This document shows positions 1-64,000 of a DNA stretch of 64,000 bases, piece by piece; positions within the stretch are counted from its first letter, which is position 1, and each line of letters starts with the position of its first letter. This DNA comes from Candidatus Moraniibacteriota bacterium (lineage in GTDB: Bacteria > Patescibacteriota > Minisyncoccia > Moranbacterales > UBA2206): assembly GCA_026396175.1 (NCBI GenBank), contig JAPLXG010000012.1, forward strand, positions 19,360 through 83,359, written 5' to 3'. Under the pieces are notes generated by a model. The model was not told where the DNA came from, made no database searches, and saw nothing but the letters and a program-made list of their open reading frames with translations. The position numbers and the translations under genes were made by a program.

Positions 1-1
1 T

Positions 2-424
2 TCGGCGATTTCTGGTCGCACGAGATATCTGCGTGATGGACAAGACAAGTTGGAAAAAGGGGAGTATGGAAAATATACTAAATTTGAGCAAATGAAATTT
101 GCCGAAGAACTGAATCGTCTAGAAACCAAGATGGGTGGAATAAAACTGATGGATCGCTTGCCGGGAGCAATTTTTGTGACTGGTGTAGTGGAAGATAACT
201 TGGCAATCAAAGAAGCGCGGATCAAAAATATTCCCGTCATCGCACTGGCCGACACAAACATTGACCCACGCGATATCGATTACATTATTCCAGCCAATGA
301 AGATGCTGTTTCTTCATTGAAAATCCTGATGGCCTATGTTGTGAAAGCGGTGCTGGTGGCCAAGCAAAAAGTGGTAGTGGAAAAAGCGGCTCTCGATAAA
401 GCAGCAGCAGAAGTCAAAAATTAG
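2..424 (+). CDS. rpsB: 30S ribosomal protein S2, C-terminal part (5' end outside window)
   Basis: Open frame from window edge; translation matches the S2 C-terminal region (IPVIALADTN...DYIIP) and sits directly upstream of tsf. Confidence 0.8.
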   Translation, partial: SAISGRTRYLRDGQDKLEKGEYGKYTKFEQMKFAEELNRLETKMGGIKLMDRLPGAIFVTGVVEDNLAIKEARIKNIPVIALADTNIDPRDIDYIIPANEDAVSSLKILMAYVVKAVLVAKQKVVVEKAALDKAAAEVKN

Positions 425-440
425 GAATTTTAAAAAGTAT

Positions 441-490
441 TTATTCGTATGTCCCCCTTTCGTAGTGGGGGTTCGCGAAGCGAAAAACAT
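441..490 (+). promoter_or_regulatory. Conserved roughly 48-nt two-helix leader motif, copy 1 (inner stem CCCCC/GGGGG, loop TTTCGTAGT)
   Basis: TTATTCGTATGT-CCCCC-TTTCGTAGT-GGGGG-TTCGCGAAGCGAAAAACAT ends right at the tsf ATG; 4 copies in the window with compensatory stem changes. Confidence 0.5.
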
Positions 491-1075
491 ATGTCAAACT
501 TAGAACAAATAAAAAAAATTAGAGAAATGCTTGGTTCGGGAATTGTGGAAACCAAAAAAGCACTCGATGAAGCAGGCGGTGATGAGGAAAAAGCGATTGA
601 AATTATTCGAAAACGGGGGAAACTGAAAGCGGCCAAAAAATCTGATCGTGAGGCCGGTGAGGGTGTGGTTGTGTCCTATATCCACCCAAATAATAAATTA
701 GGTGCGATAGTGAAGCTTTATTGTGAAAGTGATTTTGTGGCGAGAAATACCGAATTTCTTGAATTAGCCAAAGATTTGGCAATGCACATCTGCGCAATGA
801 ATCCGCAATATGTGAAACCGGAAGATGTGTCAGCTGAAACATTGGAAAAGGAAAAAGAAATTTGGCAGGAGCAGTTGAAAGCAGAAAACAAGCCGACGGA
901 AATTATGGTAAAAATCCTCGAAGGTAAAGAGAAAAAATTCCGTGAAGATTTGGCGCTCCTTACTCAAGCTTATGTTAAAAATCCTGACCAGACCGTGGAG
1001 TCGCTTATCACAGAAAAAATTGCCAAGATCGGAGAGAATATCTGTGTAGGTGGTTTTACTCGGATGGAGTTATAA
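491..1075 (+). CDS. tsf: Elongation factor Ts
   Basis: MSNLEQIKKIREMLGSGIVETKKALDEAGGD... typical EF-Ts N-terminal UBA-like region; rpsB-tsf synteny. Start placed at the internal ATG 491 because the upstream part of the ORF is the leader motif. Confidence 0.9.
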   Translation: MSNLEQIKKIREMLGSGIVETKKALDEAGGDEEKAIEIIRKRGKLKAAKKSDREAGEGVVVSYIHPNNKLGAIVKLYCESDFVARNTEFLELAKDLAMHICAMNPQYVKPEDVSAETLEKEKEIWQEQLKAENKPTEIMVKILEGKEKKFREDLALLTQAYVKNPDQTVESLITEKIAKIGENICVGGFTRMEL

Positions 1076-1109
1076 AATCGAGACTTAAAAATAATAGATT
1101 CGCAATACA

Positions 1110-1883
1110 ATGAATGTTTTAGTAAAAATATATCCTTGGGAGGGGCCGCGTCTTTGCGAAAGCGAAATCAGATTGAAAGCTGGAGATCGTGTCGTGGTAA
1201 CTTGCGAACATTTCAATGAACTGGGAACGGTTGAGGCGGATGGCAAAGAGAATTGCCCGAAAGAAAAAGAACAAGTTTTGCGCTTGGCAACAACTCGGGA
1301 CAAAGAAAATTTTATCGCGAAAGAAACAGAAAAGGAAGAAATGTTGGATTTTTGCAAGAGTGAACTCAAGGCATTGGGCCTGGCAATGAAAGCGATTGAT
1401 GCGAGAATTAGTCTTTGCGGCAAGCAGATCATTTTTATTTTTACTTCTGATGGCCGGGTGGATTTTCGGGAATTGGTAAAAAATCTTTCGCTCAAGTTTA
1501 AAAAAGCAATCAGAATGCAGCAAATCGGTTCGCGCGATGAAGCGCGAAAGCTGGGTGATTGCGGTGTTTGTGGAAGATCAATGTGTTGCATTAACACTAA
1601 AAATAATATTCCTAGCATCACAACTGATATGGCGCGTGTCCAACAGATTGCACACCGTGGCACAGAGCGGATTTCTGGTGCTTGCGGACGGCTGATGTGT
1701 TGCCTTGCCTATGAAGCCCAGAGTTATCGCGAGATGCTCGAAGGGATGCCGGAAATGTATAGTCCGATTAGTACCGTCGAAGGCGATGGAACGGTGATTG
1801 AAGTAAATGCGATTACACAAGAAGTGAAAGTTAAACTGAAAAGTGGAAAATATCTGACAGTCAAAAAGGAAGAATTAAAATAA
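1110..1883 (+). CDS. PSP1 C-terminal domain protein (YaaT/RicT-like)
   Basis: Paired Cys motifs CGVCGRSMCC and GACGRLMCC characteristic of PSP1/YaaT family. Confidence 0.55.
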   Translation: MNVLVKIYPWEGPRLCESEIRLKAGDRVVVTCEHFNELGTVEADGKENCPKEKEQVLRLATTRDKENFIAKETEKEEMLDFCKSELKALGLAMKAIDARISLCGKQIIFIFTSDGRVDFRELVKNLSLKFKKAIRMQQIGSRDEARKLGDCGVCGRSMCCINTKNNIPSITTDMARVQQIAHRGTERISGACGRLMCCLAYEAQSYREMLEGMPEMYSPISTVEGDGTVIEVNAITQEVKVKLKSGKYLTVKKEELK

Positions 1884-1907
1884 AATTTTTATCGCGCTGA
1901 TATTCAT

Positions 1908-1970
1908 ATATTCGTATGTCCCATTTTCGTAGTATGGGTTCGCGAAGCGAATAACAGCGAAGCAAATAAC
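1908..1970 (+). promoter_or_regulatory. Conserved two-helix leader motif, copy 2 (inner stem CCCAT/ATGGG) with tandem duplicated GCGAAGC(G/A)AATAAC tail
   Basis: ATATTCGTATGT-CCCAT-TTTCGTAGT-ATGGG-TTCGCGAAGCGAATAACA + GCGAAGCAAATAACC, 3 nt before the ATG of the 1974 gene. Confidence 0.5.
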
Positions 1971-1973
1971 CTT

Positions 1974-2756
1974 ATGTTGTACCAAATTATTCCGCCAATT
2001 CTAGTCGTTTTGAGTGTCATCGGAATAATTGTTTTTTTGGTCAAAAAAACTCCGGAAATTAATCGGTTTGAGCGGGAGGAAAAAATGGAAAAGGAGCGAG
2101 AATTCCGTGCGATGAGTGGAGGGGCTAATAATTTTTCCGAAAGAGAAGTGGCGAGATTAAAGGTAGCAGCAAAATTAAAACAAGGTTCGCTGGTTCTTTT
2201 GGAAAAATCAGTCAAAAAATCTCAGATTATTTTTTTGAAATTGGAAAATAGGATGAAAAATTTAGGAGAGGGGATTAGAAAAAAAAGAAGTTCCCGTGTG
2301 GATGAGATAAATAGTAATGAAAGAATGCAATCAGAATATCAGCCAAAGAAAGAAGATGTGCCTGCGACAAGAGAAACTGAAGCGCTGGATGGAATTATTG
2401 ATAAAATAGGAAAATATAATCCGGAAAAAAGAAATATTCGTGAACGATTAGGATTAAAGCAAAAAGCAAAACAAGAGGAAGTGGAGGAAAAATTTTTTCG
2501 TCCAATCATTAGTGATCACGTTGTTGTTCCCAAGAGAAGACGCGAAACCAAGAGCCGTCTGGAAGAACTTCTGATTGAAAGGATCGCCGCTAATCCGAAA
2601 GACATTGAAGCCTATGAAAGACTAGGGGAATATTACCTGGAAGTGAAAAACCTTGAACATTCCAAGGAATGTTTCAAGCAAGTGCTTCGCTTAAATCCGA
2701 CAAATCGCAACGCGAGGTATAAAATCAGAAAACTGGAAAAAATTCTGGGAAGCTGA
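1974..2756 (+). CDS. Hypothetical protein, N-terminal TM helix, Lys/Glu-rich, C-terminal TPR-like repeat
   Basis: ORF with hydrophobic N-terminus and TPR-like C-terminus (AYERLGEYYLEVKNLEHSKECFKQVLRLNP). Confidence 0.5.
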   Translation: MLYQIIPPILVVLSVIGIIVFLVKKTPEINRFEREEKMEKEREFRAMSGGANNFSEREVARLKVAAKLKQGSLVLLEKSVKKSQIIFLKLENRMKNLGEGIRKKRSSRVDEINSNERMQSEYQPKKEDVPATRETEALDGIIDKIGKYNPEKRNIRERLGLKQKAKQEEVEEKFFRPIISDHVVVPKRRRETKSRLEELLIERIAANPKDIEAYERLGEYYLEVKNLEHSKECFKQVLRLNPTNRNARYKIRKLEKILGS

Positions 2757-2884
2757 TAGAATAATAGGGCGTGAAAATTCCTCTGAAGTAGCTCCTCGTA
2801 AAACCCGATAAATCGGATCACGGGGCAGGCAATGGGCTTAATACGCCGAAGTAGCTCAATGGCAGAGCAACTGTTTTGCGCCAG

Positions 2885-3035
2885 CCCCGCACTAATTTAA
2901 AAAATAAATAAATCGCCGTCCTAGCTCAATGGCAGAGCAACTGTTTTGTAAACAGTAGGTTATCAGTTCAACTCTGATGGACGGCTCATGAGTCTAGAAG
3001 TAATTTACTGGTGCACTTTTTAAATTAGTGCGGGG
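2885..3035. repeat. Perfect 14-bp inverted repeat (CCCCGCACTAATTT at 2885-2898 / AAATTAGTGCGGGG at 3022-3035) bracketing the embedded tRNA-Thr
   Basis: Exact reverse complements read directly from sequence. Confidence 0.8.
2915..2986 (+). tRNA. tRNA-Thr (anticodon UGU), intact
   Basis: Acceptor GCCGTCC/GGACGGC, D-arm TAGCTCAATGGCAGAGCA, anticodon stem ACTGT/ACAGT with loop TTTGTAA, T-arm ATCAG-TTCAACT-CTGAT; no encoded CCA. Confidence 0.8.
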
Positions 3036-3053
3036 TAAATAGGTTATCGGTTC

Positions 3054-3073
3054 CCTGCCTGCCGGTAGGCAGG
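3054..3073. repeat. 20-nt palindrome family member (CCTGCCTGCCGGTAGGCAGG) inserted in the T-loop of the disrupted outer tRNA-Thr
   Basis: Removing it restores a canonical 7-nt T-loop TTCAACT. Confidence 0.7.
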
Positions 3074-3096
3074 AACTCCGATCTTCGGCTCAAAAT

Positions 3097-3124
3097 CATG
3101 TAGCATATAACATGTAGCATATAA
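3097..3124. repeat. Tandem 14-mer direct repeat CATGTAGCATATAA x2, followed at 3148-3176 by a CATGTT-rich tract
   Basis: Exact tandem duplication; a related CATGTTTCATG...TTACATG tract recurs inside priA at 14201-14233. Confidence 0.6.
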
Positions 3125-3197
3125 CAGGACTCCTTAATGATTTTGTTACATGTTTCATGTTGCATGTTACATGCAGTGGGTCGGTGGCGGAGTGGTC

Positions 3198-3217
3198 CCT
3201 GCCTACTGGCAGGCAGG
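3198..3217. repeat. 20-nt palindrome family member (variant CCTGCCTACTGGCAGGCAGG) in the D-loop of the outer tRNA-Tyr copy
   Basis: Flanked by GGTC and AATCGCAGC, which are contiguous in the intact tRNA-Tyr. Confidence 0.65.
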
Positions 3218-3264
3218 AATCGCAGCTGACTGTAAATCAGCCGATTTCGGTCTACGGGCGCGCG

Positions 3265-3430
3265 TCCCTCACCAATTTCGAACATTTTAAAATTATTTAG
3301 GGCAGACAGGGATATGGGTCGGTGGCGGAGTGGTCAATCGCAGCTGACTGTAAATCAGCCGATTTCGGTCTACGGGGGTTCGAATCCCTCCCGGCCCACA
3401 AGGCTGTCCTAGTTCGAAATTGGTGAGGGA
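3265..3430. repeat. Perfect 19-bp inverted repeat (TCCCTCACCAATTTCGAAC at 3265-3283 / GTTCGAAATTGGTGAGGGA at 3412-3430) bracketing the intact tRNA-Tyr
   Basis: Exact reverse complements; the same architecture as at the tRNA-Thr locus. Confidence 0.8.
3316..3398 (+). tRNA. tRNA-Tyr (anticodon GUA), type II with long variable arm, intact
   Basis: Acceptor GGGTCGG/CCGGCCC (one G-U), anticodon stem GCTGA/TCAGC with loop CTGTAAA, long variable arm, T-arm GGGGG-TTCGAAT-CCCTC. Confidence 0.8.
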
Positions 3431-3461
3431 TGAAAATCCTTCCCGGCCCACATAATTTTAC

Positions 3462-3534
3462 GCCGTTGTAGCTCAGTCGGTAGAGCATTTCCATGGTAAG
3501 GAAAAGGTCCGCAGTTCGATTCTGCGCAACGGCT
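3462..3534 (+). tRNA. tRNA-Thr (anticodon GGU), intact
   Basis: Acceptor GCCGTTG/CAACGGC, anticodon stem TTTCC/GGAAA with loop ATGGTAA, T-arm CGCAG-TTCGATT-CTGCG. Confidence 0.8.
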
Positions 3535-3540
3535 CAGGCT

Positions 3541-3587
3541 AAAGGTCCCCTGCCTGCCGGCAGGCAGGGATTCCGGACAACGGCTCA
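3541..3587 (+). pseudogene. Partial duplicate of the tRNA-Thr(GGU) 3' portion; the 20-nt palindrome (3549-3568, perfect) replaces the 5' strand of the T-stem
   Basis: AAAGGTCC[CCTGCCTGCCGGCAGGCAGG]GATTCCGGACAACGGCTCA against the tRNA's AAAGGTCCGCAGTTCGATTCTGCGCAACGGCTCA. Confidence 0.55.
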
Positions 3588-3593
3588 TTATAA

Positions 3594-3660
3594 TTAGTAG
3601 CCAGTATCTAATATTTTGTATTTAGTATTTATACTAAATACCAGATACTAAATACCACAT
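3594..3660. repeat. GTATTTAGTAT-type imperfect palindromic repeat tract just upstream of rpmG
   Basis: CCAGTATCTAATATTTTGTATTTAGTATTTATACTAAATACCAGATACTAAATACC with 9-bp arms TATTTAGTA/TACTAAATA; the same short repeat recurs at 15371-15400, 22419-22443 and 14081-14134. Confidence 0.5.
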
Positions 3661-3668
3661 ACAAATAA

Positions 3669-3824
3669 ATGTCACGAGAAAATTTATCAAAGCTGAAATG
3701 TTTGGAATGTGCTAACATCAACTATTTCACCACCAGAAACAAGAAAAAGTTGAAAGAAAAATTGGAAATGAAAAAACATTGCCCAAAATGCAAAAAGCAC
3801 ACGATGCATAAGGAAATGAAATAG
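3669..3824 (+). CDS. rpmG: 50S ribosomal protein L33 (51 aa; under the ORF-track length cutoff)
   Basis: Manual translation [51 protein letters not shown]; two CxxC pairs typical of L33; rpmG-tRNA-Trp synteny. Confidence 0.8.
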
Positions 3825-3897
3825 GGAGTTGGTGAAATTATTCCGTCTTTGCGAACATGCGGGCTTTGCCCGCCGAAGTCCGCTGTGGCGGACATAG

Positions 3898-3968
3898 GCG
3901 GGTGTGGTGAAGTGGTATCACAACGGTCTCCAAAACCGTTATCCCAGGTCCGACTCCTGGCACCCGTG
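3898..3968 (+). tRNA. tRNA-Trp (anticodon CCA)
   Basis: Acceptor GCGGGTG/CACCCGT (G1-U72), D-stem GTGA/TCAC, anticodon stem ACGGT/ACCGT with loop CTCCAAA (as in E. coli tRNA-Trp), T-arm CCAGG-TCCGACT-CCTGG. Confidence 0.75.
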
Positions 3969-3980
3969 CATAGAAAAAAA

Positions 3981-4007
3981 CAAGACTCTCGAGTCTTGTT
4001 TTTGTTT
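3981..4007 (+). terminator. Rho-independent terminator after tRNA-Trp
   Basis: CAAGACTC-TCGA-GAGTCTTG hairpin followed by TTTTTGTTTG. Confidence 0.7.
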
Positions 4008-4046
4008 GCATTGGGATATATTTTTCAGTTTGACTTTAAAAAAATA

Positions 4047-4082
4047 GAAAAGGCATAGCGTGGGGGTTCGTTATGCCTTTTT
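4047..4082. terminator. Bidirectional hairpin terminator
   Basis: AAAAGGCATA...TATGCCTTTTT: 7-bp stem with an A-run on one side and a T-run on the other; lies between convergent transcription units. Confidence 0.5.
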
Positions 4083-4113
4083 GGATGCCCGGTTTTAGTT
4101 TAAACCGAGAACA

Positions 4114-4632
4114 TTAGAAAAGCTGTATTGGAGGCCGTGAAATTATATGCAGACCATTCTTGGCTATATATCCACGTAATGTTTGGCCGCAGTTTTGACA
4201 TTGATAGCCTAGTGTTGGGATTGGATCTCGAGGCGTTGCTTGGAACGCTTTTGCTATGATTACCGATTTACAGTGCCAGCAGTGGGTGGAATAATCTTTG
4301 TCGCTAAATTCCCATAAAATCCTTTCAAAGCTTTCGCGGGGGATTATTCTGCTGGCATTGGCCATGTAATAATAGACATGATGATTAACACATATAAACC
4401 ACATCATATCTTTTTGCCATTCGTAAGAATAGGCAAAGGCCACGGTGCGGCAAATCTGGCATGCAACTCCTGAATAAATAGCCAGTGGCATTGAGAGTAC
4501 CTCCTTTCCCGTAATAGGGAATGATAAAAATTGTCTATCATGTAAAAAATCGCGGCGTGCCAAAGAATGGCACAATAATCCGCGGAATTTCTTTGTAAAT
4601 GAACAAGCGTATGATAGCGTACTGTAGCGCAT
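4114..4632 (-). CDS. Hypothetical Cys/His-rich protein (possible zinc-binding or nuclease-like)
   Basis: 172-aa ORF with HCWHC and CQNCGQT motifs; no confident family assignment. Confidence 0.45.
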   Translation of the reverse strand: MRYSTLSYACSFTKKFRGLLCHSLARRDFLHDRQFLSFPITGKEVLSMPLAIYSGVACQICRTVAFAYSYEWQKDMMWFICVNHHVYYYMANASRIIPRESFERILWEFSDKDYSTHCWHCKSVIIAKAFQATPRDPIPTLGYQCQNCGQTLRGYIAKNGLHIISRPPIQLF

Positions 4633-4745
4633 AACCAGCGGGGAGTCAAGTGCATGAATTTTAAAAAATAACTGAATTTAAGACTGGCAAGAATTTCTTT
4701 CGAGTTCTATTTTATGGTATGATAAAATTGTAAAATCAATTCACT

Positions 4746-4988
4746 ATGTACTATCTTTATATCCTAAAATGCGCGGATAAAACGCTCTATACGGGGATTG
4801 CCACCGATCTTTCGCGTCGGGTTTTTGAACATAATAACAATAAGCTTGGTGCGAAATATACCGCCGCGCGCCGTCCGGTTAGGTTGGTCTATTTTCAGAA
4901 ATTTAAAAACCGCTCTCTTGCTTCCAAAGAAGAAGCGCGGATAAAAAAGTTGAAAAAAGCAGAGAAGCTAGAATTGATTGGGGGATAG
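4746..4988 (+). CDS. GIY-YIG nuclease family protein (UPF0213-like)
   Basis: MYYLYILKCADKTLYTGIATDLSRRVFEHN = canonical GIY...YIG...R...E...N motif order. Confidence 0.85.
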   Translation: MYYLYILKCADKTLYTGIATDLSRRVFEHNNNKLGAKYTAARRPVRLVYFQKFKNRSLASKEEARIKKLKKAEKLELIGG

Positions 4989-5067
4989 CGACTTGTTTGA
5001 ATTTCGCTATGTTGCGTTTGAAAAAAGTGTGGTATACTGAAAAGGTAAAATAAATAACTAAAAATTC

Positions 5068-5194
5068 ATCCCCCACCACTTTTTTGCTCGCATTTCGTGC
5101 GAAAGTGAAGTAGCCCTAGAAGCTATCGTCGGGAGAATGCTAGGATATAATTTCTAGCCAAAATAAATTCAAAAGCAAAAAAGTGGTGGGGGAT
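5068..5194. repeat. 127-bp unit bounded by a perfect 20-bp inverted repeat (ATCCCCCACCACTTTTTTGC / GCAAAAAAGTGGTGGGGGAT), ending 8 nt before the ATG at 5203
   Basis: Exact reverse complements at 5068-5087 and 5175-5194; the internal 87 nt contains further small hairpins and a TATAAT at 5146-5151. Confidence 0.5.
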
Positions 5195-5202
5195 AAAAAA
5201 AT

Positions 5203-5520
5203 ATGGCACTGGCAAAAAAAACAAAAAAAGAGGGGAGTAGTTTTGACTGGCAAGAAACTTTGTCTGGGTTGGGAGTTAGTTTTTTCAAGAATTTTGCCGA
5301 TTCTTTGGCGGACAAAATTAAACATCGGATTCAAGAAATGGTGGTTGCGTTGCAAAAGGGTCTGCTTGGAACATTTTTGATTATAATTGGAACAATTTTC
5401 GCCCTAGTTAGTCTCGCTCTGTTTATCAATGAGATGCTTATGATCGGAACCGGCGTGGGCTATGCGATTGTGGGAATTTTTTCAATTCTAATGGGGTTAT
5501 TAATTATTAAGAGTAAATAA
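5203..5520 (+). CDS. Small hypothetical membrane protein (2 predicted TM helices)
   Basis: ORF with two hydrophobic segments in the C-terminal half. Confidence 0.5.
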   Translation: MALAKKTKKEGSSFDWQETLSGLGVSFFKNFADSLADKIKHRIQEMVVALQKGLLGTFLIIIGTIFALVSLALFINEMLMIGTGVGYAIVGIFSILMGLLIIKSK

Positions 5521-5521
5521 T

Positions 5522-5758
5522 ATGGACACAAAAAAAATTAAGAGCAAAGCAAGCGAGATGAAAGCGGATGTGCAAAAGATGGCCGAGAAGGAAATTGCCA
5601 AGGCCAAGCAAGAATTGAAGAAGGTGGAAAAGCTAGTAGAAGATTATGCCAAAAAGAACCCGGAAAAGGCAGCGATGATTTCCGCAGGAATCGGTGCGGC
5701 ATTGGGCGCAGCTGTGGCAGTGCTTTTGGGAAAAGCAGGAAGGGGCAAGAAGAAATAG
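5522..5758 (+). CDS. Hypothetical small protein with a C-terminal Gly/Ala-rich TM helix (ElaB/YqjD/DUF883-like)
   Basis: Charged helical N-terminus followed by MISAGIGAALGAAVAVLLGK. Confidence 0.45.
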   Translation: MDTKKIKSKASEMKADVQKMAEKEIAKAKQELKKVEKLVEDYAKKNPEKAAMISAGIGAALGAAVAVLLGKAGRGKKK

Positions 5759-5775
5759 GCGAAACAAACAATTCA

Positions 5776-5807
5776 CCCCGCATCCCGCCAAGGCGGGATT
5801 TGCGGGG
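5776..5807. repeat. GC-rich nested hairpin motif, copy 1 (CCCCGCA-TCCCGCC-AAG-GCGGGA-TTTGCGGGG)
   Basis: Second copy with the same architecture at 16119-16150. Confidence 0.5.
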
Positions 5808-5840
5808 CTTGTGAAAAAAGCCTTTTTAGGCTATAATCAA

Positions 5841-5870
5841 TAGAGGGTAGGATAAACCCTCTATTTTTTT
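5841..5870 (+). terminator. Rho-independent terminator
   Basis: TAGAGGGT-AGGATAA-ACCCTCTA followed by TTTTTTT. Confidence 0.6.
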
Positions 5871-5879
5871 GCGTAAACG

Positions 5880-7661
5880 ATGAAAAAGCAATCAGAAAAA
5901 CAAGCCAAAATCGACTTGGGACGCTTTTGGAAGCGCCTTTGGATACTTCTTACGCCAAGTCAAAAGCAAATCAAAAAATTGCTTGTTTTGATTATGATGA
6001 TGGAAGTGGTGCATCTTGGTGGTCCCTATATGTTAAAAATAATCATTGACAAGATTACCAATTTTAACGTTGCCGAATTGGGAACTATCCTATTTTTGGT
6101 TGTGATGATGCTTTTGATCAATCAGCTTTTTTCGCTTCTTGATTATGTTGCTGATAGTAGGGTTTTTAATATCTTAGTATCCGTGGACGCATATTTAGCG
6201 AATAATGCACTATGCAAAATGGTTTTTTTAAGCTTGGGTTATCATGAAAAAGAAAATACGGGCAGTAAAATTATTAAAATAAATCGTGGAGTTGACAAGA
6301 TTGACACGCTTTTGGGAAATTTTTTCTGGGAAGTGGCGCCAACCATTTTTCAAATTATTTTTACTACCATTACCCTGTTTATCGTGAATTGGCGCTTTGG
6401 TATTATTATTCTCATCTTCGTGCCTGCTTTTGTTTTTCTCACACTGCGCGTCAATGCCTTGGTTTTTCCTTTTCGCAGAAAACGTTTTGATGAACAAGAG
6501 GTAGCTGCCAGTCTCATGACTCAAGCAATCGTCAATATTAATACAGTGAAATCTTTTGTGTCCGAGCTGAGAGAGTATGCTCGATTTTCTCGAGCGACGG
6601 AAAATGTGAAAAATAGTGTCATTAGGGAATATGGTAAAATTTTAAAGTTTAATATTGCGCGCAATCTTGTGATTGACTTGGGTCGTGGCCTCGTGTTAGT
6701 CTTTGGAATTTACTTGGTGCTTCATGGACAAATCACAATCGGTACGATTGTTTTTGTCTATACTATTTCTGAAAAAGCCCTGCTTTCTCTCTTTCGTATT
6801 TCTCGTCTTTATGACCGGATCATGGAATCCAGCGAAGCCGTGGAAAGATTATATCTTTTATCCAAAGAAGAATCGGAAATAAAAAATGCCATCAAGGGGC
6901 TTAAGCCAAAAAACATCGAGGGAAGGCTAGATTTTAAAAACGTGTCTTTCCACTATAAGGGTAGCAATATTTGTGCGCTGGATAAGGTTGATTTTTCAAT
7001 TAATTCCGGTTGCGTGACTGCCCTGGTCGGACCATCCGGCGGTGGAAAAACAACAGTGGTGCGGATGATTTATCGGCACTACGATCCGACTGATGGGCAA
7101 ATTTTGCTTGACGGAAAAGATTTGCGCGAATATGACCTCTATGCCTTTCGTAAATCTATGGCGATTGTTCCTCAGGAAGTGGAAATTTTTGATACGAGCG
7201 TCAAAGAAAATATTGCCTATGCCAAGCCAAGCGCTAGTATGGAAGAAATTATAGCGGCGGCACGCACCGCTAATGCGGAGGAGTTTATTTTGCAACTGAA
7301 AAATGGTTATGACACGACAGTTGGAGAGCGGGGAATCAAACTTTCCGGTGGCCAAAGACAGCGCGTAGGAATTGCCAGGGCAATCTTAGCTAATCCGCGA
7401 ATTTTGATTTTTGACGAAGCGACATCAAGCCTAGATTCATATTCGGAAAGGCTAATTCAAGACGCGATGGACAGGATTAGCCGGAATCGGACAGTGATTC
7501 TGATTGCTCATCGCTTGAGCACAATCAAAAAAGCAGATAAAATTATCGTGCTGGAAAAAGGAAAAGTCGTGGAAGAAGGCAATCACACAGAGCTTTCCCA
7601 TCTTTCTGGCGGGCTCTATCATAAGCTGATCAAATTACAGGAGGTGGGAGATGTGGAATAG
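5880..7661 (+). CDS. ABC transporter, fused permease/ATP-binding exporter (MsbA-like type I exporter)
   Basis: N-terminal 6-TM domain; Walker A GPSGGGKTT, ABC signature LSGGQRQRVGIARAIL, Walker B ILIFDEATS. Confidence 0.9.
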   Translation: MKKQSEKQAKIDLGRFWKRLWILLTPSQKQIKKLLVLIMMMEVVHLGGPYMLKIIIDKITNFNVAELGTILFLVVMMLLINQLFSLLDYVADSRVFNILVSVDAYLANNALCKMVFLSLGYHEKENTGSKIIKINRGVDKIDTLLGNFFWEVAPTIFQIIFTTITLFIVNWRFGIIILIFVPAFVFLTLRVNALVFPFRRKRFDEQEVAASLMTQAIVNINTVKSFVSELREYARFSRATENVKNSVIREYGKILKFNIARNLVIDLGRGLVLVFGIYLVLHGQITIGTIVFVYTISEKALLSLFRISRLYDRIMESSEAVERLYLLSKEESEIKNAIKGLKPKNIEGRLDFKNVSFHYKGSNICALDKVDFSINSGCVTALVGPSGGGKTTVVRMIYRHYDPTDGQILLDGKDLREYDLYAFRKSMAIVPQEVEIFDTSVKENIAYAKPSASMEEIIAAARTANAEEFILQLKNGYDTTVGERGIKLSGGQRQRVGIARAILANPRILIFDEATSSLDSYSERLIQDAMDRISRNRTVILIAHRLSTIKKADKIIVLEKGKVVEEGNHTELSHLSGGLYHKLIKLQEVGDVE

Positions 7662-7729
7662 GAAAAAAATAGATTAGCTAAGCCAAAACTTGCTTGACAA
7701 AAGCCTCAAATTAGAGTTAACTAAAGAAG

Positions 7730-8020
7730 ATGAAACGGATCATTTTAATGCTAATCAGGCTCTATCAAAAGACCCTTTCGCTTGATCAAGGGCCACTTTC
7801 TTATCTGATTTCCGAGCGGATCTGCCGCTTTCATCCGACTTGCAGCCAGTATACTTACGAAGCCATTGAGCGTTTTGGGATATTGCGTGGAGGATTTTTG
7901 GGTCTCAGGAGAATTGTGCGCTGTCATCCATGGAACACTGGCGGGTATGATCCAGTGCCGAAGTTATTCGCTTCGCGAATCCCGCCTTGGCGGGAACATG
8001 CGAATAAAATTACAAAATAA
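7730..8020 (+). CDS. yidD: Membrane protein insertion efficiency factor YidD
   Basis: [10 protein letters not shown]...[18 protein letters not shown]...[14 protein letters not shown] family signature. Confidence 0.85.
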
Positions 8021-8049
8021 TAAATTAATTAAGTTAAGCTCAAAATATT

Positions 8050-9009
8050 TTGTTTACTGATGAAGTGAAAATTAAAGTTTTTGCGGGGCGCGGAGGAGAC
8101 GGCGTCGTGGCTTTTAATAAGATTAAGATGAGCCTTGGGCCGACGGGTGGAAAAGGGGGAAACGGTGGCAGCGTCTATTTTGAAGGTGTTTCTAATTTAT
8201 CCGCACTGAATAAATACAAGCACAAAAAAGAATACTACGCCGAAAATGGACAGAACGGAAAGAAAGATAATTCCGAGGGACACCGCGGGAAAGATTTAGT
8301 CCTCACTGTGCCGATTGGTAGTGTTCTCTACGATCTTCAAAATAAGAAAGAATTGGAAATCATCAACGTTGGCCAGCGCGTAATGGTCGCGAGCGGAGGA
8401 ATCGGCGGGCGAGGAAATTTTTGCTTTCGTGGACCGGAAAATACCTCCCCCAAAGAAAGAGAATTAGGAAAGCCGGGCGAGGAGCGGGATTTTTTTGTCG
8501 AGCTGCGTTTTATTGCCGACGTAGGACTCATTGGTCTTCCCAGCGCGGGAAAATCCTCTCTCCTTAATGAATTGACTGCTTCCAAGGCCAAGGTAGGTAA
8601 TTATGATTTCACCACGCTGGAGCCAAATTTGGGCGTTATGGAGGATGTAATTTTGGCTGATATTCCCGGTCTCATTGAAGGCGCTTCGGAGGGCAGGGGA
8701 CTGGGAATGAAATTTTTGCGCCATATCCAAAGAACAAAAGTTTTAGTGCATTGCATCAGTTTAGAGTCGGAGAATTTCGAAAAAGATTACAAAATTATCA
8801 GAGAAGAGTTGAAGAAATATTCCGAAGATCTGGTTAAAAAAAGAGGAATAGTTTTGTTCACCAAGACAGACTTAACTCCAGAAAAACTGATTGAGAAAAA
8901 AATAAAAAAGATGCAGAAAATCAATCCGGAAGTGCTTAGTGTTTCAATTCATGATCAGGATAAATTAGAGGATCTAAAAAAATATCTACTAAAAGTGCTA
9001 GAAAATTAA
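8050..9009 (+). CDS. obg: GTPase Obg (TTG start)
   Basis: Obg-fold Gly-rich N-terminus (FTDEVKIKVFAGRGGDGVVAFN...GGKGGNGG), G1 motif GLIGLPSAGKSSLL, DIPGLIEGA. Confidence 0.9.
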   Translation: MFTDEVKIKVFAGRGGDGVVAFNKIKMSLGPTGGKGGNGGSVYFEGVSNLSALNKYKHKKEYYAENGQNGKKDNSEGHRGKDLVLTVPIGSVLYDLQNKKELEIINVGQRVMVASGGIGGRGNFCFRGPENTSPKERELGKPGEERDFFVELRFIADVGLIGLPSAGKSSLLNELTASKAKVGNYDFTTLEPNLGVMEDVILADIPGLIEGASEGRGLGMKFLRHIQRTKVLVHCISLESENFEKDYKIIREELKKYSEDLVKKRGIVLFTKTDLTPEKLIEKKIKKMQKINPEVLSVSIHDQDKLEDLKKYLLKVLEN

Positions 9010-9029
9010 TCAATCCTAAGTGAGATAGT

Positions 9030-9731
9030 ATGTATTGGATTTTTACTATTTTGTTTGCTATTGCTGTCATGATTCCAGATATCATCAGGGGAGATGTTTA
9101 TTTTTTGGCGGAGGAGCGAGCGGAAGAAGTTGCTATTTTCATCTTGGGTTCAATTGCCTTTTTGACTTTTATCCAAAATGAAAGAAGGATGGCAATTCAA
9201 AAAAAAGAGAAAGAGAGAACTCAAAAAAAAATGGACCAAGCAGTGAAAGATTTAGTTGATTCCTATAGCTACATCGGTGAGGTAAATAGAAAAATGGACA
9301 TTCTCATGGAGGTAGCGCTCGGACTTGCCGACCACTCCATCCTAGACCGAAAGAAAGAAAAAGAAACCTATGATTCGATTATCAATGCCGCTAACTTTCT
9401 GCTTAAGGCGGAATCAACAACGATCCGCTTTATCAATCTGAAAACAAACAAAACAGAAAAGGAGATTTGGCTTTCGAAAGAAACTGGCTTGGTCATGTCC
9501 AATGAAGCGCTGACTGATATGGGCGAAAATATTAACATTAAAAAGCAGAACGACGCACTTATCGTTTCTTCTCCTCAAAGAATAAGAGACGTGAAGAGTT
9601 ATTTGGTTATCAAGGGCTATGATGAAAACGAAGAAGGAAAACCCAAAAATATGGAAATTTTGAAACTTTTTGCCTCGCAAGCAATATTTTTATACAGCTA
9701 TATGCTGAAAGAAGAGAGAGGAGTTTGTTAA
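9030..9731 (+). CDS. Hypothetical protein with N-terminal TM helix
   Basis: ORF only; no recognisable family. Confidence 0.45.
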   Translation: MYWIFTILFAIAVMIPDIIRGDVYFLAEERAEEVAIFILGSIAFLTFIQNERRMAIQKKEKERTQKKMDQAVKDLVDSYSYIGEVNRKMDILMEVALGLADHSILDRKKEKETYDSIINAANFLLKAESTTIRFINLKTNKTEKEIWLSKETGLVMSNEALTDMGENINIKKQNDALIVSSPQRIRDVKSYLVIKGYDENEEGKPKNMEILKLFASQAIFLYSYMLKEERGVC

Positions 9732-9751
9732 TAACTTAATTAAATCTAAAT

Positions 9752-10027
9752 ATGCAAAAAGAAAACATAAAGCCATTAGGGGAGAATGTTTTAGTAAAAT
9801 TAGTCAAAGTTAGTCCAAAAACCAAGTCGGGAATTTTTTTGCCGGAAACGGCCAGCGCAGATCGTCCGCAAGAAGGTAAGGTGCTGGCAATTGGCGCAAG
9901 CGAAAAGATTCAAGTCAAAAAAGGGCAAACTGTTATTTTTGCTAAATACAGCGGAACGGAAATAAAAATGGGCAGTGATGAATGCTTGATTCTGAAGGCA
10001 GAAGATATCCTAGCAGTCGTAGAGTAG
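9752..10027 (+). CDS. groS: Co-chaperonin GroES (no groEL downstream)
   Basis: IKPLGENVLVKLVKVSPKTKSGIFLPETA...GKVLAIG, canonical GroES. Confidence 0.9.
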   Translation: MQKENIKPLGENVLVKLVKVSPKTKSGIFLPETASADRPQEGKVLAIGASEKIQVKKGQTVIFAKYSGTEIKMGSDECLILKAEDILAVVE

Positions 10028-10047
10028 AAATATTTAAGATTATTATT

Positions 10048-10096
10048 TTATTCGTATGTTCCGTTTTCGTAGTACGGGTTCGCGAAGCGAATAACA
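10048..10096 (+). promoter_or_regulatory. Conserved two-helix motif, copy 3 (inner stem TCCGT/ACGGG), located 3' of groES and not followed by a start codon
   Basis: TTATTCGTATGT-TCCGT-TTTCGTAGT-ACGGG-TTCGCGAAGCGAATAACA. Confidence 0.5.
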
Positions 10097-10933
10097 TTAC
10101 TTGGTTATTTCATAACCCTTGGCTTTCCAACTGTCGAGGCCGTCAGAAAGCGCTAGCGTGTTAAAAAAACCTAAATCGAACAATCGTACCGCACCCTTGA
10201 ATGCGCCAAGGTTAGTATTGTCATAGAGAACAATCTTCCTTCCCAGGGGCAACTCCTTTTTTCTTGTTTCTAGGTCATCAAGGAAAATATTGATTGCTCC
10301 ATTCAAATGCCCAGCATTAAACTCGGCGCTTTGCCGAACATCAATGAGCAATAAATTTTTTTCTGCTTCCATTAGTTTCTTCAAGTTATCACTGGTGATA
10401 TATTTCACCTTAGCCTGGTCGGTAAAAGACTTTTGATTGCCACTGTTGATTGTGGGGTTGTAATTATTTTTCCAGACAGAAAAACCACCATCTAAATAGT
10501 AGAGATGCTTATATCCCTTGGAGGTTAGCGTGTTTGCGGCGGCAGTGATGATGCTGGCGTCTCCCGAATCATCAACTAGGACATATTCCTTGTCAGTTCC
10601 TAGTGCGTTAGAAATAGCCGACAGCTTAGAGAGGGTAATGTTGACCGAGTCGATAATATGTTCGTTTTTGTATTGATTTTCATCACGAATATCGAGCAAA
10701 AAAGGACGGGGGATGATTTGATTTTTTTTGACCAATTCTTCGGGCGTGATTTTTCCAATCTTTGCCGGATCAATCGTTTCTGCCGGGGCGACCCCGCTCT
10801 TATTTTCAGAAATATTTTTATTTTCGGAATTTGATTTGAGGACGGTAATGGTGGCAATCAGAATGATCAAAAACAGTCCGACAAAGACGGCTTTCATATT
10901 ATTCTCCTCTTTTTTTTCGTTTGGATCAAACAT
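10097..10933 (-). CDS. Secreted or membrane-anchored tandem rhodanese-homology-domain protein (both domains lack the catalytic Cys)
   Basis: Two rhodanese-like domains (VLVDDSGDAS; IVLYDNTNLG) with Asp/Asn where the active-site Cys is expected; N-terminal hydrophobic anchor. Confidence 0.65.
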   Translation of the reverse strand: MFDPNEKKEENNMKAVFVGLFLIILIATITVLKSNSENKNISENKSGVAPAETIDPAKIGKITPEELVKKNQIIPRPFLLDIRDENQYKNEHIIDSVNITLSKLSAISNALGTDKEYVLVDDSGDASIITAAANTLTSKGYKHLYYLDGGFSVWKNNYNPTINSGNQKSFTDQAKVKYITSDNLKKLMEAEKNLLLIDVRQSAEFNAGHLNGAINIFLDDLETRKKELPLGRKIVLYDNTNLGAFKGAVRLFDLGFFNTLALSDGLDSWKAKGYEITK

Positions 10934-10937
10934 GGGT

Positions 10938-11900
10938 TTATTTCAAAACACTTCCGATAAAGCTCGGGTTGCCGTTGATAAAGTCTGCAATCTTCAGATT
11001 ATTTTTTCCTTCCAGCTGGACCTCCTCCAAAAAAACAGTCCCAGCACCAGTTTGCACGGCAATTTTTTCACCGGATTGAAAAACCTCTCCCATAGAATAT
11101 TCTCCTTGCGAGGTCGTATTTCCGAGAGAAAGTTTATTGATTTTTAATCTAAGGTTTGATCCATTGCGTTGCCAATAGGTGAAGATTCCCGGCCAAGAAT
11201 AAAAGGCGCGATATTGATCATAAATTGAGCGCGCATCATCCAGCCAAATTACTTTTCCGTCACTTCTTTCAATCAACTGGCAAAGCGTGGCCGTCTCGTT
11301 AGATTGCTCTTGTGGAGTGATTTTTCTCTCCACCCAAAGCGTGATTGTCTCCAAGAGCAAGGGAACCGAAAGTCGCGCCAGCTTTTGCGAAAGCTCAACG
11401 TTGGTTTCGTCCGGTTCAATTTTAGTTTTTTTCTGACTAAGAATCGCGCCAGTATCAATGCCGGCGTCCATCAGCATAATAGTTACGCCAGTTTCTTTTT
11501 CGGAGTCCAGTAGGGCATTTTGAATCGGGGATGGTCCGCGGTAGCGGGGGAGAAGCGAGGCGTGGATGTTAATCGCACCGAAACCGGGCAGATCTAAAAC
11601 GGCCTTGGGCAGAATTTTTCCATAAGCTGCAACGATGAGCAGATCCGGTTTTTGATTTTTCAGTTCCGCGATTTCTGCTTCTCTAAATTTAGCAGGAGAA
11701 AAAACCGGAATCTTACTATTTTCAGCGGTGATTTTGACAGCCGTTTTTTGCAATGCTTGATCACGACCGACTTTTTTATCCGCCTGCGTATAGACGCTGA
11801 TCAAATTATATTTTTCAGCAATGAGCGCAGTGAGAATCGTGTCGGCAAAAGACGACGTACCCATAAAAACAACGCGCAGTTTGATGGATTTTTTTTGCAT
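10938..11900 (-). CDS. fmt: Methionyl-tRNA formyltransferase
   Basis: LRVVFMGTSSFA...NIHASLLPRYRGPSPIQ. Start placed at the internal Met (MQKKSIKLRVVFMG) rather than the upstream ORF-track start. Confidence 0.85.
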   Translation of the reverse strand: MQKKSIKLRVVFMGTSSFADTILTALIAEKYNLISVYTQADKKVGRDQALQKTAVKITAENSKIPVFSPAKFREAEIAELKNQKPDLLIVAAYGKILPKAVLDLPGFGAINIHASLLPRYRGPSPIQNALLDSEKETGVTIMLMDAGIDTGAILSQKKTKIEPDETNVELSQKLARLSVPLLLETITLWVERKITPQEQSNETATLCQLIERSDGKVIWLDDARSIYDQYRAFYSWPGIFTYWQRNGSNLRLKINKLSLGNTTSQGEYSMGEVFQSGEKIAVQTGAGTVFLEEVQLEGKNNLKIADFINGNPSFIGSVLK

Positions 11901-11929
11901 AGTTTTTATTTTTTTAGAGTTTATGTTAT

Positions 11930-12074
11930 GACTTACGCGTTCACCAAAAGCAATCTTCAAAGCGCGGGGTTCACTAGAGATGGGTACTGCTTATATCAGC
12001 CCCCAAGACTAAGAAATTTTTTCCAGACTAGTCTTGGCTATAGATAAGCTTGCTTTTGGCAAATGCGTAAGTCC
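11930..12074 (-). mobile_element. MITE-like element copy A (145 bp, roughly 30-bp terminal inverted repeats GACTTACGCGTT..CCAAAAGCAA) inserted between def and fmt
   Basis: Ends GACTTACGCGTTCACCAAAAGCAATCTT / AGCTTGCTTTTGGCAAATGCGTAAGTCC are inverted repeats. Near-identical ends occur at 46407-46551 and 56268-56413. Flanking TTATGTT on both sides may be a target-site duplication. Confidence 0.6.
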
Positions 12075-12082
12075 TTTATGTT

Positions 12083-12523
12083 TTAGGTTCTTTCAATGTA
12101 AAGAATTCCATCTAAATGATCGATTTCATGTTGCAATGCTCGCGCCAAAAGTCCTTCGGCTTCCAGTGTAATTTCTTTTCCAGATTTATTTTTTGCGACC
12201 ACTTTTACTTTTTTAGAGCGCTTGATCGGGATGAATTGCCCAGGAAAAGAAAGACAACCTTCTTCGGCAATTTCTTTCGCCCAGGATTTGGATTTGATTT
12301 TAGGATTAATCAAAATGTAGGTTTTTCTTTCAAATCTGATGACGCAAAGGCGGAGTGGTTTTCCCACCTGGGCGGCGGCGAGTCCCATACCGTTATTCTC
12401 TTTCATCGTCTCCAACATATCAAAAATCAACTCCCGAATCAAGGGCTCTTTGGGATTTTCAATCTCGCGCGCTTTTTGTTTCAAACGCGGATCAGGATAG
12501 AGTAAGATGGGTAGTAGTGACAT
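12083..12523 (-). CDS. def: Peptide deformylase
   Basis: GxGxAAxQ (GLAAAQVG), EGCLSFPG, HEIDHLDG motifs. Confidence 0.9.
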   Translation of the reverse strand: MSLLPILLYPDPRLKQKAREIENPKEPLIRELIFDMLETMKENNGMGLAAAQVGKPLRLCVIRFERKTYILINPKIKSKSWAKEIAEEGCLSFPGQFIPIKRSKKVKVVAKNKSGKEITLEAEGLLARALQHEIDHLDGILYIERT

Positions 12524-12532
12524 AATTTAGAG

Positions 12533-14581
12533 CTAAATAATTGAAATTGGATCAATATCGATGACCCAGCCGGTTGGCAAAGATTTGAGAATAATTAGAA
12601 TTTCCTTAGGCAGTTGCTTTTGAAATTTCAAAAGCATTTGTCGGCGATATCTTCCTCGAATTTTTGGCACAAAAGAGTCGGTCGGTACACTTATTTTTAA
12701 ATCAGCCTTTTCTTTAATTAAAAGATTATACACCCTGTCTGATTCCACTGCAACCCTTTTTTGATTATAATCCTCAAAGACCAGTTTAGCAATTTTTCCA
12801 AAAGGAGGATAGCCTAAAAGTTTTCGATCAGGTAATTCTTGCTCATAGAAAGCCGGGTAATTATTTTGAGCAATCAGTGTGAGAATTTTATTTTCCGGGT
12901 GATAGGTTTGGATAATGATTCGGCCAGGAAATTTCGCGCCAGGGCGAGATACGCGACCAGATAATTGGACTAGGTCCTGCCAGGCCTTTTCACTGACCCG
13001 AAAATCCGGGAGCGTGAGCATATTGTCAGCATCAATCACTCCAACTAGACTCATCTTTGGTAAATCCCAGCCCTTAGTGATCATTTGCGTGCCGATGAGG
13101 ATGTCAATTTCTCCGCGAGAAAATTTTTCATAGGCTGTTTTTTGGAAATCTTTTTCTTTGTTTGCGGTTGAATCTAGGCGCAAAATTCTCGCTCCTGGAA
13201 AAAAATCGCGCACCTCTTTTTCCACTTTTTGCGTTCCCAGACCAACATTGCGAAATTCAATCCCATGGCATTTTGAGCAATTGGGAATAGCGCTGGCAAC
13301 AAAAGCACAATGCGGACATTTATATTCTCTTGAATTAGTATAGATAAGAGCGCGGTCACAGAGTGGACATTTGAGCACAGTTTTGCAATTAGTACAGACG
13401 GAAAAATTACTCATTCCCTGGCGATTAATGAATAAAATAGATTGCAAGTTATTTTTCAGCGCGTAGGCAATTTCACTTTTTAGTTTTTTGCTGATGCAAG
13501 AATAATTTCTCGCCCAGCGTTCTTTTTTCATATCAACCAGCTCAATTGTGCTGCGTACTTTTTGGGTGGTGACATTTTTTGGATGATAGGAATCGCTCAG
13601 AGTCAATAATTTATATTGCTTATATTGAGTTTTAAAATAAGTTTCAATGCTCGGCGTAGCTGATCCGTGGATAAGTTTGCATTTATACAATTCGGACAAT
13701 TTTTCAGCGACAGTTCGGGCGTCATAGCGTGGGTTCATATCCCATTGCTTGAATGACATATCTTGTTCTTCATCAATCACGATCAAAGCTAATTTTTGAA
13801 ATGGCGCGAAAACAGACATCCTGGTACCAATAATAATTTTTGCTTCGCCTGATTTTATCTTTTGCCAATTTGTGAAATAGACACCCTTAGAAAGATTGCT
13901 GCTGAGAAGGGCAATTTCATTTTCAGGAAAATAGGCGCCATATCTTTCCAGCGCTTGCGGAGTCAAAGTTTTTTCCGGCACTAAAATCAAAAATTGACTT
14001 TGGGGATTTTGCTTTTTGAGTTCCAAGATGGAGTGAATGTAGACTTCTGTTTTGCCCGAACCCGCCGGACCATGGAGGAGGTATCTGGTATTTTGCCTGC
14101 CTGCCGGCGAGGCAGGTATTTGGTATCTGATATCTTGCTTTGCAATATTTTTCACTGTAGCTTCTTGTTCAGCTGTTAGAATTATTGTATTTATATTTTT
14201 TGTTTCATGTTTCATATTATATGTTACATGATCAGCGCTTCGCGATTTCGTTCTCTTAGGCACAAAATTCTTCAAAACTACCCCGAGCGAGATGACGTAA
14301 TAATCTGAAATATATTTTGCAAGGGCTAATTGCTCCTTTGTGAGAAAATTTGGCTCCAAAACTTTTTCAATTTTTTTGAGCGTAATTCCGCCAACGCGGG
14401 GAAAATCATTTTTACTTTCAATCACGATTCCTTCTACGGTTTTTCTGAAAAGGGGAATGCTGACTAGCGTTCCGACGGGCAATTTTTCATCAGCGAGATA
14501 ATAGAAAAACTGGTCACGAGAAAGAAGAATCCTGACAAGAGGAGTGATACTGAGGATGAATTGAGTCTGTTTTTTGTTCAT
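12533..14581 (-). CDS. priA: Primosomal protein N' (PriA helicase) carrying in-frame repeat-derived insertions
   Basis: Walker A GPAGSGKT, DEEQD box, Cys4 zinc-binding region (CTNCKTVLKCPLCD...CPHCAF...CSKCHG). The linker before Walker A contains DHVTYNMKHET and RYQIPASPAGRQNTRY encoded by dispersed repeats. Confidence 0.9.
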   Translation of the reverse strand: MNKKQTQFILSITPLVRILLSRDQFFYYLADEKLPVGTLVSIPLFRKTVEGIVIESKNDFPRVGGITLKKIEKVLEPNFLTKEQLALAKYISDYYVISLGVVLKNFVPKRTKSRSADHVTYNMKHETKNINTIILTAEQEATVKNIAKQDIRYQIPASPAGRQNTRYLLHGPAGSGKTEVYIHSILELKKQNPQSQFLILVPEKTLTPQALERYGAYFPENEIALLSSNLSKGVYFTNWQKIKSGEAKIIIGTRMSVFAPFQKLALIVIDEEQDMSFKQWDMNPRYDARTVAEKLSELYKCKLIHGSATPSIETYFKTQYKQYKLLTLSDSYHPKNVTTQKVRSTIELVDMKKERWARNYSCISKKLKSEIAYALKNNLQSILFINRQGMSNFSVCTNCKTVLKCPLCDRALIYTNSREYKCPHCAFVASAIPNCSKCHGIEFRNVGLGTQKVEKEVRDFFPGARILRLDSTANKEKDFQKTAYEKFSRGEIDILIGTQMITKGWDLPKMSLVGVIDADNMLTLPDFRVSEKAWQDLVQLSGRVSRPGAKFPGRIIIQTYHPENKILTLIAQNNYPAFYEQELPDRKLLGYPPFGKIAKLVFEDYNQKRVAVESDRVYNLLIKEKADLKISVPTDSFVPKIRGRYRRQMLLKFQKQLPKEILIILKSLPTGWVIDIDPISII
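14081..14134. repeat. 20-nt-palindrome family copy (CCTGCCTGCCGGCGAGGCAGG, 14096-14116) flanked by GTATCTGGTATTT/GTATTTGGTATCT repeats, lying in-frame inside priA
   Basis: The reverse strand translates as DIRYQIPASPAGRQNTRYL immediately N-terminal to the Walker A motif. Confidence 0.7.
14201..14233. repeat. CATGTT repeat tract (TGTTTCATGTTTCATATTATATGTTACATGATC) in-frame inside priA
   Basis: Encodes DHVTYNMKHET on the priA strand; a related tract lies at 3148-3176 next to the tRNA cluster. Confidence 0.55.
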
Positions 14582-14685
14582 AGCTTTTCTCTATTCTAGC
14601 AAGATAATGAGCGAAGATAAAGCACCGCTCTATGCCTTGATTTATCAACCAAAAAAGGCTAAACTATGAAGAGTAAGCTTGAATA

Positions 14686-14752
14686 GGACATTTAGCTCAG
14701 TCTTGCCCCTCACCATTTTTGGATCTGTAGCTCAGCTCGTCCCTCACTATTT
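14686..14752 (+). repeat. Two tandem tRNA-5'-end fragments (GGACATTTAGCTCAG, GGATCTGTAGCTCAG), each followed by a CCCTCAC(C/T)ATTT junction motif, directly upstream of tRNA-Val
   Basis: 15-nt fragments match the acceptor 5' strand + U8 A9 + D-stem start (GGNNNTNTAGCTCAG); the junction motif resembles TCCCTCACCAATTT at 3265. Confidence 0.55.
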
Positions 14753-14826
14753 GGGCATATAGCTCAGTTGGTTAGAGCGCTTCCTTCACACGGAAGAGGT
14801 CTCCCGTTCGAGTCGGGATATGCCTA
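14753..14826 (+). tRNA. tRNA-Val (anticodon CAC)
   Basis: Acceptor GGGCATA/TATGCCT (G1-U72), D-stem GCTC/GAGC, anticodon stem CTTCC/GGAAG with loop TTCACAC, T-arm TCCCG-TTCGAGT-CGGGA. Confidence 0.7.
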
Positions 14827-14828
14827 CT

Positions 14829-15371
14829 ATGAAACGAAAAATATATATTACTATCAATCTTGCCAGCCAAATCAGGCGCCGGCTCATAAAAAGCTGTGAG
14901 AAGTGGCGAGATTTGCCTGTGAAGTGGACTAAGGAGGAAAACTTGAACATCAGCCTGTTTTTTCTGGGCTATATCGACAATGACGTCGTGGCTGACGCTT
15001 GCCAAAAAGTGCGCGAAGCAGTCAGTGAAATTGAGCTTTTTGATCTGGAATTTGAAAAAATAATCCTTGCTCCAGACGTTGAAAATCCACAAGAATTTCG
15101 CGTAATCGGAAAATCAAGCGAAAAACTAAGAATCCTTTGCGAAGCGATTGAGAAAGAATTAGAAATTTTTGTCGCATCCAAAAAAGTTTTTTCTCCGCAT
15201 ATCACTTTGGGAAAAATCAGAAAAGAAAAGTGGGAAGAATTGAAAAACGTACCAGAAGTGAATGAAAAAGCTTCCTTCGCGGTCGGCGTCGAAGCGGTCG
15301 ACATTATGGCCAGCCACTTTGGTGAGGGGAAAAATAATTTTGTTTTGATTGAAAGTTGTCCGCTGAAATAG
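14829..15371 (+). CDS. 2H phosphoesterase family protein (LigT/ThpR-like RNA 2',3'-cyclic phosphodiesterase)
   Basis: HITLGK (H-x-T-x motif) and the overall size; the first motif is degenerate (NISLFFLG). Start moved to ATG 14829 to clear the tRNA. Confidence 0.55.
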   Translation: MKRKIYITINLASQIRRRLIKSCEKWRDLPVKWTKEENLNISLFFLGYIDNDVVADACQKVREAVSEIELFDLEFEKIILAPDVENPQEFRVIGKSSEKLRILCEAIEKELEIFVASKKVFSPHITLGKIRKEKWEELKNVPEVNEKASFAVGVEAVDIMASHFGEGKNNFVLIESCPLK

Positions 15372-15400
15372 TATGCGGTATTTAGTATTTGGTATCTTGT

Positions 15401-16126
15401 ATGAAAAAAGAGTGTAAAATTCTAGATGTGATGGTAGATAATCTTTCCAGAAAAGAAATACTTGAGAAAGTCGGGAATTTTTTGAGTGAAGATAAATTCC
15501 ATCAAATTGCAACTGTCAATCCGGAGTTTATCTTGGAAGCGCAAAATAATTCTGAGTTCAAAAATATTCTCAATAGTTGCGCGCTGAATGTGGCGGATGG
15601 TTTTGGTATCCGGTGTGCTTTTTGGCGTTATGGCTGGCACTTGAAAACCAGGATGGCCGGAGCAGATCTGATGCAAGAAATCCTAAAAATCGCTGAGCAA
15701 AAAAACCTGAAAATATTTTTGGCCATAAATAAAGATGGCCTGAGTAGTTTCGAAGAGATAAGTGCAGTTATCTTGAAAAAATATCCAGACCTGCGGATTG
15801 AAGGGATGAATTTGGACAAAAATACTATTCACTGTTCACTGCTCACTGATCCCTGCATCCTGTTTTGCAACTTTGGCGCTCCACACCAAGAAATCTTCCT
15901 TAATTCCCAAAAAGATGCTAAAATACGACTAGCAATGGGCGTGGGCGGATCCTTTGATTTTTTGACCAAAAAAATCAGACGCGCCCCGGTTTTTATGCGA
16001 AGAATCGGCCTCGAATGGCTTTGGCGAGTGGCTCAATCGCAGACCTGGGAGTTCAAGAAAAAACGGCTAAAAAGAATTTGGAAAGCAGTGGTAGTTTTTC
16101 CAATTAAAGTAATTTTAACCCCGTAA
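15401..16126 (+). CDS. WecB/TagA/CpsF family glycosyltransferase
   Basis: Family hallmarks ...NPEFILEA..., GADLM, C-terminal GLEWLWRV; start at ATG 15401. Confidence 0.8.
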   Translation: MKKECKILDVMVDNLSRKEILEKVGNFLSEDKFHQIATVNPEFILEAQNNSEFKNILNSCALNVADGFGIRCAFWRYGWHLKTRMAGADLMQEILKIAEQKNLKIFLAINKDGLSSFEEISAVILKKYPDLRIEGMNLDKNTIHCSLLTDPCILFCNFGAPHQEIFLNSQKDAKIRLAMGVGGSFDFLTKKIRRAPVFMRRIGLEWLWRVAQSQTWEFKKKRLKRIWKAVVVFPIKVILTP

Positions 16127-16150
16127 ATTCCGCTAAGGCGGGACACGGGG
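16119..16150. repeat. GC-rich nested hairpin motif, copy 2 (CCCCG-TAAATT-CCGC-TAAG-GCGGGA-CA-CGGGG), overlapping the stop codon of the upstream gene
   Basis: Same CCGCyAAGGCGGGA core flanked by CCCCG/CGGGG as at 5776-5807. Confidence 0.5.
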
Positions 16151-16164
16151 CAAGCAAAAAAAAT

Positions 16165-16584
16165 ATGACAACATCAAAAACCAAACTGATTAAAACAATC
16201 TATTTATTCCTAGTCGCGGCCGTCAGTCTGCTGTTTGTCGCGATTGGAACGGGAACAATTCTCAATACCGGGCTGAAATATTACATCTTCCCTGAAGCGG
16301 AAAAGAAAGGCTACTTCGAATGCAACCAGCAACCGCCGATTTCCCCGGTCATTTCAAAAGATGGCGCAACAGAGGTTCAAAAAACTCAAATAGATGCCCT
16401 GCTCAAGGATTATGACAATTGGAAAGAAAATCAATCCGGCGACAAATGCATCGCACCGGCCAGACAAAATAAAATCATCGACGCGCTGACAACGGTAATA
16501 ATTGCTCTGCCAATACTTTTGATTCATTGGAGTTTTATTAGGAAAGGGAAAGAAGAGAAGGAAGAAAAAGAAGACACAAAATAA
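16165..16584 (+). CDS. Hypothetical membrane protein
   Basis: N- and C-terminal hydrophobic helices; Glu/Lys-rich tail. Confidence 0.45.
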   Translation: MTTSKTKLIKTIYLFLVAAVSLLFVAIGTGTILNTGLKYYIFPEAEKKGYFECNQQPPISPVISKDGATEVQKTQIDALLKDYDNWKENQSGDKCIAPARQNKIIDALTTVIIALPILLIHWSFIRKGKEEKEEKEDTK

Positions 16585-16610
16585 GCTAATATTTACGAAA
16601 TAAACGAAAT

Positions 16611-17222
16611 ATGTCGCAGCAGATTTTTATTGTTCATGGAGGAGAGGCTCATGAAACTTACGAGGATTACTTGGTGTTTCTAAGAAACTATAAAATCAAT
16701 CTAGATAAAGTTAAATTTGGCGGATGGAAGGATAATCTTCAGAAAACGCTAGAAGAAGCATACGAAGTAATTTATCCAAGAATGGAAAACCAACACAATG
16801 CAAAATATTCCGAATGGAAAATATTTTTTGAGCTGTTTTTCCCATACTTTCGAGATGAAATAATTTTAATTGGCAACTCGCTGGGAAGTATCTTTCTAGC
16901 TAAGTATTTGTCTGAAAATGATTTTCCTGTAAAAATTAAAGCGGTATTTTTAATTGCTGCGCCGTATGACGACAAGGACAGGAGTGACATAGATTATACC
17001 TTGGGAGATTTTATTCTGCCAGATTCTTTGGATAATTTTTCAAAGCAAGTAGAAAAAATATTTCTCTATCACTCAGCAGATGATCCAGTGGTGCCATTTG
17101 TTGATTTGGAAAAATATGCGCAGAAGCTTCCAAGTGCGGAAAGGGTAGTTTTTAAAGACAAGGGGCATTTTAATCTAAGAGAATTTCCAGAATTTGTGGA
17201 AAAATTAAAAAGTATTGAATAA
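16611..17222 (+). CDS. Alpha/beta-fold serine hydrolase (RBBP9/YdeN-like)
   Basis: GxSxG nucleophile elbow LIGNSLGS; size and FIVHG(G) N-terminus typical of YdeN-like esterases. Confidence 0.55.
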   Translation: MSQQIFIVHGGEAHETYEDYLVFLRNYKINLDKVKFGGWKDNLQKTLEEAYEVIYPRMENQHNAKYSEWKIFFELFFPYFRDEIILIGNSLGSIFLAKYLSENDFPVKIKAVFLIAAPYDDKDRSDIDYTLGDFILPDSLDNFSKQVEKIFLYHSADDPVVPFVDLEKYAQKLPSAERVVFKDKGHFNLREFPEFVEKLKSIE

Positions 17223-17226
17223 TTTT

Positions 17227-18771
17227 ATGGATGATAATAAAAAAGTCAGAGTCAGATTTGCGCCGTCGCCGACCGGGTTTGTGCATATTGGAAGCCTTAG
17301 GACGGCACTATATGATTATTTATTTGCCAAAAAAACTGGTGGGGAGTTTATTTTGAAAATTGAGGACACAGATCAAAAGCGTTATGTGGAAGGTTCTGTG
17401 GAGAGTCTAATCAAATCCTTGGATTGGGTAGGGCTTAATTGGAGTGAGGGCGTTTTTTTGAACGAAAATATTAATTCTGACAAGAGTAGTATCGTAAAAT
17501 CAAAAACTTATCCCACCGTTTCAGAAGTGGGAGAATTTGGACCATACATTCAATCAGAAAAATTGGAAGTGTATAAAAAGTATGTCGATCAGCTCGTGAA
17601 AGCCGGACATGCTTATTATTGCTTTTGTGAGCCGGAACGATTGGAAAAAATGCGCGCGGAGCAGACGGCAGAAAAAAAGGCGCCGATGTATGACCGTTAT
17701 TGTTTGCATAATGTCAGCGAAGAAGAAATTAATAAAAATCTCAAAAATAGCTGCCCCTACACAATCCGAATGAAAATGCCAGAGGGAGAAATAATAGAAA
17801 CGGATGATTTAGTGCGGGGAAAAGTAAAATTTAATACCGATCTGATCGATGACCAGGTACTCTTGAAATCTGATGGTTTCCCGACTTATCATTTGGCAAA
17901 TGTGATTGATGATCATGAGATGGAAATTACACATGTGATCCGTGGTGAAGAATGGCTACCTAGTTTGCCAAAACACATCCTACTTTATCGCTATTTTGGC
18001 TGGGAGGTGCCAAAATTTGCCCATTTGCCGCTCCTACTGAATCCCGACAAAACCAAACTTTCCAAACGTCAAGGTGATGTCGCAGTAGAGGATTATATTA
18101 AAAAAGGTTATTTGAAAGAAGCGATTATTAATTTCGTGGCGCTTTTAGGTTGGAATCCGGGAGCGGGGGAGACGCAAGAGCTTTTCTCTCTGGACGAATT
18201 AGTGGAAAAATTTGAATTGGAAAAAGTGCATAAAGCGGGCGCAGTGTTTGATCTCAAAAAACTAGACTGGCTCAATGGTCAATATATTAAAAAACTTTCC
18301 ATTGATGAATTATATGAAAAAGCTCTGCCGTTTTTTGAACAAAAAGATTTTTTTAGACAAGCCGGTGCTGAGAAAAAATCTCCGGAATTTTTGAAGCGTG
18401 TTTTGACTGTTGAGCTTGATCGTTTGCCTAAATTGTCCGATGTCGGGGAAAATAATCAATTCTTTTTTGCGACTGATTTGCAATATGACAAAGCACTTTT
18501 GCGTTGGAAAGAAATGAGTGATGATGATCTGAAAAAAACTTTGGAAAAATCGAAAGATATTTTGGAAAATATTTCGCAGGATAATTGGTCAAAAGAAAAT
18601 TTGGAAAAAATATTAATGGATGAGGCAGGCGAGAAGAGGGGAGAGCTCCTTTGGCCACTGCGCGCTGCTCTCACGGGAGCGCAAAAATCACCCTCACCTT
18701 TTGAGGTGGCTTGGGTTTTAGGGAAAACGGAAAGCCTAAAAAGAATTACAAAAGCAATTTCTTTAGTTTAG
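17227..18771 (+). CDS. gltX: Glutamate--tRNA ligase
   Basis: Class I HIGH (PSPTGFVHIGS) and KMSKS (KLSKRQG) motifs. Confidence 0.9.
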   Translation: MDDNKKVRVRFAPSPTGFVHIGSLRTALYDYLFAKKTGGEFILKIEDTDQKRYVEGSVESLIKSLDWVGLNWSEGVFLNENINSDKSSIVKSKTYPTVSEVGEFGPYIQSEKLEVYKKYVDQLVKAGHAYYCFCEPERLEKMRAEQTAEKKAPMYDRYCLHNVSEEEINKNLKNSCPYTIRMKMPEGEIIETDDLVRGKVKFNTDLIDDQVLLKSDGFPTYHLANVIDDHEMEITHVIRGEEWLPSLPKHILLYRYFGWEVPKFAHLPLLLNPDKTKLSKRQGDVAVEDYIKKGYLKEAIINFVALLGWNPGAGETQELFSLDELVEKFELEKVHKAGAVFDLKKLDWLNGQYIKKLSIDELYEKALPFFEQKDFFRQAGAEKKSPEFLKRVLTVELDRLPKLSDVGENNQFFFATDLQYDKALLRWKEMSDDDLKKTLEKSKDILENISQDNWSKENLEKILMDEAGEKRGELLWPLRAALTGAQKSPSPFEVAWVLGKTESLKRITKAISLV

Positions 18772-18777
18772 GAAATT

Positions 18778-20082
18778 ATGCAAATAAAAAATTTCGTCTT
18801 GAGCAGAAAAAAAATAAAATTTGAAATTTTTGTAATAATATTTTTTATATTCTTTTTTTCGTATGAAAAGAGTGTCTTGGCAGATTCCAATGATTGCAGC
18901 GCACTTTCCGGAGATGCCCAGCAGCAATGCGAAGACCTGGAGAAAAAAGCCAGGATATATGAAGACCTGATAAAACTGAAAAACAAACAACAAGACGCCT
19001 TGGCGGGACAATTGGATAGTATCAATAGCGAACAAGCAAAAACTGTTGCACAACTCCAAGAGACCCAAAAACAAGTTCAAACATTGCAGCAGCAAATTGA
19101 TAATCTGGAAGAAAATATCAAAGATGGTGAGGCAGCGATGAATTTTCAAAAAAATATTCTAGCCGGATTGATGCAGTCCTATTATGAATATGATCAGCAG
19201 GGGATTTTGCCGGTTGTACTCACTAATGCGGCCTTTTCTGATATATTAAATCAATCTGATTATATCGAGCAATCCGGAGCCAAGGTTTCTGATGTTCTGG
19301 CAGAAGTCATTCGGACCAGGCAAAAATTAATCGATGACCAAAATACCTTAAAGCAAAAAAAGGAAGAGATTGATGGCGCTAAAAATGATTTGATTGACAA
19401 GAAAGAAAATCTGCAATCGACGGAAAATCAAAAAACCAATCTTCTAGTTCAAACTCAAGGTGAAGAAGTGAAATATAAACAACTGCTTGCTAATGCGGAG
19501 GCGCAAAGAGCCGAGCTGTTTGATTTTAGTGCGGCGAGCAACATTGATGATGTTAAACAAAGCGTGGGAGGTTATGCGAAGCCGTCATCAAATCTGGCAT
19601 CTACCAGTTGGTATTTTTCCCAACTTGATTCCCGTTGGGGCAAGATGAAAATTGGAAATTCAAATTCTCTAATGGAAGATTATGGTTGCGCCGTAACATC
19701 GCTGGCGATGGTTTTTCGCGAAAAAGGTGCCAGTACCGATCCGGGAAAAATGGCCAAACAAAAAATATTTTCTTTCGATCTGATCAAATGGCCCGGCTCA
19801 TGGAGTCCGGGAATAAGCTTGGTTTCCTCAATTTCGCACGGCAATATTAGTTGGTCCACAGTTGACGCGCAAATCAAAAAAGGCAATCCAGTGATTGTCT
19901 ATCTCAGTCGCAGTCGCGGCGGCGGTCACTATGTTGTGGTAACTGGAAAAGATAGTAAGGATTATATCGTTCATGATCCATACTTTGGAGCGAATCTATA
20001 TCTTAGTACCTCAAAATCACTTGTAGGAAAATTAGGTGCAAATAGTAGCGTCTCAGTTAATCAGATGATTATCTATAACTAA
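18778..20082 (+). CDS. Secreted coiled-coil protein with C-terminal C39-like (papain-fold) peptidase domain; PcsB-like putative cell-wall hydrolase
   Basis: Signal/TM N-terminus, roughly 200-aa Gln/Lys/Glu-rich coiled coil, then YGCAVTSLAMV...GGGHYVVVTG...VHDP (Cys/His/Asp order of C39-like peptidases). Confidence 0.55.
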   Translation: MQIKNFVLSRKKIKFEIFVIIFFIFFFSYEKSVLADSNDCSALSGDAQQQCEDLEKKARIYEDLIKLKNKQQDALAGQLDSINSEQAKTVAQLQETQKQVQTLQQQIDNLEENIKDGEAAMNFQKNILAGLMQSYYEYDQQGILPVVLTNAAFSDILNQSDYIEQSGAKVSDVLAEVIRTRQKLIDDQNTLKQKKEEIDGAKNDLIDKKENLQSTENQKTNLLVQTQGEEVKYKQLLANAEAQRAELFDFSAASNIDDVKQSVGGYAKPSSNLASTSWYFSQLDSRWGKMKIGNSNSLMEDYGCAVTSLAMVFREKGASTDPGKMAKQKIFSFDLIKWPGSWSPGISLVSSISHGNISWSTVDAQIKKGNPVIVYLSRSRGGGHYVVVTGKDSKDYIVHDPYFGANLYLSTSKSLVGKLGANSSVSVNQMIIYN

Positions 20083-20093
20083 AAGTATTTTTT

Positions 20094-20744
20094 ATGTATA
20101 TTGAGAAGTGGACATTAGAAAAAGTCAAAAAAGGATTCGAGGAATTTTATAAAATACACAATAGATACCCAACCGCGTACGACGTTGATGATTTCGATTC
20201 GCTTCCGTCATCAAGACAAATTCAAAGAAGATTTGGTGGTCTAGAAAAATTAAGAAAAGATTTGGGGTTAGAAATTGAAAATTATACCTCAGGAGACGAG
20301 CGCTCAAATAAGATAGCCGCATTTAATAAAAGAGGTAGGGAATGTGAAAATATTGTTTACCAAGTTTTAATTGATTTTTTTGACGAAAAATTTATTCATA
20401 TAGAAAGGCCTACTTGTGGCAATGTGATTGTAGGCGCATATGACAATAAAAGTAGGTATGATTTCTATGTATATGCAAAACCAAAAAATTTTGCAATCGA
20501 TGTTTTTGGGACAAATGATACGAGAGGAATTATAAGTAATCTGAATATGAAAGAGAAAAAATACAACAAGCTGAACACACAAGAAGATATTTATTTTGTT
20601 TATTTTGGAAACAGTATAGATAAAAATAAAATTAAAACCTGGATAAGTAATAAAAAAAATAAATTACCCCATACTTGGAAGGTTGTGGATTTGGATGAGT
20701 TTAAGAGTAGCTTATTGGCGTATAGCTCATATGGGGCTGCGTAG
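20094..20744 (+). CDS. Hypothetical protein, markedly AT-rich gene (possible horizontally acquired, nuclease-like)
   Basis: ORF 12 nt downstream of the peptidase gene; lower GC than neighbours; weak PD-(D/E)xK-like FDEK / IDVFG motifs only. Confidence 0.4.
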   Translation: MYIEKWTLEKVKKGFEEFYKIHNRYPTAYDVDDFDSLPSSRQIQRRFGGLEKLRKDLGLEIENYTSGDERSNKIAAFNKRGRECENIVYQVLIDFFDEKFIHIERPTCGNVIVGAYDNKSRYDFYVYAKPKNFAIDVFGTNDTRGIISNLNMKEKKYNKLNTQEDIYFVYFGNSIDKNKIKTWISNKKNKLPHTWKVVDLDEFKSSLLAYSSYGAA

Positions 20745-20904
20745 CTTTTGAAATTATATTGAGTGTCGCAAAAGTATTATTGGGCGACACGGTCAATATT
20801 TCCCGAAGGCTTCCTAACAAACAAAAAACCCCACTTCCCTATCGTGAAAACGAATTTATGGGCTGTGGTTTTTTTATTTTTAAAATTAAGAATTTATATA
20901 TTTT

Positions 20905-21342
20905 TTATTTTAAATCCAAACGGAATACCCCAGTGTCTCGCAAGTAAAATCCTTTTTTTAAATAAAGATTTCGTGCCGCGATTCTTTTTGGATTACTATT
21001 TAGTGTGATATTGGCAATTTCTTGCTTTCTAGCGATTTCGATAAGCTTATCTAGCAATCTCTCCCCCAGGCCTTGTCCACGAAAAGCCTCTTGAATGATA
21101 ACATCTTCTATTCTGCCCACGTAACCCTTAAGGGGAATCAAATGGATTACTAAGGCTCCAAAACCAATAACGCTACCATCTTTATTTTCTAAAACAACGG
21201 CGTGACAATTCTCATCGCCGACTACAGTTTCAATTTGAAGATTTATCGGATCGTCCGTTAGTTCCTTAAATAAAGCAATGAGTTGAGTTTCATCTTCGTG
21301 TTTTGCGAAACGAGTTTTAATAGCAGTTTGTTTTTTTGGCAT
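20905..21342 (-). CDS. GNAT family N-acetyltransferase
   Basis: Acetyl-CoA-binding motif QGLGERLLDKLIEIA; start at the internal Met 4 nt after the iscU stop. Confidence 0.8.
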   Translation of the reverse strand: MPKKQTAIKTRFAKHEDETQLIALFKELTDDPINLQIETVVGDENCHAVVLENKDGSVIGFGALVIHLIPLKGYVGRIEDVIIQEAFRGQGLGERLLDKLIEIARKQEIANITLNSNPKRIAARNLYLKKGFYLRDTGVFRLDLK

Positions 21343-21346
21343 AATA

Positions 21347-21730
21347 TTATTTTTTCTTCTTATAATCCTCAATCGCAGCGACAAGCGCTTCGCTGGCAAG
21401 ATTTGAGCAATGCATTTTGATTGGAGGAAGACCGTTTAGTGCTTCTGCTACATTGTCGCGAGTGATCTTGCTCGCTTCTTTGATGGTTTTGCCCTTGGCA
21501 AGATCAGTAATCATAGAGGATGTTGCAATCGCACTAGCGCAACCAAGTGTTTCAAACTTAATGTCAGAAATGACTTCTCCGCGCTTGGCATTTTTTTTGA
21601 CTTTGATGTAGATCTTCATCAGATCCCCACAAGTTGGATTGCCCACCATACCAACACCATCAGGATCGCTAATTACTCCCTGATTGTGCGGAGAAGTAAA
21701 ATGATCAATAACTTGTTTAGAATAATTCAT
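21347..21730 (-). CDS. iscU: Fe-S cluster assembly scaffold IscU/NifU
   Basis: Three conserved Cys in GNPTCGD, LGCASA, MHCSNLA. Confidence 0.85.
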   Translation of the reverse strand: MNYSKQVIDHFTSPHNQGVISDPDGVGMVGNPTCGDLMKIYIKVKKNAKRGEVISDIKFETLGCASAIATSSMITDLAKGKTIKEASKITRDNVAEALNGLPPIKMHCSNLASEALVAAIEDYKKKK

Positions 21731-21750
21731 ATATTTATAATTAAAATAAT

Positions 21751-23004
21751 CTATTTTTTCTTTGAATAGTATTCTTTCAAAAGCTCTCCCGAAACTTTAC
21801 GCAATTTTTCGAGAACCTTCTTTAGCTTTGCCACGAAAATAACCAATTCTTTTTTAGTTGTATATTTTCCCAGCGTAACGCGCAGTGACCCGTGGGCTTG
21901 TTCTGGTTTTAGCCCAAGTGCCAGCAGGACGTGCGATGGACTGAGTGAGCCAGAAGAGCAGGCGGAGCCAGTGGAAACAGCGATGCCTTCAGCGTCGAGG
22001 TAAAGCAGAAGACTCTCCCCTTCCACATCAGAAAAACTAAAGTTGGCATTGTTGGGCGATCTTTTTGAACGTGAGCCATTCAGGCGAACGCTAGGAATTT
22101 CTTTTAATACTTTTTTAATCAAATAATCTCGCAGTTCTTTGATTTTTTTAATCTCTTTTTGCTTGTTTTTTTCCAAGACTTCGATGGCTTTACCTAGTCC
22201 GATAATGCCAGTTGAGTTGAGTGTGCCGGCGCGCAGAGCAAATTCTTGCGCCCCACCATCTTGGATTTGAGTGATTTTTGTGCCCTTTTTGACCAGTAGC
22301 ATTCCCACACCTTTTGGCCCATAGATCTTATGCGATGACATAGAAAGCAAATCAACACCCAATCTTTTGACGTTTATGTCAAAATAGGCTACGGCTTGTG
22401 TTGCGTCAGTGTGGAATAGTATCTGGTATTTAGTATCTAGTAACTTGGAATTATGCTTTTTTATGACTTTTCCGATCTGAGCAATTGGCTGTACTGTTCC
22501 AATTTCATTATTAACATACATAACTGTTACGAGAAGCGTGTTTTCCTTGATTGCTTTTTCTAGGTCAGATACCTTAATAATTCCATCAGAATAAACCGGG
22601 AGGTAGGTCACTTCAGCGCTCCCCTCTTTTTCTAGTTTCTGGCAAGTCTTGAGCACGCAACTATGTTCAAAAACAGTTGTGATGATATGTGGTTTTTTCC
22701 CACTATTTTTTTTATTCTTATTGTACGCACGAAGTACGCCTTTGATGGCGAGATTATTTGATTCGGTTGCGCCACTGGTGAAAATAATTTCTTCCGAGGT
22801 GCATTTGAAAAAACAGGCCGCACTTTCTCTCGCCGCGGTAACTGCATCGGCCGCGTTTCGTCCAAAAGAGTGAAGAGATGAGGCATTGCCAAACTCCGAA
22901 CTAAAATATGGCAACATTGTTTTTAGCACTTCAGCGTCAACTGGCGTTGTCGCCGCATAATCTAGATATATTTTTCCGCCTCGGGCGGAATTATTCATTT
23001 CCAT
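21751..23004 (-). CDS. iscS: Cysteine desulfurase IscS/NifS (class V aminotransferase) with a short in-frame repeat-derived insertion
   Basis: PLP-lysine motif SSHKIYGPKG, C-terminal active-site loop SACSS. LLDTKYQI before the FHTDATQ motif is encoded by a GTATCTGGTATTTAGTATCTAG repeat. Confidence 0.9.
   Translation of the reverse strand: MEMNNSARGGKIYLDYAATTPVDAEVLKTMLPYFSSEFGNASSLHSFGRNAADAVTAARESAACFFKCTSEEIIFTSGATESNNLAIKGVLRAYNKNKKNSGKKPHIITTVFEHSCVLKTCQKLEKEGSAEVTYLPVYSDGIIKVSDLEKAIKENTLLVTVMYVNNEIGTVQPIAQIGKVIKKHNSKLLDTKYQILFHTDATQAVAYFDINVKRLGVDLLSMSSHKIYGPKGVGMLLVKKGTKITQIQDGGAQEFALRAGTLNSTGIIGLGKAIEVLEKNKQKEIKKIKELRDYLIKKVLKEIPSVRLNGSRSKRSPNNANFSFSDVEGESLLLYLDAEGIAVSTGSACSSGSLSPSHVLLALGLKPEQAHGSLRVTLGKYTTKKELVIFVAKLKKVLEKLRKVSGELLKEYYSKKK
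22419..22443. repeat. GTATCTGGTATTTAGTATCTAG short repeat in-frame inside iscS
   Basis: Same repeat family as 14081-14134, 15371-15400 and 3594-3660. Confidence 0.5.
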
Positions 23005-23009
23005 ATTTT

Positions 23010-23393
23010 TTATATCAATTCACTTAATTTAATTGCAAATAAAGTTTTTTTAATCTGAAATGCTAGTTTGTTCCAAACGAGACTGGACGCACAGACTTTG
23101 GCTTTCATGCAATTACTTCCATCGCACTTAGAAACAATTGGTCCTTCCATAATTTCAATGACCTCTCCAGCGGAAATTTGTTTCGGATTTTTGATGAGGG
23201 TATATCCCCCACTTTTCCCTTTCTGACTTTTGACCAAATTATTTTTCCGCAACTTCCCAATCAGTGTTTCCAAATATTTAGCCGAAATATTTTCTGCTTC
23301 CGAAATTTCTGTGATATTTTTTTGCGCCGGATACGCGCGCGCCAAAGCAACCATTGCTCGCAAGCCATATTCAGCTTTAGTTGAGAATTGCAC
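23010..23393 (-). CDS. iscR: Rrf2 family transcriptional regulator (IscR-like)
   Basis: N-terminal wHTH (AEYGLRAMVALA), three clustered Cys (SKCDGSNCMKAKVC), first gene of the isc operon. Confidence 0.8.
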   Translation of the reverse strand: MQFSTKAEYGLRAMVALARAYPAQKNITEISEAENISAKYLETLIGKLRKNNLVKSQKGKSGGYTLIKNPKQISAGEVIEIMEGPIVSKCDGSNCMKAKVCASSLVWNKLAFQIKKTLFAIKLSELI

Positions 23394-23461
23394 AGTTGTT
23401 ATTTAAAATTATTTAACGGGGTGAATTCCTACCATATTACTATGCTTTCATTATAGCGCCT

Positions 23462-23490
23462 TTGGCAATTCTGTCAAATATTGCTATAAT
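23462..23490 (+). promoter_or_regulatory. Sigma-70-like promoter for the nuclease gene
   Basis: TTGGCA - 17 bp - TATAAT, 30 nt upstream of ATG 23521. Confidence 0.45.
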
Positions 23491-23520
23491 AAAGACGCTA
23501 AATCGCCTAAAAATAAGCCT

Positions 23521-24651
23521 ATGCGTATTTCATATTCGGCCCTTGATACCTACAAAAGCTGTCCATTGAAGTATAAATATCAACAAATCGACAAAATCAA
23601 AACACCTAAATCTAAGGAGGCAGTATTTGGGACAATTTTGCATTCGACGCTGAAATTTATCCACACGCCGGGTATCCTCTCCCCCACCTTGGAGCAAGCG
23701 ATGGAATTTTTTTCCAACTCCTGGAACCCGGCTGTTTTTGATTCTCCCGAAGAAGAGCGCGCCGCTTTTGTGCAGGGAGTGAAAATTATCCAAGATTATT
23801 TCAGGCAAAATAATCCGGCTGATTTTAATATTGTGAACCTGGAATCGCGTTTTCAAATTGAGATTGGAGAAGCCGAAAATAAACACATTATTTCTGGCAT
23901 TATTGATCGCATTGATCGCACGGCCGATGGGTTTGAAATCATTGATTATAAGACGACCAAAAAAATGCCCACGCAGGATCGTGTCGAAGGTGATATGCAA
24001 CTCTCGGTCTACCTCGCGGCTTTCCTTTCCTACTATCCCGATGAGCGAAAGAATTTAGACAAACTCAAAGTTAGTCTCTATTTTTTGAAACACGGTGTGA
24101 AACTTTCCGCCACACGAACAGAAGAACAGCTGAAAGAAAACGAGGCAGTCTTCTTGGAAACAATCAAACTAATCGAGGAAGGAAAATTTGAGCCAACTAT
24201 TTCTCCCCTTTGCGATTGGTGTGGCTATCAAAACATCTGTCCGATGTGGAAGCATAAATTCAAAGAAGCGAGAAAAATTGACACGGAAGAAATCGCTGGA
24301 CTGATTGATGAATATATTGATCTCAAATCAGCCATGGCGCTCACCAAAGATCGTTTGATGAAAATTCAGGAAGATATCGTGACCTATATGGGTCAAGAAG
24401 GCGTCGAACGCGTTTTTGGCAGTCAGGGCATCATAGCGCGTAGTCTTCGCGTTACCTATAAATATGACGAAGATAAGATTCAAGCAATCCTAGAGCCTCT
24501 GGGAAGGTGGCAGGAGGTCTTGAAGCTCGACAAAACCGCCCTCAAAAATATTTCCGATCTTTTGCCGGCGCCGGTCAAAAAAGAGATTGAAAAAGCGAAG
24601 ATTGAAGATAAAACGACTAGTAGTTTGATTGTGAAAAAAGGAAGTCAATAA
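23521..24651 (+). CDS. PD-(D/E)xK nuclease family protein (Cas4/RecB/AddB-like) with C-terminal 4-Cys cluster
   Basis: IIDRIDRT...EIIDYKTTKK (D...E.K core) and CDWCGYQNICPMW cysteine cluster; no cas genes or CRISPR array nearby. Confidence 0.65.
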   Translation: MRISYSALDTYKSCPLKYKYQQIDKIKTPKSKEAVFGTILHSTLKFIHTPGILSPTLEQAMEFFSNSWNPAVFDSPEEERAAFVQGVKIIQDYFRQNNPADFNIVNLESRFQIEIGEAENKHIISGIIDRIDRTADGFEIIDYKTTKKMPTQDRVEGDMQLSVYLAAFLSYYPDERKNLDKLKVSLYFLKHGVKLSATRTEEQLKENEAVFLETIKLIEEGKFEPTISPLCDWCGYQNICPMWKHKFKEARKIDTEEIAGLIDEYIDLKSAMALTKDRLMKIQEDIVTYMGQEGVERVFGSQGIIARSLRVTYKYDEDKIQAILEPLGRWQEVLKLDKTALKNISDLLPAPVKKEIEKAKIEDKTTSSLIVKKGSQ

Positions 24652-24653
24652 AA

Positions 24654-25115
24654 ATGCATCACTATATCACAAAAACTAAAAAATACATCAAACGGTTTTT
24701 TCTGATTGATGACACGCCACATAAAGTCGCGGCTGGTTTTGCTTTGGGTGTGTTTTGGGGCATTATGCCGGGTGAAGGTGTTGGAACAACATTGGTCACG
24801 GCTTATCTTTTGCGTTTCAATCGCCTCTCGGCCACCGTCGGAGTTCTCGCCAGCAATATGTGGACGACTTTTTTCATCTTGCCCTTGGCAGCTATTTTTG
24901 GTGGTTTAGTTTTTCGAGTCAGCCCAGACTTTCTGATAAATAGTTTTCATGAAACCTATGATCTGGGTTGGAAATATTTTTTCACCGAAACAATTTTTCT
25001 CAAGATCCTCACGCCCTTTTTTGTCGGATTTTTTATCGTTTCAATCGCAATTGCCTTGTTTTTCTATTTCTTGCTTTATTTTCTTTTGAAATATAAGAAA
25101 GTAAGATTTAGATAA
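24654..25115 (+). CDS. DUF2062 family membrane protein
   Basis: Conserved GFALGVFWGIMP...NR(L)..T segment and multiple TM helices. Confidence 0.6.
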   Translation: MHHYITKTKKYIKRFFLIDDTPHKVAAGFALGVFWGIMPGEGVGTTLVTAYLLRFNRLSATVGVLASNMWTTFFILPLAAIFGGLVFRVSPDFLINSFHETYDLGWKYFFTETIFLKILTPFFVGFFIVSIAIALFFYFLLYFLLKYKKVRFR

Positions 25116-25130
25116 ACTTTATCAATATCC

Positions 25131-25284
25131 CCTTCTCCCTTAGGGAGAAGGTGGCTGAAAGCCGGATGAGGGAGAAGCCTTTCGATAATTGGCCATTTAC
25201 TTATTTACTCAGCATTTTTCTTTTTATCAACGCCCTTTCCCTCACCTGTCACGAGTACGTGACATCCTCTCCCTAAGGGAGAGG
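25131..25284. repeat. Pair of related palindromic hairpins (CCTTCTCCCTTAGGGAGAAGG at 25131-25151; CCTCTCCCTAAGGGAGAGG at 25266-25284) bracketing roughly 115 bp between convergent genes
   Basis: Each is self-complementary and they are near reverse complements of each other; the interior holds GTCACGAGTACGTGAC and a CCCTTTCCCTCACC motif. Confidence 0.55.
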
Positions 25285-25289
25285 AGGAC

Positions 25290-26543
25290 TTATTGTTTTA
25301 ATGTATTTGAACCTGCGAGATACCCCGTACTCCAACAAATCTGCAGATTATACCCACCAGTCGGACCATCGAGGTCCAGAATCTCTCCCGCAAAATATAG
25401 GTTTTCGATGATTTTGGATTGCATCGTTTTTGGATCAATTTCTTTGAGGGCCACTCCCCCACTCGTTACCATTGCTTGGTCAAAACCCATAACCTCAGAG
25501 ACGGTAAATTTCAAAGATTTCAAGAGCGCCACGATTTTCTGGCGTTCTTTTTTGGTGAGAAAATTTAACTTTTTATCTGGATCAATCTCAGCGAGCTTCA
25601 AAATTAAATCTAGCATTTTTCGCGATAAAATTTCCCGAAAATAATTTTTGATATCTTTCCGATTATTTTCCTCGAAAGCCAAGACTAGTTTTTTGTCTAA
25701 CTCGGAAATGGTAAACTCGGGAAAAAGTTCCAATTCGATCGTAACAGAACCATTTTGCAAAAGGAGATTAATTTCTTTACTCGCGTTAATAATCAGCGGA
25801 CCACTTAGTCCAAAATGCGTGAAAAGTAGATCTCCTTGAAAGCTGGCTTGTTTTTTTTCGTTTTGCCAAAGACTGATGCTTGCCACTTCGAGGCTTAGTC
25901 CTTGCAAATCACTGACCCAATCTTCTTTGATTCTCACTGGCGCAAGCGCTGGCATCGGAGTGACAATTGTATGCCCCAGTTCTTTCACCCAGGCATAGCC
26001 ATCTCCAGTCGAACCAGTCGCAGGATAAGCTTTCCCGCCCGTACAAAGAATAAATTTACCCGCTTTGATTATTTGATCTTTCAATTTCATGTCACTAATT
26101 TTGTTACCCGCAAACTCAAAACCAGACACCTCCGCGTCTGTGATTATTTCAACTCCGTTATCTTTGAGATATTTCGTGAGCGTCGAAAGCACATCTATCG
26201 CGTCGTCAGTTACTGGAAAAACCCGACCATTTTTTTCGACTTTCGTGGGCAGATTTTTCTGCTCAAAAAACTCAACCACTTCTTTTGGCCCAAAAGCCGA
26301 AAATGCAGAAAAGAAAAATTTGCCATTGCGGCCGAGTTTTTCCACAAAGCCCCTGGCATCATGATTGATTTGCGTGATGTTGCAATGACCATTGCCAGTG
26401 AGCAAAAGCTTTTTTCCCAGTGCAGAATTTTTTTCGAGCAAAACTACCTTTGCGCCAAGTTCCGCCGCTCTTCCCGCTGCCATCATCCCCGCCGGTCCCC
26501 CGCCGATGACTGCGACGTCAAATTTTTTATCTGATTTATTCAT
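25290..26543 (-). CDS. FAD-dependent flavoprotein, HI0933/YhiN family
   Basis: N-terminal Rossmann DVAVIGGGPAGMMAA and the overall HI0933-like layout. Confidence 0.75.
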   Translation of the reverse strand: MNKSDKKFDVAVIGGGPAGMMAAGRAAELGAKVVLLEKNSALGKKLLLTGNGHCNITQINHDARGFVEKLGRNGKFFFSAFSAFGPKEVVEFFEQKNLPTKVEKNGRVFPVTDDAIDVLSTLTKYLKDNGVEIITDAEVSGFEFAGNKISDMKLKDQIIKAGKFILCTGGKAYPATGSTGDGYAWVKELGHTIVTPMPALAPVRIKEDWVSDLQGLSLEVASISLWQNEKKQASFQGDLLFTHFGLSGPLIINASKEINLLLQNGSVTIELELFPEFTISELDKKLVLAFEENNRKDIKNYFREILSRKMLDLILKLAEIDPDKKLNFLTKKERQKIVALLKSLKFTVSEVMGFDQAMVTSGGVALKEIDPKTMQSKIIENLYFAGEILDLDGPTGGYNLQICWSTGYLAGSNTLKQ

Positions 26544-26547
26544 AAAG

Positions 26548-27513
26548 CTAGTTTAGTATCCAATTGAATAAATAGCCAGTAAAAATTATTCCCACGCCAA
26601 CAACAGAGGCAAAAATGAAAATCAATTTCACTTTCATCACTTTTTTCAAAATCAAAAACTCTGGCAAAGATAATGCAGTTACCGCCATCATAAAAGCCAA
26701 GGCGGTTCCCATGGCCACTCCTTTTTCAGTTAGTGCCCCAACAAGCGGAATAACTCCGGCTGCATTGGAATAGAGTGGCATGCCGACAAGAACTGCTAAT
26801 GGTACCGCATACCATTTATCGCTTCCGGCATATTGTGCCAAAAAATCAGCCGGCACATAACCATGAATCCAAGCGCCAAGCCCAACCCCGATTACCACAT
26901 AAAGCCAGACCTTTTTTACAATATCCAGCGTATATGTTTTTGCATATTTAAGTCTTTGCTCCCAGTTTAATTCCGGCAGATTGAGATTTTTACCATTGCC
27001 GTTTAGCGCGAATTCTTCTACTAAATTTCTTACATCCATTTTTTCGATAATCATTCCAGAAAATATCGCAATCAAAAGTCCACTGATGATATAAATCAGG
27101 GCGATTTTCCAACCGAACATTCCCAAGAGCATGACCAGCGCGACCTCATTGATCATTGGTGACGCAACTAGAAAAGAAAAAGTGGTGCCAAGTGGCACAC
27201 CAGCCTGTACAAACCCCAAAAACAGTGGCACCGCCGAGCATGAACAAAATGGAGTAATGATTCCCAATAGCGAGGCTAAGATGTTACCGACATACTTTTT
27301 TTCGTGCGAGAGAATATTCCTGATTTTTTCCGGTGGCAAAAACGAACGGATGATAGACACCGCGAAAATTATCACGAACAAAAGCAAGATTATTTTGATC
27401 GTATCAAAAATAAAGAAATTGACCGCACTGGCTAAGAGTGTTTTTGGAATTATTTCAAAAACCGAATAAGTGAGCCAGTCGGCAAATAATTGGATTGGGT
27501 AAAATATGTCCAT
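26548..27513 (-). CDS. Permease, DUF318/ArsP-like family
   Basis: Polytopic membrane protein with a TPFCSCSAVP motif. Confidence 0.6.
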   Translation of the reverse strand: MDIFYPIQLFADWLTYSVFEIIPKTLLASAVNFFIFDTIKIILLLFVIIFAVSIIRSFLPPEKIRNILSHEKKYVGNILASLLGIITPFCSCSAVPLFLGFVQAGVPLGTTFSFLVASPMINEVALVMLLGMFGWKIALIYIISGLLIAIFSGMIIEKMDVRNLVEEFALNGNGKNLNLPELNWEQRLKYAKTYTLDIVKKVWLYVVIGVGLGAWIHGYVPADFLAQYAGSDKWYAVPLAVLVGMPLYSNAAGVIPLVGALTEKGVAMGTALAFMMAVTALSLPEFLILKKVMKVKLIFIFASVVGVGIIFTGYLFNWILN

Positions 27514-27534
27514 GGTGATTATTTGATAAATTTA

Positions 27535-28467
27535 TTAGTTGCAATGTCCGCAATTGAGTTTCAGTTTTTCTGCTTCCGTGACAGAAACCATTTGAACAGT
27601 AGTATGGTTAATTTTGAAATACTCAAACATCTCTTTTTGCACTTCGACAATCAGATCCGTTCTTTTTTCATTTTCCATATTTTCAATTTCCATGTGCGCA
27701 CTCAAAAATCGGCTATTACTATCAGTCTGCCAAATGTGCAGATCATTTATTTCTTTCACTCCGGACATAGACAATAATCTCGCCTTAACTTCTTCAAAAT
27801 CAACATCTTCCGGCACCGATTCCATTAAAATATTGATTGTCTGCATAATCAGCTCATAAACTTCCTTGAGTACATAGACTGAAAGCACGATGGAAATAAC
27901 GGGGTCAATAATGTACCAATGGAAATAATAAATCAAGATTGCGCCGATAACGATTCCCAAAGAAAACAACGCATCTTGGAATGAATGAAGCCAGGCGCTT
28001 TTCATGTTCAAATTTTTATGCGCGTCCTTTTCTAGCAGATATGTCGCAATACCATTACCGACTAAGGCCAATATTGCCGTCCAAATCATTGACGTCCCGG
28101 CAATTTCTGATGGATGGAATAATCTTTGAACTGCTTCAATCAGAATGAAGGCAATTACAGCCAAAAGTATCAGTGAATTAAAAAAAGCAATCAGAATTTC
28201 CGCCCGCTTATAGCCGTATGTTTTGAGCGTCGTATTGCCCCTCATTTTTATCTTTTCTCCCCACCAGCTCAAACTAAGCGAGCCGACGTCGGAAAAATTG
28301 TGGAGCGCCTCCGAAATCAAGGCCAAGCTGCCAATGAAAAGTCCGCCCACGATTTCAAAAGCGGTAATGATGATATTGAGAATAATGGCAAAGGCAATAT
28401 TTTTGTTGCCATACGGTTCCTTGATTTCGGCTTTTGGGTACGAATGCGACTTCTTTATTTTTTCCAT
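27535..28467 (-). CDS. Cation diffusion facilitator family metal efflux transporter
   Basis: 6-TM domain with HNFSD motif and C-terminal cytoplasmic domain; ends in a CGHCN metal-binding tail. Confidence 0.85.
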   Translation of the reverse strand: MEKIKKSHSYPKAEIKEPYGNKNIAFAIILNIIITAFEIVGGLFIGSLALISEALHNFSDVGSLSLSWWGEKIKMRGNTTLKTYGYKRAEILIAFFNSLILLAVIAFILIEAVQRLFHPSEIAGTSMIWTAILALVGNGIATYLLEKDAHKNLNMKSAWLHSFQDALFSLGIVIGAILIYYFHWYIIDPVISIVLSVYVLKEVYELIMQTINILMESVPEDVDFEEVKARLLSMSGVKEINDLHIWQTDSNSRFLSAHMEIENMENEKRTDLIVEVQKEMFEYFKINHTTVQMVSVTEAEKLKLNCGHCN

Positions 28468-28470
28468 AAC

Positions 28471-29190
28471 TTAAATCGAATTAATTAAATATTTCACTAA
28501 AAATTGTAAATAATAAATCCCGGCCAAAAGAAAAATTGTCGCCACGCTGTAGCGCATCACTTTTTCAATCTTGCCCATGGCGTTATACATCTTGCTCACT
28601 TTTCCCACGCTGAATGCTAGAATAAAAGAGAAGATAATAACCGGCAAGCCTGTTCCTAAAGCGAACAATGGTGGCAAAAACAAACCTTCTGCTGATTTGA
28701 GAATTAGCGGAATAAGTATTCCAAAAAACAGTGCGCCACTATAGGGACAAAATGCCAAAGCGAATAACACCCCAAGAAGTATGGCGCCCAAATAACCCTT
28801 GCCTGCGAGCCACTCCTTGATCTTTTCGATTTTATCGCTTTTTTCACCCAGATTGATTTTAATTATCCCAAACATTGCAAGACTGATAAGGATAAGTACG
28901 ATGCCTAATATTTTATCTCCCCAGCCTTGAAAAATCTTAGCAATTTCAAATGAGGAAAGACCGAAATAAATCAATGTTGCCAAGAGCGTATAGCTGATAG
29001 CTCTTCCGAGCGTGTACATCAGACCGCTGATGAGAGTATGTTTGGGCGTTTTGATGTCTTTGGAGATATAGGCGATGGCGGTAATGTTGGTGGCCAAAGG
29101 ACAAGGACTGATGGAAGTCATTACACCCAAAACAAAAGCTGAAAGCAAGGGGAAATTATATTGATCAATTAATACGCTGAGAAAATCCAT
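28471..29190 (-). CDS. Cytochrome c biogenesis CcdA/DsbD-like thiol-disulfide transmembrane electron transporter
   Basis: Polytopic membrane protein with paired Cys in TM segments (SPCPLA ... AFCPYS). Confidence 0.65.
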   Translation of the reverse strand: MDFLSVLIDQYNFPLLSAFVLGVMTSISPCPLATNITAIAYISKDIKTPKHTLISGLMYTLGRAISYTLLATLIYFGLSSFEIAKIFQGWGDKILGIVLILISLAMFGIIKINLGEKSDKIEKIKEWLAGKGYLGAILLGVLFALAFCPYSGALFFGILIPLILKSAEGLFLPPLFALGTGLPVIIFSFILAFSVGKVSKMYNAMGKIEKVMRYSVATIFLLAGIYYLQFLVKYLINSI

Positions 29191-29191
29191 G

Positions 29192-29668
29192 CTATTTTCC
29201 GAAGTAATTATTAATCTTGTCTTTCAAGTAACTCTTAAATTGAGTCTCATTGCTTGTCAGCTGCCAAACTTTTGTGTCCTGAGAAATATTATCCGCTCCA
29301 GCTGAAATAGCATTGAGATAGAGCGCCGATCCTGTAGCTTTGAACTTTTGCGCCAATTCTTTGTTCTCGGGCAGATCAATGTTAATTTCGCGAAACTCAA
29401 TTTTTCCATCTCGCAATTCTGATTGAAAAAATTCGTTGACTGTTTCGCCGGCTAATTTTCCAATAGCGATACAAGTGGTACATCTTTGCGTCGAATGAAA
29501 GAGAAAAACTTGCACCTTATCCGCTGATTTTCTTTGCACAGTCTCGATGCTTTTTGAATTTTTGCCTAAAGCTTCTTGTGCTTCAGACGGATTGTTTTTG
29601 AGGGCATAGAAAACTATGCCAATAACGATCGCTAATCCTACTGTAATCGTAATATTTGTTTTTTTCAT
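29192..29668 (-). CDS. Membrane-anchored thioredoxin-fold protein with CxxC motif
   Basis: N-terminal TM helix, VFLFHSTQRCTTCIAIG (CxxC). Confidence 0.5.
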   Translation of the reverse strand: MKKTNITITVGLAIVIGIVFYALKNNPSEAQEALGKNSKSIETVQRKSADKVQVFLFHSTQRCTTCIAIGKLAGETVNEFFQSELRDGKIEFREINIDLPENKELAQKFKATGSALYLNAISAGADNISQDTKVWQLTSNETQFKSYLKDKINNYFGK

Positions 29669-29686
29669 ATGTTTTTATTTTTTAGG

Positions 29687-29920
29687 TTATTCGGAAAAGA
29701 GAGTTTTAAATTCTTCCTCGTCAGGAATCCGACCTGACAGTTTCACTTCTCCATCAATAACTAAGGCTGGTAAACTCATCACGCCATAACTCATAATTTC
29801 TGCAATGTCAGTGATTTTTTCCATTTTGGCTTCTATCTTTAGTTCTTCAAGCGCTTGTTTTATGCTAGCTTCTAGTTTTTTGCAATTAGGGCAACCAGTA
29901 CCCAAGATTTTAATGTTCAT
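29687..29920 (-). CDS. Thioredoxin-family redox-active disulfide protein 2
   Basis: KILGTGCPNCKKLE signature, roughly 77 aa. Confidence 0.75.
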   Translation of the reverse strand: MNIKILGTGCPNCKKLEASIKQALEELKIEAKMEKITDIAEIMSYGVMSLPALVIDGEVKLSGRIPDEEEFKTLFSE

Positions 29921-29924
29921 AGGT

Positions 29925-30143
29925 TTATTTAGCAGTTAATTTTAGCGGATTGCAAAGATTCTCTTTTTCATTGGCCAATCTGCCACAACAGCGACAAATA
30001 TATTGAGGGTCATCCACCAAGGGCATAATTTTTTCCATATCAAATTGATTATACGGCTTGGTCAGTTCGCAAAGCTTATTTTCTCGGCCAGTGGCGCAGC
30101 CACAGCCACAAGAATTTTTCACATCACAACAATCATCACTCAT
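29925..30143 (-). CDS. Small Cys-rich hypothetical protein (putative metal-binding)
   Basis: 72 aa with 13 Cys (DCCD, CGCGC, CRCCGR). Confidence 0.45.
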
Positions 30144-30144
30144 A

Positions 30145-30453
30145 CTATTTTATTATTTGATTAAAAATGGCTTTATATTTTTTGATCACTTTTCGGTCTA
30201 GCGAATGACGAATGAAATTGCCTTTGCGCTCCTCCGTGAGCAGGCCAATATTTTTCAATTGCTTCAGATGATGTGAAACCAATTTGTCTGAAATTCCTAT
30301 GGCAGGAACTATTTCGCACACACATTTAGCACCTTCTTGCAAAACGCAAATTATTTTCAAGCGATTGGGATCTGAAAGAGCACGCAAAAAATCGTATGTC
30401 TTTTGAACATCCTTTTCCGCCGCTGAATTTTTAGCGCAACATTTGAACTGCAT
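30145..30453 (-). CDS. ArsR/SmtB family metalloregulator
   Basis: w[22 protein letters not shown] with metal-site CVC; start at the internal ATG (the ORF-track start is TTG). Confidence 0.8.
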
Positions 30454-30459
30454 AAACAA

Positions 30460-30489
30460 ATACTATTCTAATTTATATTAGAATAGTAT
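30460..30489. promoter_or_regulatory. Putative ArsR operator: perfect 13-4-13 inverted repeat
   Basis: ATACTATTCTAAT-TTAT-ATTAGAATAGTAT ending 6 nt upstream of the arsR start codon. Confidence 0.5.
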
Positions 30490-30613
30490 CTTAAGCCAGG
30501 GGTGATGTCAAGAGAAGTATTTTTTTAAACCAATGTTGGTTCAGCGTCTCCTGACCTGAATCATCCATTTCTTGAATTTTTTAATTGTTTATTTCAACTT
30601 AGCTGGCTAGAAA

Positions 30614-31177
30614 TCAATGGTTCAAATCAGAGATTTGAACCGACAAAGTAGAGTTTAGCAGATATAAACTTATCGCAGATATAAAACCCATGTCTTTAAT
30701 ATTACCGCTTGTTATCATTTGCTTAATATCTTCAATGCCAAAAGAAAATTGTTCGATTACTTCATCTTCCGATGGACTTTTTAGATTAAGCTTTCCTTCA
30801 ATTTTTACAAAGACCACATGCGCCTTCATGGACATAAAACCAGGCTGGGCAGTTAATGTGCCAAGTAAAACCCCTTTGCCTTGAAATCCCGTTTCTTCCC
30901 TCAACTCTCTTTCAGCAGCCTGTACCGCGGTCTCATTTTTATCAATCCAGCCGGCAGGTAACTCATATAATATCTCATCAACGCCACGGCGATACTGGCG
31001 AATAGTAATTATTTTTTCATCATTATCTTCGGCGACAATGAGAACGTAGTCTGGCCTATCGATATGGTAGTAATCATCACGAATATTGCCACCACCGATG
31101 TCATAGGAATTATTCTTCAATGTGAGCCATTTTGATTCAAAAATCTTTTTAGATTTTACTAACTTCCACTTGCCCAT
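30614..31177 (-). CDS. NUDIX hydrolase
   Basis: Nudix box GWIDKNETAVQAAERELREETGF. Confidence 0.8.
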   Translation of the reverse strand: MGKWKLVKSKKIFESKWLTLKNNSYDIGGGNIRDDYYHIDRPDYVLIVAEDNDEKIITIRQYRRGVDEILYELPAGWIDKNETAVQAAERELREETGFQGKGVLLGTLTAQPGFMSMKAHVVFVKIEGKLNLKSPSEDEVIEQFSFGIEDIKQMITSGNIKDMGFISAISLYLLNSTLSVQISDLNH

Positions 31178-31210
31178 AAAAAATTATTTCGCTTAACCTA
31201 ATTATGCAAC

Positions 31211-31909
31211 CTAACTAATCACCGTCCCATTAAACTTTTTTCCTTCTAAGCAATTTTCCATATTTTTCAGTTTTTTGCCGTTGAGGATGACCACTTCCAT
31301 TTTAGCTTCCATGGCTAGTTTTGATGCAATTGGATCGAACGGTGCGTTCATGCCTGGGTCCCAAATGTTCCCCACCATCGTGCGGAAATCCGGCCAGGAA
31401 ATGGTTTTGATTTTTTTGGCGTCGGGAAATTTGTTCGGGTCTTTGTCGCAAACATAATCGATATTGCTCATGTTGATAATTTTAGTCACCCCAAAATATT
31501 TCCCCAAAAGCACCGCGTCATAGTCCGTGGAAAATCCCGGGCGCCAACCAGCGGCGACGAGAATGTTTTCTTTGAAGTTATAGAAATCCTCAAGATCGTT
31601 GGGATTTTTATTGATCCGCGAATGAGCATTGGCGCGAAAAATTGTGCGGATAAAATGCGCGTTCATTCTCGTCGCGTGAATGCCTAGCCAGTCGCTATCG
31701 TCATCTGTCAGTTTATTGGTTACTTTAATTGCTGCTTGTTGATAACGTCTCGCCAGTTTTCCACCACCAGTAATGATGATAAAGCGTGAGCCTTTCGCAA
31801 TTCGCTTTTTGATAATTTCCTTAAAACTTTTCACAAACCGCCAATCGATTTCATCTGGCACGATCAGCGACCCACCAAGAGAAATGACAATGATATTGTC
31901 CTTTTGCAT
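31211..31909 (-). CDS. Amino-acid-kinase-fold protein, probable UMP kinase (archaeal-type PyrH)
   Basis: N-terminal ISLGGSLI and ITGGG motifs of the carbamate/amino-acid kinase fold; size roughly 230 aa. Confidence 0.5.
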   Translation of the reverse strand: MQKDNIIVISLGGSLIVPDEIDWRFVKSFKEIIKKRIAKGSRFIIITGGGKLARRYQQAAIKVTNKLTDDDSDWLGIHATRMNAHFIRTIFRANAHSRINKNPNDLEDFYNFKENILVAAGWRPGFSTDYDAVLLGKYFGVTKIINMSNIDYVCDKDPNKFPDAKKIKTISWPDFRTMVGNIWDPGMNAPFDPIASKLAMEAKMEVVILNGKKLKNMENCLEGKKFNGTVIS

Positions 31910-32110
31910 AAATATAAATAATAATTAGTTAGCTTGAATTATGCTTTGCGCGTTTTCTATTCACGCCACCATGCTCTTTTGAAAAAATTTGAAATTTGAA
32001 ATTCTAAATTTTAATTCAAATCTAAATTACTAAATTTTTAATCATCAATTAGTTATTTGAACATTTAATCATTTGGCCTTGATTTCAAATTTTAAATTTA
32101 GAATTTAAAA

Positions 32111-32518
32111 TTACTTGATGCACGTCTTATCCGCCACTCTCCCCTGCTTCAGTGCATCATCGAGACTGGAAAAACAGACGAGATTTGCTGGTTTGATCCG
32201 TTTGGCGAACGAGCAGGTTGGCAAATGCACTTTGTTTGAATTTTTACTCCCGACATAGTTGCAATTAGGGGCTAAATTCTTCGTTTCTGCGGGGTTTTGG
32301 GTGATTTCCGGGGTAGCTGCACCTGCCACAGCTTGGGCGTTTTCTGAGTCAATTTTGGCCATTTCAGTCGTTTTTTCAATCACAATTGCCTTTGTTTGGC
32401 CTTTTTTTCCTTCGACATAGCCGAATTGGAAGGAAATGAGCGCCACTAAGACAAATCCGGTCACCAGCACCAGTTTCATTTCATGTTCGATTAGAAAACT
32501 TTTGATCTTACCCATCAA
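32111..32518 (-). CDS. Hypothetical membrane-anchored protein with C-terminal Cys-containing domain
   Basis: ORF with N-terminal TM helix; C-terminal CNYVG...HLPTCSFAKR...VCF. Confidence 0.4.
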   Translation of the reverse strand: MMGKIKSFLIEHEMKLVLVTGFVLVALISFQFGYVEGKKGQTKAIVIEKTTEMAKIDSENAQAVAGAATPEITQNPAETKNLAPNCNYVGSKNSNKVHLPTCSFAKRIKPANLVCFSSLDDALKQGRVADKTCIK

Positions 32519-32631
32519 TTGACATTATAGCATAAGTTCGCTAGAATACATCTTGTTAACTATATCAAATAAATTGCGGATTAGTACGGGACGATTTTTC
32601 TCATTCCCGGCTTTTATTTTCGCGCATATGT

Positions 32632-32958
32632 ATGGCACATCGTAAAGCAGGTGGATCTACCCAACTTGGAAGAGACTCCATTTCAAAGCGCCTGGGCGTA
32701 AAAATTTTTGGTGATCAAAAAGTCAAAACCGGACAAATAATCATCCGCCAACGCGGTTCAAAATATCACGCTGGAAAAAATGTGAAACAAGGTGAAGACG
32801 ACACACTATTTGCCCTCGCGGATGGTTTCGTGAAATTCTCCACCAAAAAGGTGCGTGCTTTCACAGGGAAACTTGTTCAAAGAAGATACGTTAGTGTGGC
32901 AGACAAGATTGTTCCCAACAAAAAAGCGAAAGCGAAGACAGTTGCTAAGAAAAAATAA
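32632..32958 (+). CDS. rpmA: 50S ribosomal protein L27 (with Lys-rich C-terminal extension)
   Basis: [16 protein letters not shown]...RLGVK.FG...IIIRQRG...HAG.NV...[14 protein letters not shown]. Confidence 0.9.
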
Positions 32959-33011
32959 ATCAGAACCACTGATTCGCACTGTCAAAATAACCCACAAAAG
33001 GAGGATGTGCA

Positions 33012-33314
33012 ATGACCATAACATTTGATAGTATCGAGGATGCAAAGGAATATGTTGCGTATATCACCGGATCAGACCCAAAAATTTTCGAAAAAGTTGA
33101 GGGGCTGAAAGTTGCGGGAATGGAAGCTTTTCTTCTCGATGACCCGGAAACGTCTGAGGAAATAAAGCAGTCAATTCGCGACAAGATTGACGCTCAACAA
33201 GCATTTAAATTCACAAATGCGAAAGGTGTCGAAGTAAGTATTGTTATTGGCCCTTTCCGAGATGGCTTTGACTGCTGGATTGTCGGTGATAAGGGTACAG
33301 CAGTACGATTATAA
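33012..33314 (+). CDS. Hypothetical protein
   Basis: 100-aa ORF, acidic, no recognisable family. Confidence 0.4.
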   Translation: MTITFDSIEDAKEYVAYITGSDPKIFEKVEGLKVAGMEAFLLDDPETSEEIKQSIRDKIDAQQAFKFTNAKGVEVSIVIGPFRDGFDCWIVGDKGTAVRL

Positions 33315-33390
33315 GAGTTAATAACAAATTGCAAATAAGTTTGCACGAAACCGCCCCGCGATAATTTCACGGGGCGCTTTTTTTAAAATT

Positions 33391-35037
33391 TTATTTCTTC
33401 TTATTCTTCCTCGCCGCCTTCACGAACTCAAAAAACAAAGGATGAGAAGTGAGGGGTTTGGATGTTAGTTCGGGATGAAATTGCACACCGACAAAGAACG
33501 GATGGGCAGATTGAGGAAGCTCGGTGATTTCCATTAGTTTTCCGTCGGGTGATTTGCCAGAAAAAACCAAACCGGCTTTTTCCAATCTTGGGGCATATTC
33601 CATATTAACTTCCCAACGATGACGGTGACGCTCTGAAATTTTGGGTTTTTTGTAGGCGTTGTAGGCAACGGTGCCTTTTTTAATGAGTGCTGGATAGGCG
33701 CCGAGACGCATTGTAGCTCCATAATTTTTATCCTCTAAATTTTTCTTTTGCTCGGGGATGATGTCAATCACCGGATTTTTTGTTTTGCGATTGATTTCAG
33801 TTGAGTTCGCGTCTTTGAGACCCAAAACATCGCGCGCATATTCAATCACCATCATTTGCATTCCATAGCAAAGTCCCAAAAAGGGAATTTTATTCTCACG
33901 CAAAAACTTAATAACACTAATCTTTCCTTCAATCCCTCGCGAACCAAAACCACCCGGAACAATAATACCGTCATAATTTTTGAGGTCTTCTAATTTATCG
34001 GGTTCTTTTTCATAGAGCTCACTATTAATCCAAGCAATTTCCGGCTTTAGTTTATTTCTGTAAGCGGCATGCTTGATGGCTTCGATCACGCTGATGTAAG
34101 CATCAGAGAGGACGAAATCACCGGTGCCGAAATATTTTCCCACAATACCAATCTTGATTTTTTCCTTAGATGCTTTAATGCCTTCCACAAAATCATACCA
34201 CTCTTTCATATTGGATTTTTTGTTTTCCGGCAGATTCAATTTCTTGAGAATCAACCGACTCAAATCATCCCGTTCAAAATTAACGGGAATTTCATAGATA
34301 TTGTCCGCGTCCGGTGCCGAGATGACATAGCGCTCGGAGATGTTGCAAAACATTCCTAATTTTTCTTTACGTTTTTGATCAAGAAAAGTTTCGCTTCTAG
34401 CAATAATCACGTCCGGTTGGATGCCGGCGCCATTCAGTGTTCGTACCGCATATTGTGTCGGTTTGGTTTTCATCTCGCCGACTTTTGAGGGAATTGGCAA
34501 ATAACTCACCATCACAAACATCACATCTTCCGGATATTTGATTTTCATCATTCTGGCCGCTTCGAGAAATAAGATGTTTTGGTATTCGCCGATTGTTCCA
34601 CCAATTTCAATCAGCGTCACGTCTGATTTAGCTTTCACGGAAGCTTTTTCGATGCGATCAATTACTTCCAAGGGGATGTGCGGGACTACTTCAACGCATT
34701 TGCCGTTGTAACCCAAATTGCGCTCCCGATGGATAACTGTTTCATAGACACTGCCAGTAGTCATGTAATTGTCGCTAGGCAAAGTGATGTTGAGAAATCT
34801 TTCATAATTTCCCATATCTTGATCGGTTTCATAACCATCATTTAAAACAAAAACCTCGCCGTGTTCCGTTGGATTCATCGTGCCAGCGTCAACGTTGATA
34901 TATGGATCAATCTTGATCGCAGTCACACTGAGTCCTCGTGCTTTCAAGATGATCCCGATTGATGAAGTTGATATCCCCTTCCCCACCCCACTCATCACTC
35001 CCCCGACGATGAATATGAACTTGCGGTTTTGTTTCAT
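33391..35037 (-). CDS. pyrG: CTP synthase
   Basis: N-terminal synthetase domain (IFIVGGVMSGVGKG) and C-terminal glutamine amidotransferase (GLCYGMQ, HPE). Confidence 0.9.
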   Translation of the reverse strand: MKQNRKFIFIVGGVMSGVGKGISTSSIGIILKARGLSVTAIKIDPYINVDAGTMNPTEHGEVFVLNDGYETDQDMGNYERFLNITLPSDNYMTTGSVYETVIHRERNLGYNGKCVEVVPHIPLEVIDRIEKASVKAKSDVTLIEIGGTIGEYQNILFLEAARMMKIKYPEDVMFVMVSYLPIPSKVGEMKTKPTQYAVRTLNGAGIQPDVIIARSETFLDQKRKEKLGMFCNISERYVISAPDADNIYEIPVNFERDDLSRLILKKLNLPENKKSNMKEWYDFVEGIKASKEKIKIGIVGKYFGTGDFVLSDAYISVIEAIKHAAYRNKLKPEIAWINSELYEKEPDKLEDLKNYDGIIVPGGFGSRGIEGKISVIKFLRENKIPFLGLCYGMQMMVIEYARDVLGLKDANSTEINRKTKNPVIDIIPEQKKNLEDKNYGATMRLGAYPALIKKGTVAYNAYKKPKISERHRHRWEVNMEYAPRLEKAGLVFSGKSPDGKLMEITELPQSAHPFFVGVQFHPELTSKPLTSHPLFFEFVKAARKNKKK

Positions 35038-35205
35038 ACTTTTTTTATTGAAAATTTAATTAAATTAACTAGACCGGGCAGGAACGGGTTTGTAACCCGT
35101 TTCGCATGTTTTACGGATTAGCCATAACATAACATCTGTAAACTTTGCGGACCGGGTTGCAAACCCGCTCCTGCGACATCTCCTGCAATGTGAATTTTCT
35201 ACAGA

Positions 35206-35233
35206 CAAAAAGTCGCTTCCCCCGCGACTTTTT
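35206..35233. terminator. Bidirectional Rho-independent terminator between rplI and the pyrG leader
   Basis: AAAAAGTCGC-TTCCCCC-GCGACTTTTTT. Confidence 0.6.
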
Positions 35234-35360
35234 TATTTTTTTAAAAATGGGACGAATCAAGCTTTACCCCTTCACTAATTTTCTAGCTTCTAATAATACG
35301 CGAGCATTGCTTCCTACTACTGTTCTTCAAAATTAGCCCAAGCGCAGTTTAGTGGTGGGG

Positions 35361-35807
35361 TTATGCCTCTTTGGAAACTAGGAGTTTGATTTTTGTCTCA
35401 ATCCCTTGAGCCAAACTAATCTTGATTTCATATTCTCCAACTTCTTTGATGTGCGCATCCATAATGATGGATTTTTCAGAAACAGTAAAACCTAATTTGC
35501 TAATTTCGCCCGCAACATCTTTCGCCGAAATTGACCCGAACAATTTTCCTTCTTCTTTTCCTTTCGCTTTAATTTCAATCAGCTTGTCTTTTAATTCTGC
35601 GGCTAACTTTTTAGTTTTTTCTAGATTTTCCAACTCAACTGTTTTTTCTTTTTTTCTCTGCGCTTCCACACGAGCGACTGATTCTTTCGTCGCGACTTCG
35701 GCCAGTTTTTTCGCAAACAAAAAATTGCGCGCATAACCATCGGAAACATTTTTCAGCTCACCTTTTTTGCCTAAATTTTTGACATCTCGCAGGAGAATTA
35801 TTTGCAT
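35361..35807 (-). CDS. rplI: 50S ribosomal protein L9
   Basis: [30 protein letters not shown] canonical L9 N-domain. Confidence 0.9.
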
Positions 35808-35859
35808 AGTTTTAGTATAGCGGAAATATTAAACTTTGGGAATAGGCAATCTTAACAAC

Positions 35860-35895
35860 GGGGACTAAGTCCCGAAGCTTCGGGACTTAGTCCCC
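35860..35895. repeat. 36-nt perfect palindrome GGGGACTAAGTCCCGAAGC|TTCGGGACTTAGTCCCC (18-bp stem, no loop)
   Basis: Exact self-complement between the rplI start and the ctpA stop. Confidence 0.7.
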
Positions 35896-35915
35896 TAGCT
35901 ACTTAATTTGTTTAA

Positions 35916-37226
35916 TTATTTCATCTTTTCCTGAAGCACTTCCAGGGCTTTGTCCAATTGCGGATCTTTATTATTCTGATAATCATCCGGCGTCATTTTA
36001 ACCTCTACGTCGGGGCTTATCCCTTTTTCCATAATATAATCTCCATTGGGCGTGAGCCATTTGGCCACTGTGACTTTGACGCTGGCGCCTTGAGGCAAAT
36101 CAATCAGTTCCTGAACTGAGCCTTTGCCAAAGGATTTTTCTCCAATCAGCGTTGTGCCTTGATCATCTCGCAGGGCGCCAGCCAGAATTTCTGAGGCGCT
36201 TGCACTGCCGCCGTTAATAAGGACGACCATCGGAATACTGCTGAGCGTATCTCCACCCTCAGTGGAAAAACTCTCCCTCTTTCCAGCAGCATCCTCTTCC
36301 ATAACCACTACTTTTCCTATCGGAATCATCCGACTGGCAATCGTAATCGCTTTATCCAAAAGTCCGCCCGGATCATTGCGCAAATCTAGGATAATACCCT
36401 TGGTGTTTTTAGCTAGCACGGTTTTCACTGCAGCATTAAATTCTTTGTCGGTATTTTCTCCGAATTTTGTAATTTCGATGCGAGCAATGTTGTTGTCTTT
36501 AAATTCCAGCTTGACACTTTTTACTTCGATCGTATCGCGAATGATGGAAATTTCTTTCGTATCTTTTTCACCATTCGGCAAAATGGTCAGTTTCACTTCC
36601 GTGCCTTTCTTTCCTCTGATAAGCGCGACTGATTCATCGATCGTCATATCGGAAATAATTTTGTCGCCAATTTTGAGAATCTTATCTCCAGCGCGCAGTC
36701 CGGCTTTTTGGGCTGGCGATCCGTCGAGCGGCGCAATCACCGTAAGAAGATTATCTTTCACACCTAGTTCCGCTCCGATCCCGTCAAAACTGCCGCCCAA
36801 ATCTTGCGAAAAAGCTTTGTTTTCTTCCGGATCAAAAAAGGAAGTATAGGGATCGCCGGTGGCTTTCAGCATTCCGGAAATTGCGCCATAGACCATTTTT
36901 TGTGCGTCCAAATCATTGCGGTTAACATGCTTTTCTTTAACAATATCCCAAACTTTCCAAAAGAGCGAAAAATCCACTCCATTAGTCGCCGTTTTATTTT
37001 CCAAGATTGCTTGCTCAAGCGGAACATTCTTAGCAGCCATTCCCGCATCGTTACCCTTTCCACGGCTAAATCCGATCGTATAACTAGCAAAGACAATGGC
37101 AATAATAAAAAAAATAGCCAAACCTTTTTTGAATATTTTCCGGTTGTGCTCCAATTCTTTTTCCGGATAAGTATAAATTGGTTCGACTTTTTCCTCCTTA
37201 CATTCTTCTTGTTTTATTTCTTCCAT
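35916..37226 (-). CDS. ctpA: Carboxyl-terminal processing protease (S41) with PDZ domain
   Basis: PDZ (GSPAQKAGLRAGDKILKIGDK), S41 catalytic region LDLRNDPGG...GGSASASEI. Confidence 0.85.
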   Translation of the reverse strand: MEEIKQEECKEEKVEPIYTYPEKELEHNRKIFKKGLAIFFIIAIVFASYTIGFSRGKGNDAGMAAKNVPLEQAILENKTATNGVDFSLFWKVWDIVKEKHVNRNDLDAQKMVYGAISGMLKATGDPYTSFFDPEENKAFSQDLGGSFDGIGAELGVKDNLLTVIAPLDGSPAQKAGLRAGDKILKIGDKIISDMTIDESVALIRGKKGTEVKLTILPNGEKDTKEISIIRDTIEVKSVKLEFKDNNIARIEITKFGENTDKEFNAAVKTVLAKNTKGIILDLRNDPGGLLDKAITIASRMIPIGKVVVMEEDAAGKRESFSTEGGDTLSSIPMVVLINGGSASASEILAGALRDDQGTTLIGEKSFGKGSVQELIDLPQGASVKVTVAKWLTPNGDYIMEKGISPDVEVKMTPDDYQNNKDPQLDKALEVLQEKMK

Positions 37227-37234
37227 TTGATTTG

Positions 37235-38044
37235 TTAGTTATTTTTTGGCAAGGGTTTTCCTGCGTATTTCTTAAAATATTTTAGCGCGCTAGCAATATG
37301 AATCCAAGCCAAGCGATTCGAGGCAAGTGTTTTCAAAATGCTTTTTCCGGCTGAACCTTTTCCGTGGTAATGATATATTTTAGCTTCAGGATTATAGACG
37401 ACGCGGTAATTGTTTTCCCAAAAGCGCCGGCACCAATCGGTGTCTTCAAAATACATCTTGAATTGTGGATCCAGCAGTCCCACTTTCTCAACTGCTTCTC
37501 TTTTGGTTAGAAGAGCGGAACCCATCAGCCAGTCGACATTCTTGATGCTTGTGTGGTCAAATTCTTGCATTAAAAAACGATCAAGATGCTTTTTGGCAAA
37601 GCCAAATTTCCCCAAAAACGTCCGCCGATAAACAATCGTGAGCGGCGTATAGAAACGAAAACTGGATGGCTGAAACTTTTCATCAAAGCCCAAGAGTTGT
37701 GGTCCGACAATTCCGACGTCTAGATTATTTTTGATGTAATCCAAGAGAATTTCGATCGAATTCTTTTTGATCAGAATGTCGCCATTGAGAATCAGGATAA
37801 ATTTTCCGGTACTTTTTTCGCAACCCTTCCTGACCAATCCGCCAAAGCCGAGATTTTCTTGCGATGGGATAAAAACAATTTCCGGAAAATCCTCCCGCAT
37901 AAGCATCTCCGTCGCTTCCTCTGTCGCGCTATCCGCGACAATCAATTCATAATCCGTGCCTGTATAATTTTTCCGAATGGAAGTCAAGCAGAGTCTTAAG
38001 AGTTCCGGATTTTTATAGCTAGTGACAATAATTGAGAGTTCCAT
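37235..38044 (-). CDS. Glycosyltransferase family 2
   Basis: LSIIVTSYKNPE...LIVADSAT...DXD-type GT-A fold. Confidence 0.8.
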   Translation of the reverse strand: MELSIIVTSYKNPELLRLCLTSIRKNYTGTDYELIVADSATEEATEMLMREDFPEIVFIPSQENLGFGGLVRKGCEKSTGKFILILNGDILIKKNSIEILLDYIKNNLDVGIVGPQLLGFDEKFQPSSFRFYTPLTIVYRRTFLGKFGFAKKHLDRFLMQEFDHTSIKNVDWLMGSALLTKREAVEKVGLLDPQFKMYFEDTDWCRRFWENNYRVVYNPEAKIYHYHGKGSAGKSILKTLASNRLAWIHIASALKYFKKYAGKPLPKNN

Positions 38045-38099
38045 TAAAAAGACAAGAGAAGGTTAACATTTTTTAAATGTTAAACAATCTATTTTTTAT

Positions 38100-39317
38100 C
38101 TATTTGGGCTTAATGTCTGATTGCGCTGGAAGAGTGAAAATATTTTTTACCATTTCGTGAATTTTGTCATAATTGTCTCCGATAGGAAGAAGAATGTAGC
38201 CCGCTGCTCCCTCTGGCGGGTTATAGAGTAAGCCTTCGTCTGAATTTTCAAGCACTCTTTGATAGATTTGAGCAGTAGGAATGGTTTTGTAGAGCTCATA
38301 GAATTTTTGCATTTCCCAAGCTTGCATATCCGTCCGAACATTATCACCAAGACTATTGAGAATTCCGTTTAGCTTATTGAAATCAGCCAATGTTCCAATA
38401 CTGAGCATCTTGTCTTTCACGAGCTGAATCACTTGCTGTTGTCTTTTGGCTCTTTCAAAATCACTGGAAGTTTTGCGCGAGCGGACATAGCAAAGGGCAT
38501 TCGCGCCATTAAGCGTTTGCTTGCCGGCTGGCAATTTGAAATCTCCTCCGCATTCCAAAGTGTCCTTGGGCGCTGTGCAAAGAGGATATTTAGGAACTTT
38601 TGTTTTAACCACATAGGCTACGCCGGCCGCATTGTGCTTAGTGTGCCTTTCAATCTTATTCTCCCAATTACCAGTACGAATTGTAAAAAAAGAATCACAA
38701 ACATGTTCTTCGTTGAATTGCATTGATTCGTCAAAAGGTTGGTCAAGGGTAATGTCCACTCCGCCGATTGCATCAACTAGTTGCGTAAATCCAGCAAAAT
38801 TGATACTCGCCGCGTAATGAATCGGGATGCCCAAAACATTTCCCAGCACGATTTTCATATTTTCCAAGCCCTTGTCTTTTCCATCCTGCTCTCCATAGGC
38901 ATGCACGGCATTAATTTTTTGTTGATCTTGCGTTCCCGGCACAGTCACATAGAGATCGCGTGGAACGGAAATCATCGAAACTTTATTTTCTTTCAGTAAA
39001 ATGCTAATTACCACGATCGAATCGGCCAATGTTCCGCCTCCCGGCAAATCCGCGCCTCGCATTCCCAAGATGGCGACATTAATTCGGCCATCTTTTTCTC
39101 CTTTCAGCTCGTTGTTTATGCCGGGAACAATGTGCGACAAATTTCCCAAGATTCCCCCACCGGAAATTTTTGTGAGCACGCTATTGGTTTTCCAAGCGAA
39201 TACTCCGCCGATTAGTAGGAGCACCAGCAAAATTCCTGTTGCTATTTTAAAACCTTTTTTCTGATAAAAACGTTTCTTTGCTCCGGAAACATTTTGACTT
39301 GATTTTGAATTAAACAT
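38100..39317 (-). CDS. LytR-CpsA-Psr (LCP) family cell-envelope glycopolymer transferase
   Basis: N-terminal TM; RINVAILGMRGAD...SDSIVVISI...SVPRDLYV LCP core. Confidence 0.8.
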   Translation of the reverse strand: MFNSKSSQNVSGAKKRFYQKKGFKIATGILLVLLLIGGVFAWKTNSVLTKISGGGILGNLSHIVPGINNELKGEKDGRINVAILGMRGADLPGGGTLADSIVVISILLKENKVSMISVPRDLYVTVPGTQDQQKINAVHAYGEQDGKDKGLENMKIVLGNVLGIPIHYAASINFAGFTQLVDAIGGVDITLDQPFDESMQFNEEHVCDSFFTIRTGNWENKIERHTKHNAAGVAYVVKTKVPKYPLCTAPKDTLECGGDFKLPAGKQTLNGANALCYVRSRKTSSDFERAKRQQQVIQLVKDKMLSIGTLADFNKLNGILNSLGDNVRTDMQAWEMQKFYELYKTIPTAQIYQRVLENSDEGLLYNPPEGAAGYILLPIGDNYDKIHEMVKNIFTLPAQSDIKPK

Positions 39318-39485
39318 CTAGATTTTTCATTCTCGCGCAAGCGGCGGAATTTATTAAACGAGTTATAACTAAATCTAGGCGTTTTCCCTTTATTTGGCTT
39401 ATTTAAGCCAAAATAAAAAAATCGCCATAACCTCTATATTTTACCTTTTTTGCCAGATTTGTCAATCGAAAATCTGTGCCCCATC

Positions 39486-40661
39486 TTATCCCTCCAAACT
39501 TTCAAAAATTTCCAGCATCTTTTCGGCAGTCTTTGCCCAAGAAAAAAGCTTGAGTTGTTCCTGTTCTTTTCCTAATGATTGGTTTTTTGAGTCGTCTTCT
39601 GATAAGAGTTGCAGTAATTTTTGCGCCAAATCAGCGCTATCGTTCGGTGCAAAATATAACGCGGCGTCCCCGGCTATTTCTCTGTGCGACGGAATGTCCG
39701 AAATCACTGCTGGCAATCCAACGGAAAAAGCTTCGAGAATCGGAATGCCGAAACCTTCATAGAGTGAAGGAAAACAAAAGCAATCAGCCAATTGCATTAC
39801 AGCTTTTTTGTCTTCTTCTGGAATAAAGCCAGGAAAAATAACTTCTTCTTCGCTTAATGTGTGAGCTTTAATCATTGCATCAATCTCCGAATCGTAATTA
39901 TGACTTTTGCCACCAGCTAAAACCAACTTTACGCCTGGCAATTGATTTTTAATTTTCGCGTAAGCTTCGACTAGAACCGGAAGATTTTTTCTTGGCTGGA
40001 GCGTTCCGATATAAAAGATAAATTTTTCCGGTAGATTATATTTTTGTCTGATTTTTTCTAACTCAGCTTGTGAAAAAGTTTGCGTCAAGAAATCATCCGC
40101 CACGGCATTATGAATATGATCAACTTTTTTCGGATCTATTTCGTAGTAGCTTATAATCCCTTCCTGTGTAAATTTTGAGACCGCAATTATTTTGTCCGCT
40201 CTTTTTAGTGCCAGCGGTATAAGTGTGCGCAAAAAAAACAAATCATCAAATTTGATGAGAGACGGAAAAACACGAAAAGAAACGTCGTGAATGACGGTAA
40301 GAATTTTGATTTTTTTCGGCACAAAAAACGGCGTGATGTATTGCGTGAGATAGAGATCAATCGGATTGGCGCGCAGATATTTTGGCAAAGTCCAAAAATT
40401 CCAACTGAATTTATTTTTTGTCGCCAATGAGATTATTTCAAAATTAGGTTTATTTTCAATGCCTAAATCGCTTTTTATTTTTACCAAAGTTTCCGGGTCG
40501 CGAATATCAGTAAATAGCTGGTAGTTATTCTTAACATCGATAAGCGCCAAGTTTTTCACCAAATTAAAAAACACCACCTCATCACCGGTTCTCTTTTTGC
40601 CAATATTGCGAATATCAATGCCAATTTGCATAATTATGTGTAATACGCCTGAGAATCCCAA
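39486..40661 (-). CDS. Glycosyltransferase family 4 (GT-B)
   Basis: C-terminal FPSLYEGFGIPILEAFSVGLPAV motif. Confidence 0.8.
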   Translation of the reverse strand: MGFSGVLHIIMQIGIDIRNIGKKRTGDEVVFFNLVKNLALIDVKNNYQLFTDIRDPETLVKIKSDLGIENKPNFEIISLATKNKFSWNFWTLPKYLRANPIDLYLTQYITPFFVPKKIKILTVIHDVSFRVFPSLIKFDDLFFLRTLIPLALKRADKIIAVSKFTQEGIISYYEIDPKKVDHIHNAVADDFLTQTFSQAELEKIRQKYNLPEKFIFYIGTLQPRKNLPVLVEAYAKIKNQLPGVKLVLAGGKSHNYDSEIDAMIKAHTLSEEEVIFPGFIPEEDKKAVMQLADCFCFPSLYEGFGIPILEAFSVGLPAVISDIPSHREIAGDAALYFAPNDSADLAQKLLQLLSEDDSKNQSLGKEQEQLKLFSWAKTAEKMLEIFESLEG

Positions 40662-40706
40662 TTAGACTCAATAAGAGGTCATTATTCTTCAGTATAGCAC
40701 TATTCT

Positions 40707-41969
40707 CTAATCCAAAAAAATCTTCACTAGTTTGAATAAGTTGAAGATTGGATGTGAAAAAAAACTATTGCAACCTTTCATTAGCTCCTTGGAATCTTCG
40801 TGTGTTTCTCTCTTTGCCAGATTAAAAGCGTATTTCTGGTTTATCTTGCCCCAGGCCTTGGCCATTTCAGTTTTTTCTGCTGGTCCAGAAATTTTTTTTC
40901 TATCACATTTTCTGAAAAGAACGTGATTGAGCGTCAGCCAAAGTGAAATTGCTCTCGCACCAATAAAATTTTCGCTCTCGGTATTGATAATAGAAGGTAT
41001 TAAAAGATTGGGAAAGATTAGGTCTAAATCAGAAAGATCACTCAGGATAAAAGCCATATTCCAAGTGATATACAAACTGACCCATTCTTGGCTAAACTCA
41101 AAAACAGGGAAAAGATAATCTTTTTGGACAATCGATTTGTAAAAAATATTGGTGTTATTTTCAGGTATTACGCTTTTCCTCTTAAATAATGTACGCGGAG
41201 GATTTATCCTTATATTTTCTGATAGCTCAAACGCGCTGATCGCATTCACCACAAAGCCCTTCTTATACTCCGTAACCCCTGCTTCATAGATATTTATTCT
41301 AAGCAACTCATTGGCATACGAAAGATTACGCAGTAGTAATTTATATTCCAAGTGGTTTATTTTTTTCTCTTTGAACAATTTCTCTGCTTCGCCATTTTTC
41401 AGTTTTGCATCGACAAGATTGCGTTGAGTCCTAAAATAAATCATTGCGGGATCGACTGATAAATATTTGATGGTTCCAAATAATTCATGAGAAATTCCAA
41501 CTGCACGCAAAAAAGAACTAGCTAGATGCGTCGAATTAATATTATGCTCTTGCTCTTTGGTTTTATAGTGGTCCTGAAGCTCAATAAAAAAATTGTGACT
41601 ATTGCACATTGCCGCAGTCAAAGCTTCCAATACGTACATTACATGCACAGATCTTATGATATACTCCGACTGTCCAAACCATCTTTTTCTAAGTGCTAGG
41701 TCCGCAAATTCCACAATAGCGGGGTGTTTCGAAATAATTCCCTTTTTGATATTTTCAAACATCGGCTGCAATTTCTGAGGCTTAGAAACAATATCCTTGA
41801 AAAACTTTTCCATTCGCTTATTTTTCGTTTTGAAATCAGCCAGTTTTAGCTCCTTAATAATGTCTTGCATAATCAGAGGATCTGTTTTCAAATCTTTATG
41901 CAAACCAAAAGCGGCCATTGATTTTTCAAAGATAGCTTCTGATTGTTTTTTGGTGTGTGTTTTTGTCAT
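40707..41969 (-). CDS. Hypothetical protein within the glycosylation locus (AT-rich gene)
   Basis: ORF only; start at the internal Met giving a 4-nt overlap with the upstream gene. Confidence 0.4.
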   Translation of the reverse strand: MTKTHTKKQSEAIFEKSMAAFGLHKDLKTDPLIMQDIIKELKLADFKTKNKRMEKFFKDIVSKPQKLQPMFENIKKGIISKHPAIVEFADLALRKRWFGQSEYIIRSVHVMYVLEALTAAMCNSHNFFIELQDHYKTKEQEHNINSTHLASSFLRAVGISHELFGTIKYLSVDPAMIYFRTQRNLVDAKLKNGEAEKLFKEKKINHLEYKLLLRNLSYANELLRINIYEAGVTEYKKGFVVNAISAFELSENIRINPPRTLFKRKSVIPENNTNIFYKSIVQKDYLFPVFEFSQEWVSLYITWNMAFILSDLSDLDLIFPNLLIPSIINTESENFIGARAISLWLTLNHVLFRKCDRKKISGPAEKTEMAKAWGKINQKYAFNLAKRETHEDSKELMKGCNSFFSHPIFNLFKLVKIFLD

Positions 41970-43558
41970 TTGTATGAAACTGTCTTCAACGCACTCGCAA
42001 CCCCCAGCCAAACCCAAAAGAATCCAAGCATAATTCCAGCGTTAAATAGATTAAAAATTACCAAGCCTGTCCAAGAAGTTAAAATAAATAGGGCAAAAGT
42101 TTTTTGTTCCAAATCTGCTTCTCTAAAAAATGCAATAATTGCTCGAACAAAAATAGTGCCGAGGAGAATGATTAAGCTCAAAAATCCGATAAGGCCGCTG
42201 CCAAGATAGGTTTCGAGGAAAATGTTGCTGGAGTTGAGATTGGCGCCGCGGGCGTCTTTGCCGAGCACAGTGGGGATATTAGCCCAGCCGATGCCCAAGA
42301 TTGGATGCGTTTTGATTTGCGCGAAGCTCTTGCGGTAGACTTCGGCGCGAACATTCACATTTGGATCGGTGCGATTAATTTCAGTTACGAAGCGACCTTG
42401 GTTTTTTTCTGCCGTAATTTCTTCTAAATTAATATGGCGACAATTAAGGGCCGTCAGATCTTCCAGTGAAGAAATTTTTTCGGGTAACGCAATATTGCTT
42501 TCGCAACTGATGGTAATTTTTTGCGTCCCGCCTGTGCTCACGGCGCGATTGAATAGTTGGAAAGTAGTCAGCGGGAAACAACATATCACTCCGAGACTAA
42601 CAATAAACGTGGCGATTATTCCTAGCTTAATTTTAATAGTTGATTTCCATTGCCACTCGCGAAAATTCAATTTTAAATTAGTAAAAATTGCAACTAAAAA
42701 CACAATTGTCATCGCGATTGCTCCAAGCCAAGCGCTACGAGAAACGGAAACCAAAAGAAGCGCGAAAGCTAGCATTAAATAGGAATAGCCACTTAATAGG
42801 CCTATGCGCCTAACTAGCTTAGTATCGTCAGATTTTTGAGTTATGAAATAAATTAATGCGTAGACGCTAGCTAAAATCAAAATGAGAAAGAGCCCCAGCC
42901 AATCCGGTTCGGTAAGTGTGCCGTTGGGCCTTCCGGGCATCACGGAAAAGGAACTGAGTCCTTTGGCAAAACGCACATTTTGCCAAAAACCATAGAGCGT
43001 AATGACAAAAGTTGAACTCAAAAAAAATGGTAAGCTTTTTTTTAGGTCAGATGAGTTTTGGATGTAGTTTTTGACCAGAATAAACATTGCGGCAAAGGAA
43101 AAAAGAATGAGCGCAAATTTTAGTTCGGCTTTGGGATTTTGAGAATTAAAAATAGAAAAAAGACTAGCAAGTGGAATGAGAAAAACAAGATAATCGGTCC
43201 AACTCAATTTTGCTAGTTTGAAATATAGTTTTTTGGAAAAAAAGCGAATGGCAATCGCCAGAAAAAGCAGTCCGCCGATTAGTTGATATGGCCTCACCGC
43301 AATTCCCAGACGTTCTGGTGCAAGATTGATATTTTCCAGGGCAATTGTCCCCATAAAAAGCATAAACGCCCAACCAGGACGATAGAGCGCGAAAGCTAAA
43401 ATTAAAATCGCAAAAAAAACAAAATCTCCCGTCCGCATCGGAAGCACACCGAGGTTGTTAAATAAAATCAAAAAGAAGACCAGAAGAACGTTAGTCAAGA
43501 CCAGGTACGTTTTTGTGTTATTTAGTTTTTCTGCTAGTTGTTTGATATATGAGAACAT
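41966..43558 (-). CDS. O-antigen ligase / Wzy_C-family polytopic membrane protein
   Basis: More than 10 TM helices with a large loop; typical Wzy_C architecture in a GT-rich locus. Confidence 0.6.
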   Translation of the reverse strand: MFSYIKQLAEKLNNTKTYLVLTNVLLVFFLILFNNLGVLPMRTGDFVFFAILILAFALYRPGWAFMLFMGTIALENINLAPERLGIAVRPYQLIGGLLFLAIAIRFFSKKLYFKLAKLSWTDYLVFLIPLASLFSIFNSQNPKAELKFALILFSFAAMFILVKNYIQNSSDLKKSLPFFLSSTFVITLYGFWQNVRFAKGLSSFSVMPGRPNGTLTEPDWLGLFLILILASVYALIYFITQKSDDTKLVRRIGLLSGYSYLMLAFALLLVSVSRSAWLGAIAMTIVFLVAIFTNLKLNFREWQWKSTIKIKLGIIATFIVSLGVICCFPLTTFQLFNRAVSTGGTQKITISCESNIALPEKISSLEDLTALNCRHINLEEITAEKNQGRFVTEINRTDPNVNVRAEVYRKSFAQIKTHPILGIGWANIPTVLGKDARGANLNSSNIFLETYLGSGLIGFLSLIILLGTIFVRAIIAFFREADLEQKTFALFILTSWTGLVIFNLFNAGIMLGFFWVWLGVASALKTVSYK

Positions 43559-43657
43559 AGTGGAGTAAGGAACTGGGTCACTGGCAGTAGGATAGGTTTT
43601 TGGTCGTAAGGCCTAGGAAAAAATCCAATGACCCAAGACCTATGACCAGTCTTACAG

Positions 43658-44848
43658 CTAATGACCTTTGTTACCTATGACTTCTATTACACCATAAAAC
43701 CTCCTCACAAACTTATCCCAAGAAAAAAGCTTGGCACGTTCTCGGCCTCTTTGGGAGAGCGTATCGCGCAAGTGTTTGTCAGTCAGCACTTTTTTCATCA
43801 CGAGCGAAATTTCCCTCGTGTCATCAGCGTGACAATAAAGTATACTATCCAGCCCCACTTCTGGCAAGGATGAGCTTTTGGACGCGATAGCTGGCGTTCC
43901 CTGGCTCATTGCTTCAAGAATTTGCATTCCGAAGCCTTCATAGTGCGAAGGATAGACAAAGAGTGCGGCGTTTTTAAACAGAGCGGGCAAGTGCTCTTGG
44001 GGCACCGCTCCCAAAAATTTTACTTGCTTTGTCAGATTTAATTCTTTGACTAACTTTTCCGCATCAATTGCCAGAGATAGATTGGGCAGAGGCTTCCCAT
44101 ATATCACCAACTTTGGCAGTTCAGTAATGAAAGGTAGATTTTTATTTTTATCCAAAAGCAATTTGTAGGCCTGAATCACTCCGCTGATATTTTTGCGAAT
44201 CTCCATTCCCCCGCCGGCAAAAATATAGCCGGGATTTAATTTATATTTTTTCAAAACCTTCTTACTCGTTTCGGCTGAAGCCAGTTTTCCATAGACATCA
44301 TCAATACTAATATAGTTAGTAGAAATTCTGTCAGCTGGAATCTGCAAATGTTGAATCAAATCTTTTTCTGTTCTTTTGGAGACAGTAAGAATCTTATCTG
44401 CCTTGGCAATCGCTTTTTCCGTTAGTTTTTGATAATGCTTTCTTCGCGCATTATCGAGATATTCGGGGAAAAGGCTTGGAATTATATCGTGCACGAGCAT
44501 TAGGTGCTTTGCTCTACCGCTTAGCGTAGTCGGGCATTGATAGAGACTAAAAAAAACATCACAACTATCTTTCTTGACGTGTCGCGGCAAGAGATATTTT
44601 TCCCACCAAATTTTTCGAATTAAATCATCCCGCCGGTAAAGGGGCAAAAGAGTTCTTTTTTGGAAGTTTTTTGGCAAAACAAAATCTTTTGGCAGATCTT
44701 CTTCCAAGTATAAAATATATTCTGACTCATTTTTTTGCTTTGCGCTTTTCAGCTCCTTGGCGATTAGTTTTTTAAGAAAACTAGTCGTCACTTGTCCGAT
44801 GCCCGTTTGGGGCTTACGACAAAAGGAGGCGTTGATTCCTATCCTCAT
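43658..44848 (-). CDS. Glycosyltransferase family 4 (GT-B)
   Basis: VYPSHYEGFGMQILEAMSQGTPAIAS. Confidence 0.8.
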   Translation of the reverse strand: MRIGINASFCRKPQTGIGQVTTSFLKKLIAKELKSAKQKNESEYILYLEEDLPKDFVLPKNFQKRTLLPLYRRDDLIRKIWWEKYLLPRHVKKDSCDVFFSLYQCPTTLSGRAKHLMLVHDIIPSLFPEYLDNARRKHYQKLTEKAIAKADKILTVSKRTEKDLIQHLQIPADRISTNYISIDDVYGKLASAETSKKVLKKYKLNPGYIFAGGGMEIRKNISGVIQAYKLLLDKNKNLPFITELPKLVIYGKPLPNLSLAIDAEKLVKELNLTKQVKFLGAVPQEHLPALFKNAALFVYPSHYEGFGMQILEAMSQGTPAIASKSSSLPEVGLDSILYCHADDTREISLVMKKVLTDKHLRDTLSQRGRERAKLFSWDKFVRRFYGVIEVIGNKGH

Positions 44849-45021
44849 GGAGTTCTCTACGAATTACGAATTTGTACGAATATACGAATGTACAAATTCA
44901 AAAACGAATTAACAATTTATTAATGTAATTATAGCATACTATTTCAAGGTTGCAGAAGAAAATCAAAAGCTTTACGAAAAATCAAATTTAGACTATACTG
45001 AGATTAGTTTAATTAGCCTAA

Positions 45022-45070
45022 ATTATTCGTATGTCCCCCGTTCGTAATGGGGGTTCGCGAAGCAAATAAC
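45022..45070 (+). promoter_or_regulatory. Conserved two-helix leader motif, copy 4 (inner stem CCCCC/GGGGG, loop GTTCGTAAT), ending 1 nt before ATG 45072
   Basis: TTATTCGTATGT-CCCCC-GTTCGTAAT-GGGGG-TTCGCGAAGCAAATAAC. Confidence 0.5.
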
Positions 45071-45071
45071 T

Positions 45072-45302
45072 ATGTTTTCGCTACTAAAGCTCATCATTTG
45101 GATCTGTGGCGTTGCTGTCGTTGGTTATTTTGTGCTTGGCTATTTCGGCTATGAAGTAAACAAAGACTATTTTAATGCCAGCAAAGCCGAGTGTCAAAAG
45201 AAACTAGACGAATGTAAGAGTCAACTCATTCACAACGGCGTCGATGGTGCTAAGTGTGATTTTAACTGCGCCAACCCAAAGCTAATTATCCAGAAAAAAT
45301 AA
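45072..45302 (+). CDS. Small hypothetical protein with N-terminal TM helix and Cys-rich C-terminus
   Basis: 76-aa ORF; KAECQKKLDECK...CDFNCANPK. Confidence 0.45.
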   Translation: MFSLLKLIIWICGVAVVGYFVLGYFGYEVNKDYFNASKAECQKKLDECKSQLIHNGVDGAKCDFNCANPKLIIQKK

Positions 45303-45360
45303 TCAATAACTTACTACTAAAATTACGGAACTATTTCATTTGTGTATTCCGCACTTGGAA

Positions 45361-45394
45361 TAATTCGCCTGCCTGCCGGCAGGCAGGTAATTCG
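45361..45394. mobile_element. 20-nt perfect palindrome CCTGCCTGCCGGCAGGCAGG (45368-45387) flanked by a perfect 7-bp direct repeat TAATTCG (target-site duplication)
   Basis: TAATTCG|CCTGCCTGCCGGCAGGCAGG|TAATTCG read directly. Confidence 0.7.
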
Positions 45395-45405
45395 TAGAGA
45401 AACAC

Positions 45406-46389
45406 ATGAAACTGATTGTCAACATTCCCGCTTACAACGAAGAAGCGAAAATTGGAGAAACAATTGAACGTATCAAAAAAAGCTTTTCAGCCGATTTTTA
45501 TACACAGGGCGAAGGATCGAAGATTTCTGAGAAATTGATTCAGATGGTGGATGACGGATCAAGCGATAATACGGTCGAAGTTGCCCAGAAAGCCGGACTA
45601 GACCTGCTCGTCTCCTATAAACCCAATCGCCGCCTGGCTTATTCTTTCAAGCGGGCCGTAGAAAATGCGCTGGAAAATGGTGCGGATATTATGGTCAATA
45701 TTGATGCGGATGGCCAATTTAACCCGCTGGATATTCCTAAATTAATTACTCCGATCCTCGCTGGCCAATGTGATATGGTGATTGCTAATCGCTTCGGCAA
45801 GCATGAAGCCAAGGATATGCCAAAAATCAAATACCACCTTAACCGTTTTGCCGCCAAAATGATTGGCTTTTTTCTCAACTACCCCATTGATGATTTGACT
45901 TGCGGATTTCGCGCACATAACCGCGAAACACTCCTGCGCCTCAATATTACTAATGTCAGCTTCACCTACACCCAAGAAACAATCATTGATGCAATTGGAA
46001 AAAATTTGAAACTAAAATGGGTGCCGGTTAATGTTCAGTATTTCGCTGATCGCGAAAGCCGAATTGTGAAATCAGTTTGGAAATTCGTAGGAAACTCAGC
46101 TAAAATAATCCTAAAAGCAGTGCGTGATGTCCGTCCAATGAAATTTTTTGGCGTTCCCGGGCTCACCCTGGTCACTGCATCTCTTTTGGTTTTTTGTGCT
46201 TTTCTTTTTCAATATTTTCAAACTTTCCAAATCACCACTTACCGCAACTACCTTTTCCTTTCCGCCGCACTGCTCTTTGTTGGCTCGCAACTCCTCATTT
46301 TTGCCCTTATTGCCGATATGATCAAAACTAATCGCAACCTCACTGAAGAGCAAATGTATCTCTTGAAAAAAGACCGGCTTAAAAAATAG
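45406..46389 (+). CDS. Glycosyltransferase family 2 (polyprenol-phosphate sugar transferase-like, C-terminal TM helices)
   Basis: VNIPAYNEE...DDGSSDNT...DADGQ GT-A motifs and C-terminal membrane anchor. Confidence 0.8.
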   Translation: MKLIVNIPAYNEEAKIGETIERIKKSFSADFYTQGEGSKISEKLIQMVDDGSSDNTVEVAQKAGLDLLVSYKPNRRLAYSFKRAVENALENGADIMVNIDADGQFNPLDIPKLITPILAGQCDMVIANRFGKHEAKDMPKIKYHLNRFAAKMIGFFLNYPIDDLTCGFRAHNRETLLRLNITNVSFTYTQETIIDAIGKNLKLKWVPVNVQYFADRESRIVKSVWKFVGNSAKIILKAVRDVRPMKFFGVPGLTLVTASLLVFCAFLFQYFQTFQITTYRNYLFLSAALLFVGSQLLIFALIADMIKTNRNLTEEQMYLLKKDRLKK

Positions 46390-46406
46390 TTTTTCTTGTT
46401 ATTCCC

Positions 46407-46551
46407 GGACTTACGTGTTTGCCAAAAGCAAGCTTTTCTATAGCCAAGATTAGCCTAAGGAAACTCCCATGATTCTAGGGACTAATATGGGCAAAGACAG
46501 GCCCTAAGTAACCACGCGCTTTAAAGATTGTTTTTGGTAAATACGTAAGTC
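46407..46551 (+). mobile_element. MITE-like element copy B (145 bp)
   Basis: GGACTTACGTGTTTGCCAAAAGCAAGCTT ... CTTTAAAGATTGTTTTTGGTAAATACGTAAGTC terminal inverted repeats; between the GT2 and GT4 genes. Confidence 0.6.
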
Positions 46552-46563
46552 GCAAACTAAACT

Positions 46564-47685
46564 ATGCAAACTGCGAAAAAACCACGTATTCTTTTTATCT
46601 CTCGCGCTTATCCGCCAGTAACAGGTGGAATTGAAAATCAAAACTATGAAGTTTCTTTGTGGCTAAGTAAAATTACTGATGTCAAAATAGTTGCCAATAA
46701 AAAAGGGCGTAAATTTCTTCCCCTATTCGCGCCCTACGCACTTTTTTACACTATCTTTAATATTAGAAAATACGATGTCATTTTACTGGGAGATGGAGTT
46801 TTGTCATTTATTAGCTGGTTTACTAAAATATTTTCCTCAAAACCAATACTCGCAGTTATCCATGGGCTAGATGTCAATTATGATTCAGCTTCTCTTGGGG
46901 TGTGGTATGAAAAAATTCTAATTTTTTTATACCAAAAACTCTGGGTAAAACTTTTCCTGCCAAGTCTTGATAAATTCATAGCTGTGGGCAATGAAACAGT
47001 AAAGGTGCTAAGATTAAAAAATATCCCTTCAAAAAAGATAGTTTTTATACCCAATGGTATTGATCAAAATAAATTTTACAAGCTAACTGATCGAACAGAA
47101 TTAGAAAAAATTCTCGACCTCGATCTTTCAGGAAAAAAGATACTGCTAACCTCTGGCAGACTAGCAAGAAGAAAGGGTGTCGCCTGGTTTTGCAGAAATG
47201 TAATGCCAAAATTGCCAGAAAACATCCTCTACATTGTAGCTGGCAATGGACCAGACAAAAATAACATCGCCAACGCCATAGTAGAAAATAACCTTTCTCA
47301 AAGGGTAATTATGCTTGGTTTTGTAACAGATAAAGTGCGCAATAATCTTTTTAATACGTGCGACCTATTTATTCAACCAAATATTAAAATTACAGGCGAC
47401 ATGGAAGGCTTTGGCATGTCAGTAATTGAAGCAGCTTCTTGTCAAATCCCAGTAATTGCTTCAAGTCTCGAAGGATTAAAAGATGCTATCAAAGATGGCA
47501 AGAATGGCTTTCTGGTTGGGACGGAAGATGCGCAAGGGTATATCGAAAAGATAACTTCCCTGCTCGCAAATGATGCCTACCGCAGAGAGTTCGGTAAGGA
47601 GGCCAGGCAATATATTATTGAAAATTATAGTTGGGGAAAAATTTCTCAGCGCTATCTTGAAGAAATTGAGAAAACATTATGCTAG
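46564..47685 (+). CDS. Glycosyltransferase family 4 (GT-B)
   Basis: GDMEGFGMSVIEAASCQIPVIAS. Confidence 0.8.
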   Translation: MQTAKKPRILFISRAYPPVTGGIENQNYEVSLWLSKITDVKIVANKKGRKFLPLFAPYALFYTIFNIRKYDVILLGDGVLSFISWFTKIFSSKPILAVIHGLDVNYDSASLGVWYEKILIFLYQKLWVKLFLPSLDKFIAVGNETVKVLRLKNIPSKKIVFIPNGIDQNKFYKLTDRTELEKILDLDLSGKKILLTSGRLARRKGVAWFCRNVMPKLPENILYIVAGNGPDKNNIANAIVENNLSQRVIMLGFVTDKVRNNLFNTCDLFIQPNIKITGDMEGFGMSVIEAASCQIPVIASSLEGLKDAIKDGKNGFLVGTEDAQGYIEKITSLLANDAYRREFGKEARQYIIENYSWGKISQRYLEEIEKTLC

Positions 47686-49619
47686 AGCTTGTTCAATCGC
47701 AAATTATTTTCTATCTAACGATTGCGCTAGTGCTTTTCGTGCCAGGCTATTTTATGCTTTTGGCTGTTTTTGGCAGAGAAAAATTGAGCGCGCTGGAAAG
47801 ATTTGTCATTTCCGTCGGGGTCAGTATTCTTGTGACAGATTTTTTGATGCTCATTATGTCTCGCGTCGGAATACTTTTCAACAGAGCTTCTCTGATTCTA
47901 ACACTATTAATTTTTAGTGCCGGCTGTTTCGCAATCTACAAAAAAAGATTTAAAAAATCGCCAGAAGCAGTTGAAGCAAAATCGCTGTTTAATTTTTCTT
48001 CCAAGCAATTCTATTTTATCCTGCTTGTTCTTTTTTTGTCAGTTTTTATCCGCAGCGCATACCTACAAAACGCCCTGCCCTCTTCCGGCACTGATTTTGG
48101 CCACCATATGTATTGGTCCAAGTTGTTCGCGCAAAATGGAAGAATTCAAGACTATACTCAGCGCGATATTGTGGAAAAAAATGAAGTTTTTCAGATTGAT
48201 GCAGAGCGTCCAATCAGCGATTTCATCATCGGTGAACATTTGATTTTTTCCGCCATTAACTTAATTTCCGGATTAGATTTTATTTCTGTCTTCCCTGTTT
48301 CTGCCTTGTTGCTCATCAATATTTTCAGTCTGCTCGCGCTTTTCATTCTCTCACTGCGCCTATTTGAAAACCATCCGCAAAACAAAAATATTGCCATCTT
48401 TGCGCTGCTTCTCTTGGGTGCGCTTTTTGCCATTGATCCCCCGCAAGCAAAATTTGTTGGCGGCGGAGTTGTCGGCAATATCATCGGAAATTTACTCTTA
48501 CCTTTGGCTTTTTATTTCTACATTCGTTATCTGCGAGAAAAAACAACAACTTTTTTATTTTTTGCCCTATTTTTCTCAATGGGACTTTTCTACACTCACC
48601 ATCTAACTGCGTTTATTTTCCTCCTCGCCTTTGCCATTTTTGTTTTGCTTTCTTTGATGTTAAATTTTAAAGAAACAAAGAATTTTATCTTCAGTGAAAA
48701 AAAGATTTTAATCTCTCCATTGCTTCTCTCCTTCTATCTTTTTGCTATCATCCTTATGCTTGGCGTCTATATGCCATCCTATCTGCGAAACAGCGCAGTG
48801 AACACAGTAGTGGGAACGATCAAAAAAATCGAGCATACCGGTCTAACGCTCCTTCAATTTCGCGACATTCTTGGTGAGGCGCGCATCGCCTTGGGCATCT
48901 TGGGTATCTTTTTGCTGTTTGCATATTACCGAAAAAATACTTTCAAATATTCTGCGCTGTTGGTCGCGAGCTGGGTCATCATCATTTCTCTCATCTCGCT
49001 CGTGCCAAATTTAATCAAAATTGACATCCCCTCCAGCCGGGTGGCTAATTATGGAGCCTATCCCTTTGCCCTCTTGGGTGCTTTCGCATTTGTTTCCGTT
49101 TTTTGGCAAAACAAAACTGCTAGCATCCAACTATCCTCCACCAGTCGCAAATTGATTCTTGGCACATACCTTATGGCTTTAGTCTTTATTTTCTTGGACG
49201 GATATGCGGGTAATGTAGACTTTCTGAAAGTTAACAGCACCGCTCAAAAAACCCAAGAAACGCTTGGGGCAAGCGGTTACCTCTCAACCAGATTAGACGC
49301 GAAAGACTTATTGATTTCTGATCATCTCTATCTCGCGGCCGATTCCTGGATAAAATTATTTTTTATGCGGGGATATAATTTTCCAGTTTACCGGGCTAAT
49401 CTTGACCGCTATGAAAACGGCATCGATAAAAATGAGTTCTGTTCTCGTGATATGCTTTCCAATCCTGGCGGAGAATTAGGTCTGAAATGTTATTCCGATT
49501 TGGGTGCTAATTTTGTTATGGTAGACAAGGAGATGGATAGCGGACAATTTCAAAAATTGGACAATTTTTGGCAAATTTATTCTAATGATAAAATCAATGC
49601 ATACTACCGAGAAAAATAA
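47679..49619 (+). CDS. Large polytopic membrane protein (possible GT-C-type glycosyltransferase or polymerase)
   Basis: 646 aa with more than 12 TM helices plus a C-terminal soluble domain; in the glycosylation locus. Confidence 0.45.
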   Translation: MLELVQSQIIFYLTIALVLFVPGYFMLLAVFGREKLSALERFVISVGVSILVTDFLMLIMSRVGILFNRASLILTLLIFSAGCFAIYKKRFKKSPEAVEAKSLFNFSSKQFYFILLVLFLSVFIRSAYLQNALPSSGTDFGHHMYWSKLFAQNGRIQDYTQRDIVEKNEVFQIDAERPISDFIIGEHLIFSAINLISGLDFISVFPVSALLLINIFSLLALFILSLRLFENHPQNKNIAIFALLLLGALFAIDPPQAKFVGGGVVGNIIGNLLLPLAFYFYIRYLREKTTTFLFFALFFSMGLFYTHHLTAFIFLLAFAIFVLLSLMLNFKETKNFIFSEKKILISPLLLSFYLFAIILMLGVYMPSYLRNSAVNTVVGTIKKIEHTGLTLLQFRDILGEARIALGILGIFLLFAYYRKNTFKYSALLVASWVIIISLISLVPNLIKIDIPSSRVANYGAYPFALLGAFAFVSVFWQNKTASIQLSSTSRKLILGTYLMALVFIFLDGYAGNVDFLKVNSTAQKTQETLGASGYLSTRLDAKDLLISDHLYLAADSWIKLFFMRGYNFPVYRANLDRYENGIDKNEFCSRDMLSNPGGELGLKCYSDLGANFVMVDKEMDSGQFQKLDNFWQIYSNDKINAYYREK

Positions 49620-49992
49620 TCTTTCTGGTGAAAAAAAGATAATCTATGTGGTTAGCGCGTTGCTTCTGCTTAGTTTTATTTTTCTCGGCTTTAGCGAAAA
49701 AAAACAAACCGATCCAGCTGGCAAAACTGGTTGGTGGGCGGTTTATTTTGAAAATCCCAAATCACCTAATTTAACTTTCACGATTGAAAATAATGGAAAG
49801 ACAAAAAAATTTCACTGGAAAGAAATAGCAGAAGATAACACGATAGTAGAAGGGGCGGACATCTCGGTCCCTACTGGACAAAAAAACACCATTCCCCTCG
49901 TGGATGCTACCGTTCCAAAAGGAGCAAAAATAATCATCGAGGTTTCCGACGAAGCTGGCGGAAAAAAAGAAATTTATAAAACACTTAACTAA
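49585..49992 (+). CDS. Hypothetical secreted/membrane-anchored protein
   Basis: ORF with a single N-terminal TM helix; overlaps the upstream gene's end, so the true start may be downstream. Confidence 0.4.
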   Translation: MIKSMHTTEKNNLSGEKKIIYVVSALLLLSFIFLGFSEKKQTDPAGKTGWWAVYFENPKSPNLTFTIENNGKTKKFHWKEIAEDNTIVEGADISVPTGQKNTIPLVDATVPKGAKIIIEVSDEAGGKKEIYKTLN

Positions 49993-50025
49993 TTTCCCTC
50001 TCTTGAACTTCATGACTTCTAAACT

Positions 50026-50056
50026 AAATCCCTGAGTACATACTCAGGGATTTTTA
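50026..50056 (+). terminator. Rho-independent terminator
   Basis: AAATCCCTGAGTA-CA-TACTCAGGGATTT + TTTAT. Confidence 0.65.
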
Positions 50057-50061
50057 TATTT

Positions 50062-50279
50062 GGGACTTACGCATTTAAATTAATTTGTCATCCTGAGCAA
50101 ATCCGCCAACTGGCGGAGAAGTCGAAGGATCTATTTTCCATTATCGTAAGCCCTGCTATTAAGTAGAAAACTCTGGGTTACGGTTAGCAGATCCTTCGAC
50201 TGCGTCCTGAGTACAGGACTTCGCTCAGGATGACAGGGCTTGGTTGTTTTTGAGCAAACGCATAAGGTCATAGCATAGC
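50062..50279. repeat. Highly structured 218-bp intergenic element with nested 12-bp inverted repeats; termini resemble the MITE family (diverged variant)
   Basis: GTCATCCTGAGC/GCTCAGGATGAC and GTCGAAGGATCT/AGATCCTTCGAC inverted repeats, central GTCCTGAGTACAGGAC hairpin; ends GGACTTACGCATTT ... AAACGCATAAGGTC. Confidence 0.4.
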
Positions 50280-50298
50280 AACATCAGATACGACTAAG

Positions 50299-52134
50299 CT
50301 AATCTTTTTCCGCCCGATAGATACGAATAAAGTTGTCCGGTCGGTCATCGATATTGAGTTCCCAGACTGGCTTTCCTGCCAAATCTTCCTTTAGCCTGTT
50401 CCAAGTCTTAGTATTTGTCATCTCTCCCCTGCGCGTCATCACATAGTAATCAATCGTATTCTCTTCCGATTTCCCCATATAGTTGGTATATCCGGAAGCT
50501 TGAACGCAAATTCCATTGAAAAAGGAGCACACACCCCAATAATCCGACCAGACTTTTAAATTTTTGGAATTAGGCAAAGCATTTAGAAATTGGGCTGCTT
50601 CATAACCGCCATAGCCCCAAGCCCCGGTAACGATTGAATCTTTTGGCAGGAGATCGTTAGCATAATTGAAATAATACGGCTTAATCAGCCAAAGACTGAT
50701 GCTACTAATGCCGATCACCAAAAGTAGCAATATGAATTTGTGAAAACTTTTCATTTTTCCCAAAATAAATTCGTCAATAGAAAGAGCTGCCAGAAGCATC
50801 AATAGCGGATAAAGCATCACGCTATAGCGAATATTAACCAAGAGATCTTGCTTCAAGACAGCGGCATAAAAAACAATCACGAAAGAAGATAAAACGAAAA
50901 CCAGGAGCGGATATTTCAGTTTTCCAAATACGCCCTTGATCCACAGAGCGATTAGGGCTACTAACACCAAGGGAGTAAGAGAAAAAACTAAAGGATAAAT
51001 TTCCAAAAATAGCTTGTCAAAAAAATCTTGGCGGCGAAAAGAATAGTCATGTCCTGCGTCAAAATTGAGGCCCTTGATGCCTAGAAAATTATCGCCGATT
51101 GACCAATTGGCAAGAACTAAGCAAAACATAATAGCAACGAGCACCAGCACTATTTTCATTATATGCGGAAAAATCTTTTCAATCCTTTTTGCCAGATAAA
51201 AAGTGTGCTTGGACATGAGATAGCGGGCATCAAAAAAAATCAAAAAATCAAGCGCTATTATTGACCAAAAAATCGGTGCCATCCCTTTGAAACCAATCGT
51301 TCCGTAATAAAAATAGCTGGGACTGAGAATAACTGCTGGCATCAGCAGGGCAAAAACCGCAAACGCTCCCAGTAGAATCAAAAGATATGCGAGCGCATTC
51401 CTTTTGGCCTTTTGGGCAAACTCAAACTGTTGCTTTTCTTGCAATAAATAGACTAACATTACTACAAAGAAAAAAGGAATAAAAATAACCGCCGAATATT
51501 TGCTCAGTAGTGCGAAACCCAAGAGTAATGAGCATAAAATAACGTCAGACCTTTTTCGATATTTGAGATAATTTAAAAAAGAAACAAGGGAAGAAAAAGA
51601 AAAAATCCACAAAAGCGAATCGGGATTGATGATCTGAGAAACACCGATAATAATTGGGTTAAGTAAAATTAAAATTACTGCCGTCATCGCCAGCCACTTA
51701 TTTTCCGTTAGGCGCTTGATGGCCCAAAAAAGAAAGAGCGCAAAAAGGCCATTGAAAATTAAAAGCGGTGCCCGGAAGGCAAAATTTATTTTTTCTGTTT
51801 CCGCGGAAGAAAAAGCGCTTTCATAGTTGCCTGGCGTGGTAACTCGCTTTTGCAAACCGTCTTCAAAAAAAATTCCAATTCCACTGATATAGGCCAGCAT
51901 CACCCCCGGCTTGTCGTTGATGCGCGTTCGAGACCAATCTTTTTTAGCAATCGCATCCCAGTAATCATGAATTCTGCCGGCCGTGGCATCATAGATCCAA
52001 TAATGCTCATCGGCGGTTTCGAATTTTGCGATGTGATGAAAACCAAAGGAAAAATAAAGACTAAGCGAAACAATAAATAGCGCGATAATCGCTCCGGATT
52101 TTTTGATTTTTTCCGCTGAGATATTTTTTAACAT
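50299..52134 (-). CDS. GT-C fold membrane glycosyltransferase (ArnT/PMT-like), paralog 1
   Basis: Multi-TM N-terminal half with an (A/Y)DExYW motif (ADEHYW; DEHYW in paralog 2) region and a C-terminal soluble domain (WGYGGYEAAQFLN). Confidence 0.6.
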   Translation of the reverse strand: MLKNISAEKIKKSGAIIALFIVSLSLYFSFGFHHIAKFETADEHYWIYDATAGRIHDYWDAIAKKDWSRTRINDKPGVMLAYISGIGIFFEDGLQKRVTTPGNYESAFSSAETEKINFAFRAPLLIFNGLFALFLFWAIKRLTENKWLAMTAVILILLNPIIIGVSQIINPDSLLWIFSFSSLVSFLNYLKYRKRSDVILCSLLLGFALLSKYSAVIFIPFFFVVMLVYLLQEKQQFEFAQKAKRNALAYLLILLGAFAVFALLMPAVILSPSYFYYGTIGFKGMAPIFWSIIALDFLIFFDARYLMSKHTFYLAKRIEKIFPHIMKIVLVLVAIMFCLVLANWSIGDNFLGIKGLNFDAGHDYSFRRQDFFDKLFLEIYPLVFSLTPLVLVALIALWIKGVFGKLKYPLLVFVLSSFVIVFYAAVLKQDLLVNIRYSVMLYPLLMLLAALSIDEFILGKMKSFHKFILLLLVIGISSISLWLIKPYYFNYANDLLPKDSIVTGAWGYGGYEAAQFLNALPNSKNLKVWSDYWGVCSFFNGICVQASGYTNYMGKSEENTIDYYVMTRRGEMTNTKTWNRLKEDLAGKPVWELNIDDRPDNFIRIYRAEKD

Positions 52135-52147
52135 ATAAATATAAAAC

Positions 52148-54211
52148 CTACTCGTTCAAGCTACTCCCTGCCGGATCTATTCTTTTGGCTTTTAGGATTC
52201 GCACATAATTTTTGTAGCGCCCATCAATTTCCAAATTAAATACCGGCGTGCCATCTTCTTTGTACGGCGAACCGATAAACTCCGGGCGCAGCTGGCTTTG
52301 CAGGGTTGAATAGAAATAATCAATTGGATACTCGGCTGTTCTAATCTTTATTTTGTGGATACATTTTCCCACATAAAACTCACAAAAACCATAGGAATCA
52401 GCCCACACAGTCGTATTCTCAGCGTTAGGTAGTTTATTCAACACCTGGGCCGCTTCATAGCCACCATAACCCCAGCCGCTGGTAATGATGTATTTTTTGG
52501 GCAGAAAATCATTGCTATAACTGAAATAATAGGGCTTAATGAGCCAGATGCTGACAAAACTGGAAATAAGCACTAGGGCGTAAATTCCACTGTACGATAG
52601 ACTCCGTAATTTTTTCCAGCTAAGGAAAGTGTAAATTATTTTTGTACTAAACGCAACGGCGCTAAGCACAATCAGCGAAAAAATAAACCGATGAAAATTA
52701 TAGAAAACGCGTAAATTTGCCTCACTGATAATTTTTGCCTGCTCAAAAGAAGAGGCGCCAAAAAGCAAAAGCAGGACAGAAAAAAGCACGGCCAGTAAAA
52801 TCAAGAATTTGCGCGATTTTTTTTTGTCTTCTTGCGTTTTGGTTCCAAAAAAGTTTTGGAGGGCAATTGCAGAAAGTAAGGCAGAGATAGGATAAAGAAT
52901 GATGCTATAGCGAATGGTTAAAACCAAGCCTTCTTTGATTACCGCAAGATAAAAAATTATGATGAAGGCAGAAAAAATAAATGTCAGGTATTCCTGTTTA
53001 ACTTTTTGAAAAATATTTTTTGCCCAAAGATATATCAGTGAAAATAAAATCAGGGGCAACGAGGCAAAAACCAGCGGCACGGTTTCCATAATAAAGCGAT
53101 AGGCATAGGGCAAGTTGCTAAATTCCGGTTTCCTTTTCATATCAAAAGAAATATCTGAGAGATCCACCAGGCGATGGCGGAGCATCCAATTCACCAGCAC
53201 AAAAACAACACTGGAAAGAAGGATGAGAGCAATCAGTTTGGGGGCGATTTTTTTGATAAGTTGTAATTTTTCCAATAGATAATAAACTACTCGGTTTTTA
53301 TTAAAGTAAGCATCCAGGGCGAGAAAAATATCAATGAGCATGGAAAGCCAAAAAATCGGTGCCATTCCGGGAAAACCGATTGTTCCGGAATAAAAATATT
53401 TCGGCTCAACAAAAACGGCAGGCATCATCATGGCAAATATGAGAAATCCGCCGGCGATAATTCCCACATAAGCCAAGCTATTCTTGAACACAATTCTTTT
53501 CAGTGTTGCTTGCTTGTCTTCCCAACCGGAAAATTCAAACAAATAATACGCGAGCAACATAAAAAGAAAAAAAGGAATTAGGATGATGCTGACATATTTA
53601 CTAGCCATCGAGAGTCCGAAAAATACTAGCGTCAACCAAAAATATTTTTTCTCAAAAAGTTTGAGCCAGGCCGCGTAAGTTAGCATCGCGGCAAAAGAAA
53701 AAATCCAAAACATTGAATCAGGATTGACAATCTGTGACATTCCAATTATCACCGGGGAAAGATAGGTTAGCGCCACCGCCAGAAGTGCCAGCCATTCATT
53801 TCGCGTGATTTTTTTCAAAATCCAAAAAAAGTAAACAGCAAAAAAACCACTCACCAAAAGAATCGGCAAGCGAAAAAGGAAGTTGATTTTCTCAGTTTCC
53901 GCGGGATTAAAAATCTTGACTGTTTTGTCAGTATAGAGCACTTGAGCATCAGGATTTCTGTCCAAAAGTAGCGCCAGCCCGGAAGTGTAGGCTAGGGTAA
54001 TCCCCGGCTTATCATTAATCCTTGTGTCTTTCCAATCCCCCAAAGCGATTGCGTTCCAATATTGATGAATTCGATCATTGTCCGCGTTATAGAGCCAGTA
54101 GTGCTCATCGAAAGAAACAAACTTGGTCAAGTGAGTGAAACCAAAAAAGAAATAGACAGCGAGGACAAGGGAAAGAAAAATTTTGATTCGATGTTTTTTC
54201 AGGATTTTCAT
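52148..54211 (-). CDS. GT-C fold membrane glycosyltransferase (ArnT/PMT-like), paralog 2
   Basis: Colinear similarity to the upstream paralog (FDEHYWLYNADNDRIHQYWNAI...WGYGGYEAAQVLN). Confidence 0.6.
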   Translation of the reverse strand: MKILKKHRIKIFLSLVLAVYFFFGFTHLTKFVSFDEHYWLYNADNDRIHQYWNAIALGDWKDTRINDKPGITLAYTSGLALLLDRNPDAQVLYTDKTVKIFNPAETEKINFLFRLPILLVSGFFAVYFFWILKKITRNEWLALLAVALTYLSPVIIGMSQIVNPDSMFWIFSFAAMLTYAAWLKLFEKKYFWLTLVFFGLSMASKYVSIILIPFFLFMLLAYYLFEFSGWEDKQATLKRIVFKNSLAYVGIIAGGFLIFAMMMPAVFVEPKYFYSGTIGFPGMAPIFWLSMLIDIFLALDAYFNKNRVVYYLLEKLQLIKKIAPKLIALILLSSVVFVLVNWMLRHRLVDLSDISFDMKRKPEFSNLPYAYRFIMETVPLVFASLPLILFSLIYLWAKNIFQKVKQEYLTFIFSAFIIIFYLAVIKEGLVLTIRYSIILYPISALLSAIALQNFFGTKTQEDKKKSRKFLILLAVLFSVLLLLFGASSFEQAKIISEANLRVFYNFHRFIFSLIVLSAVAFSTKIIYTFLSWKKLRSLSYSGIYALVLISSFVSIWLIKPYYFSYSNDFLPKKYIITSGWGYGGYEAAQVLNKLPNAENTTVWADSYGFCEFYVGKCIHKIKIRTAEYPIDYFYSTLQSQLRPEFIGSPYKEDGTPVFNLEIDGRYKNYVRILKAKRIDPAGSSLNE

Positions 54212-54314
54212 GCTTTGATACGACGTAGCTTTTTACTCATAGGCCAGCAGGCATAACCGCGTCATTGTTTTTAGCGGGACAGCGGAGAAGTCAGCGAAGT
54301 CGATTATTATTAAA

Positions 54315-55475
54315 CTATAATTGCACTTTAATTTTAAGTTCTTGAGAATTCCGCAAAATAGTCAGTTCGATTTCTTCACCTTTTTTATGCTTATAGAGCA
54401 AGTCTGGCAATGATTTTTGAGCATCGATTTTCTCTCCGGAAACTGCAGTTAGAATGTCCCCAATTTTTAGTCCGGCAGTGGCGGCGGGAGAATTGGCAAT
54501 AATCGCCAGTCCCTGCTGACCAGAGGGAGAATAAATCAGCGCGCCGGTCTCGCTCGGCAGATTATTGACGAGCGCGTATGTTTTAGAAACAGGAATGTAA
54601 TAGATGCCGAGTGTCGGGTTTGTGCCAAGCTCTTTACGGATTTCTTTGTCAATCACCAACTCCGCTTTATCAGAAGGGATCTGAAAAAAACTATCCTTAT
54701 TATCCCGACTCACCGCTCCCATAATTCCAATTATTTGTCCGGAATAATCCACCACCGGCCCTCCGACATAATGAGTTTGCGCGGGGATATCAATCTCAAA
54801 CACTCCTTCCAGTTTTTCTGATGAGGAAATAGTTTTTTCCGATAAATTATAGTAGGGATCGAAACTGCTCAAAATTCCCGCGGCGAAAGAAGGCTCCTGC
54901 GCCAGCGAATCATTTCCCACGACGATAACTTTTTCGCCCGGTTTGGCATCATCCGAATTAGCGAACGCCGCCACGGAAAGATTGCTGGCATTTATCTTGA
55001 GAAACGCCAAGTTGCTATAGGAATCGATTTCCGAAAGAGTCGCGTCATAGATGTTTCCATCGCTAGTCGTCACCTTATATTTTGCATTTTCCGCGATAAG
55101 CGTATTGGCATAGGTGATAATGAGTCCGTCACTGGCGACAATCAGACCAGTACCATTTTTTATTGCCGGTTGCGCAGCTACGGCGGAAACTTTTCCTGAC
55201 GCTGTTTTTTCAGTCGTGGTATAGGCGGTAATATTCACTACAGAAGATGTGACTTGACTGACTATTTTATTGATTGAAGTGTCATCCTTAATATAGACCT
55301 GCTCGGTCTTGTTAATTATTGTCACATCCTCGGTCGATTTTTTCAAAAAATCATATTTGGAAAAAAGTTTCGTCACTGCCAAATAGGGAAAAACATAGCG
55401 ATTGGCGATTATACCACTCAGTCCGCTGATTAAAATAATCCCGATAATAATCAGTGCTTTTTTAGTCTTTTGCAT
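54315..55475 (-). CDS. HtrA-like trypsin-fold protein with PDZ domain, predicted catalytically inactive
   Basis: Aligns to the htrA at 59103 (SDG(L/M)I(I/V)T, GGP, PDZ) but has Y-A-N where TNKHV is expected (no His) and YVGGPVVD where GNSGGPLL is expected (no Ser). Confidence 0.55.
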   Translation of the reverse strand: MQKTKKALIIIGIILISGLSGIIANRYVFPYLAVTKLFSKYDFLKKSTEDVTIINKTEQVYIKDDTSINKIVSQVTSSVVNITAYTTTEKTASGKVSAVAAQPAIKNGTGLIVASDGLIITYANTLIAENAKYKVTTSDGNIYDATLSEIDSYSNLAFLKINASNLSVAAFANSDDAKPGEKVIVVGNDSLAQEPSFAAGILSSFDPYYNLSEKTISSSEKLEGVFEIDIPAQTHYVGGPVVDYSGQIIGIMGAVSRDNKDSFFQIPSDKAELVIDKEIRKELGTNPTLGIYYIPVSKTYALVNNLPSETGALIYSPSGQQGLAIIANSPAATAGLKIGDILTAVSGEKIDAQKSLPDLLYKHKKGEEIELTILRNSQELKIKVQL

Positions 55476-55500
55476 AAATATGAATAAAAATTATTTTCGC

Positions 55501-56250
55501 TTAAATGACAGGGATCCATTTCGAAGTCAAAAGGACAAGCAGGATTAAAAAGGAAAAAAACAGCACATTGGCTATGGCTCTTTTTTGGCTTAAAATGTTC
55601 AAAAAGTAGCCCTGGACGATACTCCATAGCATATAGTAAAGTATAAGCGCAATTACGCCGGTGGTCAAATATCCGAACGGCCAATAGTTTATCACCCAAG
55701 CCATTTCTGCCATAGAAAGTCCCAAAAGAAAACTATAAATCCAGACTGTTTTTTTCTCATCACTTTTGATGATGGAAAAATATTGATAACTGACCAAAAG
55801 CGTGATCAATAAATATGCCAACATCAGTGCGTAGAGCGGCACAAGGAAATTTAAGTAAAGTCCATAGGCGCTGGCGTAGGTGAAAAAAATGGTGGCAGAC
55901 GTCGCTGCCATATTCATCCCTTTGGCAGTTTGGTCTTTTTCGTATTTTCCCAGGCGGTATGCGCCGAAAAGTGCCAAATAATTCATACCGGTTGCGAGCA
56001 GGATGAAAATCTGCTGTTCATAGCCTAGAGCGATCAAATAGAGCAAGGAAACTGAAGATAGAGTGAAGAATATTGGTAGGATGGAAAATTTCCACTTTCC
56101 TCCAATCGCTTTTCCCTCTCGCAAAGAAATCAGGAGTAAAACCAATAAAACAATTAAAATAAGATTAGTGTTGCTGTGAATATAGACAATAAATTCCAAG
56201 CCAAAAAGGAATAGTAGGCTATAAAATAATGGACGTAATTTTAAAAACAT
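55501..56250 (-). CDS. Hypothetical polytopic membrane protein
   Basis: Roughly 8 hydrophobic helices; no family assignment. Confidence 0.45.
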   Translation of the reverse strand: MFLKLRPLFYSLLFLFGLEFIVYIHSNTNLILIVLLVLLLISLREGKAIGGKWKFSILPIFFTLSSVSLLYLIALGYEQQIFILLATGMNYLALFGAYRLGKYEKDQTAKGMNMAATSATIFFTYASAYGLYLNFLVPLYALMLAYLLITLLVSYQYFSIIKSDEKKTVWIYSFLLGLSMAEMAWVINYWPFGYLTTGVIALILYYMLWSIVQGYFLNILSQKRAIANVLFFSFLILLVLLTSKWIPVI

Positions 56251-56267
56251 AGCTTAGTTCTAATTTA

Positions 56268-56413
56268 GGACTTACGCGTTTGCCAAAAGCAAGCTTATCT
56301 ATAGCCAAGGCTAGTCCGAAAAAGTTTATTAGCATTAGAGGTTGATATGAACAGTAATAAACTCTAGCAAACCCCTCAGCTTTCAAAGATTGCTTTTGGT
56401 GAACGCGTAAGTC
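56268..56413 (+). mobile_element. MITE-like element copy C (146 bp)
   Basis: GGACTTACGCGTTTGCCAAAAGCAAGCTTATCTATAGCCAAGG ... CTTTCAAAGATTGCTTTTGGTGAACGCGTAAGTC; roughly 27/30 terminal inverted repeat match. Confidence 0.65.
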
Positions 56414-56419
56414 TTACAA

Positions 56420-59035
56420 CTAACCAACCTCAAAAACCAATTTATCGTTTTTCAGATCAATTTTTATTTTATCTCCTTCTTTTATCTTATTTTCAATCAA
56501 CAGTTTCGCGAGCTCGTTCATTATTTCCGTTTGAATGAGTCGTTTTAAAGGTCTTGCGCCATAAGCCATATCAAACCCTTTTTTACTTAGGTATTCTTTT
56601 GTTGCTAGTGTCAGTTTTAACCTAATCTTTTTTTCTTCCAATCTTTTTTCAATTTGCATCAATTGTAGTTCTACAATCTTTCGAAGCATTTGATGGTTAA
56701 TTGGATGAAAAACAATAATTTCATCCAAGCGATTCAAAAATTCCGGTTTAAAACTTTCTTTAAGCGCCGAGAGGACTTTTTGGCGCATCTCTGTCTCGGC
56801 GATTGCTCCTTCTTCTTTTTCTTCGCGAAAACCAAGATTTTTTTTGTGAATTATTTCTGAACCTAGGTTGGAAGTCATTACAATAACCGTGTTTTTGAAA
56901 TTGACCCGCCGACCTTTTGCATCCGTCAAATAACCTTCGTCCAGAATCTGCAACATAATATTAAACACTTGCGGGTTGGCTTTCTCAATTTCATCAAACA
57001 AAATGACCGAGTAGGGTTTGCGCCGGACAATTTCCGTCAGCTGGCCACCTTCTTCATAGCCGACATAGCCAGGTGGTGATCCGATTAATTTGGCCGTACT
57101 ATGTGCCTCCATGTATTCTCCCATATCAACGCGGGTCATTGCTTTTTCATCATTAAACAAAAATTCTGCCAGGGCTTTGGCCAATTCTGTTTTTCCCACG
57201 CCGGTCGGTCCGAGAAAAATAAACGAACCAATTGGTCGTTTGCTTTCGGCAATTCCGGCGCGTGTTCGCCTGATTGCATTGGCCACCGCTGAAATTGCCT
57301 CGGCTTGTCCCACTACTCGTTTGCCAATTTCCGTTTCCATCTCGAGCAATTTTTGCGCTTCGTTTTCGATGAGCTTGGAAGTGGGAATTCCGGTCCAGCG
57401 AGAAACCACTTTGGCAATATCTTCCGCAGTCACCTCTTCTTTGAGAATAGCACCCTTTCCCTGCAAATCATCCAGTTTCTTTTTTTCGGCCATAACTTTC
57501 TTTTCCAATTCAGGAATTTTTCCATAACGGATTTCGGCCACTCTATCCAATTCCATTTTGCGCTCGGCAATTTCCGCGGTCGATTTTAGCTTATCAATTT
57601 CCGCCGCGTGCTTTCGAATATTAGTGATTAATTCTTTTTCCGCTTTCCATTGCAAAAGGACATTGCCTTCTTGTTCCCTAATTTCTGCCAGCTTGCGATT
57701 CAAGTCGCGAATCTTTTTTTTCGCGTCTTTATTTTTTTCTTTTTCCAATGCTTTTTTTTCAATTTCCATCCGGCGCAAAAGTCGTTCGGTCGAATCAATT
57801 TCCGCCGGCATTGAATCAATTTCCATCCGCAGAGCGCTAGTCGCTTCATCGATGAGATCAACCGCTTTATCAGGTAAAAAACGATCAGTGATATAGCGAT
57901 CGGAAAGTTTAACTGCTTCTTGGATGGCTGCATCGGTAATTTTCACACCGTGGTGTACTTCATATTTTTCCTTGAGACCACGCAGAATGGCAATCGAATC
58001 TTCAATTGATGGTTCGTCGACTATAATTGGTTGAAAACGCCTTTCAAAGGCAGCATCTTTTTCGATATATTTCTGATATTCTTTCGTCGTTGTGGCACCA
58101 ATCATATGCAATTTTCCCCGCGCCAGAGCGGGTTTGAGCATATTAGAAGCATCCATCGCACCTTCAATTGCTCCCGCACCGACCAGTGTGTGTAGTTCAT
58201 CGATAAAAAGAATGTAGCGGCCAGATTCGCGATCAACTTCATTGATGATGGCTTTCAATCTTTCTTCGAATTCTCCGCGAAATTTTGTGCCCGCAATAAG
58301 CAGACCAAGATCGAGTGACATTAATGATTTATTTTTCAAAGTTTCCGGTACGTCGCCGTCCGCGATTCTTTGCGCTAACCCTTCAGCGATAGCCGTCTTT
58401 CCTGTCCCCGCCTCACCAATCAGCACCGGATTATTTTTTGTCCTGCGGCTAAGCACCTGCATCACGCGCCTAATTTCATCATCGCGACCGATTACCGGAT
58501 CGAGTTTGTTATCCTTGGCTAGTTGCGTCAGATCAATTGTGTATTTTTTTAAAGCTTGCAAGCGGTTTTCCGGATCGGGTGAATCAATTTTTTGCGAACC
58601 ACGCAATTCTTGGATAATTTTCAGAATATTTTCATAGACAATTCCGTGTGCGGAAAGGAAATCTCGTACTACTCCTTTCGTCGCGAGAAATGAAAGCAGT
58701 AAATGCTCCGTGGAAACATATTCATCCTCATTTTTTCGCGCTTCAACTTCGGCATTGTTGAGTACTAGCACCACTTCCGGAGCGATAAAAATTTGCTTGA
58801 TGCCCTGCGGCGGATTGTGCGGATATTTTTCAATCTCCATCGTCGCAGCATATTTTATTTTTTCTTCGTCCAATTCCAGCTTTTTGACAATCACGGGAAT
58901 GATGGAATTTTCTTGATCTAAAAGCGCAAACAGCAGATGGAAAACATCCACCTGCTGTTGGTTATTGATAATGGCCAATTCTTGCGCGTCTTGCAATACC
59001 GCCTGCGCTTTAGTTGTAAATTTGTTTAGATCCAT
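56420..59035 (-). CDS. clpB: ATP-dependent chaperone ClpB
   Basis: Two AAA+ modules ([16 protein letters not shown]), long middle coiled-coil domain, N-terminal Clp repeat domain. Confidence 0.9.
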
Positions 59036-59102
59036 AATTTATTGGCTTCGCGAACTTCGCCGTGGCGGAAACATGCTAATGAGTACTATGTAATAAATAG
59101 TG

Positions 59103-60434
59103 TTACTGAGCTCTCTCTTCCAGCTTAACCGTAACATTTTTTGTGTCTCCCTTGTGCCAAACTTTTAGAGTCACCTCATCCCCGACATTAAATTTAGACA
59201 ATAAATCAACCAGGCTATTATTGGCATCGACTTTTTGTCCATTCACTTCTAGAATCACATCATTTTCAACCAGTCCCGCCTTGTCGGCCGGAGAACCAGG
59301 AATGACGGCAAAATCGGTCATTGTTTGTCCGCGTAGAATCATCACGCCATAATTAAAAGGCAACTTGATTTGTTTTTGCAAGGCGTCATCAACTGGAATG
59401 TAACGCACGCCAAGATAAGGGGTGGAAATTTTTCCGGTCGTTTTCACTTGATCGGTTATTTTTTGCACCTGACTCGCAGGAAGAGCAAAGCCGACATTTT
59501 GCGCGCCTTGCGCAATCGCGACATTAATTCCGATCACTTTTCCGCTGATGTCGAGTAACGGTCCGCCGGAATTGCCCGGATTGATTGCCGCGTCTGTCTG
59601 GATGATATTGGTTAATTTTTCACTGTCGCCCAATCCGCCTCCGGCAGTTAGATTTCTTTTCAGTCCCGAGATAATTCCTTTGCTCACGGTGTTGGAAAAC
59701 TCGCCCAATGAATTGCCAATGGCAATCGCGGTTTGGCCGATTTTTAGACTATTAGAATCACCAAAACTAAGCGTGGAATAATTTGTACCATCAATTTTGA
59801 TGACAGCAATGTCGTTTATCGGATCACGCGCCAAGACTTTAGCCGGATGTTCTTTTCCATCATTTGTAAGCACGGTGTAATCTGCCGCACTGTCAGCTAC
59901 GACATGTTTATTGGTCACAATCATACCGTCCGAGGTTATGATGAACCCCGTGCCGGCACCGATTTTCTGTTTTTGCATATTACCTCCGGAATTATTCGGC
60001 GTACTATTTTGATCTGGCGCATTACCGGAAGAATTTGGATCTCCGAAAAAACCAAACGGATCAAAAAAGCTTTGTATCTTCGGCACGTCTTTGCTGATGA
60101 CAATACTAACCACAGCTGGCGTGCTTTTTTCCACCACATCAATCACGGCCGAATCTTCTTCGATAATTTTTTCTCGCGAAACAGCGGGATCTGAATTTAC
60201 ATAGTTACCGCTGGATTGAAAAACTTTCGGAAACTTGTGCGAAATTTCTGTAAATACTTTTTGGCCAAAGCCTCCTGCCATAAAACCAAAGACTGCACCA
60301 AAAAAAGAAGCAAGGAAAATGATGACGATCAGCATTGGAATGAAAGAGGCCAGAGAATGCCTATGTCTTTCTTTTTTTTCCGCCACTTCACTTTCCCCTT
60401 GCAAGTTCTCGGGGTTAATTTCAAGGTTATCCAT
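59103..60434 (-). CDS. htrA: Do/HtrA family serine endoprotease with PDZ domain
   Basis: Catalytic triad context TNKHVV, D, GNSGGPLL; C-terminal PDZ. Confidence 0.85.
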   Translation of the reverse strand: MDNLEINPENLQGESEVAEKKERHRHSLASFIPMLIVIIFLASFFGAVFGFMAGGFGQKVFTEISHKFPKVFQSSGNYVNSDPAVSREKIIEEDSAVIDVVEKSTPAVVSIVISKDVPKIQSFFDPFGFFGDPNSSGNAPDQNSTPNNSGGNMQKQKIGAGTGFIITSDGMIVTNKHVVADSAADYTVLTNDGKEHPAKVLARDPINDIAVIKIDGTNYSTLSFGDSNSLKIGQTAIAIGNSLGEFSNTVSKGIISGLKRNLTAGGGLGDSEKLTNIIQTDAAINPGNSGGPLLDISGKVIGINVAIAQGAQNVGFALPASQVQKITDQVKTTGKISTPYLGVRYIPVDDALQKQIKLPFNYGVMILRGQTMTDFAVIPGSPADKAGLVENDVILEVNGQKVDANNSLVDLLSKFNVGDEVTLKVWHKGDTKNVTVKLEERAQ

Positions 60435-60658
60435 AAGAGTTATTTTTATCCAGTGGTTAATTTTTAGACCGGATAAAGCTTTCTAGTCCAGCACTAACTT
60501 ATCAAAAGTAGTATCTGGAGGTATGGTAATAAATTTTTTTAGCAAGCCCGAGCAAAGTTAGCGCCGGACTAGTCATTTTTTTTGAATTGATCTTGCCTGT
60601 TCTTTTTTTAAATTCGTTTCAAAAAAAGAACAGAAAAAAGTTTCCACGGAAAAACCGC

Positions 60659-60838
60659 TTATTCCATCGAGATTGCGCTGACCGGGCAACTGTCGATTAC
60701 GCTTTGGCAATCACAATCACCGCAATCATCGGAAATCACGTGAGATTTTCCGTCTTCAACTTTGAAAACAGTTGGGCAGAGCGATTCGCAGGTTCCACAA
60801 CCGATGCAAAGCTCCTCATTGACTTTTGCTTTTGGCAT
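60659..60838 (-). CDS. 4Fe-4S ferredoxin (59 aa; under the ORF-track cutoff)
   Basis: Manual translation MPKAKVNEELCIGCGTCESLCPTVFKVEDGKSHVISDDCGDCDCQSVIDSCPVSAISME with CxxCxxC...CP and CxxCxC...CP clusters; the overlapping + strand ORF 60587-60901 is spurious. Confidence 0.65.
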   Translation of the reverse strand: MPKAKVNEELCIGCGTCESLCPTVFKVEDGKSHVISDDCGDCDCQSVIDSCPVSAISME

Positions 60839-61011
60839 GATATTTTGTTCCGAAGTAGTTTTTTATTTTTTGTAAAACTAAATCGGGAACGATTAAATTA
60901 ATTATTTACTACAAAAATACAAATAGGTACAAAAGTACAAAAATACGAAAAGCGTAACTACCACAAAATCAATTCCTAGCTTATTTGTACTTTTGTATTT
61001 TCGTAGCAAGC

Positions 61012-62064
61012 CTAGAATAGCACCGAAATGTCCCCCGGCGAATTCTTTTGCAGATTATTTTCAAAATCTTTCAGGTCATTATTTTTAAATTCCACTTGAC
61101 CGTCCGTCTTGTTCCAATACATATCCCGTGAAAAAATATGAATATTGAAACTTTTCACAAATTTGTCCAGCCAATCAGAGAAATTGTTTGTGCGCACGAA
61201 AATTTGTTTCAACTGAACTTTGTCTACGCCGTTTTCCGTTTTCTTGTCCTCGACCAAAACGATATGGTAACCAAGCGAGCTCATAATGATTTCGCTCCGA
61301 TCACCTTTGTTTAGGCCAAAGACGACTTGCGCAATTTCTGGCAACATTTCTGAGCTGTCAAACCAGCCCAACTCCCCATCGCTCTTGGCACTTTCTCCTT
61401 CGGAATATTTTCCTGCCACACTGGCAAAATCTTTTTTCGCGTTCAGTTCCTGCAAAGCCGCGTCAATCTTGCTTTTCGCCGCAATCATTTCCGGGTCAGT
61501 TTCTTGGATATTTGCAAATAATTTTTCTTTATACATATCGGGTTTCACGATATTTTCCTGGAAATCAGTCAGCGTCCAACCATAAAGCTTGGTCAGATTA
61601 TTCTTGAGATATTCCTCACTGCCATATTCTTGCATCTTGCGGGAAACTGCTTGTGAAATATCCTCCGGATTAATCGTAAGTCCCCGCTTTTTGGCTTCAT
61701 TTTCAATCAGTCTATTTTCGATCAATTTATTGAGAATATTTTTTTCCTTGATTGCGAGTCGTTTTTTCCCGTCTTCAGTCGTAAAGTCAACGCGCAAACC
61801 CAAATCGGAAAAGTCCTGATTTTCATAAAACATCCTGGCGGCGTCAAGCTGGCCTTTCAGCTTGCTTTCAGTGATGAAGTTCGTGCCGCCCCACGCTGCG
61901 ACAGGATAGGGAAAAATCGCTGCCGTTTTTCTGGTCAGTTTATTGCTAACATTAAAACCATAGATGAGCACAGCCACCACCACTAGGTATACGATTAAAA
62001 AAACAATTAGTCCCAAAATAATTGTCAGTGGTTTGATTTTTTTTTCGTCAAATTTATTTTGCAT
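61012..62064 (-). CDS. Parvulin-type peptidyl-prolyl isomerase (PrsA/SurA-like), membrane anchored
   Basis: N-terminal TM helix; C-terminal PpiC domain (SSLGYHIVLVEDK). Confidence 0.7.
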   Translation of the reverse strand: MQNKFDEKKIKPLTIILGLIVFLIVYLVVVAVLIYGFNVSNKLTRKTAAIFPYPVAAWGGTNFITESKLKGQLDAARMFYENQDFSDLGLRVDFTTEDGKKRLAIKEKNILNKLIENRLIENEAKKRGLTINPEDISQAVSRKMQEYGSEEYLKNNLTKLYGWTLTDFQENIVKPDMYKEKLFANIQETDPEMIAAKSKIDAALQELNAKKDFASVAGKYSEGESAKSDGELGWFDSSEMLPEIAQVVFGLNKGDRSEIIMSSLGYHIVLVEDKKTENGVDKVQLKQIFVRTNNFSDWLDKFVKSFNIHIFSRDMYWNKTDGQVEFKNNDLKDFENNLQKNSPGDISVLF

Positions 62065-62069
62065 ACCGC

Positions 62070-62468
62070 TTAGTATTTAAAGAAATAGTCCCACCATTTT
62101 TGCGGGTTGGATTTTTTGATTAACAGTTCTTGACTGGCAGGAACCGGATCACCTTCGGTTTTCTTGGGAAGCAATCCGGAATCAACAATCACCACATTTT
62201 CTTTCGGATCTTGTAGGTTTAACTTATCGCGAATCTCTTTTTCCTGATAATCCCGCCCTTCTAAATAGGCAATTTTGTCAGAAAGGCGCATATTATCACC
62301 TTGGATTTTTTTGGCCTCTTCTTGCAATTTCGTAATTTCACTTTGCACTTGTCTTTTGCGATAAGTCTCCCGGGAAATTGCCAGAAAAATAAACACCACC
62401 GCCACACAGCCGAGAAAAATTATGATCCGAATCAGCCACGAATTTCCTTTGTCGCTACTTTCACGCAT
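62070..62468 (-). CDS. Septum formation initiator family protein (FtsB/DivIC-like)
   Basis: N-terminal TM helix followed by a coiled coil (EITKLQEEAKKIQGDNMRLSDKIAYLE). Confidence 0.55.
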   Translation of the reverse strand: MRESSDKGNSWLIRIIIFLGCVAVVFIFLAISRETYRKRQVQSEITKLQEEAKKIQGDNMRLSDKIAYLEGRDYQEKEIRDKLNLQDPKENVVIVDSGLLPKKTEGDPVPASQELLIKKSNPQKWWDYFFKY

Positions 62469-62658
62469 AAAGTTAGTGTAGTGTTATTTACCTAACATCG
62501 AAAGTGCCGGCGCAATAGTAAAAGCCACCATAGAAAGCACGGCCAAAATGGAAATCACGACCCAAATTTTGTATATTTTTTTGTTACGTTTCTTGAAGCT
62601 CATAGAAAGATTATAGCAAATTTTTTATTAGATGACAAATCAACTTAATATAGCCAGT

Positions 62659-62702
62659 AACCAGAGCTCAGCTCTCGGATTTCCGAGAGCTGAGCTCTGG
62701 TT
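62659..62702. terminator. Strong 21-bp-stem hairpin (possible terminator or regulatory structure)
   Basis: AACCAGAGCTCAGCTCTCGGA-TT-TCCGAGAGCTGAGCTCTGGTT; only a weak T-run (TTTTCACC) on the + strand. Confidence 0.4.
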
Positions 62703-62710
62703 TTCACCCA

Positions 62711-63964
62711 TTATTTAATTTTCCTCACAATCCCCGTCTCTCCGTCCAACTCCACCAAATCCCCATTTTTCAGCACCCTCGTGGCATCCTTGGTGCCAAT
62801 AATGCATGGTTTTTGCATTTCGCGAGAAATGATCGCGGCGTGGCAAAGAATTCCGCCCTCATCCGTCACAAAACCGGTTGCTTTTTCCATCGCCGGAACA
62901 TAGTTGGGAAAAGTCATGATCGCAACCAGAATTTCGCCTTTTTTCACTTTTTTAATATCACCTTCATCAAGAACCACTCGCACTCTGCCCCGCACTGATC
63001 CTCGCCAACCAACTTGACCACGCAGTTCAACCTGGGAGCTCAGCGGATTGAGGAATGCCCCCAACTCATTAATATGCTCTCTTTCATCTCCGGCAAATAT
63101 TTGCACATTATCATCCATAATCATCACGTAGAACCCTTCTGTTCTTGGTTTGACTTTCAGCCTGTGATCCGCGGCGGAACTCAGCATCGCCAAAATTTCA
63201 TCGCTCGTGAGAGAAATTAGATCCGCAAATGTAAGTCCTAGTTTTTGGGCAATTTTTTGCAGAAGCGGTTTTGCGAGTGATCCAGCTTTGTTCAAAGTCT
63301 CTGAGCGAAATGTGCGTAAATATACAAATTCTTTGACCAAGTCAATATATTCAATTTCTGTTTTACTTAGTTTATATTTTTTGATAAATTCTTGGGTAAT
63401 TTTCTCCGGCTGTTCTTTTGACTGATAGATTTTTTTCAGCTCTTTTGTTGGATTGATTTTGAGATAATTTTCCAATCTTTCCCTAAAATCATCTTCGGTC
63501 CAATCCGCCTCAAGATGCCAGCGACTTCCCAGCCAGAAATACTTGGTCGCGTGCGCTTTGAGTTTTTTCTTGGCCGCACTACTTTCAAGCTTGAGTTTTT
63601 TCGCTTTCAGATCTTCGGCCAATTTCAAAAGCGCAATTAGTTCTTCCGATCCTCCGGAAAATTTTCTCACTCCCGCTAGGGCATTATAGAATCGCTCATC
63701 CACTGTCCCCACTTTATTTTTCACCAACTCGGACATTCTTGCGCCCAAAGCCGTTTCATAATAATTAACTGTCAGCAAATAGGTCGATAGTTTTGTATAT
63801 GCAGCGATAAATCTTTTTAGCCTTTCTATGTCAGTTTCTTTTTTGTCCCGAAATATGTCTAGTAAATTTTTCGCGTCCCGATAGCAGGAATTGCGAAGAG
63901 CGATCAATTTTTCAAAGTTGCCACTATTAACGATCTCTTTTGTTTTCAAAATAATCTCGTCCAC
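62711..63964 (-). CDS. PEP-utilizing enzyme mobile-domain protein (PEP synthase / rifampicin-phosphotransferase-like C-terminal swivel domain)
   Basis: C-terminal GETGIVRKI...GGILCHAAIISREMQKPCIIG mobile His-domain signature. Confidence 0.65.
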   Translation of the reverse strand: MDEIILKTKEIVNSGNFEKLIALRNSCYRDAKNLLDIFRDKKETDIERLKRFIAAYTKLSTYLLTVNYYETALGARMSELVKNKVGTVDERFYNALAGVRKFSGGSEELIALLKLAEDLKAKKLKLESSAAKKKLKAHATKYFWLGSRWHLEADWTEDDFRERLENYLKINPTKELKKIYQSKEQPEKITQEFIKKYKLSKTEIEYIDLVKEFVYLRTFRSETLNKAGSLAKPLLQKIAQKLGLTFADLISLTSDEILAMLSSAADHRLKVKPRTEGFYVMIMDDNVQIFAGDEREHINELGAFLNPLSSQVELRGQVGWRGSVRGRVRVVLDEGDIKKVKKGEILVAIMTFPNYVPAMEKATGFVTDEGGILCHAAIISREMQKPCIIGTKDATRVLKNGDLVELDGETGIVRKIK

Positions 63965-64000
63965 GATTTCCCGCGAAGCATACAGTTGGCCACCGGCGTG

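Follow-up and report, generated by a model that had tools for sequence, protein, structure and literature searches.

Miniature hairpin-armed cassettes may replace the tRNA genes that they disrupt in a Candidatus Moraniibacteriota genome

Why should a bacterium hold a broken copy beside, or wrapped around, each of several intact tRNA genes? Few sequences in any genome are as conserved and as essential as tRNA genes, of which CPR bacteria usually have one copy each. The question is raised by a cluster at positions 2845 to 3587 of the window, the whole 64,000-nucleotide stretch of DNA from a tiny-genome CPR bacterium, Candidatus Moraniibacteriota, that was analyzed here. The original prediction, made from the letters of the DNA alone, had claimed three intact tRNAs at this place, each accompanied by a disrupted copy of the same tRNA. 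ARAGORN and Rfam call exactly these three, tRNA-Thr-UGU (2915-2986), tRNA-Tyr-GUA (3316-3398) and tRNA-Thr-GGU (3462-3534), and a repeat search and a dissection of the sequence string agree on a broken copy beside or around each of them (Table 1). The intron and pseudogene modes of ARAGORN made no credible addition, just implausible opposite-strand calls. The genes of the locus, including rpmG, tsf and PSP1, identify it as bacterial.

Table 1 Features of the tRNA cluster and of related elements in the window
Feature	Position	Strand	Evidence
Outer tRNA-Thr-UGU, 5' part, dead, ancestral	2845..2878	+	34/34 identical to intact Thr-UGU of relatives L002-L011
Cassette 1 (157 nt)	2879..3035	+	Absent in L003-L007; 19-bp perfect inverted repeat
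Outer tRNA-Thr-UGU, 3' part	3036..3091	+	Window minus inserts aligned to L003, L004 and L007
Thr-Tyr spacer, ancestral, AT-rich word-repeat hairpin, outside the inserts	3092..3177	+	Also between intact Thr and Tyr of L007
Outer tRNA-Tyr, 5' part, dead, up to the T-stem	3178..3258	+	Same structure in L002
Cassette 2 (172 nt)	3259..3430	+	Absent in L003-L007; present in L002; 19-bp perfect inverted repeat; predicted fold
Outer tRNA-Tyr, 3' remnant	3431..3452	+	17/18 identical to the inner 3' end
Intact tRNA-Thr-GGU, allele 1, T-stem CGCAG/CTGCG	3462..3534	+	69.1 bits; plain gene in L055
Dead 3' remnant of Thr-GGU, allele 2 (T-stem ..CCGGA)	3540..3587	+	Allele 2 intact in L002, L004, L007 and L008
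Small stand-alone GIY-YIG ORF, UPF0213 type	4746..4988	+	Pfam PF01541, E=1e-15; PDB relatives 1ywl, 1zg2
21-nt variant of palindrome P, in frame in priA	14096..14116	.	Encodes PASPAGR just ahead of the Walker A motif
Solitary copy of palindrome P, intergenic	45368..45387	.	Flanked by the 7-nt direct repeat TAATTCG

The outer tRNA-Thr-UGU is split by an insert that we call cassette 1. Its 5' part spans the D-arm and the anticodon stem, with G35 of the anticodon as its last base; the break thus falls inside the anticodon, not after the 5' anticodon stem strand as had been proposed, and the copy resumes with TAAA. The 3 nt CAG are then missing, and the variable loop, T-arm and acceptor follow. 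Cassette 1 consists of a linker (CGCCAG), a 5' arm (2885-2903), the intact tRNA-Thr-UGU and a 3' arm (3017-3035). The inverted repeat formed by the two arms had been described, correctly, as perfect, but it extends over 19 bp and not 14 bp. The enclosed gene (68.1 bits, Rfam) is a different allele from the outer copy, with the acceptor GCCGTCC/GGACGGC, and the non-tRNA sequence of the cassette amounts to 36 + 49 nt = 85 nt.

Cassette 2, which splits tRNA-Tyr, is arranged in a similar manner: a linker (CGCGCG), a 5' arm (3265-3283), an inner 8-bp stem, the intact tRNA-Tyr-GUA and a 3' arm (3412-3430), the arms being perfect over 19 bp as predicted. The inner stem carries compensatory changes in the L002 copy. 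With a 20-nt palindrome (P) left aside, the outer 5' part is identical to the inner gene at 61/61 positions (20 + 41 nt); the 3' remnant comprises a damaged T-loop and the 3' acceptor strand. Inner and outer Tyr are the same allele both in the window and in L002. The third case was rightly recognized as a partial 3' duplicate of tRNA-Thr-GGU, and we located this remnant at the end of the cluster. There, the 3' third of allele 1 is joined, before the old allele-2 end, at the 8-nt repeat AAAGGTCC, or AAAGGTC if a C that possibly belongs to P is left out. The whole region is predicted to fold into a Russian-doll structure in which the outer acceptor stems, the arms and the inner cloverleaf are all paired (z = -6.5 and -6.1).

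The GC-rich palindrome P, CCTGCCTGCCGGNAGGCAGG, occurs in every broken tRNA copy of the cluster and has no match in shuffled sequence. It is a clean insertion in the T-loop of the outer Thr-UGU 3' part (3054-3073) and in the D-loop of the outer Tyr (3198-3217), and at 3549-3568 it stands in place of the 5' T-stem strand and part of the loop of the Thr-GGU remnant. This remnant with its P is also found in L003 and L006, and an independent one in L013.

The ancestral state of the cluster was assessed by comparison with relatives, which are represented by MAGs and metagenome contigs (numbered here with the prefix L). Without its five inserts, the cluster of the window can be aligned over its whole length to the plain clusters of L003, L004 and L007, and it shares the 86-nt Thr-Tyr spacer with L007. 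The only scars left are the 3-nt deletion in Thr and the damaged T-arm in Tyr. States without the inserts, which the original prediction had advised looking for, exist among six relatives of approximately 90% identity: L004, L005 and L007 show none of the events (plain Thr-Tyr-Thr cluster), L003 and L006 only the Thr-GGU stub, L002 only the Tyr nest, and the window all three. As removal of the inserts restores the plain cluster of the relatives, the outer copies are dead ancestral genes and not introns. The outer halves are too conserved for conversion tracts to show.

The arms belong to a family that is not confined to the two cassettes. A motif scan revealed a core, CCC(C)[G/T]CAC, common to the Thr, Tyr and Val cassettes of the window; it is present in the Thr cassette, in the Tyr cassette, twice upstream of Val and at 35268. 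According to the motif scan and our reading of the sequence, two 5' fragments of tRNA-Val of 16 nt each (14686..14752, + strand; CTTG-CCCCTCACCATTTTT, then TCG-TCCCTCACTATTT) are each followed by an arm of the family, and the pair lies directly upstream of an intact tRNA-Val (14753-14826). Outside the core, the arms vary between copies yet remain complementary, forming stems of 14-22 bp that are mostly Watson-Crick; compensatory and G-U changes are found in the arms as well as in the inner stem. By comparison, the exact inverted repeats flanking 214 tRNAs of relatives, taking the longest one for each, measure 6 nt in the median and at most 9 nt outside the arm family. The family also flanks nested tRNAs in other Moraniibacteriota, surrounds non-tRNA intergenic sequence in L017, L019, L020 and L049, and has a copy in frame within an aaRS-like ORF of L062.

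At least 14 of 63 Thr-UGU genes of the relatives are nested, and in 11 nested ones the break lies exactly after ..TTTG, between positions 35 and 36. In L029, L045, L049 and L055, a dead Thr gene encloses a cassette of the form CCCCGCAC..tRNA-Thr..GTGCGGGG. The junctions TTTTG|CGCCAG and GGGG|TAAATAGG are both found in L055 and L045, the 3' one in L049, and both differ in L029; identical junction sequences occur in genomes in which a neighbouring protein is just 56-64% identical. The outer 5' half is degenerate in L045, and most outer copies in other genomes have decayed at the junction, whereas that of L024 would be a perfect tRNA-Thr if two inserts were taken out. L049 contains a nest of three layers, and L027 is the reciprocal of the window, with GCCGAAG as the inner and GCCGTCC as the outer allele. 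The recurrence of the same architecture, break points and arm motifs in many genomes and several tRNA species argues, in line with the original prediction, for a specific mechanism rather than random decay.

On balance we think it probable, though by no means assured, that the inserts are miniature foldback elements whose tRNA cargo replaces the cognate gene that they disrupt, the outer copies being dead residents. The outer copies would then be the original tRNA genes of the locus, and Thr-UGU and Tyr would each have been split by a short hairpin-armed (foldback, MITE-like) cassette. As the cargo is a complete functional tRNA of the same specificity, an essential single-copy gene would be destroyed and replaced in one step. 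At Thr-GGU, the 3' third may have been swapped for that of another allele, with the old T-arm and acceptor end remaining as a stub, and P would subsequently enter the remaining D- or T-loops of the dead pieces. Regarding the enzyme and the route of cassette movement, we infer a homing-like spread between lineages: a conserved tRNA gene would suffer a double-strand break, a donor with the cassette would provide the template for repair, and the outer tRNA halves would serve as homology arms. The breaks might be made by GIY-YIG- or LAGLIDADG-type nucleases that are directed at tRNA genes and, in this genome, act in trans. The partial forms, i.e., a 5' fragment with an arm or a 3' stub, could have arisen when inner and outer copies recombined.

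Candidate nucleases are concentrated around these genes. The Thr/Tyr/Thr/Trp cluster accounts for 5.7% of the bases in 1.28 Mb of relatives' sequence and contains 26 of the 29 GIY-YIG or LAGLIDADG-like ORFs in that sequence (binomial P = 1e-29). In L065, L053 and L047, a GIY-YIG ORF and an intact tRNA-Tyr are nested together between Tyr halves, and a nuclease gene adjoins or lies within the putative mobile segment in these three as well as in L125, L154, L180 and L233. Among P-bearing contigs, a recurrent layout consists of a tRNA 5' fragment with P, a GIY-YIG ORF of approximately 80 aa and an intact copy of the same tRNA; it was found for Asn, Lys and Leu, on the opposite strand for Arg, and in a Ser variant with the ORF first. 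One viral contig also carries a tRNA fragment, P and a GIY-YIG ORF. The window has a single GIY-YIG ORF, which lies outside the cluster, 0.8 kb beyond tRNA-Trp on the downstream side; its subfamily is highly conserved, with 76-90% identity among members from many CPR MAGs. A tie of this ORF to tRNAs was rejected, given that close homologues occur in three sampled contexts without a nearby tRNA, and its link with the cassettes is uncertain. Two features weigh against the cassette reading. The inner tRNA shares the anticodon arm, D-arm and T-loop with the resident, so a nuclease aimed there would be expected to cut the replacement too. Furthermore, since the inner and outer Tyr are one allele, either the two copies must have undergone gene conversion or the mechanism must work by copying the resident gene and not by import.

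A broader reading, which we put forward tentatively and hold to be possible but doubtful, is that these are a distinct class of CPR selfish elements, nuclease-driven and self-rescuing tRNA replacement cassettes with P as a companion element and gene-drive-like allele turnover, although the same-layout P-bearing contigs, one of them viral, carry no taxon assignment. Each replacement cassette would inactivate a highly conserved, essential tRNA gene at one fixed position in a loop and in doing so supply a variant of it, and serial turnover of tRNA alleles would leave Russian-doll nests behind as well as reciprocal replacements. The companion P would be an ultra-small element of bacteria at large and of phages, with tRNA D- and T-loops as its targets, and could serve to inactivate remaining nuclease sites or to interrupt the homology of dead and live copies. 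Turnover of tRNA alleles might be favored by the host, as an escape from tRNA-targeting toxins.

Several other explanations were weighed against cassette replacement. The nests might be scars of recombination without a dedicated mobile element, with DNA taken up, tRNA genes as anchors, diverged alleles joined by homology-facilitated illegitimate recombination, and hairpin repeats accumulating by chance. The Thr-GGU case, both alleles of which are plain genes in relatives, fits this account, as do the arm-free tandem partial tRNA copies at 11668-11815 of L002 and the single allele shared by inner and outer Tyr. Nevertheless we regard it as unlikely: it leaves the perfect 19-bp arms with a common core across three tRNA species unaccounted for, and the identity of junctions between such distant genomes, the constant 35/36 break and the presence of the same arms away from tRNAs all speak against it. 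Simple tandem duplication of Thr was rejected on the grounds that the inner and outer alleles differ with compensatory stem changes and that the flanking sequence is foreign and inverted. It appears quite improbable that the nests are what remains of integrative elements mobilized by an integrase, i.e., att-site duplications left after the element bodies had been deleted. The anticodon loop and the T-loop are the classical crossover sublocations of tRNA-targeting integrases, and partial 3' duplicates are the signature of such enzymes. There is also an archaeal precedent, in which a recombinase-bearing element lies between a tRNA-Thr(GGU) gene and a 5' fragment of it (PMC3293823). However, the 68 ORFs of the window contain no Phage_integrase or resolvase match, the host 5' and element 3' parts are not seamlessly fused but the insert comprises a complete tRNA together with a leader and trailer of its own, and the junctions lack a common core repeat, the arms being inverted and not direct. 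Hardly any credence can be given to an assembly artefact, with variants of the tRNA cluster from different strains merged into one sequence. The source is MAG-like, tRNA repeats break de Bruijn assemblies, a Logan contig begins inside the repeat, and L008 has an N-gap in its Thr gene; but that Logan contig, an independent assembly, matches 3347-5090 with 100% identity, the sequence of the arms and linkers is unique and does not represent strain variants, and MAGs obtained independently in different studies show the same nests, their point differences being such as fit descent.

The remaining alternative is a functional intron-like or processing arrangement, in which the outer halves are joined as a second tRNA or the arms form RNase III-type stems that release the inner one. 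The Russian-doll fold and the compensatory and G-U changes in arms and inner stem are as such an arrangement would have them, the break matches the unusual 35/36 site of group I introns in Patescibacteria tRNAs (PMC13011429), the outer Thr of L024 is perfect without its two inserts, and ARAGORN still calls a hypothetical spliced outer Thr of the window. In the latter, though, the variable region would measure 2 nt and the anticodon stem would contain a mismatch; splicing of the outer Tyr yields nothing that is called a tRNA, the third copy is only a 3' stub, and in other genomes the outer copies are mostly decayed at the junction. Moreover, close relatives (L003-L007) have plain arm-free genes, which contradicts a need for the arms as processing stems at each tRNA, and arms also occur in ORFs and in intergenic DNA without an RNA gene. 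A group I intron was rejected, as a covariance model detects no catalytic core, the exons give no sound tRNA, and the 5' exon (..TTTTG) ends in G where group I introns need U; the 85 nt of non-tRNA insert are also too little for a group I core, such introns usually measuring 200 nt or more. Searching Rfam for introns at the gathering threshold and at E<=10 returned only the three tRNAs and no Intron_gpI, a weak negative because a 215-nt intron-like insert in L013 and L021 was missed as well. An archaeal bulge-helix-bulge intron was dismissed too, in that the exons rebuild no functional tRNA and the locus is bacterial. When 14,192 single-deletion edits were passed through ARAGORN to find a tRNA existing only in hairpin-interrupted form, as would be expected if hairpins were removed from the RNA, just trivial junction artefacts emerged. 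We therefore consider a processing arrangement highly improbable. Of the candidates named in the original prediction, a tRNA-carrying miniature element that inserts into its cognate gene fits best, whereas an intron-like arrangement is unsupported in the window.

Replacement cassettes of this kind share traits with several known systems. Rickettsia palindromic elements insert in frame into genes, and GC-rich hairpin clusters occur in organelle rRNA and tRNA regions. Like MITE, foldback and REP-like elements, the cassettes are short and noncoding (157 and 172 nt, no ORF), have terminal inverted repeats, and exist in many dispersed copies with presence/absence polymorphism (empty sites in L003-L007); insertion into genes is tolerated, as the in-frame copies in L062 and priA indicate. 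Unlike such elements, they carry a functional tRNA matched to the disrupted target. In addition, alignment of the window minus its inserts to relatives showed no target-site duplication at either cassette junction, making a classical TIR transposase unlikely, and P is just 20 nt long yet identical over contigs of 29-71% GC. The window contains no cognate transposase for a foldback element, and its 68 ORFs have no match to a transposase, integrase, reverse transcriptase or RAYT. T4 SegB is a GIY-YIG homing endonuclease encoded in a tRNA cluster, whose recognition site takes in the conserved T-loop motif (PMC2330249). As with such free-standing enzymes of "intronless homing", which target the T-stem-loop in the case of SegB (PMC2330249), nuclease genes lie among tRNA genes, and the GIY-YIG ORFs of the relatives adjoin the replacement tRNA, inside or beside the dead one. 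In contrast to SegB, the cassettes of the window lack a nuclease gene, their inserts have hairpin arms, and the target gene is split into two dead halves around a complete replacement; they are also cellular (CPR bacteria), whereas SegB acts in phage coinfection. Integrative elements and islands at tRNA genes, including that of Caldiarchaeum (PMC3293823), similarly break the anticodon loop or T-loop and leave partial copies, and in tRNA-restoring islands element-borne sequence likewise preserves gene function. The cassettes differ in carrying a whole tRNA with its own flanks instead of a 3' segment fused in register, in measuring 157-172 nt versus kilobases, in having inverted and not direct ends, and in lacking an integrase. 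With the group I introns at position 35/36 of Patescibacteria tRNAs (PMC13011429) they share the phylum, the unusual anticodon-loop position and a link to homing-type biology, but not a ribozyme core; the G-ending 5' exon, the unsound joined tRNA, the tRNA inside the insert and the uninterrupted gene in relatives further set them apart.

Many related genomes contain insertions of this "replace what you break" type, of which we found no published description. Our literature searches returned nothing on nested tRNA genes or GIY-YIG/tRNA cassettes in Patescibacteria and no paper with the sequence of P, and exact-protein look-ups of the ORFs neighbouring the cluster returned just two short contigs. 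If cassette replacement is correct, an element that invades an essential tRNA gene safely by carrying its replacement would represent a new solution to a problem otherwise solved by introns, inteins and tRNA-restoring integrases. It would account for the odd fragments and missing genes reported by tRNA predictors in Patescibacteria MAGs, and would give a handle on horizontal exchange among uncultured Patescibacteria lineages. It also suggests that acceptor- and T-stem alleles of tRNAs turn over through replacement and not through point mutation.

P itself is a separate, very widespread element and not a tRNA-specific mark. The prediction that only disrupted copies contain it is true as far as tRNAs of the window are concerned, but other copies lie outside tRNA remnants (Table 1). 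The exact 20-mer is present in at least 120 metagenome and at least 35 viral stretches, including viral contigs, and is identical across the full GC range given above. Approximately 8% of its sites are in tRNA-like sequence, all within loops or at a loop edge. Its restriction to dead tRNA copies may reflect selection, because insertion into a live single-copy tRNA would be lethal; its presence in every dead piece is explained only by targeting plus selection. P shows the dispersal of palindromic repeats of the REP/RAYT type, and no Y1_Tnp (RAYT) match was found in the window or beside the multicopy P loci of L141 and L208, near which there is no transposase but just FtsK and a phage tail tube protein. 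Genome-wide, P has no consistent target sequence. A target-site duplication as a general feature was rejected (at least 7 nt at 9/181 sites; control, 10/3618), and the notion that P always sits atop a larger hairpin was unsupported genome-wide, the enrichment of inverted repeats being marginal (Mann-Whitney p=0.16). P is an unexplained and easily searchable marker that is worth study by itself. Direct repeats of at least 8 nt are present in 13% of its flanks versus 3%, and in L226 it lies within the variable loop of a viral tRNA-Met that is still callable.

The tRNA cluster lies in a housekeeping stretch of the chromosome (rpsB-tsf-PSP1, a TPR protein, the tRNA cluster, rpmG and tRNA-Trp, in that order). 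ARAGORN and Rfam agreed on the three intact tRNAs proposed for the flagged region, where the intron and pseudogene modes of ARAGORN yielded no further credible tRNA. The disrupted paralogs reported beside or around them were borne out by repeat analysis and direct sequence dissection; the broken genes are called outer copies here, and the inserts holding intact inner copies the Thr and Tyr cassettes. Both inverted repeats bracketing the cassettes (arms) are perfect, as the original prediction had it, and the second is 19 bp long, but the first, given as 14 bp, also measures 19 bp. For comparison, the longest exact inverted repeat flanking each of 214 tRNAs of relatives measures 6 nt at the median and, outside the arm family, 9 nt at most. 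A 20-nt GC-rich palindrome, CCTGCCTGCCGGNAGGCAGG (P), does mark every broken copy as had been stated: each dead piece of the cluster has exactly one, as a clean 20-nt insertion in the T-loop, D-loop or T-arm, and shuffled sequence gave 0 matches.

Features of the tRNA cluster and of related sites, in window positions
Feature	Position	Evidence or remark
Intact tRNA-Thr-UGU	2915-2986	ARAGORN and Rfam
Intact tRNA-Tyr-GUA	3316-3398	ARAGORN and Rfam
Intact tRNA-Thr-GGU	3462-3534	ARAGORN and Rfam
Outer Thr-UGU, two pieces	2845-2878 and 3036-3091	Flank 157-nt insert holding intact Thr-UGU
Outer Tyr, two pieces	3178-3258 and 3431-3452	Flank 172-nt insert holding intact Tyr
Thr-GGU 3' stub	3540-3587	Repeat analysis and dissection
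GIY-YIG ORF	4746-4988	Pfam E=1e-15; UPF0213 fold relatives 1ywl, 1zg2; 0.8 kb past tRNA-Trp
tRNA-Val 5' fragments, two of 16 nt, each followed by a cassette-family arm	14686-14752	Upstream of tRNA-Val

Relatives were sampled with the neighboring PSP1 protein as the query and one genome per species, giving 80 loci (L numbers), six of which show 88-91% identity in PSP1; all comparisons are based on MAGs and metagenome contigs. The cluster is plain in L003 to L007, where the only event is the Thr-GGU stub of L003 and L006; L004, L005 and L007 have none, L002 has the Tyr nest only, and the window has all three. The outer Thr-UGU copy of the window is the Thr-UGU gene of L003 to L007 (acceptor GCCGAAG/CTTCGGC, T-stem ATCGG/CCGAT), and the inner one is a different allele (GCCGTCC/GGACGGC, ATCAG/CTGAT). 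The stub is the 3' end of a Thr-GGU allele (T-stem TCCGG/CCGGA) that is intact in L002, L004, L007 and L008, while the live Thr-GGU gene has the T-arm of the plain L055 gene. Removal in silico of the two cassettes, the two outer-gene P copies and the stub with its P produced an end-to-end alignment to L003, L004 and L007, spanning the 86-nt Thr-Tyr hairpin spacer kept in L007 and leaving only two scars: the Thr anticodon stem lacks 3 nt, and the Tyr T-arm is damaged. Because the insert-free window matches plain relatives and the alleles match their intact genes, the outer copies are, judged from sequence, dead ancestral genes. Outer and inner Tyr copies are of the same allele in the window and in L002; their 5' parts are identical at 61/61 positions in the window and have diverged at five in L002.

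The ancestral Thr-Tyr spacer (3092-3177), common to L007, is one of two AT-rich hairpins of tandem short words (CATGTAGCATATAA twice and TGTTACATG..); the other lies at 3588-3666 (GTATTTAGTAT..ATACTAAATAC), and similar words occur at 15370-15400. In L002, two tandem 74-nt units (11668-11815), each a decayed tRNA-Thr-UGU 5' part plus spacer and devoid of arms and palindrome, abut the upstream side of the intact gene.

Short hairpin-armed DNA with a full replacement tRNA has broken up resident tRNA genes at defined positions in their loops. Such splits are repeated, serial and reciprocal within the phylum. Cassettes are laid out as linker (CGCCAG or CGCGCG), arm, spacer, tRNA, spacer, arm. The Thr cassette has homologues in L055, L045, L049, L029 and L027; the junctions TTTTG|CGCCAG..GGGG|TAAATAGG are shared with L055 and L045, and the 3' junction alone with L049 and L027. 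Their inner alleles vary (GCCACCC, GCCGAGA, GCCAGCG, GCCGAAG). The L049 nest has three layers, and L027 shows the exact reverse of the window, a dead GCCGTCC gene enclosing GCCGAAG. Of 63 Thr-UGU genes in the sampled relatives, at least 14 are nested, a lower bound from motif searches and reading. In eleven, regardless of arm family, ..TTTG directly precedes the break, which parts anticodon positions 35 and 36; three more break in the D-arm and have other arms (CCTGCCCGCC.. / ..GGCAGGCGGG).

The arm core, (Y)CCC(C)[G/T]CAC[C/T]A / T[A/G]GTG[C/A](G)GGG(R), occurs in the window in both cassettes and twice upstream of tRNA-Val. Outside this core, sequence varies by copy with complementarity kept (14-22-bp stems), and in the Tyr cassette, compensatory changes distinguish the inner 8-bp stem of the window from that of L002. 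Arms also surround intergenic non-tRNA sequence in L017, L019 and L020 (110 nt) and in L049 (19-bp stem, 27-nt loop), which makes them, judged by their sequence, a foldback, MITE-like element family rather than tRNA processing stems; the plain tRNAs of L003 to L007 have none. Hairpin-only inserts (L024, L013) share arm sequences and the D-arm site with tRNA-carrying arms (L033, L063, L076). In L062, a 96-nt arm-family hairpin (16836-16931; TCCCTCACCACTTT..AAAGTGGTGAGGGA) lies in frame, as 32 codons, within a class I aminoacyl-tRNA-synthetase-like ORF.

An intron-like or processing function, one of the candidates originally put forward, is very improbable. The RNA folding check did predict a Russian-doll structure for the region (z about -6), and group I introns have been reported in Patescibacteria at the same unusual 35/36 tRNA site (PMC13011429). 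However, relatives' genes are uninterrupted. Joining the outer Tyr halves does not give a tRNA, and in a joined outer Thr the variable region would be down to 2 nt; the 5' exon has a terminal G, and the non-tRNA insert is only 85 nt. Rfam found no intron in the flagged region, a weak negative because it also misses a 215-nt intron-like insert in Thr-GGU of L013 and L021.

Recombination scars without a dedicated element would fit the stub and the arm-less tandem fragments, but would leave the constant junctions, the conservation of the arms and their occurrence away from tRNAs unaccounted for, and we consider them an unlikely explanation. Remnants of integrase att sites are also very improbable, given inverted ends and the lack of an integrase and of in-register fusion; none of the 68 window ORFs matched transposase, integrase, reverse transcriptase or RAYT families. 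That the arrangement is an assembly artefact is hardly conceivable: independent assemblies and MAGs of other studies contradict it, and an independent Logan contig, beginning within the duplicated Tyr sequence, is 100% identical to 3347-5090.

Dead tRNA pieces collect P and other hairpins; those of L013, L024, L045, L055, L072 and L076 contain several other GC-rich hairpins, again in loops. P is conserved in 12/80 related loci, and at least 155 public stretches (at least 120 metagenomic and 35 viral) contain the exact 20-mer CCTGCCTGCCGGCAGGCAGG, on contigs of 29% to 71% GC and in up to six copies per viral contig; no paper containing it was found. Copies are mostly solitary and intergenic, often set between short direct word repeats, which are enriched in the flanks, with no general target-site duplication (9/181 sites) or hairpin context. 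About 8% of sites are in tRNA-like sequence, always inside a loop or at its edge (GGTAGA|P|GCA, GGTA|P|GAGC, GGTTC|P|AA), including the variable loop of a still callable viral tRNA-Met. On unrelated contigs, a tRNA 5' part with P in the D-loop precedes an ~80-aa GIY-YIG ORF and the intact tRNA (Asn, Lys, Leu; Arg on the opposite strand); in a Ser variant the ORF comes first, and one viral contig has fragment, P and ORF. This layout parallels Tyr nests in L065, L053 and L047, where a different hairpin has split the Tyr gene at 34/35 and the halves enclose a GIY-YIG ORF and an intact tRNA-Tyr.

In the window, the two copies of a perfect 7-nt direct repeat (TAATTCG) enclose a solitary P at 45368-45387, which lies 19 nt upstream of a family-2 glycosyltransferase ORF. 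An in-frame variant, CCTGCCTGCCGGCGAGGCAGG (14096-14116), lies in priA (12533-14581, minus strand); 21 nt long, a multiple of three, versus the usual 20, it adds PASPAGR just ahead of the Walker A motif GPAGSGKT, between word repeats AGATACC/AAATACC resembling the words of the AT-rich hairpins.

Homing-type nuclease genes concentrate at this tRNA locus: of the 29 GIY-YIG or LAGLIDADG-like ORFs found across 1.28 Mb of related loci, 26 fall within the Thr/Tyr/Thr/Trp cluster span, 5.7% of bases (P = 1e-29). The window's own cluster contains none, and the nearby GIY-YIG ORF was discounted as a driver: it is outside the cluster, its subfamily is very conserved (>1,600 homologues, the best 120 being 76-100% identical), and three sampled contexts had no tRNAs. 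Between it and tRNA-Trp lies a 172-aa Cys/His-rich ORF (4114-4632, minus strand) with no Pfam or NCBIfam match and no relative in the 80 loci, in a stretch variable among relatives. In L013 (5740-6030) and L021 (8850-9130), an apparently sole tRNA-Thr-GGU is interrupted after GGTAA by the conserved ~215-nt insert, for which Rfam gives no group I intron match up to E<=10, with a LAGLIDADG-like ORF just upstream.

Homing-like spread of hairpin-armed replacement cassettes is, overall, the likeliest account and one we find reasonably probable. A donor with a cassette would serve as template for repairing a break in a conserved tRNA gene, the outer halves providing the homology; a precedent is the GIY-YIG enzyme SegB of T4, encoded in a tRNA cluster and recognizing the T-loop motif (PMC2330249). 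The loops of the replacement copy are identical to those of the resident gene, and a loop-directed nuclease should cut both. The window cassettes may be passengers without a nuclease, mobilized in trans. Exchange between inner and outer copies, by recombination or gene conversion, could have left the Val 5' fragments and the Thr-GGU stub as partial forms and homogenized the Tyr copies. P may be confined to dead copies because insertion into a live single-copy tRNA would be lethal; it breaks the Tyr homology up into blocks of 20 and 41 nt, and this might, speculatively, shield the duplication from deletion.

The cassettes work like intronless homing and tRNA-restoring integrative elements and have the anatomy of foldback MITEs, but miss at least one defining feature of each: they have no nuclease gene inside, no integrase or fused 3' segment, and no target-site duplication or transposase. 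In an archaeal parallel, a tRNA-Thr(GGU) 5' fragment is parted from its gene by a recombinase-bearing element (PMC3293823). We found no earlier description of nested, hairpin-armed tRNA replacement cassettes and place them with self-restoring mobile DNA at tRNA genes, a known kind; there is a smaller but real chance that they form a distinct class.

At the tRNA-Val region (14686-15371), an RNA 2',3'-cyclic phosphodiesterase ORF (LigT/ThpR; TIGR02258, E=9e-23) begins within the tRNA-Val 3' end, and a candidate matching 3' arm, TTTGGTGAGGGG, lies near the end of this ORF (15318-15329).

Follow-up and report, generated by a model that had tools for sequence, protein, structure and literature searches.

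The closest known counterparts of the repeat analyzed here are the small dispersed repeats (SDRs) of heterocyst-forming cyanobacteria, which Elhai et al. (2008, Genome Res 18:1484) reportedly described as dispersed, partly palindromic sequences of 21-27 nt. They are said to have been recognized as insertions through the comparison of orthologous sites, and to be located inside tandem heptameric repeats as well as inside other repeats. To our knowledge, no enzyme that mobilizes SDRs is known, and they have been reported from one cyanobacterial group only. Among mitochondrial sequences, the double-hairpin elements of Allomyces were reportedly described by Paquin, Laforest and Lang (1994, 2000), and an insertion at atp6 is said to comprise a GIY-YIG ORF together with an incomplete gene copy. 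The GC clusters of yeast mitochondria are GC-rich palindromes that are found in an AT-richer genome, both in genes and in structural RNAs. The ends of IS200/IS605 elements need guide and cleavage sequences, as in IS608. GIY-YIG enzymes hydrolyze DNA, and we know of none that acts as a transposase. In bacteria, REP/REPIN sequences are short, scattered hairpin repeats accompanied by a single-copy RAYT gene that is flanked by the repeat, e.g., in Pseudomonas (PMC3116915).

The window, i.e., the whole 64-kb stretch of DNA that was analyzed (GC content ~40%), contains five copies of a 20-bp palindrome, two of them exact and three variant. The sequence-only reading had counted at least six; the positions it gave are right, but a search of the window with up to 4 edits recovered no sixth copy. 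Its view that the 20-mer recurs far above chance was borne out by dinucleotide shuffles of the window, which produced 0 matches at up to 3 mismatches (0 expected by chance, 5 observed); a chance origin is ruled out by these shuffles together with a genome scan. The flanks of the window copies are unrelated, and the copies occupy independent sites rather than homologous duplicated segments. The relevant features are as follows.

2845-3092, plus strand: disrupted ancestral tRNA-Thr(UGU) of the GCCGAAG type, with its 5' part at 2845-2878 and its 3' part at 3037-3092
3054-3073, no strand assigned: variant copy of the palindrome, CCTGCCTGCCGGTAGGCAGG, located in the 3' orphan of the ancestral tRNA-Thr(UGU), T-loop
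3178-3452, plus strand: disrupted outer tRNA-Tyr, with its 5' part at 3178-3258 and its 3' part at ~3433-3452
3198-3217, no strand assigned: variant copy of the palindrome, CCTGCCTACTGGCAGGCAGG, located in the 5' orphan of the tRNA-Tyr, D-loop
3541-3587, plus strand: 3' orphan fragment of an ancestral tRNA-Thr(GGU), comprising the variable region, T-arm and acceptor 3' strand
3549-3568, no strand assigned: exact palindrome CCTGCCTGCCGGCAGGCAGG, in the T-arm of that 3' orphan fragment
4746-4988, plus strand: 80-aa ORF consisting of a GIY-YIG domain only, the sole GIY-YIG gene of the window
14074-14135, minus strand: heptad repeat tract (AGATACC/AAATACC) in priA, which hosts a palindrome copy and is missing in other relatives
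14096-14116, no strand assigned: 21-nt palindrome copy, in frame in priA
45361-45367 and 45388-45394, no strand assigned: 7-bp direct repeat TAATTCG, flanking the palindrome between them
45368-45387, no strand assigned: exact palindrome, intergenic, 18 nt 5' of the ATG of a GT2 glycosyltransferase gene (45406-46389)

The placements read from the sequence in a tRNA-Thr T-loop, in a tRNA-Tyr D-loop and in frame in priA are correct, but the two host tRNAs are dead fragments rather than working molecules. All three palindromes of the Thr-Tyr-Thr tRNA cluster are located in dead orphan fragments beside intact replacement tRNAs. A 158-nt insert (2879-3036) separates the two parts of the ancestral tRNA-Thr(UGU) at the anticodon and holds a working tRNA-Thr(UGU) at 2915-2987 between 19-bp inverted repeats at 2885-2903 and 3017-3035. 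This ancestral gene is intact at loci L162 and L164, and the boundaries of the insert are the same at L220 and L223. The palindrome copy in its 3' part (1 mismatch, centre GCCGGT) interrupts the T-loop at GGTTC^AACTCC, and L162 and L164, whose orthologous tRNA is intact, have the exact empty site, with no target duplication. Similarly, the outer tRNA-Tyr encloses a working tRNA-Tyr (3316-3399) with inverted repeats at 3266-3283 and 3412-3429, a nest that is the same in L163, L235 and L185/L186. Its palindrome (2 mismatches) interrupts the D-loop at GGTC^AATC; the site is empty (GGAGTGGTC^AATCGC) in the window's own inner intact tRNA-Tyr and in L162, L164 and L185, and orthologous filled copies with the variant CCTGCCTACCGGCAGGCAGG are present in L163 and L235. 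The copy at 3549, for which no placement had been given, is located directly past an intact tRNA-Thr(GGU) gene (3462-3535). It has an orthologous palindrome in L163, and the ancestral T-arm GGTCTCCGGTCCGATTCCGGAC is unbroken in L162 and L234; because 7 nt of that T-arm are missing here, this site is not a clean insertion. Deletion of the palindrome in silico restored a tRNA in only 1 of 125 cases, so its carriers are tRNA fragments and not full genes. Insertions in single-copy tRNA genes are retained only within orphan fragments beside an intact replacement, as in the Thr-Tyr-Thr cluster of the window.

In priA (ORF 12533-14581, minus strand), the palindrome reads CCT GCC TCG CCG GCA GGC AGG and encodes PASPAGR, directly before the Walker A motif of PriA. 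The copy is in frame because its length is 21 nt (one extra base). The identical 21-nt insert is present in L125 (P0002), and the exact empty site ATA^C(T/A)A in L126 (P0003) and L123 (P0004); relative to these empty alleles the insertion is clean, having neither a duplicated target nor an ORF remnant. In protein genes, the palindrome persists only where the reading frame is restored, as in the 21-nt priA copy.

The exact 20-mer was found in at least 120 stretches of species-representative genomes and in 35 viral-contig stretches. Carriers of the identical sequence belong to more than 10 phyla, including CPR, Bacteroidota, Omnitrophota and Planctomycetota, and cultured carriers include Winogradskyella, Flagellimonas, Longitalea, Flavivirga, Aquiflexum, Aestuariivivens and Agriterribacter. 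Croceiramulus getboli (CP123444), Dokdonia and WWE3 RIFOXYC1_FULL_40_10 are further carriers. Of the genomic matches listed (120), none bears a cyanobacterium label. Flanking sequences of 125 genomic copies are unrelated right up to the 20-mer, which is therefore the whole unit, and a larger element hidden in the flanks is ruled out on the same evidence. Half-sites acting as the ends of a longer transposon were likewise ruled out, lone 10-mers being decayed copies. Longer repeats enclose the palindrome in a few viral contigs of high GC content. The asymmetric variant CCTGCCTACCGGCAGGCAGG occurs at several independent loci in relatives, and the two common "variants" prove to be a single asymmetric variant, seen on opposite strands. 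Because sequence variants propagate as subfamilies, the copies are templated. Compensatory change as a sign of selection on the hairpin was unsupported, a single copy being truly compensated.

Judged from these sequences, the palindrome is a real mobile repeat and the window copies are all independent insertions. The earlier proposal of a small selfish palindromic element is upheld by empty and filled alleles at 3 of the 5 window copies and by the at least 120 genomes in which the flanks are unrelated. The identity of the 20 bp among CPR, Bacteroidota isolates, Planctomycetota, Omnitrophota and phages, together with these flanks, points to a very wide horizontal spread of minimal selfish DNA. 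The 20-mer appeared in no paper of the searchable literature and no description of the element was found; literature on GIY-YIG genes, tRNAs and palindromes in Patescibacteria and Bacteroidetes yielded only fungal-mitochondrial analogues and one paper on Patescibacteria tRNA introns, in which palindromes go unmentioned.

Insertion sites were compared for structure and sequence. Where an exact empty allele is known, namely for the tRNA-Thr T-loop, tRNA-Tyr D-loop and priA copies, insertion produced no target duplication. Of 167 exact copies, 19 interrupt hairpin loops closed by stems of 6 bp or longer (7.9 expected), often at the loop-stem junction; with the minimum stem set at 7 bp, the count is 9 (2.9 expected). 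Fifteen of 125 copies are within 400 nt of a tRNA gene. The enriched sites in tRNA genes are the D-, T-, variable- and anticodon-loops, usually at the loop-stem junction, with insertion junctions at positions 12-25, 32, 45/46 and 56. Nested copies, in which the palindrome was inserted into the centre of another copy, are present in L018 and L042. Direct repeats of 7 nt flank 16 of the 167 exact copies (0.5 expected), and arrays with a period of 7-8 are found near 7 of 165 copies compared with 4 of 812 controls; insertion in heptameric or other repeats concerns a minority of copies. The flank composition of the 125 copies is weakly biased (A at -1/-3, T at +1) and has no conserved tetranucleotide.

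A gene that is always near the palindrome was sought by all-against-all clustering of 3,313 ORFs from 120 loci (8-kb surroundings), which gave no family at more than 7 loci. No ORF family was common near the 120 copies, and the only nuclease family found beside the palindrome was GIY-YIG. The suggestion that the palindrome might be recognized by a dedicated nuclease whose gene is located elsewhere fits this evidence, GIY-YIG being a candidate partner family; a co-varying IS200/IS605-type gene, which had also been entertained, was not seen. The genes concerned form a subfamily of ~80 aa with the motif KREKYLKSG and are located inside tRNA genes (tRNA-Arg, Asn, Leu, Lys, Gly and Gln). Members of 79-82 aa include P0121 (WWE3) and P0124 (Dokdonia). 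The order of the cassette is 5' orphan tRNA with palindrome, nuclease ORF and intact tRNA (L037, L106, L118, L077 and L158). Eight members were chosen blind to their flanks, a small sample that was hand-picked for long contigs or named taxa. Six of the eight carry the exact 20-mer at tRNA position 22/23, 18-27 nt 5' of the ATG; the seventh carries a variant in the T-arm of a 3' orphan, and in the eighth (L250) this D-loop site is occupied by another palindrome. The N-termini of about 10 called proteins extend beyond the true Met and include the translated palindrome (LPAGRQ/CLPAGR), a few codons ahead of that Met.

Hosts of the nuclease subfamily are CPR and Bacteroidota, both of which also host the palindrome, and a single truncated locus was found in viral contigs. 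Relatives of the window have tRNA clusters both with and without such ORFs. All homologues listed belong to PF01541 (Pfam), and 30 members share invariant residues of catalytic type (Y5, Y15, R25, H29, E61 and others). The nearest solved relatives (PDB) are UPF0213 proteins and the structure-specific nuclease Slx1, and the protein has no recognizable DNA-binding domain. Other GIY-YIG subfamilies (L221 and L199) carry other palindromes; because of these loci and L250, the specificity between palindrome and nuclease is not strict. The association could reflect the orphan D-loop as the safest hot target. The window's own GIY-YIG gene was rejected as the partner: with 40-47% identity to the palindrome-associated subfamily, it belongs to a distinct, highly conserved YhbQ-like subfamily that displays neither read-through of the palindrome nor association with it. 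No KREKYLKSG-type gene or other GIY-YIG remnant was found in the 64-kb window.

The reading preferred here, about as likely as not to be right, is that the 20-bp palindrome is an ultra-small, non-autonomous hairpin element mobilized by the KREKYLKSG GIY-YIG nuclease. The palindrome would be a non-coding, hairpin-forming micro-element that is copied to new sites and spreads between lineages, and its putative drivers would be the ~80-residue, catalytic-domain-only GIY-YIG nucleases (KREKYLKSG; Slx1/UPF0213-like). Such a structure-specific nuclease would nick the loop-stem junctions of extruded DNA hairpins, and repair after the nick would insert the ORF cassette in some cases and a hairpin copy alone in others. 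Solitary palindromes would then relate to the GIY-YIG gene as REPs do to the RAYT gene, and the partner gene of this genome would be located outside the window. The nick-and-repair model leaves the 7-nt flanking repeats (~10% of sites) unexplained. More tentatively, the 80-residue GIY-YIG protein and the 20-bp hairpin might constitute a new class of bacterial mobile element, one that chooses its targets by DNA structure (loop-stem junctions, with the arms of tRNA genes foremost) and not by sequence, has reached more than 10 phyla and phages by horizontal spread, and continually destroys and replaces tRNA genes in bacteria with small genomes.

If this more tentative reading is true, no mobile DNA smaller than the solitary hairpin would be known for which a partner enzyme has been identified. 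How repeats of less than 30 nt move has been an open question since the cyanobacterial SDRs, and here there is a candidate enzyme that can be purified and has cultured hosts (Dokdonia, Croceiramulus and Winogradskyella). The element accounts for nested and broken tRNA copies in the tRNA clusters of reduced genomes, and for odd GC-rich peptide inserts in essential proteins such as PriA. It is also a hazard for tRNA annotation and gene calling, as ORFs are extended through the palindrome and acquire LPAGRQ/CLPAGR N-termini. Technical interest may also attach to a mini-nuclease that is structure-specific and has a defined partner site of 20 bp.

The strongest alternative, which is possible but to be given clearly less credence, is that the palindrome is a "nano" repeat in the manner of SDRs, copied by a host process or another enzyme (template switching at hairpins, or an HUH-type ssDNA transposase), with the GIY-YIG genes as unrelated neighbours. 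The latter would make orphan halves that are the sole harmless landing places on preferred tRNA arms. An orphan fragment common to L163, L234 and L225 lacks the palindrome in L163, whereas L234 and L225 carry it at two different positions; there, entry of the palindrome postdates formation of the orphan and the ORF is absent nearby, as this alternative would have it. Consistent with it are also the other GC-rich palindromes in the same loops (L221, L199, L250, L220 and L223), and the density of GC-rich hairpins in orphan tRNA fragments generally, which is 21-fold that of background DNA (71 loci, unselected for the palindrome). About 90% of the exact copies are distant from any tRNA or GIY-YIG gene, and the association with 7-nt repeats parallels that reported for SDRs with heptameric tandem repeats. 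Against it, the exact 20-mer is much more frequent in the sampled KREKYLKSG cassettes (6/8, always at position 22/23) than in orphans in general (3 of 19), and its identity over more than 10 phyla requires a partner or vector specific for this sequence. An HUH/RAYT-like gene came up at none of ~250 loci, an incidental observation made without a dedicated search.

It is improbable that the palindrome is a terminus of the GIY-YIG cassette and that solitary copies are remnants left when recombination between palindromes deleted the ORF, comparable to solo LTRs. Cassettes whose ORF is flanked by two palindromes, or in which palindromes are repeated in tandem (L245/L246 and L247), would suit such an origin, as would the window's orphan-bearing tRNA nests with no remaining ORF. 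It is contradicted by the clean priA insertion and by the architecture of the cassettes, in which tRNA positions 23-37 follow the palindrome, placing it inside the orphan and not at a cassette end. No cassettes were seen in non-tRNA DNA, which holds most of the solitary copies.

An origin as a REP/RAYT-type or IS200/IS605-derived repeat, moved as ssDNA by a Y1 HUH transposase, is very unlikely. The unit does form a hairpin (about -8 kcal/mol as ssDNA), its known empty sites have no target duplication and it prefers structures prone to be single-stranded, all of which would speak for such an origin. Against this stand the absence of GTAG or any other conserved tetranucleotide beside the hairpin, the lack of inverted doublets (almost all copies are single), and the absence of such a transposase among the ORF families near copies at 120 loci. 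Moreover, REPs are species-specific, in contrast to a 20-mer that is identical across phyla, and 20 bp is too short to hold the guide and cleavage sequences of IS200/IS605.

Least probable of all is a hairpin selected by the host (a terminator, RNA stabilizer, or operator/protein-binding site) or a sequencing or assembly artefact, for although the palindrome is found 16-37 nt before cassette start codons and 18 nt before the ATG at 45406, and two orthologous copies are perfect in the window and L163 despite diverged flanks, it also occurs in coding sequence and at function-destroying tRNA-loop sites, is followed by no T-run, is polymorphic (filled or empty) among close relatives and matches no Rfam family (five tRNAs being the only Rfam matches in the window). 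The filled and empty alleles together with the tRNA-loop and priA insertions largely refute it, and an artefact is ruled out because cultured isolates and independent assemblies carry the palindrome, with mutated orthologous copies.

The element was compared with described systems. The Rickettsia RPE, Correia and REP repeats to which the sequence-only reading had likened it are analogies only, as the palindrome lacks the defining features of those families. RPE and Correia elements are also selfish palindromic repeats, able to insert into structured RNA genes and, in the case of RPE, into proteins without loss of frame, but RPEs are 100-150 bp and specific to Rickettsia, and Correia elements are MITEs of ~100-155 bp with terminal inverted repeats and a TA duplication, whereas the present unit is 20 bp and duplicates no target. 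Unlike MITEs in general, it has no IS-derived unit of 50-500 bp with terminal inverted repeats around an internal segment, sequences outside the 20 bp being unrelated, and no target duplication of fixed length is found at the three empty-allele sites, with 7-nt repeats confined to 16 of 167 copies. The logic of a gene plus scattered hairpins, with a nuclease gene beside the repeat, is shared with REP/RAYT systems. However, the putative partner is a GIY-YIG hydrolase and not a Y1 HUH transposase, and the 20-mer is a perfect palindrome rather than an imperfect hairpin, has no GTAG head and no inverted doublets, and is confined neither to extragenic space nor to one species.

Homing endonucleases (T4 SegB in the phage tRNA cluster; I-TevI) likewise have a GIY-YIG ORF in or near conserved genes, with presence/absence polymorphism, and the replacement of the adjoining tRNA by a diverged version is consistent with co-conversion. 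The cassette appears to have the features of the homing type, namely a catalytic domain, insertion in a conserved gene, polymorphism and a regenerated target. It differs in that its proteins are ~80 aa and consist of the catalytic domain only, with cleavage putative, that an intact target tRNA stays beside the ORF and that a conserved palindrome accompanies it. The KREKYLKSG GIY-YIG subfamily in tRNA genes with the palindrome is newly found here. The Allomyces elements match the architecture of the tRNA cassette in combining a GIY-YIG ORF with a replacement gene piece, an orphaned old piece and hairpins at the junction; the mitochondrial elements are nevertheless organellar, lineage-specific, heterogeneous and 30-50 nt or longer, whereas this element is bacterial, targets tRNA genes and is one exact 20-mer across phyla. 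The likeness to SDRs, drawn here at the level of description, lies in a unit of 20-21 nt (below 30 nt), in its presence or absence at orthologous sites (priA and the tRNA cluster) and, for a minority of copies, in its location in a heptad tract (priA), beside 7-nt repeats, near arrays with a period of 7-8 or nested in palindromes. In contrast to SDRs, the 20-mer is identical over more than 10 phyla and viral contigs, targets the loops of tRNA genes and is paired with a GIY-YIG gene family.

The 20-nt perfect palindrome CCTGCCTGCCGGCAGGCAGG was found in the window in five copies, two exact and three variant; a search of the window at up to 4 edits revealed no sixth copy, which lowers the count of at least six given in the sequence-only reading.

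3549-3568: exact copy
45368-45387: exact copy
3054-3073: copy with 1 mismatch
3198-3217: copy with 2 mismatches
14096-14116: 21-nt copy with one extra base

The GC content of the window is approximately 40%, and dinucleotide-preserving shuffles of it contained 0 matches to the 20-mer, so the earlier judgment that its frequency is far above chance was upheld. As single-stranded DNA, the 20-mer was computed to fold into an 8-bp stem with a CCGG loop (approximately -8 kcal/mol). Rfam matched only the five tRNA genes of the window and returned nothing for the palindrome. The palindrome is a repeated element at independent sites that is present or absent among close relatives. All five window copies occupy independent sites, three of them with documented empty alleles (the same site lacking the palindrome), and neither a frequency equal to that in shuffles nor an origin in homologous duplicated segments, the two outcomes named beforehand as contrary to a selfish element, was found.

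Three copies (3054, 3198, and 3549) are hosted by broken genes of a tRNA Thr-Tyr-Thr cluster. In the close relatives L162 and L164, whose neighboring PSP1 protein is approximately 90% identical to that of the window, this cluster is compact and clean, in the order tRNA-Thr(UGU), tRNA-Tyr, tRNA-Thr(GGU). The ancestral tRNA-Thr(UGU) of the window (acceptor stem GCCGAAG) is interrupted at the anticodon by an insert that holds a different, intact tRNA-Thr(UGU) (2915-2987), and the 3054 copy lies in the T-loop of the old 3' half, exactly between GGTTC and AACTCC, with 0 bases duplicated. The 3198 copy lies in the D-loop of the outer tRNA-Tyr, exactly between GGTC and AATC, and the empty site is present in the intact inner tRNA-Tyr (3316-3399) and in relatives; both loop placements, proposed from the sequence alone, were borne out by the comparison with relatives. 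The 3549 copy is located in the T-arm, short by 7 nt, of a 3' orphan (a dead gene fragment beside an intact replacement tRNA) of the ancestral tRNA-Thr(GGU), directly after the working gene. One orphan is common to three sister lineages, of which L163 is empty and L234 and L225 carry the palindrome at two different positions; these insertions are repeated independent hits on a target of approximately 10 nt, later than the formation of the orphan.

The same cluster contains 'Russian-doll' genes (2845-3092 and 3178-3452), in which an intact tRNA-Thr(UGU) or tRNA-Tyr, bounded by 18-19-bp inverted repeats, is nested in a broken copy of the same tRNA; such nests also occur in L163, L235, L185/L186, L220, and L223. 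The tRNA-Tyr nest recurs in the distant relative L185 (PSP1 identity 62%), where the outer 5' part equals the inner gene exactly, though the L185 tRNA sequence differs from that of the window. A short stem beside the inner tRNA covaries (TAGGGCAG/CTGTCCTA, TAGGGTAG/CTACCCTA, TAGAGCAG/CTGCTCTA), and together these features suggest concerted evolution, more than one origin, or an RNA structure with a function. Many relatives have an ORF of approximately 200 aa between tRNA-Thr and tRNA-Tyr (L165 6890-7498, also L166, L167, L169-L172, and others) with an N-terminal helix-turn-helix and only weak Pfam hits (TnsD, UPF0122), none confident, which may represent a further selfish or homing-type gene within the cluster.

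The priA copy translates as PASPAGR directly before the Walker A motif and is, as first described, an in-frame insert of 21 nt, kept in frame by its extra base. The same insert is present in the relative L125, and an exact empty site is present in L126 and L123; the copy sits in a series of AGATACC/AAATACC heptads that is itself missing from further relatives. The 45368 copy is intergenic, 18 nt upstream of a glycosyltransferase ATG, and is flanked on both sides by TAATTCG. No target duplication is present at sites with known empty alleles.

A second in-frame GC-rich insert, PSFAKATAGKQ, was observed at another PriA site in several relatives and at the first site in P0010 (PriA relatives P0005-P0013, columns before approximately residue 125 of the window protein; L121 10001-12028). 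Since its DNA contains a different palindrome, AGCTTTGCCAAAGCT, the PriA linker is colonized by several palindrome families. The window is strikingly rich in short tandem repeats with a period of 7 or 14, some of them within coding sequence:

3097-3126, 3144-3173, 3603-3667, 15369-15403, 15824-15856, 22417-22442, 31985-32011, 32082-32112: period 7 or 14 tandem repeats
14074-14135, 14180-14235: period 7 or 14 tandem repeats in priA

Among PriA relatives, heptad DNA repeats are read as 7-aa periodic peptides (e.g. KFQISNF, NTRYQI). The short tandem repeats may be linked to the palindrome via its 7-nt flanking repeats.

The palindrome is common to several phyla and has been copied along with its variants. 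Scanning one genome per species for exact matches yielded at least 120 stretches with the 20-mer, and 35 stretches of viral contigs contain it. Hosts among the matches listed include many CPR classes, Bacteroidota (among them cultured Winogradskyella, Flagellimonas, Longitalea, Flavivirga, Aquiflexum, Aestuariivivens, and Agriterribacter), Omnitrophota, Planctomycetota, Verrucomicrobia, Elusimicrobia, Bdellovibrionales, Thermodesulfovibrionales, 'delta' and 'gamma' proteobacterial MAGs, and one Chloroflexi MAG. Host GC among these matches is mostly 31-50%, at which we estimate far fewer than one chance match in the whole collection; chance could account for a few matches where host GC is 65-72%. 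The sequences directly outside the 20-mer are unrelated between copies, and the 20-mer is therefore the whole unit. Within 80 loci (528 kb) of the window's relatives, 23 copies were found at up to 3 edits. The asymmetric variant CCTGCCTACCGGCAGGCAGG, which on the opposite strand reads ...GCCGGTAGG... as in the 3054 copy, occurs at several independent loci of the window's clade; variants thus propagate, which argues for templated copying of the palindrome rather than de novo synthesis. At the end of the high-GC viral contig L160 (3925-4142), at least 10 tandem 21-nt units CCATGCCTACCGGCAGGCAGG were observed, each including the A8 variant of the palindrome; this array could be telomere-like, an expansion, or an assembly edge.

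Other palindromes were observed as well. A second cross-phylum family, (T)CCGCCAGCTGGCGG(A), was present in 7 of 120 unrelated loci retrieved for the first palindrome, and its window copy, TCCGCCAACTGGCGGA, lies within the loop of a further hairpin that is itself repeat-like, gtcatcctgagcaa^gaagtcgaaggatc. The remaining GC-rich palindromes of the window could be terminators or further micro-elements.

50102-50117: window copy of the second family (also in L011, L015, L016, L032, L040, L108, L110, L027)
35860-35895: perfect 36-nt GC-rich palindrome GGGGACTAAGTCCCGAAGCTTCGGGACTTAGTCCCC
62659-62702: GC-rich inverted repeat, 21+21 nt
5782-5799, 7980-7995, 22974-22990: three GC-rich hairpins, TCCCGCC..GGCGGGA type

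The palindrome is enriched in foldable DNA, above all in the arms of tRNA genes. A tRNA gene lies within 400 nt of 15 of the 125 genomic copies among the matches listed, and junctions in tRNA-matching flanks fall at positions 12-25 (D-arm), 32, 45/46 (variable loop), and 56 (T-loop). The usual layout (L030, L083, L037, L004, L001) is a 5' tRNA fragment from +1 with the palindrome in the D-loop, a short spacer, and the same tRNA intact. GC-rich hairpins were 21-fold denser in orphan tRNA fragments (5.9 per kb, against 0.28 elsewhere) in 71 loci selected independently of the palindrome. Insertion in the loop of a pre-existing hairpin was observed 19 times for stems of at least 6 bp (7.9 at random positions) and 9 times for stems of at least 7 bp (2.9 at random positions), often exactly at the loop-stem junction, and some copies are nested in the center of others. 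The flank bias is weak (A at -1 and -3, T at +1). Flanking direct repeats of 7 nt (at least 6 of 7 positions matching) were found at 16 of 167 copies, with 0.5 expected, a signal in which a 7-bp target duplication and a heptad-repeat preference are inseparable because insertion anywhere in a perfect heptad array automatically yields such flanks; tandem arrays of period 7-8 are enriched near copies, and repeats of 4-6 nt flanking the copies showed no excess. In the tRNA-Met of viral contigs L151 (2239-2330) and L128 (approximately 8570-8660), the palindrome lies in the variable loop (position 45/46); the L151 gene is otherwise complete and still called by ARAGORN, the hairpin mimicking a long extra arm, and is possibly a case of tolerated insertion in a working tRNA.

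No ORF family was shared among the 8-kb regions around the copies. A profile search was seeded with the window's small GIY-YIG ORF (4746-4988), and the palindrome proved tightly linked to one GIY-YIG subfamily with tRNA-invading genes. GIY-YIG-only ORFs of approximately 80 aa directly adjoin it in L037, L106, L118, L077, and L158, in the constant layout of a 5' orphan tRNA half with palindrome, the ORF, and an intact tRNA. The L037 protein has 135 relatives in CPR and Bacteroidota by database search; the family shares the motif KREKYLKSG and invariant residues consistent with a GIY-YIG active site, and among solved structures its closest relatives in sequence are UPF0213 proteins, with a weaker relationship to the structure-specific endonuclease Slx1. 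Approximately 10 called proteins bear an N-terminal extension, LPAGRQ/CLPAGR, which is palindrome read-through a few codons before the real Met. Eight members lacking the extension were then sampled for long contigs or named taxa, their flanks unseen beforehand. Six (Dokdonia, Shapirobacteria, Colwellbacteria, Croceiramulus getboli CP123444, Wolfebacteria, and L249) carry the exact 20-mer after orphan tRNA nt 22, 18-27 nt upstream of the ATG, whereas only 3 of 19 orphans in general have this palindrome; in L243, a variant occupies the T-arm of a 3' orphan. The associated family is nearly absent from viral contigs, and neither a gene nor a remnant of it was found within the 64-kb window. The window's own 80-aa GIY-YIG gene was rejected as palindrome-associated, being of a different, YhbQ/UPF0213-like subfamily lacking palindrome read-through; that subfamily (1,651 hits) retains 76-90% identity over many CPR lineages; conservation this strong is unusual in a nuclease presumed to be selfish and suggests a role in the host. 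In a Saccharibacteria MAG (L093, approximately 5040-5300, locus reverse strand), a GIY-YIG ORF from this broad family apparently lies inside 23S rRNA sequence, in keeping with earlier reports of insertion sequences in CPR rRNA genes.

The palindrome is very probably a mobile or selfish repeat, and the original interpretation as a small selfish palindromic element was essentially right, given the independent insertions, empty alleles, and cross-phylum spread. Structure-prone DNA and tRNA arms are its probable preferred target. That the GIY-YIG protein is the mobilizing or recognizing enzyme is a tentative proposal, held at somewhat less than even chances. As the nuclease lacks a DNA-binding domain and is related to Slx1, it would act on extruded hairpins, nicking loop-stem junctions; repair could then install the ORF cassette, regenerating the tRNA and orphaning the old half, or the hairpin copy alone. 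A palindrome landing in a single-copy tRNA gene would be lethal, so that such hits would be seen only in orphans, and hits in ORFs would survive only with the reading frame restored, as in priA. The main rival, still plausible, is that something else moves the palindrome and that GIY-YIG cassettes merely provide safe landing sites. It is favored by the eighth sampled member, L250, with a different palindrome of 38 nt at the same D-loop position, by cassettes of other GIY-YIG subfamilies in the window's relatives (L221 in tRNA-Tyr, L199 in tRNA-Trp), which share the architecture and carry other GC-rich palindromes, and by the lack of an ORF at the L234 and L225 insertions. Overall, we regard the palindrome as a mobile sequence of 20 bp found across phyla, with a specific candidate for its nuclease partner and a part in the turnover of tRNA genes.

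Full-text searches, whose coverage is incomplete so that an earlier description may exist, found neither the 20-mer nor the palindrome-nuclease pairing in any paper. It is rather unlikely that nuclease and hairpin together form a mobile element of a truly new class. Rickettsia palindromic elements and Correia repeats, to which analogies were initially drawn, are of another size and structure and also depart from the palindrome in their target duplication. Closest in kind are the cyanobacterial small dispersed repeats, reportedly described by Elhai and colleagues in 2008 in a study cited in PMC3116915, which are said to be likewise tiny (21-27 nt), insertion-polymorphic, and located within heptamer repeats, and for which no enzyme is known. 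Closest in logic is REP/RAYT, with scattered hairpins and a single gene flanked by them, although the palindrome lacks its defining GTAG head, doublets, and species specificity, and the ORF families around 120 copies included no HUH enzyme. Closest in architecture to the tRNA cassettes is the Allomyces mitochondrial atp6 insertion, in which a GIY-YIG ORF and a replacement gene piece are accompanied by GC-rich double-hairpin elements at the junction, and yeast mitochondrial GC clusters are similar as well.

Follow-up and report, generated by a model that had tools for sequence, protein, structure and literature searches.

Genomes of CPR/Patescibacteria are ~1 Mb in size, tightly packed, and usually regarded as poor in mobile DNA. 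In the window (the whole 64,000-nt stretch of Candidatus Moraniibacteriota DNA that was analyzed), most intergenic gaps are shorter than 40 nt, and a repeat that recurs elsewhere in the window lies between def (peptide deformylase) and fmt (methionyl-tRNA formyltransferase). What are these repeats, how did one of them come to separate def from fmt, and might it affect the operon that it entered? An initial annotation, made from the sequence without database searches, had proposed a MITE-like element family. That proposal is supported by a 5-bp target-site duplication, empty orthologous sites, independent insertions, and insertion in both orientations, and we are highly confident that the repeats are MITEs, non-autonomous DNA transposons that form one family in Candidatus Moraniibacteriota. 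The family appears to be undescribed, though of an ordinary, well-known kind.

Copies in the window and their neighbors

Three dispersed, intact copies are present in the window, which the initial annotation had drawn at 11930-12074 (minus strand), 46407-46551 (plus strand), and 56268-56413 (plus strand). These locations are sound, as a 29-nt 5′ end matches all three copies with 0-1 mismatch (shuffled sequences are expected to yield 0 matches); the exact ends required correction, the real element being 2 bases longer on each side, and a fourth, chimeric copy at 50061-50272 had been missed. Pfam backs the neighboring genes named earlier (def/fmt, GT2/GT4 and clpB), giving the gene orders priA-def-(A)-fmt-rhodanese, GT2-(B)-GT4, and clpB-(C)-DUF5656.

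Copy A (11927-12076, minus strand; 150 bp, complete) lies between def and fmt, in the sense orientation relative to the priA-def-fmt transcript. The def gene (12083-12523, minus strand; PF01327, E 3.7e-49), whose stop codon is 12083-12085, is upstream, and fmt (10938-11900, minus strand; PF00551 and PF02911) is downstream, with its ATG start codon (11900-11898) 26 nt beyond the end of copy A; the insertion disrupts neither ORF, nor the fmt start region. Copy B (46405-46554, plus strand) occupies the spacer between the GT2 (45406-46389) and GT4 (46564-47685) genes in the sense orientation, whereas copy C (56266-56416, plus strand), placed directly 3′ of the clpB stop codon (56420-56422) and before the DUF5656 start (56250), is antisense to both of its neighbors. 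The forward strand of the element (reading GGACTTACG...) thus corresponds to the mRNA sense for A and B, and to the antisense for C. Copy D (50061-50272, plus strand) is chimeric, with family termini TG-GGACTTACGCATTT... and ...GGTTGTTTTTGAGCAAACGCATAAGGTCA-TA around an interior that is an unrelated palindrome.

The terminal inverted repeats of copy A are AAGGACTTACGCATTTGCCAAAAGCAAGCTT (5′ repeat, 12046-12076, minus strand) and AAGATTGCTTTTGGTGAACGCGTAAGTCATA (3′ repeat, 11927-11957, minus strand). Arms of ~28-31 nt were measured (28 nt with 86% complementarity in copy A, 31 nt with 87% in copy C), in line with the ~30 bp claimed for them, and the middles are divergent as described, the window copies being 66-81% identical to each other over the ~150-bp elements. 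When the three copies are aligned with ~10 nt of flank, mean column identity is 84%, and similarity spans ~146 nt and stops at the element borders. The flanks are unrelated, which rules out segmental duplication and leaves the MITE reading standing. By sequence, the window copies, which are old given their divergence, intermix with copies from other genomes, so the family, too, is old and has diversified.

A 5-bp target-site duplication and the true element ends

The ends of the element were defined from its flanks, using 26 independent copies in which the 5′ and 3′ flanks were compared by register and then per position. A clear signal emerged in a single register, in which matches are confined to 5′ positions -7..-3 against 3′ positions +3..+7 (0.58-0.88, null 0.29-0.57), revealing that family copies are flanked by a 5-bp target-site duplication. 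It is perfect in 8 of the 26 copies and matches at 4/5 positions in another 8 of 26; in 100,000 permutations, 0 reach either the observed mean or the observed number of perfect duplications. Perfect duplications include the non-trivial 5-mers ACATA, GAACA, AACTC, ATTGG, and TTCGT. Between the duplication and the previously drawn ends are a conserved YA on the 5′ side (C in 14 and T in 7 copies, followed by A in 22/26) and a conserved TA on the 3′ side (T in 21, A in 22/26). Registers of 8, 9, and 10 bp also seemed significant, but the per-position signal comes from five positions only; the adjoining YA and TA belong to the element, so these apparent longer registers are not real duplication. 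The element is therefore YA-GGACTTACG...CGTAAGTC-N-TA, 147-152 bp in length, with consensus terminal repeats of ~31 nt (5′-YAGGACTTACGCGTTTGCCAAAAGCAAGCTT ... AAGATTGYTTTTGGTRAACGCGTAAGTCNTA-3′) and the end sequences YAGGACTTACG ... CGTAAGTCNTA.

In copy A, the duplication is TATGT on the plus strand, at 11922-11926 (fmt-proximal) and 12077-12081 (def-proximal, 1 nt from the def stop codon), and matches at 5/5 positions. A duplication flanking this copy had been suspected, at a length of 7-8 bp (TTATGTT); the duplication is real, but its true length is 5 bp, the extra T's being due to chance. The duplication of copy B (TATTC/AACTA, 2/5 match) has decayed, and the terminal dinucleotides of this copy are degenerate, while that of copy C (TAATT/CAACT) matches at 3/5 positions, with the 3′ repeat overlapping the clpB stop codon.

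Empty and occupied orthologous sites

The def-fmt spacer is 182 nt long in the window (27 + 150 + 5), as compared to 23-35 nt in relatives that lack the element (23 nt in L037/L038, 35 nt in L039, 26 nt in L040). The closest relatives by Fmt (84, 82, and 80% identical, with spacers of 23, 35, and 26 nt, respectively) share the gene order priA-def-fmt-rhodanese-cpn10. In silico removal of copy A and one duplication yields AACATAAACTCTAAAAAAATAAAAACT, which resembles the L039 spacer. By this comparison, copy A inserted specifically in this lineage, 1 nt past the def stop codon, expanding the def-fmt spacer from ~27 to 182 nt. The statement that a copy splits the def-fmt operon is thus borne out, and, judging by the relatives' spacers, the def-fmt spacer sequence is not an ancient region conserved across the lineage.

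In close relatives, none of the three intact window copies is present at the corresponding site. The gap between clpB and DUF5656 (169 nt in the window) is empty in four relatives with 79-88% identity (9 nt, overlapping genes, 6 nt, and 6 nt in L042-L045), and the orthologous GT2-GT4 spacer of L045 carries a different, perfect palindrome (19467-19601, CAAGAGGGACTAAGTCCCC AATT GGGGACTTAGTCCCTCTTG), so that one spacer has been struck by different elements in different lineages. The site of copy D is a 0-nt gap in L042 and harbors a normal copy in L021. No full copies were detected in ~118 kb of relatives' DNA, versus four in the 64-kb window.

Occupied sites are informative as well. One orthologous spacer holds the element in both L001 and L029 (74-79% flank identity), and a conserved GGGCAAAA(C/G)TGCAAGTTGC motif separates the two positions, the element being to one side of it in L001 and to the other in L029; these are separate insertions in two related species. 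The only clean orthologous pair of filled sites, L002/L003, is 85.9% identical within the element and 93.2-93.6% identical in the flanks; since the element is less conserved than its flanks, constraint has been relaxed after insertion. The differences are unevenly spread, with 1 change in the ~45 nt at the 5′ end and most of the 21 differences in the interior and 3′ arm.

Distribution, orientation and placement

Altogether, a profile search gave 36 forward-strand matches, representing 31 distinct copies, in the window and in 29 loci drawn from JGI metagenomes and three Moraniibacteriota MAGs. Beyond the window, 7 copies in three Candidatus Moraniibacteriota MAGs were recovered with a 26-base pattern built on the conserved 5′ portion, and an either-arm pattern yielded 29 metagenome stretches, 7 of which are chance matches without the element. 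Several loci contain two to three copies within a few kb. No similar elements were found in viral contigs, plasmids, or phages.

Copies are located in short, A/T-rich intergenic spacers, mostly no more than 20 nt away from a start or stop codon; between co-directional genes, 12 are sense and 6 antisense, a bias that is not significant. Three copies begin with TGA(CTTACG), supplying or overlapping the stop codon of the upstream gene (element start TGACTTACG; L009 2972-2976, L035 1548-1552, and L017 ~1015, the TGA being or overlapping the upstream stop in L009 and L035).

A short-read (Logan) contig from another sample, encoding an identical Fmt, starts inside copy A (L041, 1-135), indicating that the repeat breaks assemblies. 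In another pair of contigs (L032 1-124 and L033 1-124), the element plus 23 nt are 100% identical while the adjoining coding sequence is ~85-88% identical. As the two sequences lie at contig ends of a single metagenome, an assembly artifact or recent conversion is possible, and the pair was set aside as a possible assembly-graph artifact.

Folding, arm co-variation and sequence signals

The terminal inverted repeats comprise 27 paired positions within the ~31-nt ends, and RNAalifold, applied to 27 copies, returns this 27-pair terminal stem as the sole conserved structure. Interior hairpins predicted in single copies are not shared, so a conserved interior RNA fold is ruled out across these 27 copies. 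Each window copy folds far better than its shuffles on either strand (z -3.3 to -8.2), with a forward-strand RNA fold of -54.4 kcal/mol (z -5.1) for copy A. The element has the same GC content as the genome. No ORF is conserved inside it, 23 of 27 copies being closed in all six reading frames. Nor does the element belong to a known RNA family: at gathering score, Rfam identifies only tRNAs, and the best match of the copies in a search to E 10 (E = 0.81) is unrelated.

No promoter-like site was detected by scan in or beside the copies. A possible outward hybrid promoter spotted by eye (TTGYTT, 17 nt, CATA plus flank) does not satisfy the scan criteria, its -10 lacking the T6, and a candidate terminator in the 5′ arm of copies B and C, consisting of a weak 6-bp hairpin and T-run (GTTTGCCAAAAGCAAGC TTTTCT), scores barely above shuffles. 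The element is neither a recognizable terminator nor a promoter.

The two arms co-vary, with double changes at 7 of the 27 pairs (19 cells, versus 5.2 in shuffles; 0/500), and the alternative arm pairs CCTGCCCC/GGGGTAGG and CCTAACCC/GGGTTAGG are found on interiors clearly homologous to the main type. On the forward strand, 96.3% of stem cells are paired (27 copies), as compared to ~89.7% on the reverse strand, a value computed from the 62 forward-strand G-U pairs versus 14 A-C pairs (32 versus 12 once two ancestral wobble columns are removed). However, the G-U excess is equal in sense and antisense copies (~4:1 each); being independent of host-gene orientation, it is not evidence of RNA selection in place, and strand-specific selection on mRNA was rejected. 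Hybrid copies with mismatched arms also exist (L003, L014). We read these arm patterns as inherited from master copies, with a contribution from selection for transposability or from conversion between the arms. Passive decay by itself would not be expected to produce them, a hint that the hairpin is under selection or mediates conversion.

Decay, chimeras and other palindromes

Hairpin-only relics (L006 3134-3151, 18 nt; L006 1557-1597, 40 nt; L010 3575-3620, 46 nt; L037 4648-4729, ~75 nt) keep just the paired termini, indicating that copies shrink by internal deletion; comparable size gradients have been described in other prokaryotic MITEs (PMC10969869). Length variants of 136-215 nt combine the family ends with other interiors. 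In copy D, a palindrome at 50086-50235, with 47-nt arms (TGTCATCCTGAGC...GTCGAAGGATCT; 50086-50132 and 50189-50235) that are 72% complementary, is nested in, or replaces, the GGACTTACG-family interior. Family copies are themselves targets for other palindromic elements.

The window harbors several further palindromes. An intergenic palindrome of ~127 nt at 5068-5194, whose perfect terminal stem is 20 bp long (CATCCCCCACCACTTTTTTGC...; MFE -54.6 kcal/mol, z -9.1), is unrelated in sequence to the MITE family and possibly represents another MITE-like family. A ~161-nt palindrome at 25128-25288 (ends TCCCCTTCTCCCTTAGGGAGAAGG.../...CCTCTCCCTAAGGGAGAGGAGGA; MFE -68.4 kcal/mol, z -6.5) fills a 174-nt gap between genes encoding DUF2062 and HI0933-like proteins, and a long hairpin at ~35075-35180 (CCGGGCAGGAACGGGTTTGTAACCCG... 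/ ...CGGGTTGCAAACCCGCTCCTGCGAC) occupies the gap between the L9 and CTP synthase genes. Within the tRNA cluster, perfect 19-nt inverted repeats flank tRNA-Thr (2915-2987) and tRNA-Tyr (3316-3399), at 2885-3035 and 3265-3430, respectively, and CCTGCCTGCCGGTAGGCAGG-type palindromes recur among the tRNA genes at 3052-3570; these repeats may be processing stems or another repeat family.

Search for a cognate transposase

The initial annotation saw no transposase in the window, and Pfam agrees: none of the 55 window ORFs of at least 110 aa contains a transposase or integrase domain. Likewise, no transposase is encoded by the ORFs between paired copies (L004, L006, L024), and no pairs of ends at IS-like spacing occur in ~360 kb of fetched loci, with 3 mismatches allowed in the ends. 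Scanning metagenomes with either terminal repeat alone recovered only ~150-bp elements, in addition to the 7 chance matches. No IS-sized partner with matching ends was found in viral contigs, plasmids, or phages, nor any partner with matching ends in 185,579 genomes and 241 million metagenome contigs, in searches that demanded near-exact ends and that a diverged partner could escape. The genome, metagenome, viral, plasmid, and phage scans, the search for ends within loci, and Pfam thus yielded no candidate for an autonomous partner.

Comparison with known elements

Prokaryotic MITEs have been described as elements of <500 bp bounded by terminal inverted repeats and by direct repeats that erode over time; they occupy A/T-rich sites between genes, are transcribed into stable stem-loops, and form a gradient of copy sizes (PMC10969869). 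The family described here shares the generic features of small size (<500 bp), multiple copies at unrelated sites, inverted repeats, a duplication of fixed length, the absence of an ORF, and site polymorphism; an autonomous IS or transposon with matching repeats, which generically accompanies MITEs, was not found. In size, inverted repeats, fading direct repeats, sites, predicted stem-loop transcripts, truncation gradient, and the lack of a transposase it resembles MITEs such as Coxiella QMITE1/2 and Geobacter Chunjie, while it differs from the reviewed MITEs in its CPR/Patescibacteria host and in a sequence unrelated to any record searched (PMC10969869). We found no report of MITEs in CPR/Patescibacteria in the literature.

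Correia elements (CREE/NEMIS, Neisseria) duplicate TA. The Moraniibacteriota family, by contrast, has a 5-bp duplication of variable sequence, yielded no promoter-like site by scan, is unrelated in sequence, and ends in YAGGACTTACG, so the duplication and the repeats both place it outside the Correia group. The resemblance is nonetheless considerable: Correia elements are 100-155-bp intergenic MITEs with ~26-bp inverted repeats, and their ends contain promoter elements and an IHF site; they are often co-transcribed in operons, and RNase III binds or cuts their stem (PMC2649163). They are the best model for a possible effect of copy A on the def-fmt mRNA.

Tn3-family inverted repeats are ~38 bp in length, start with GGGG, and have TAAG at the internal end. 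The ends of the Moraniibacteriota family start with YAGG rather than the GGGG of this consensus, and no Tn3-type transposase or resolvase was seen. The family recalls Tn3-derived TIMEs, which are also non-autonomous and share its 5-bp duplication and long inverted repeats of ~30-38 bp (PMC4133298); assignment as a Tn3-derived MITE therefore agrees with the duplication but neither with the repeats nor with the lack of a cognate transposase. ERIC/IRU elements of enterobacteria and RUP of pneumococcus are likewise imperfect palindromes (~107-127 bp) found in transcribed intergenic regions in both orientations, although neither ERIC nor RUP shares sequence with the family. RUP duplicates TA and is linked to IS630-Spn1, and ERIC is not known to have a clear target duplication.

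Proposed mechanism and alternative explanations

For the MITE reading, we propose that a trans-acting DDE-type transposase would bind the inverted repeats, make a 5-bp staggered cut, and insert the element. Once inserted, the element would be co-transcribed with the host operon, its RNA forming the 27-bp terminal stem, which could be an RNase III substrate or alter mRNA stability. Copy A is co-oriented with its operon, and the transcript should therefore carry a hairpin of ~150 nt (-54 kcal/mol, predicted) that could modulate fmt expression.

A different view is that the element arrived by transposition and was then domesticated as a cis-acting RNA hairpin, kept as an RNase III site, mRNA stabilizer, or attenuator that would set the relative expression of neighbors such as def and fmt. 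We consider this rather unlikely. Pairing is indeed kept across subfamilies (GTTTGCC/GGTAAAC, CCTGCCCC/GGGGTAGG, CCTAACCC/GGGTTAGG), with all covariation measures exceeding shuffles, but gene conversion within the palindrome, or the need for both ends to fit one transposase, could produce the same pattern, and the L003 and L014 hybrids persist with unmatched arms. The better pairing of the forward-strand stem fits selection on RNA, yet the underlying G-U excess, alike in both orientations, looks inherited from master copies, and one third of copies are antisense to their neighbors. Although internal-deletion relics retain the terminal hairpin alone, and the 5′ ~45 nt are nearly unchanged between L002 and L003, where differences concentrate in the interior and 3′ arm, the element as a whole evolves ~2x faster than its flanks in this pair. 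An element-bearing MAG encodes a canonical RNase III, and the action of this enzyme on the stems of Correia MITEs is a precedent (PMC2649163); however, the closest relatives lack the element at these sites, and operon function therefore requires none of the window copies, and no terminator or promoter signal exceeds chance. A related possibility, which we regard as unlikely, is that in these streamlined genomes the 27-bp hairpin, besides binding a transposase, is selected for itself, perhaps as an RNase III/mRNA-stability module uncoupling the genes of an operon, and/or that a transposase type so far unrecognized in CPR bacteria moves the element. The former is hinted at by compensatory arm changes across subfamilies, the forward-strand wobble bias, and the survival of hairpin-only relics, while the latter would explain why no partner is present in the collections.

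Other explanations fare worse. That the repeats are a multi-copy small RNA gene, or an undescribed structured RNA family, with its own promoter is very improbable: the strong predicted folds (z -5 to -8), the forward-strand wobble bias, and a well-conserved asymmetric 5′ segment (TTGCCAAAAGCAAGCTTNTCTATAGCC) are offset by the lack of conserved interior structure, of any Rfam match up to E 10, and of a promoter-like site in or beside the copies, the flanks differing at every site and hence providing no common external promoter, and the 5-bp duplication and empty sites are marks of transposition, not of gene families. As long, imperfect palindromes that are abundant and intergenic, and whose short hairpin-only relics look like REPs, the repeats might also be REP/REPIN-type palindromes moved by a RAYT (IS200/IS605-like, single-strand) transposase in place of a DDE enzyme. 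REP/REPIN and IS200/IS605-type insertion produces no target-site duplication, whereas a clear 5-bp duplication is seen here, and a Y1/RAYT-like ORF is absent from the window, making this reading extremely improbable. We give practically no credence to an immobile origin, either as segmental duplications or as an ancient, conserved def-fmt regulatory spacer, since similarity ends at the element borders and the relatives' def-fmt spacers lack the element.

Significance

In a MITE family of Candidatus Moraniibacteriota, which we take the repeats to be, the phenomenon is ordinary MITE biology. The window contains four copies of this one family and at least three other, unrelated palindromic elements, and together these MITE copies and palindromes occupy most of the ~140-310-nt gaps outside the tRNA cluster. 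Intergenic variation, operon remodeling, and assembly breaks in such MAGs may thus arise in part from small non-autonomous elements. An HMM or consensus of the family can be used to flag repeat-induced contig ends, and sites where the element is present or absent can act as strain markers. The def-fmt insertion provides a natural test case for how a long, transcribed hairpin may bear on expression inside an essential operon.
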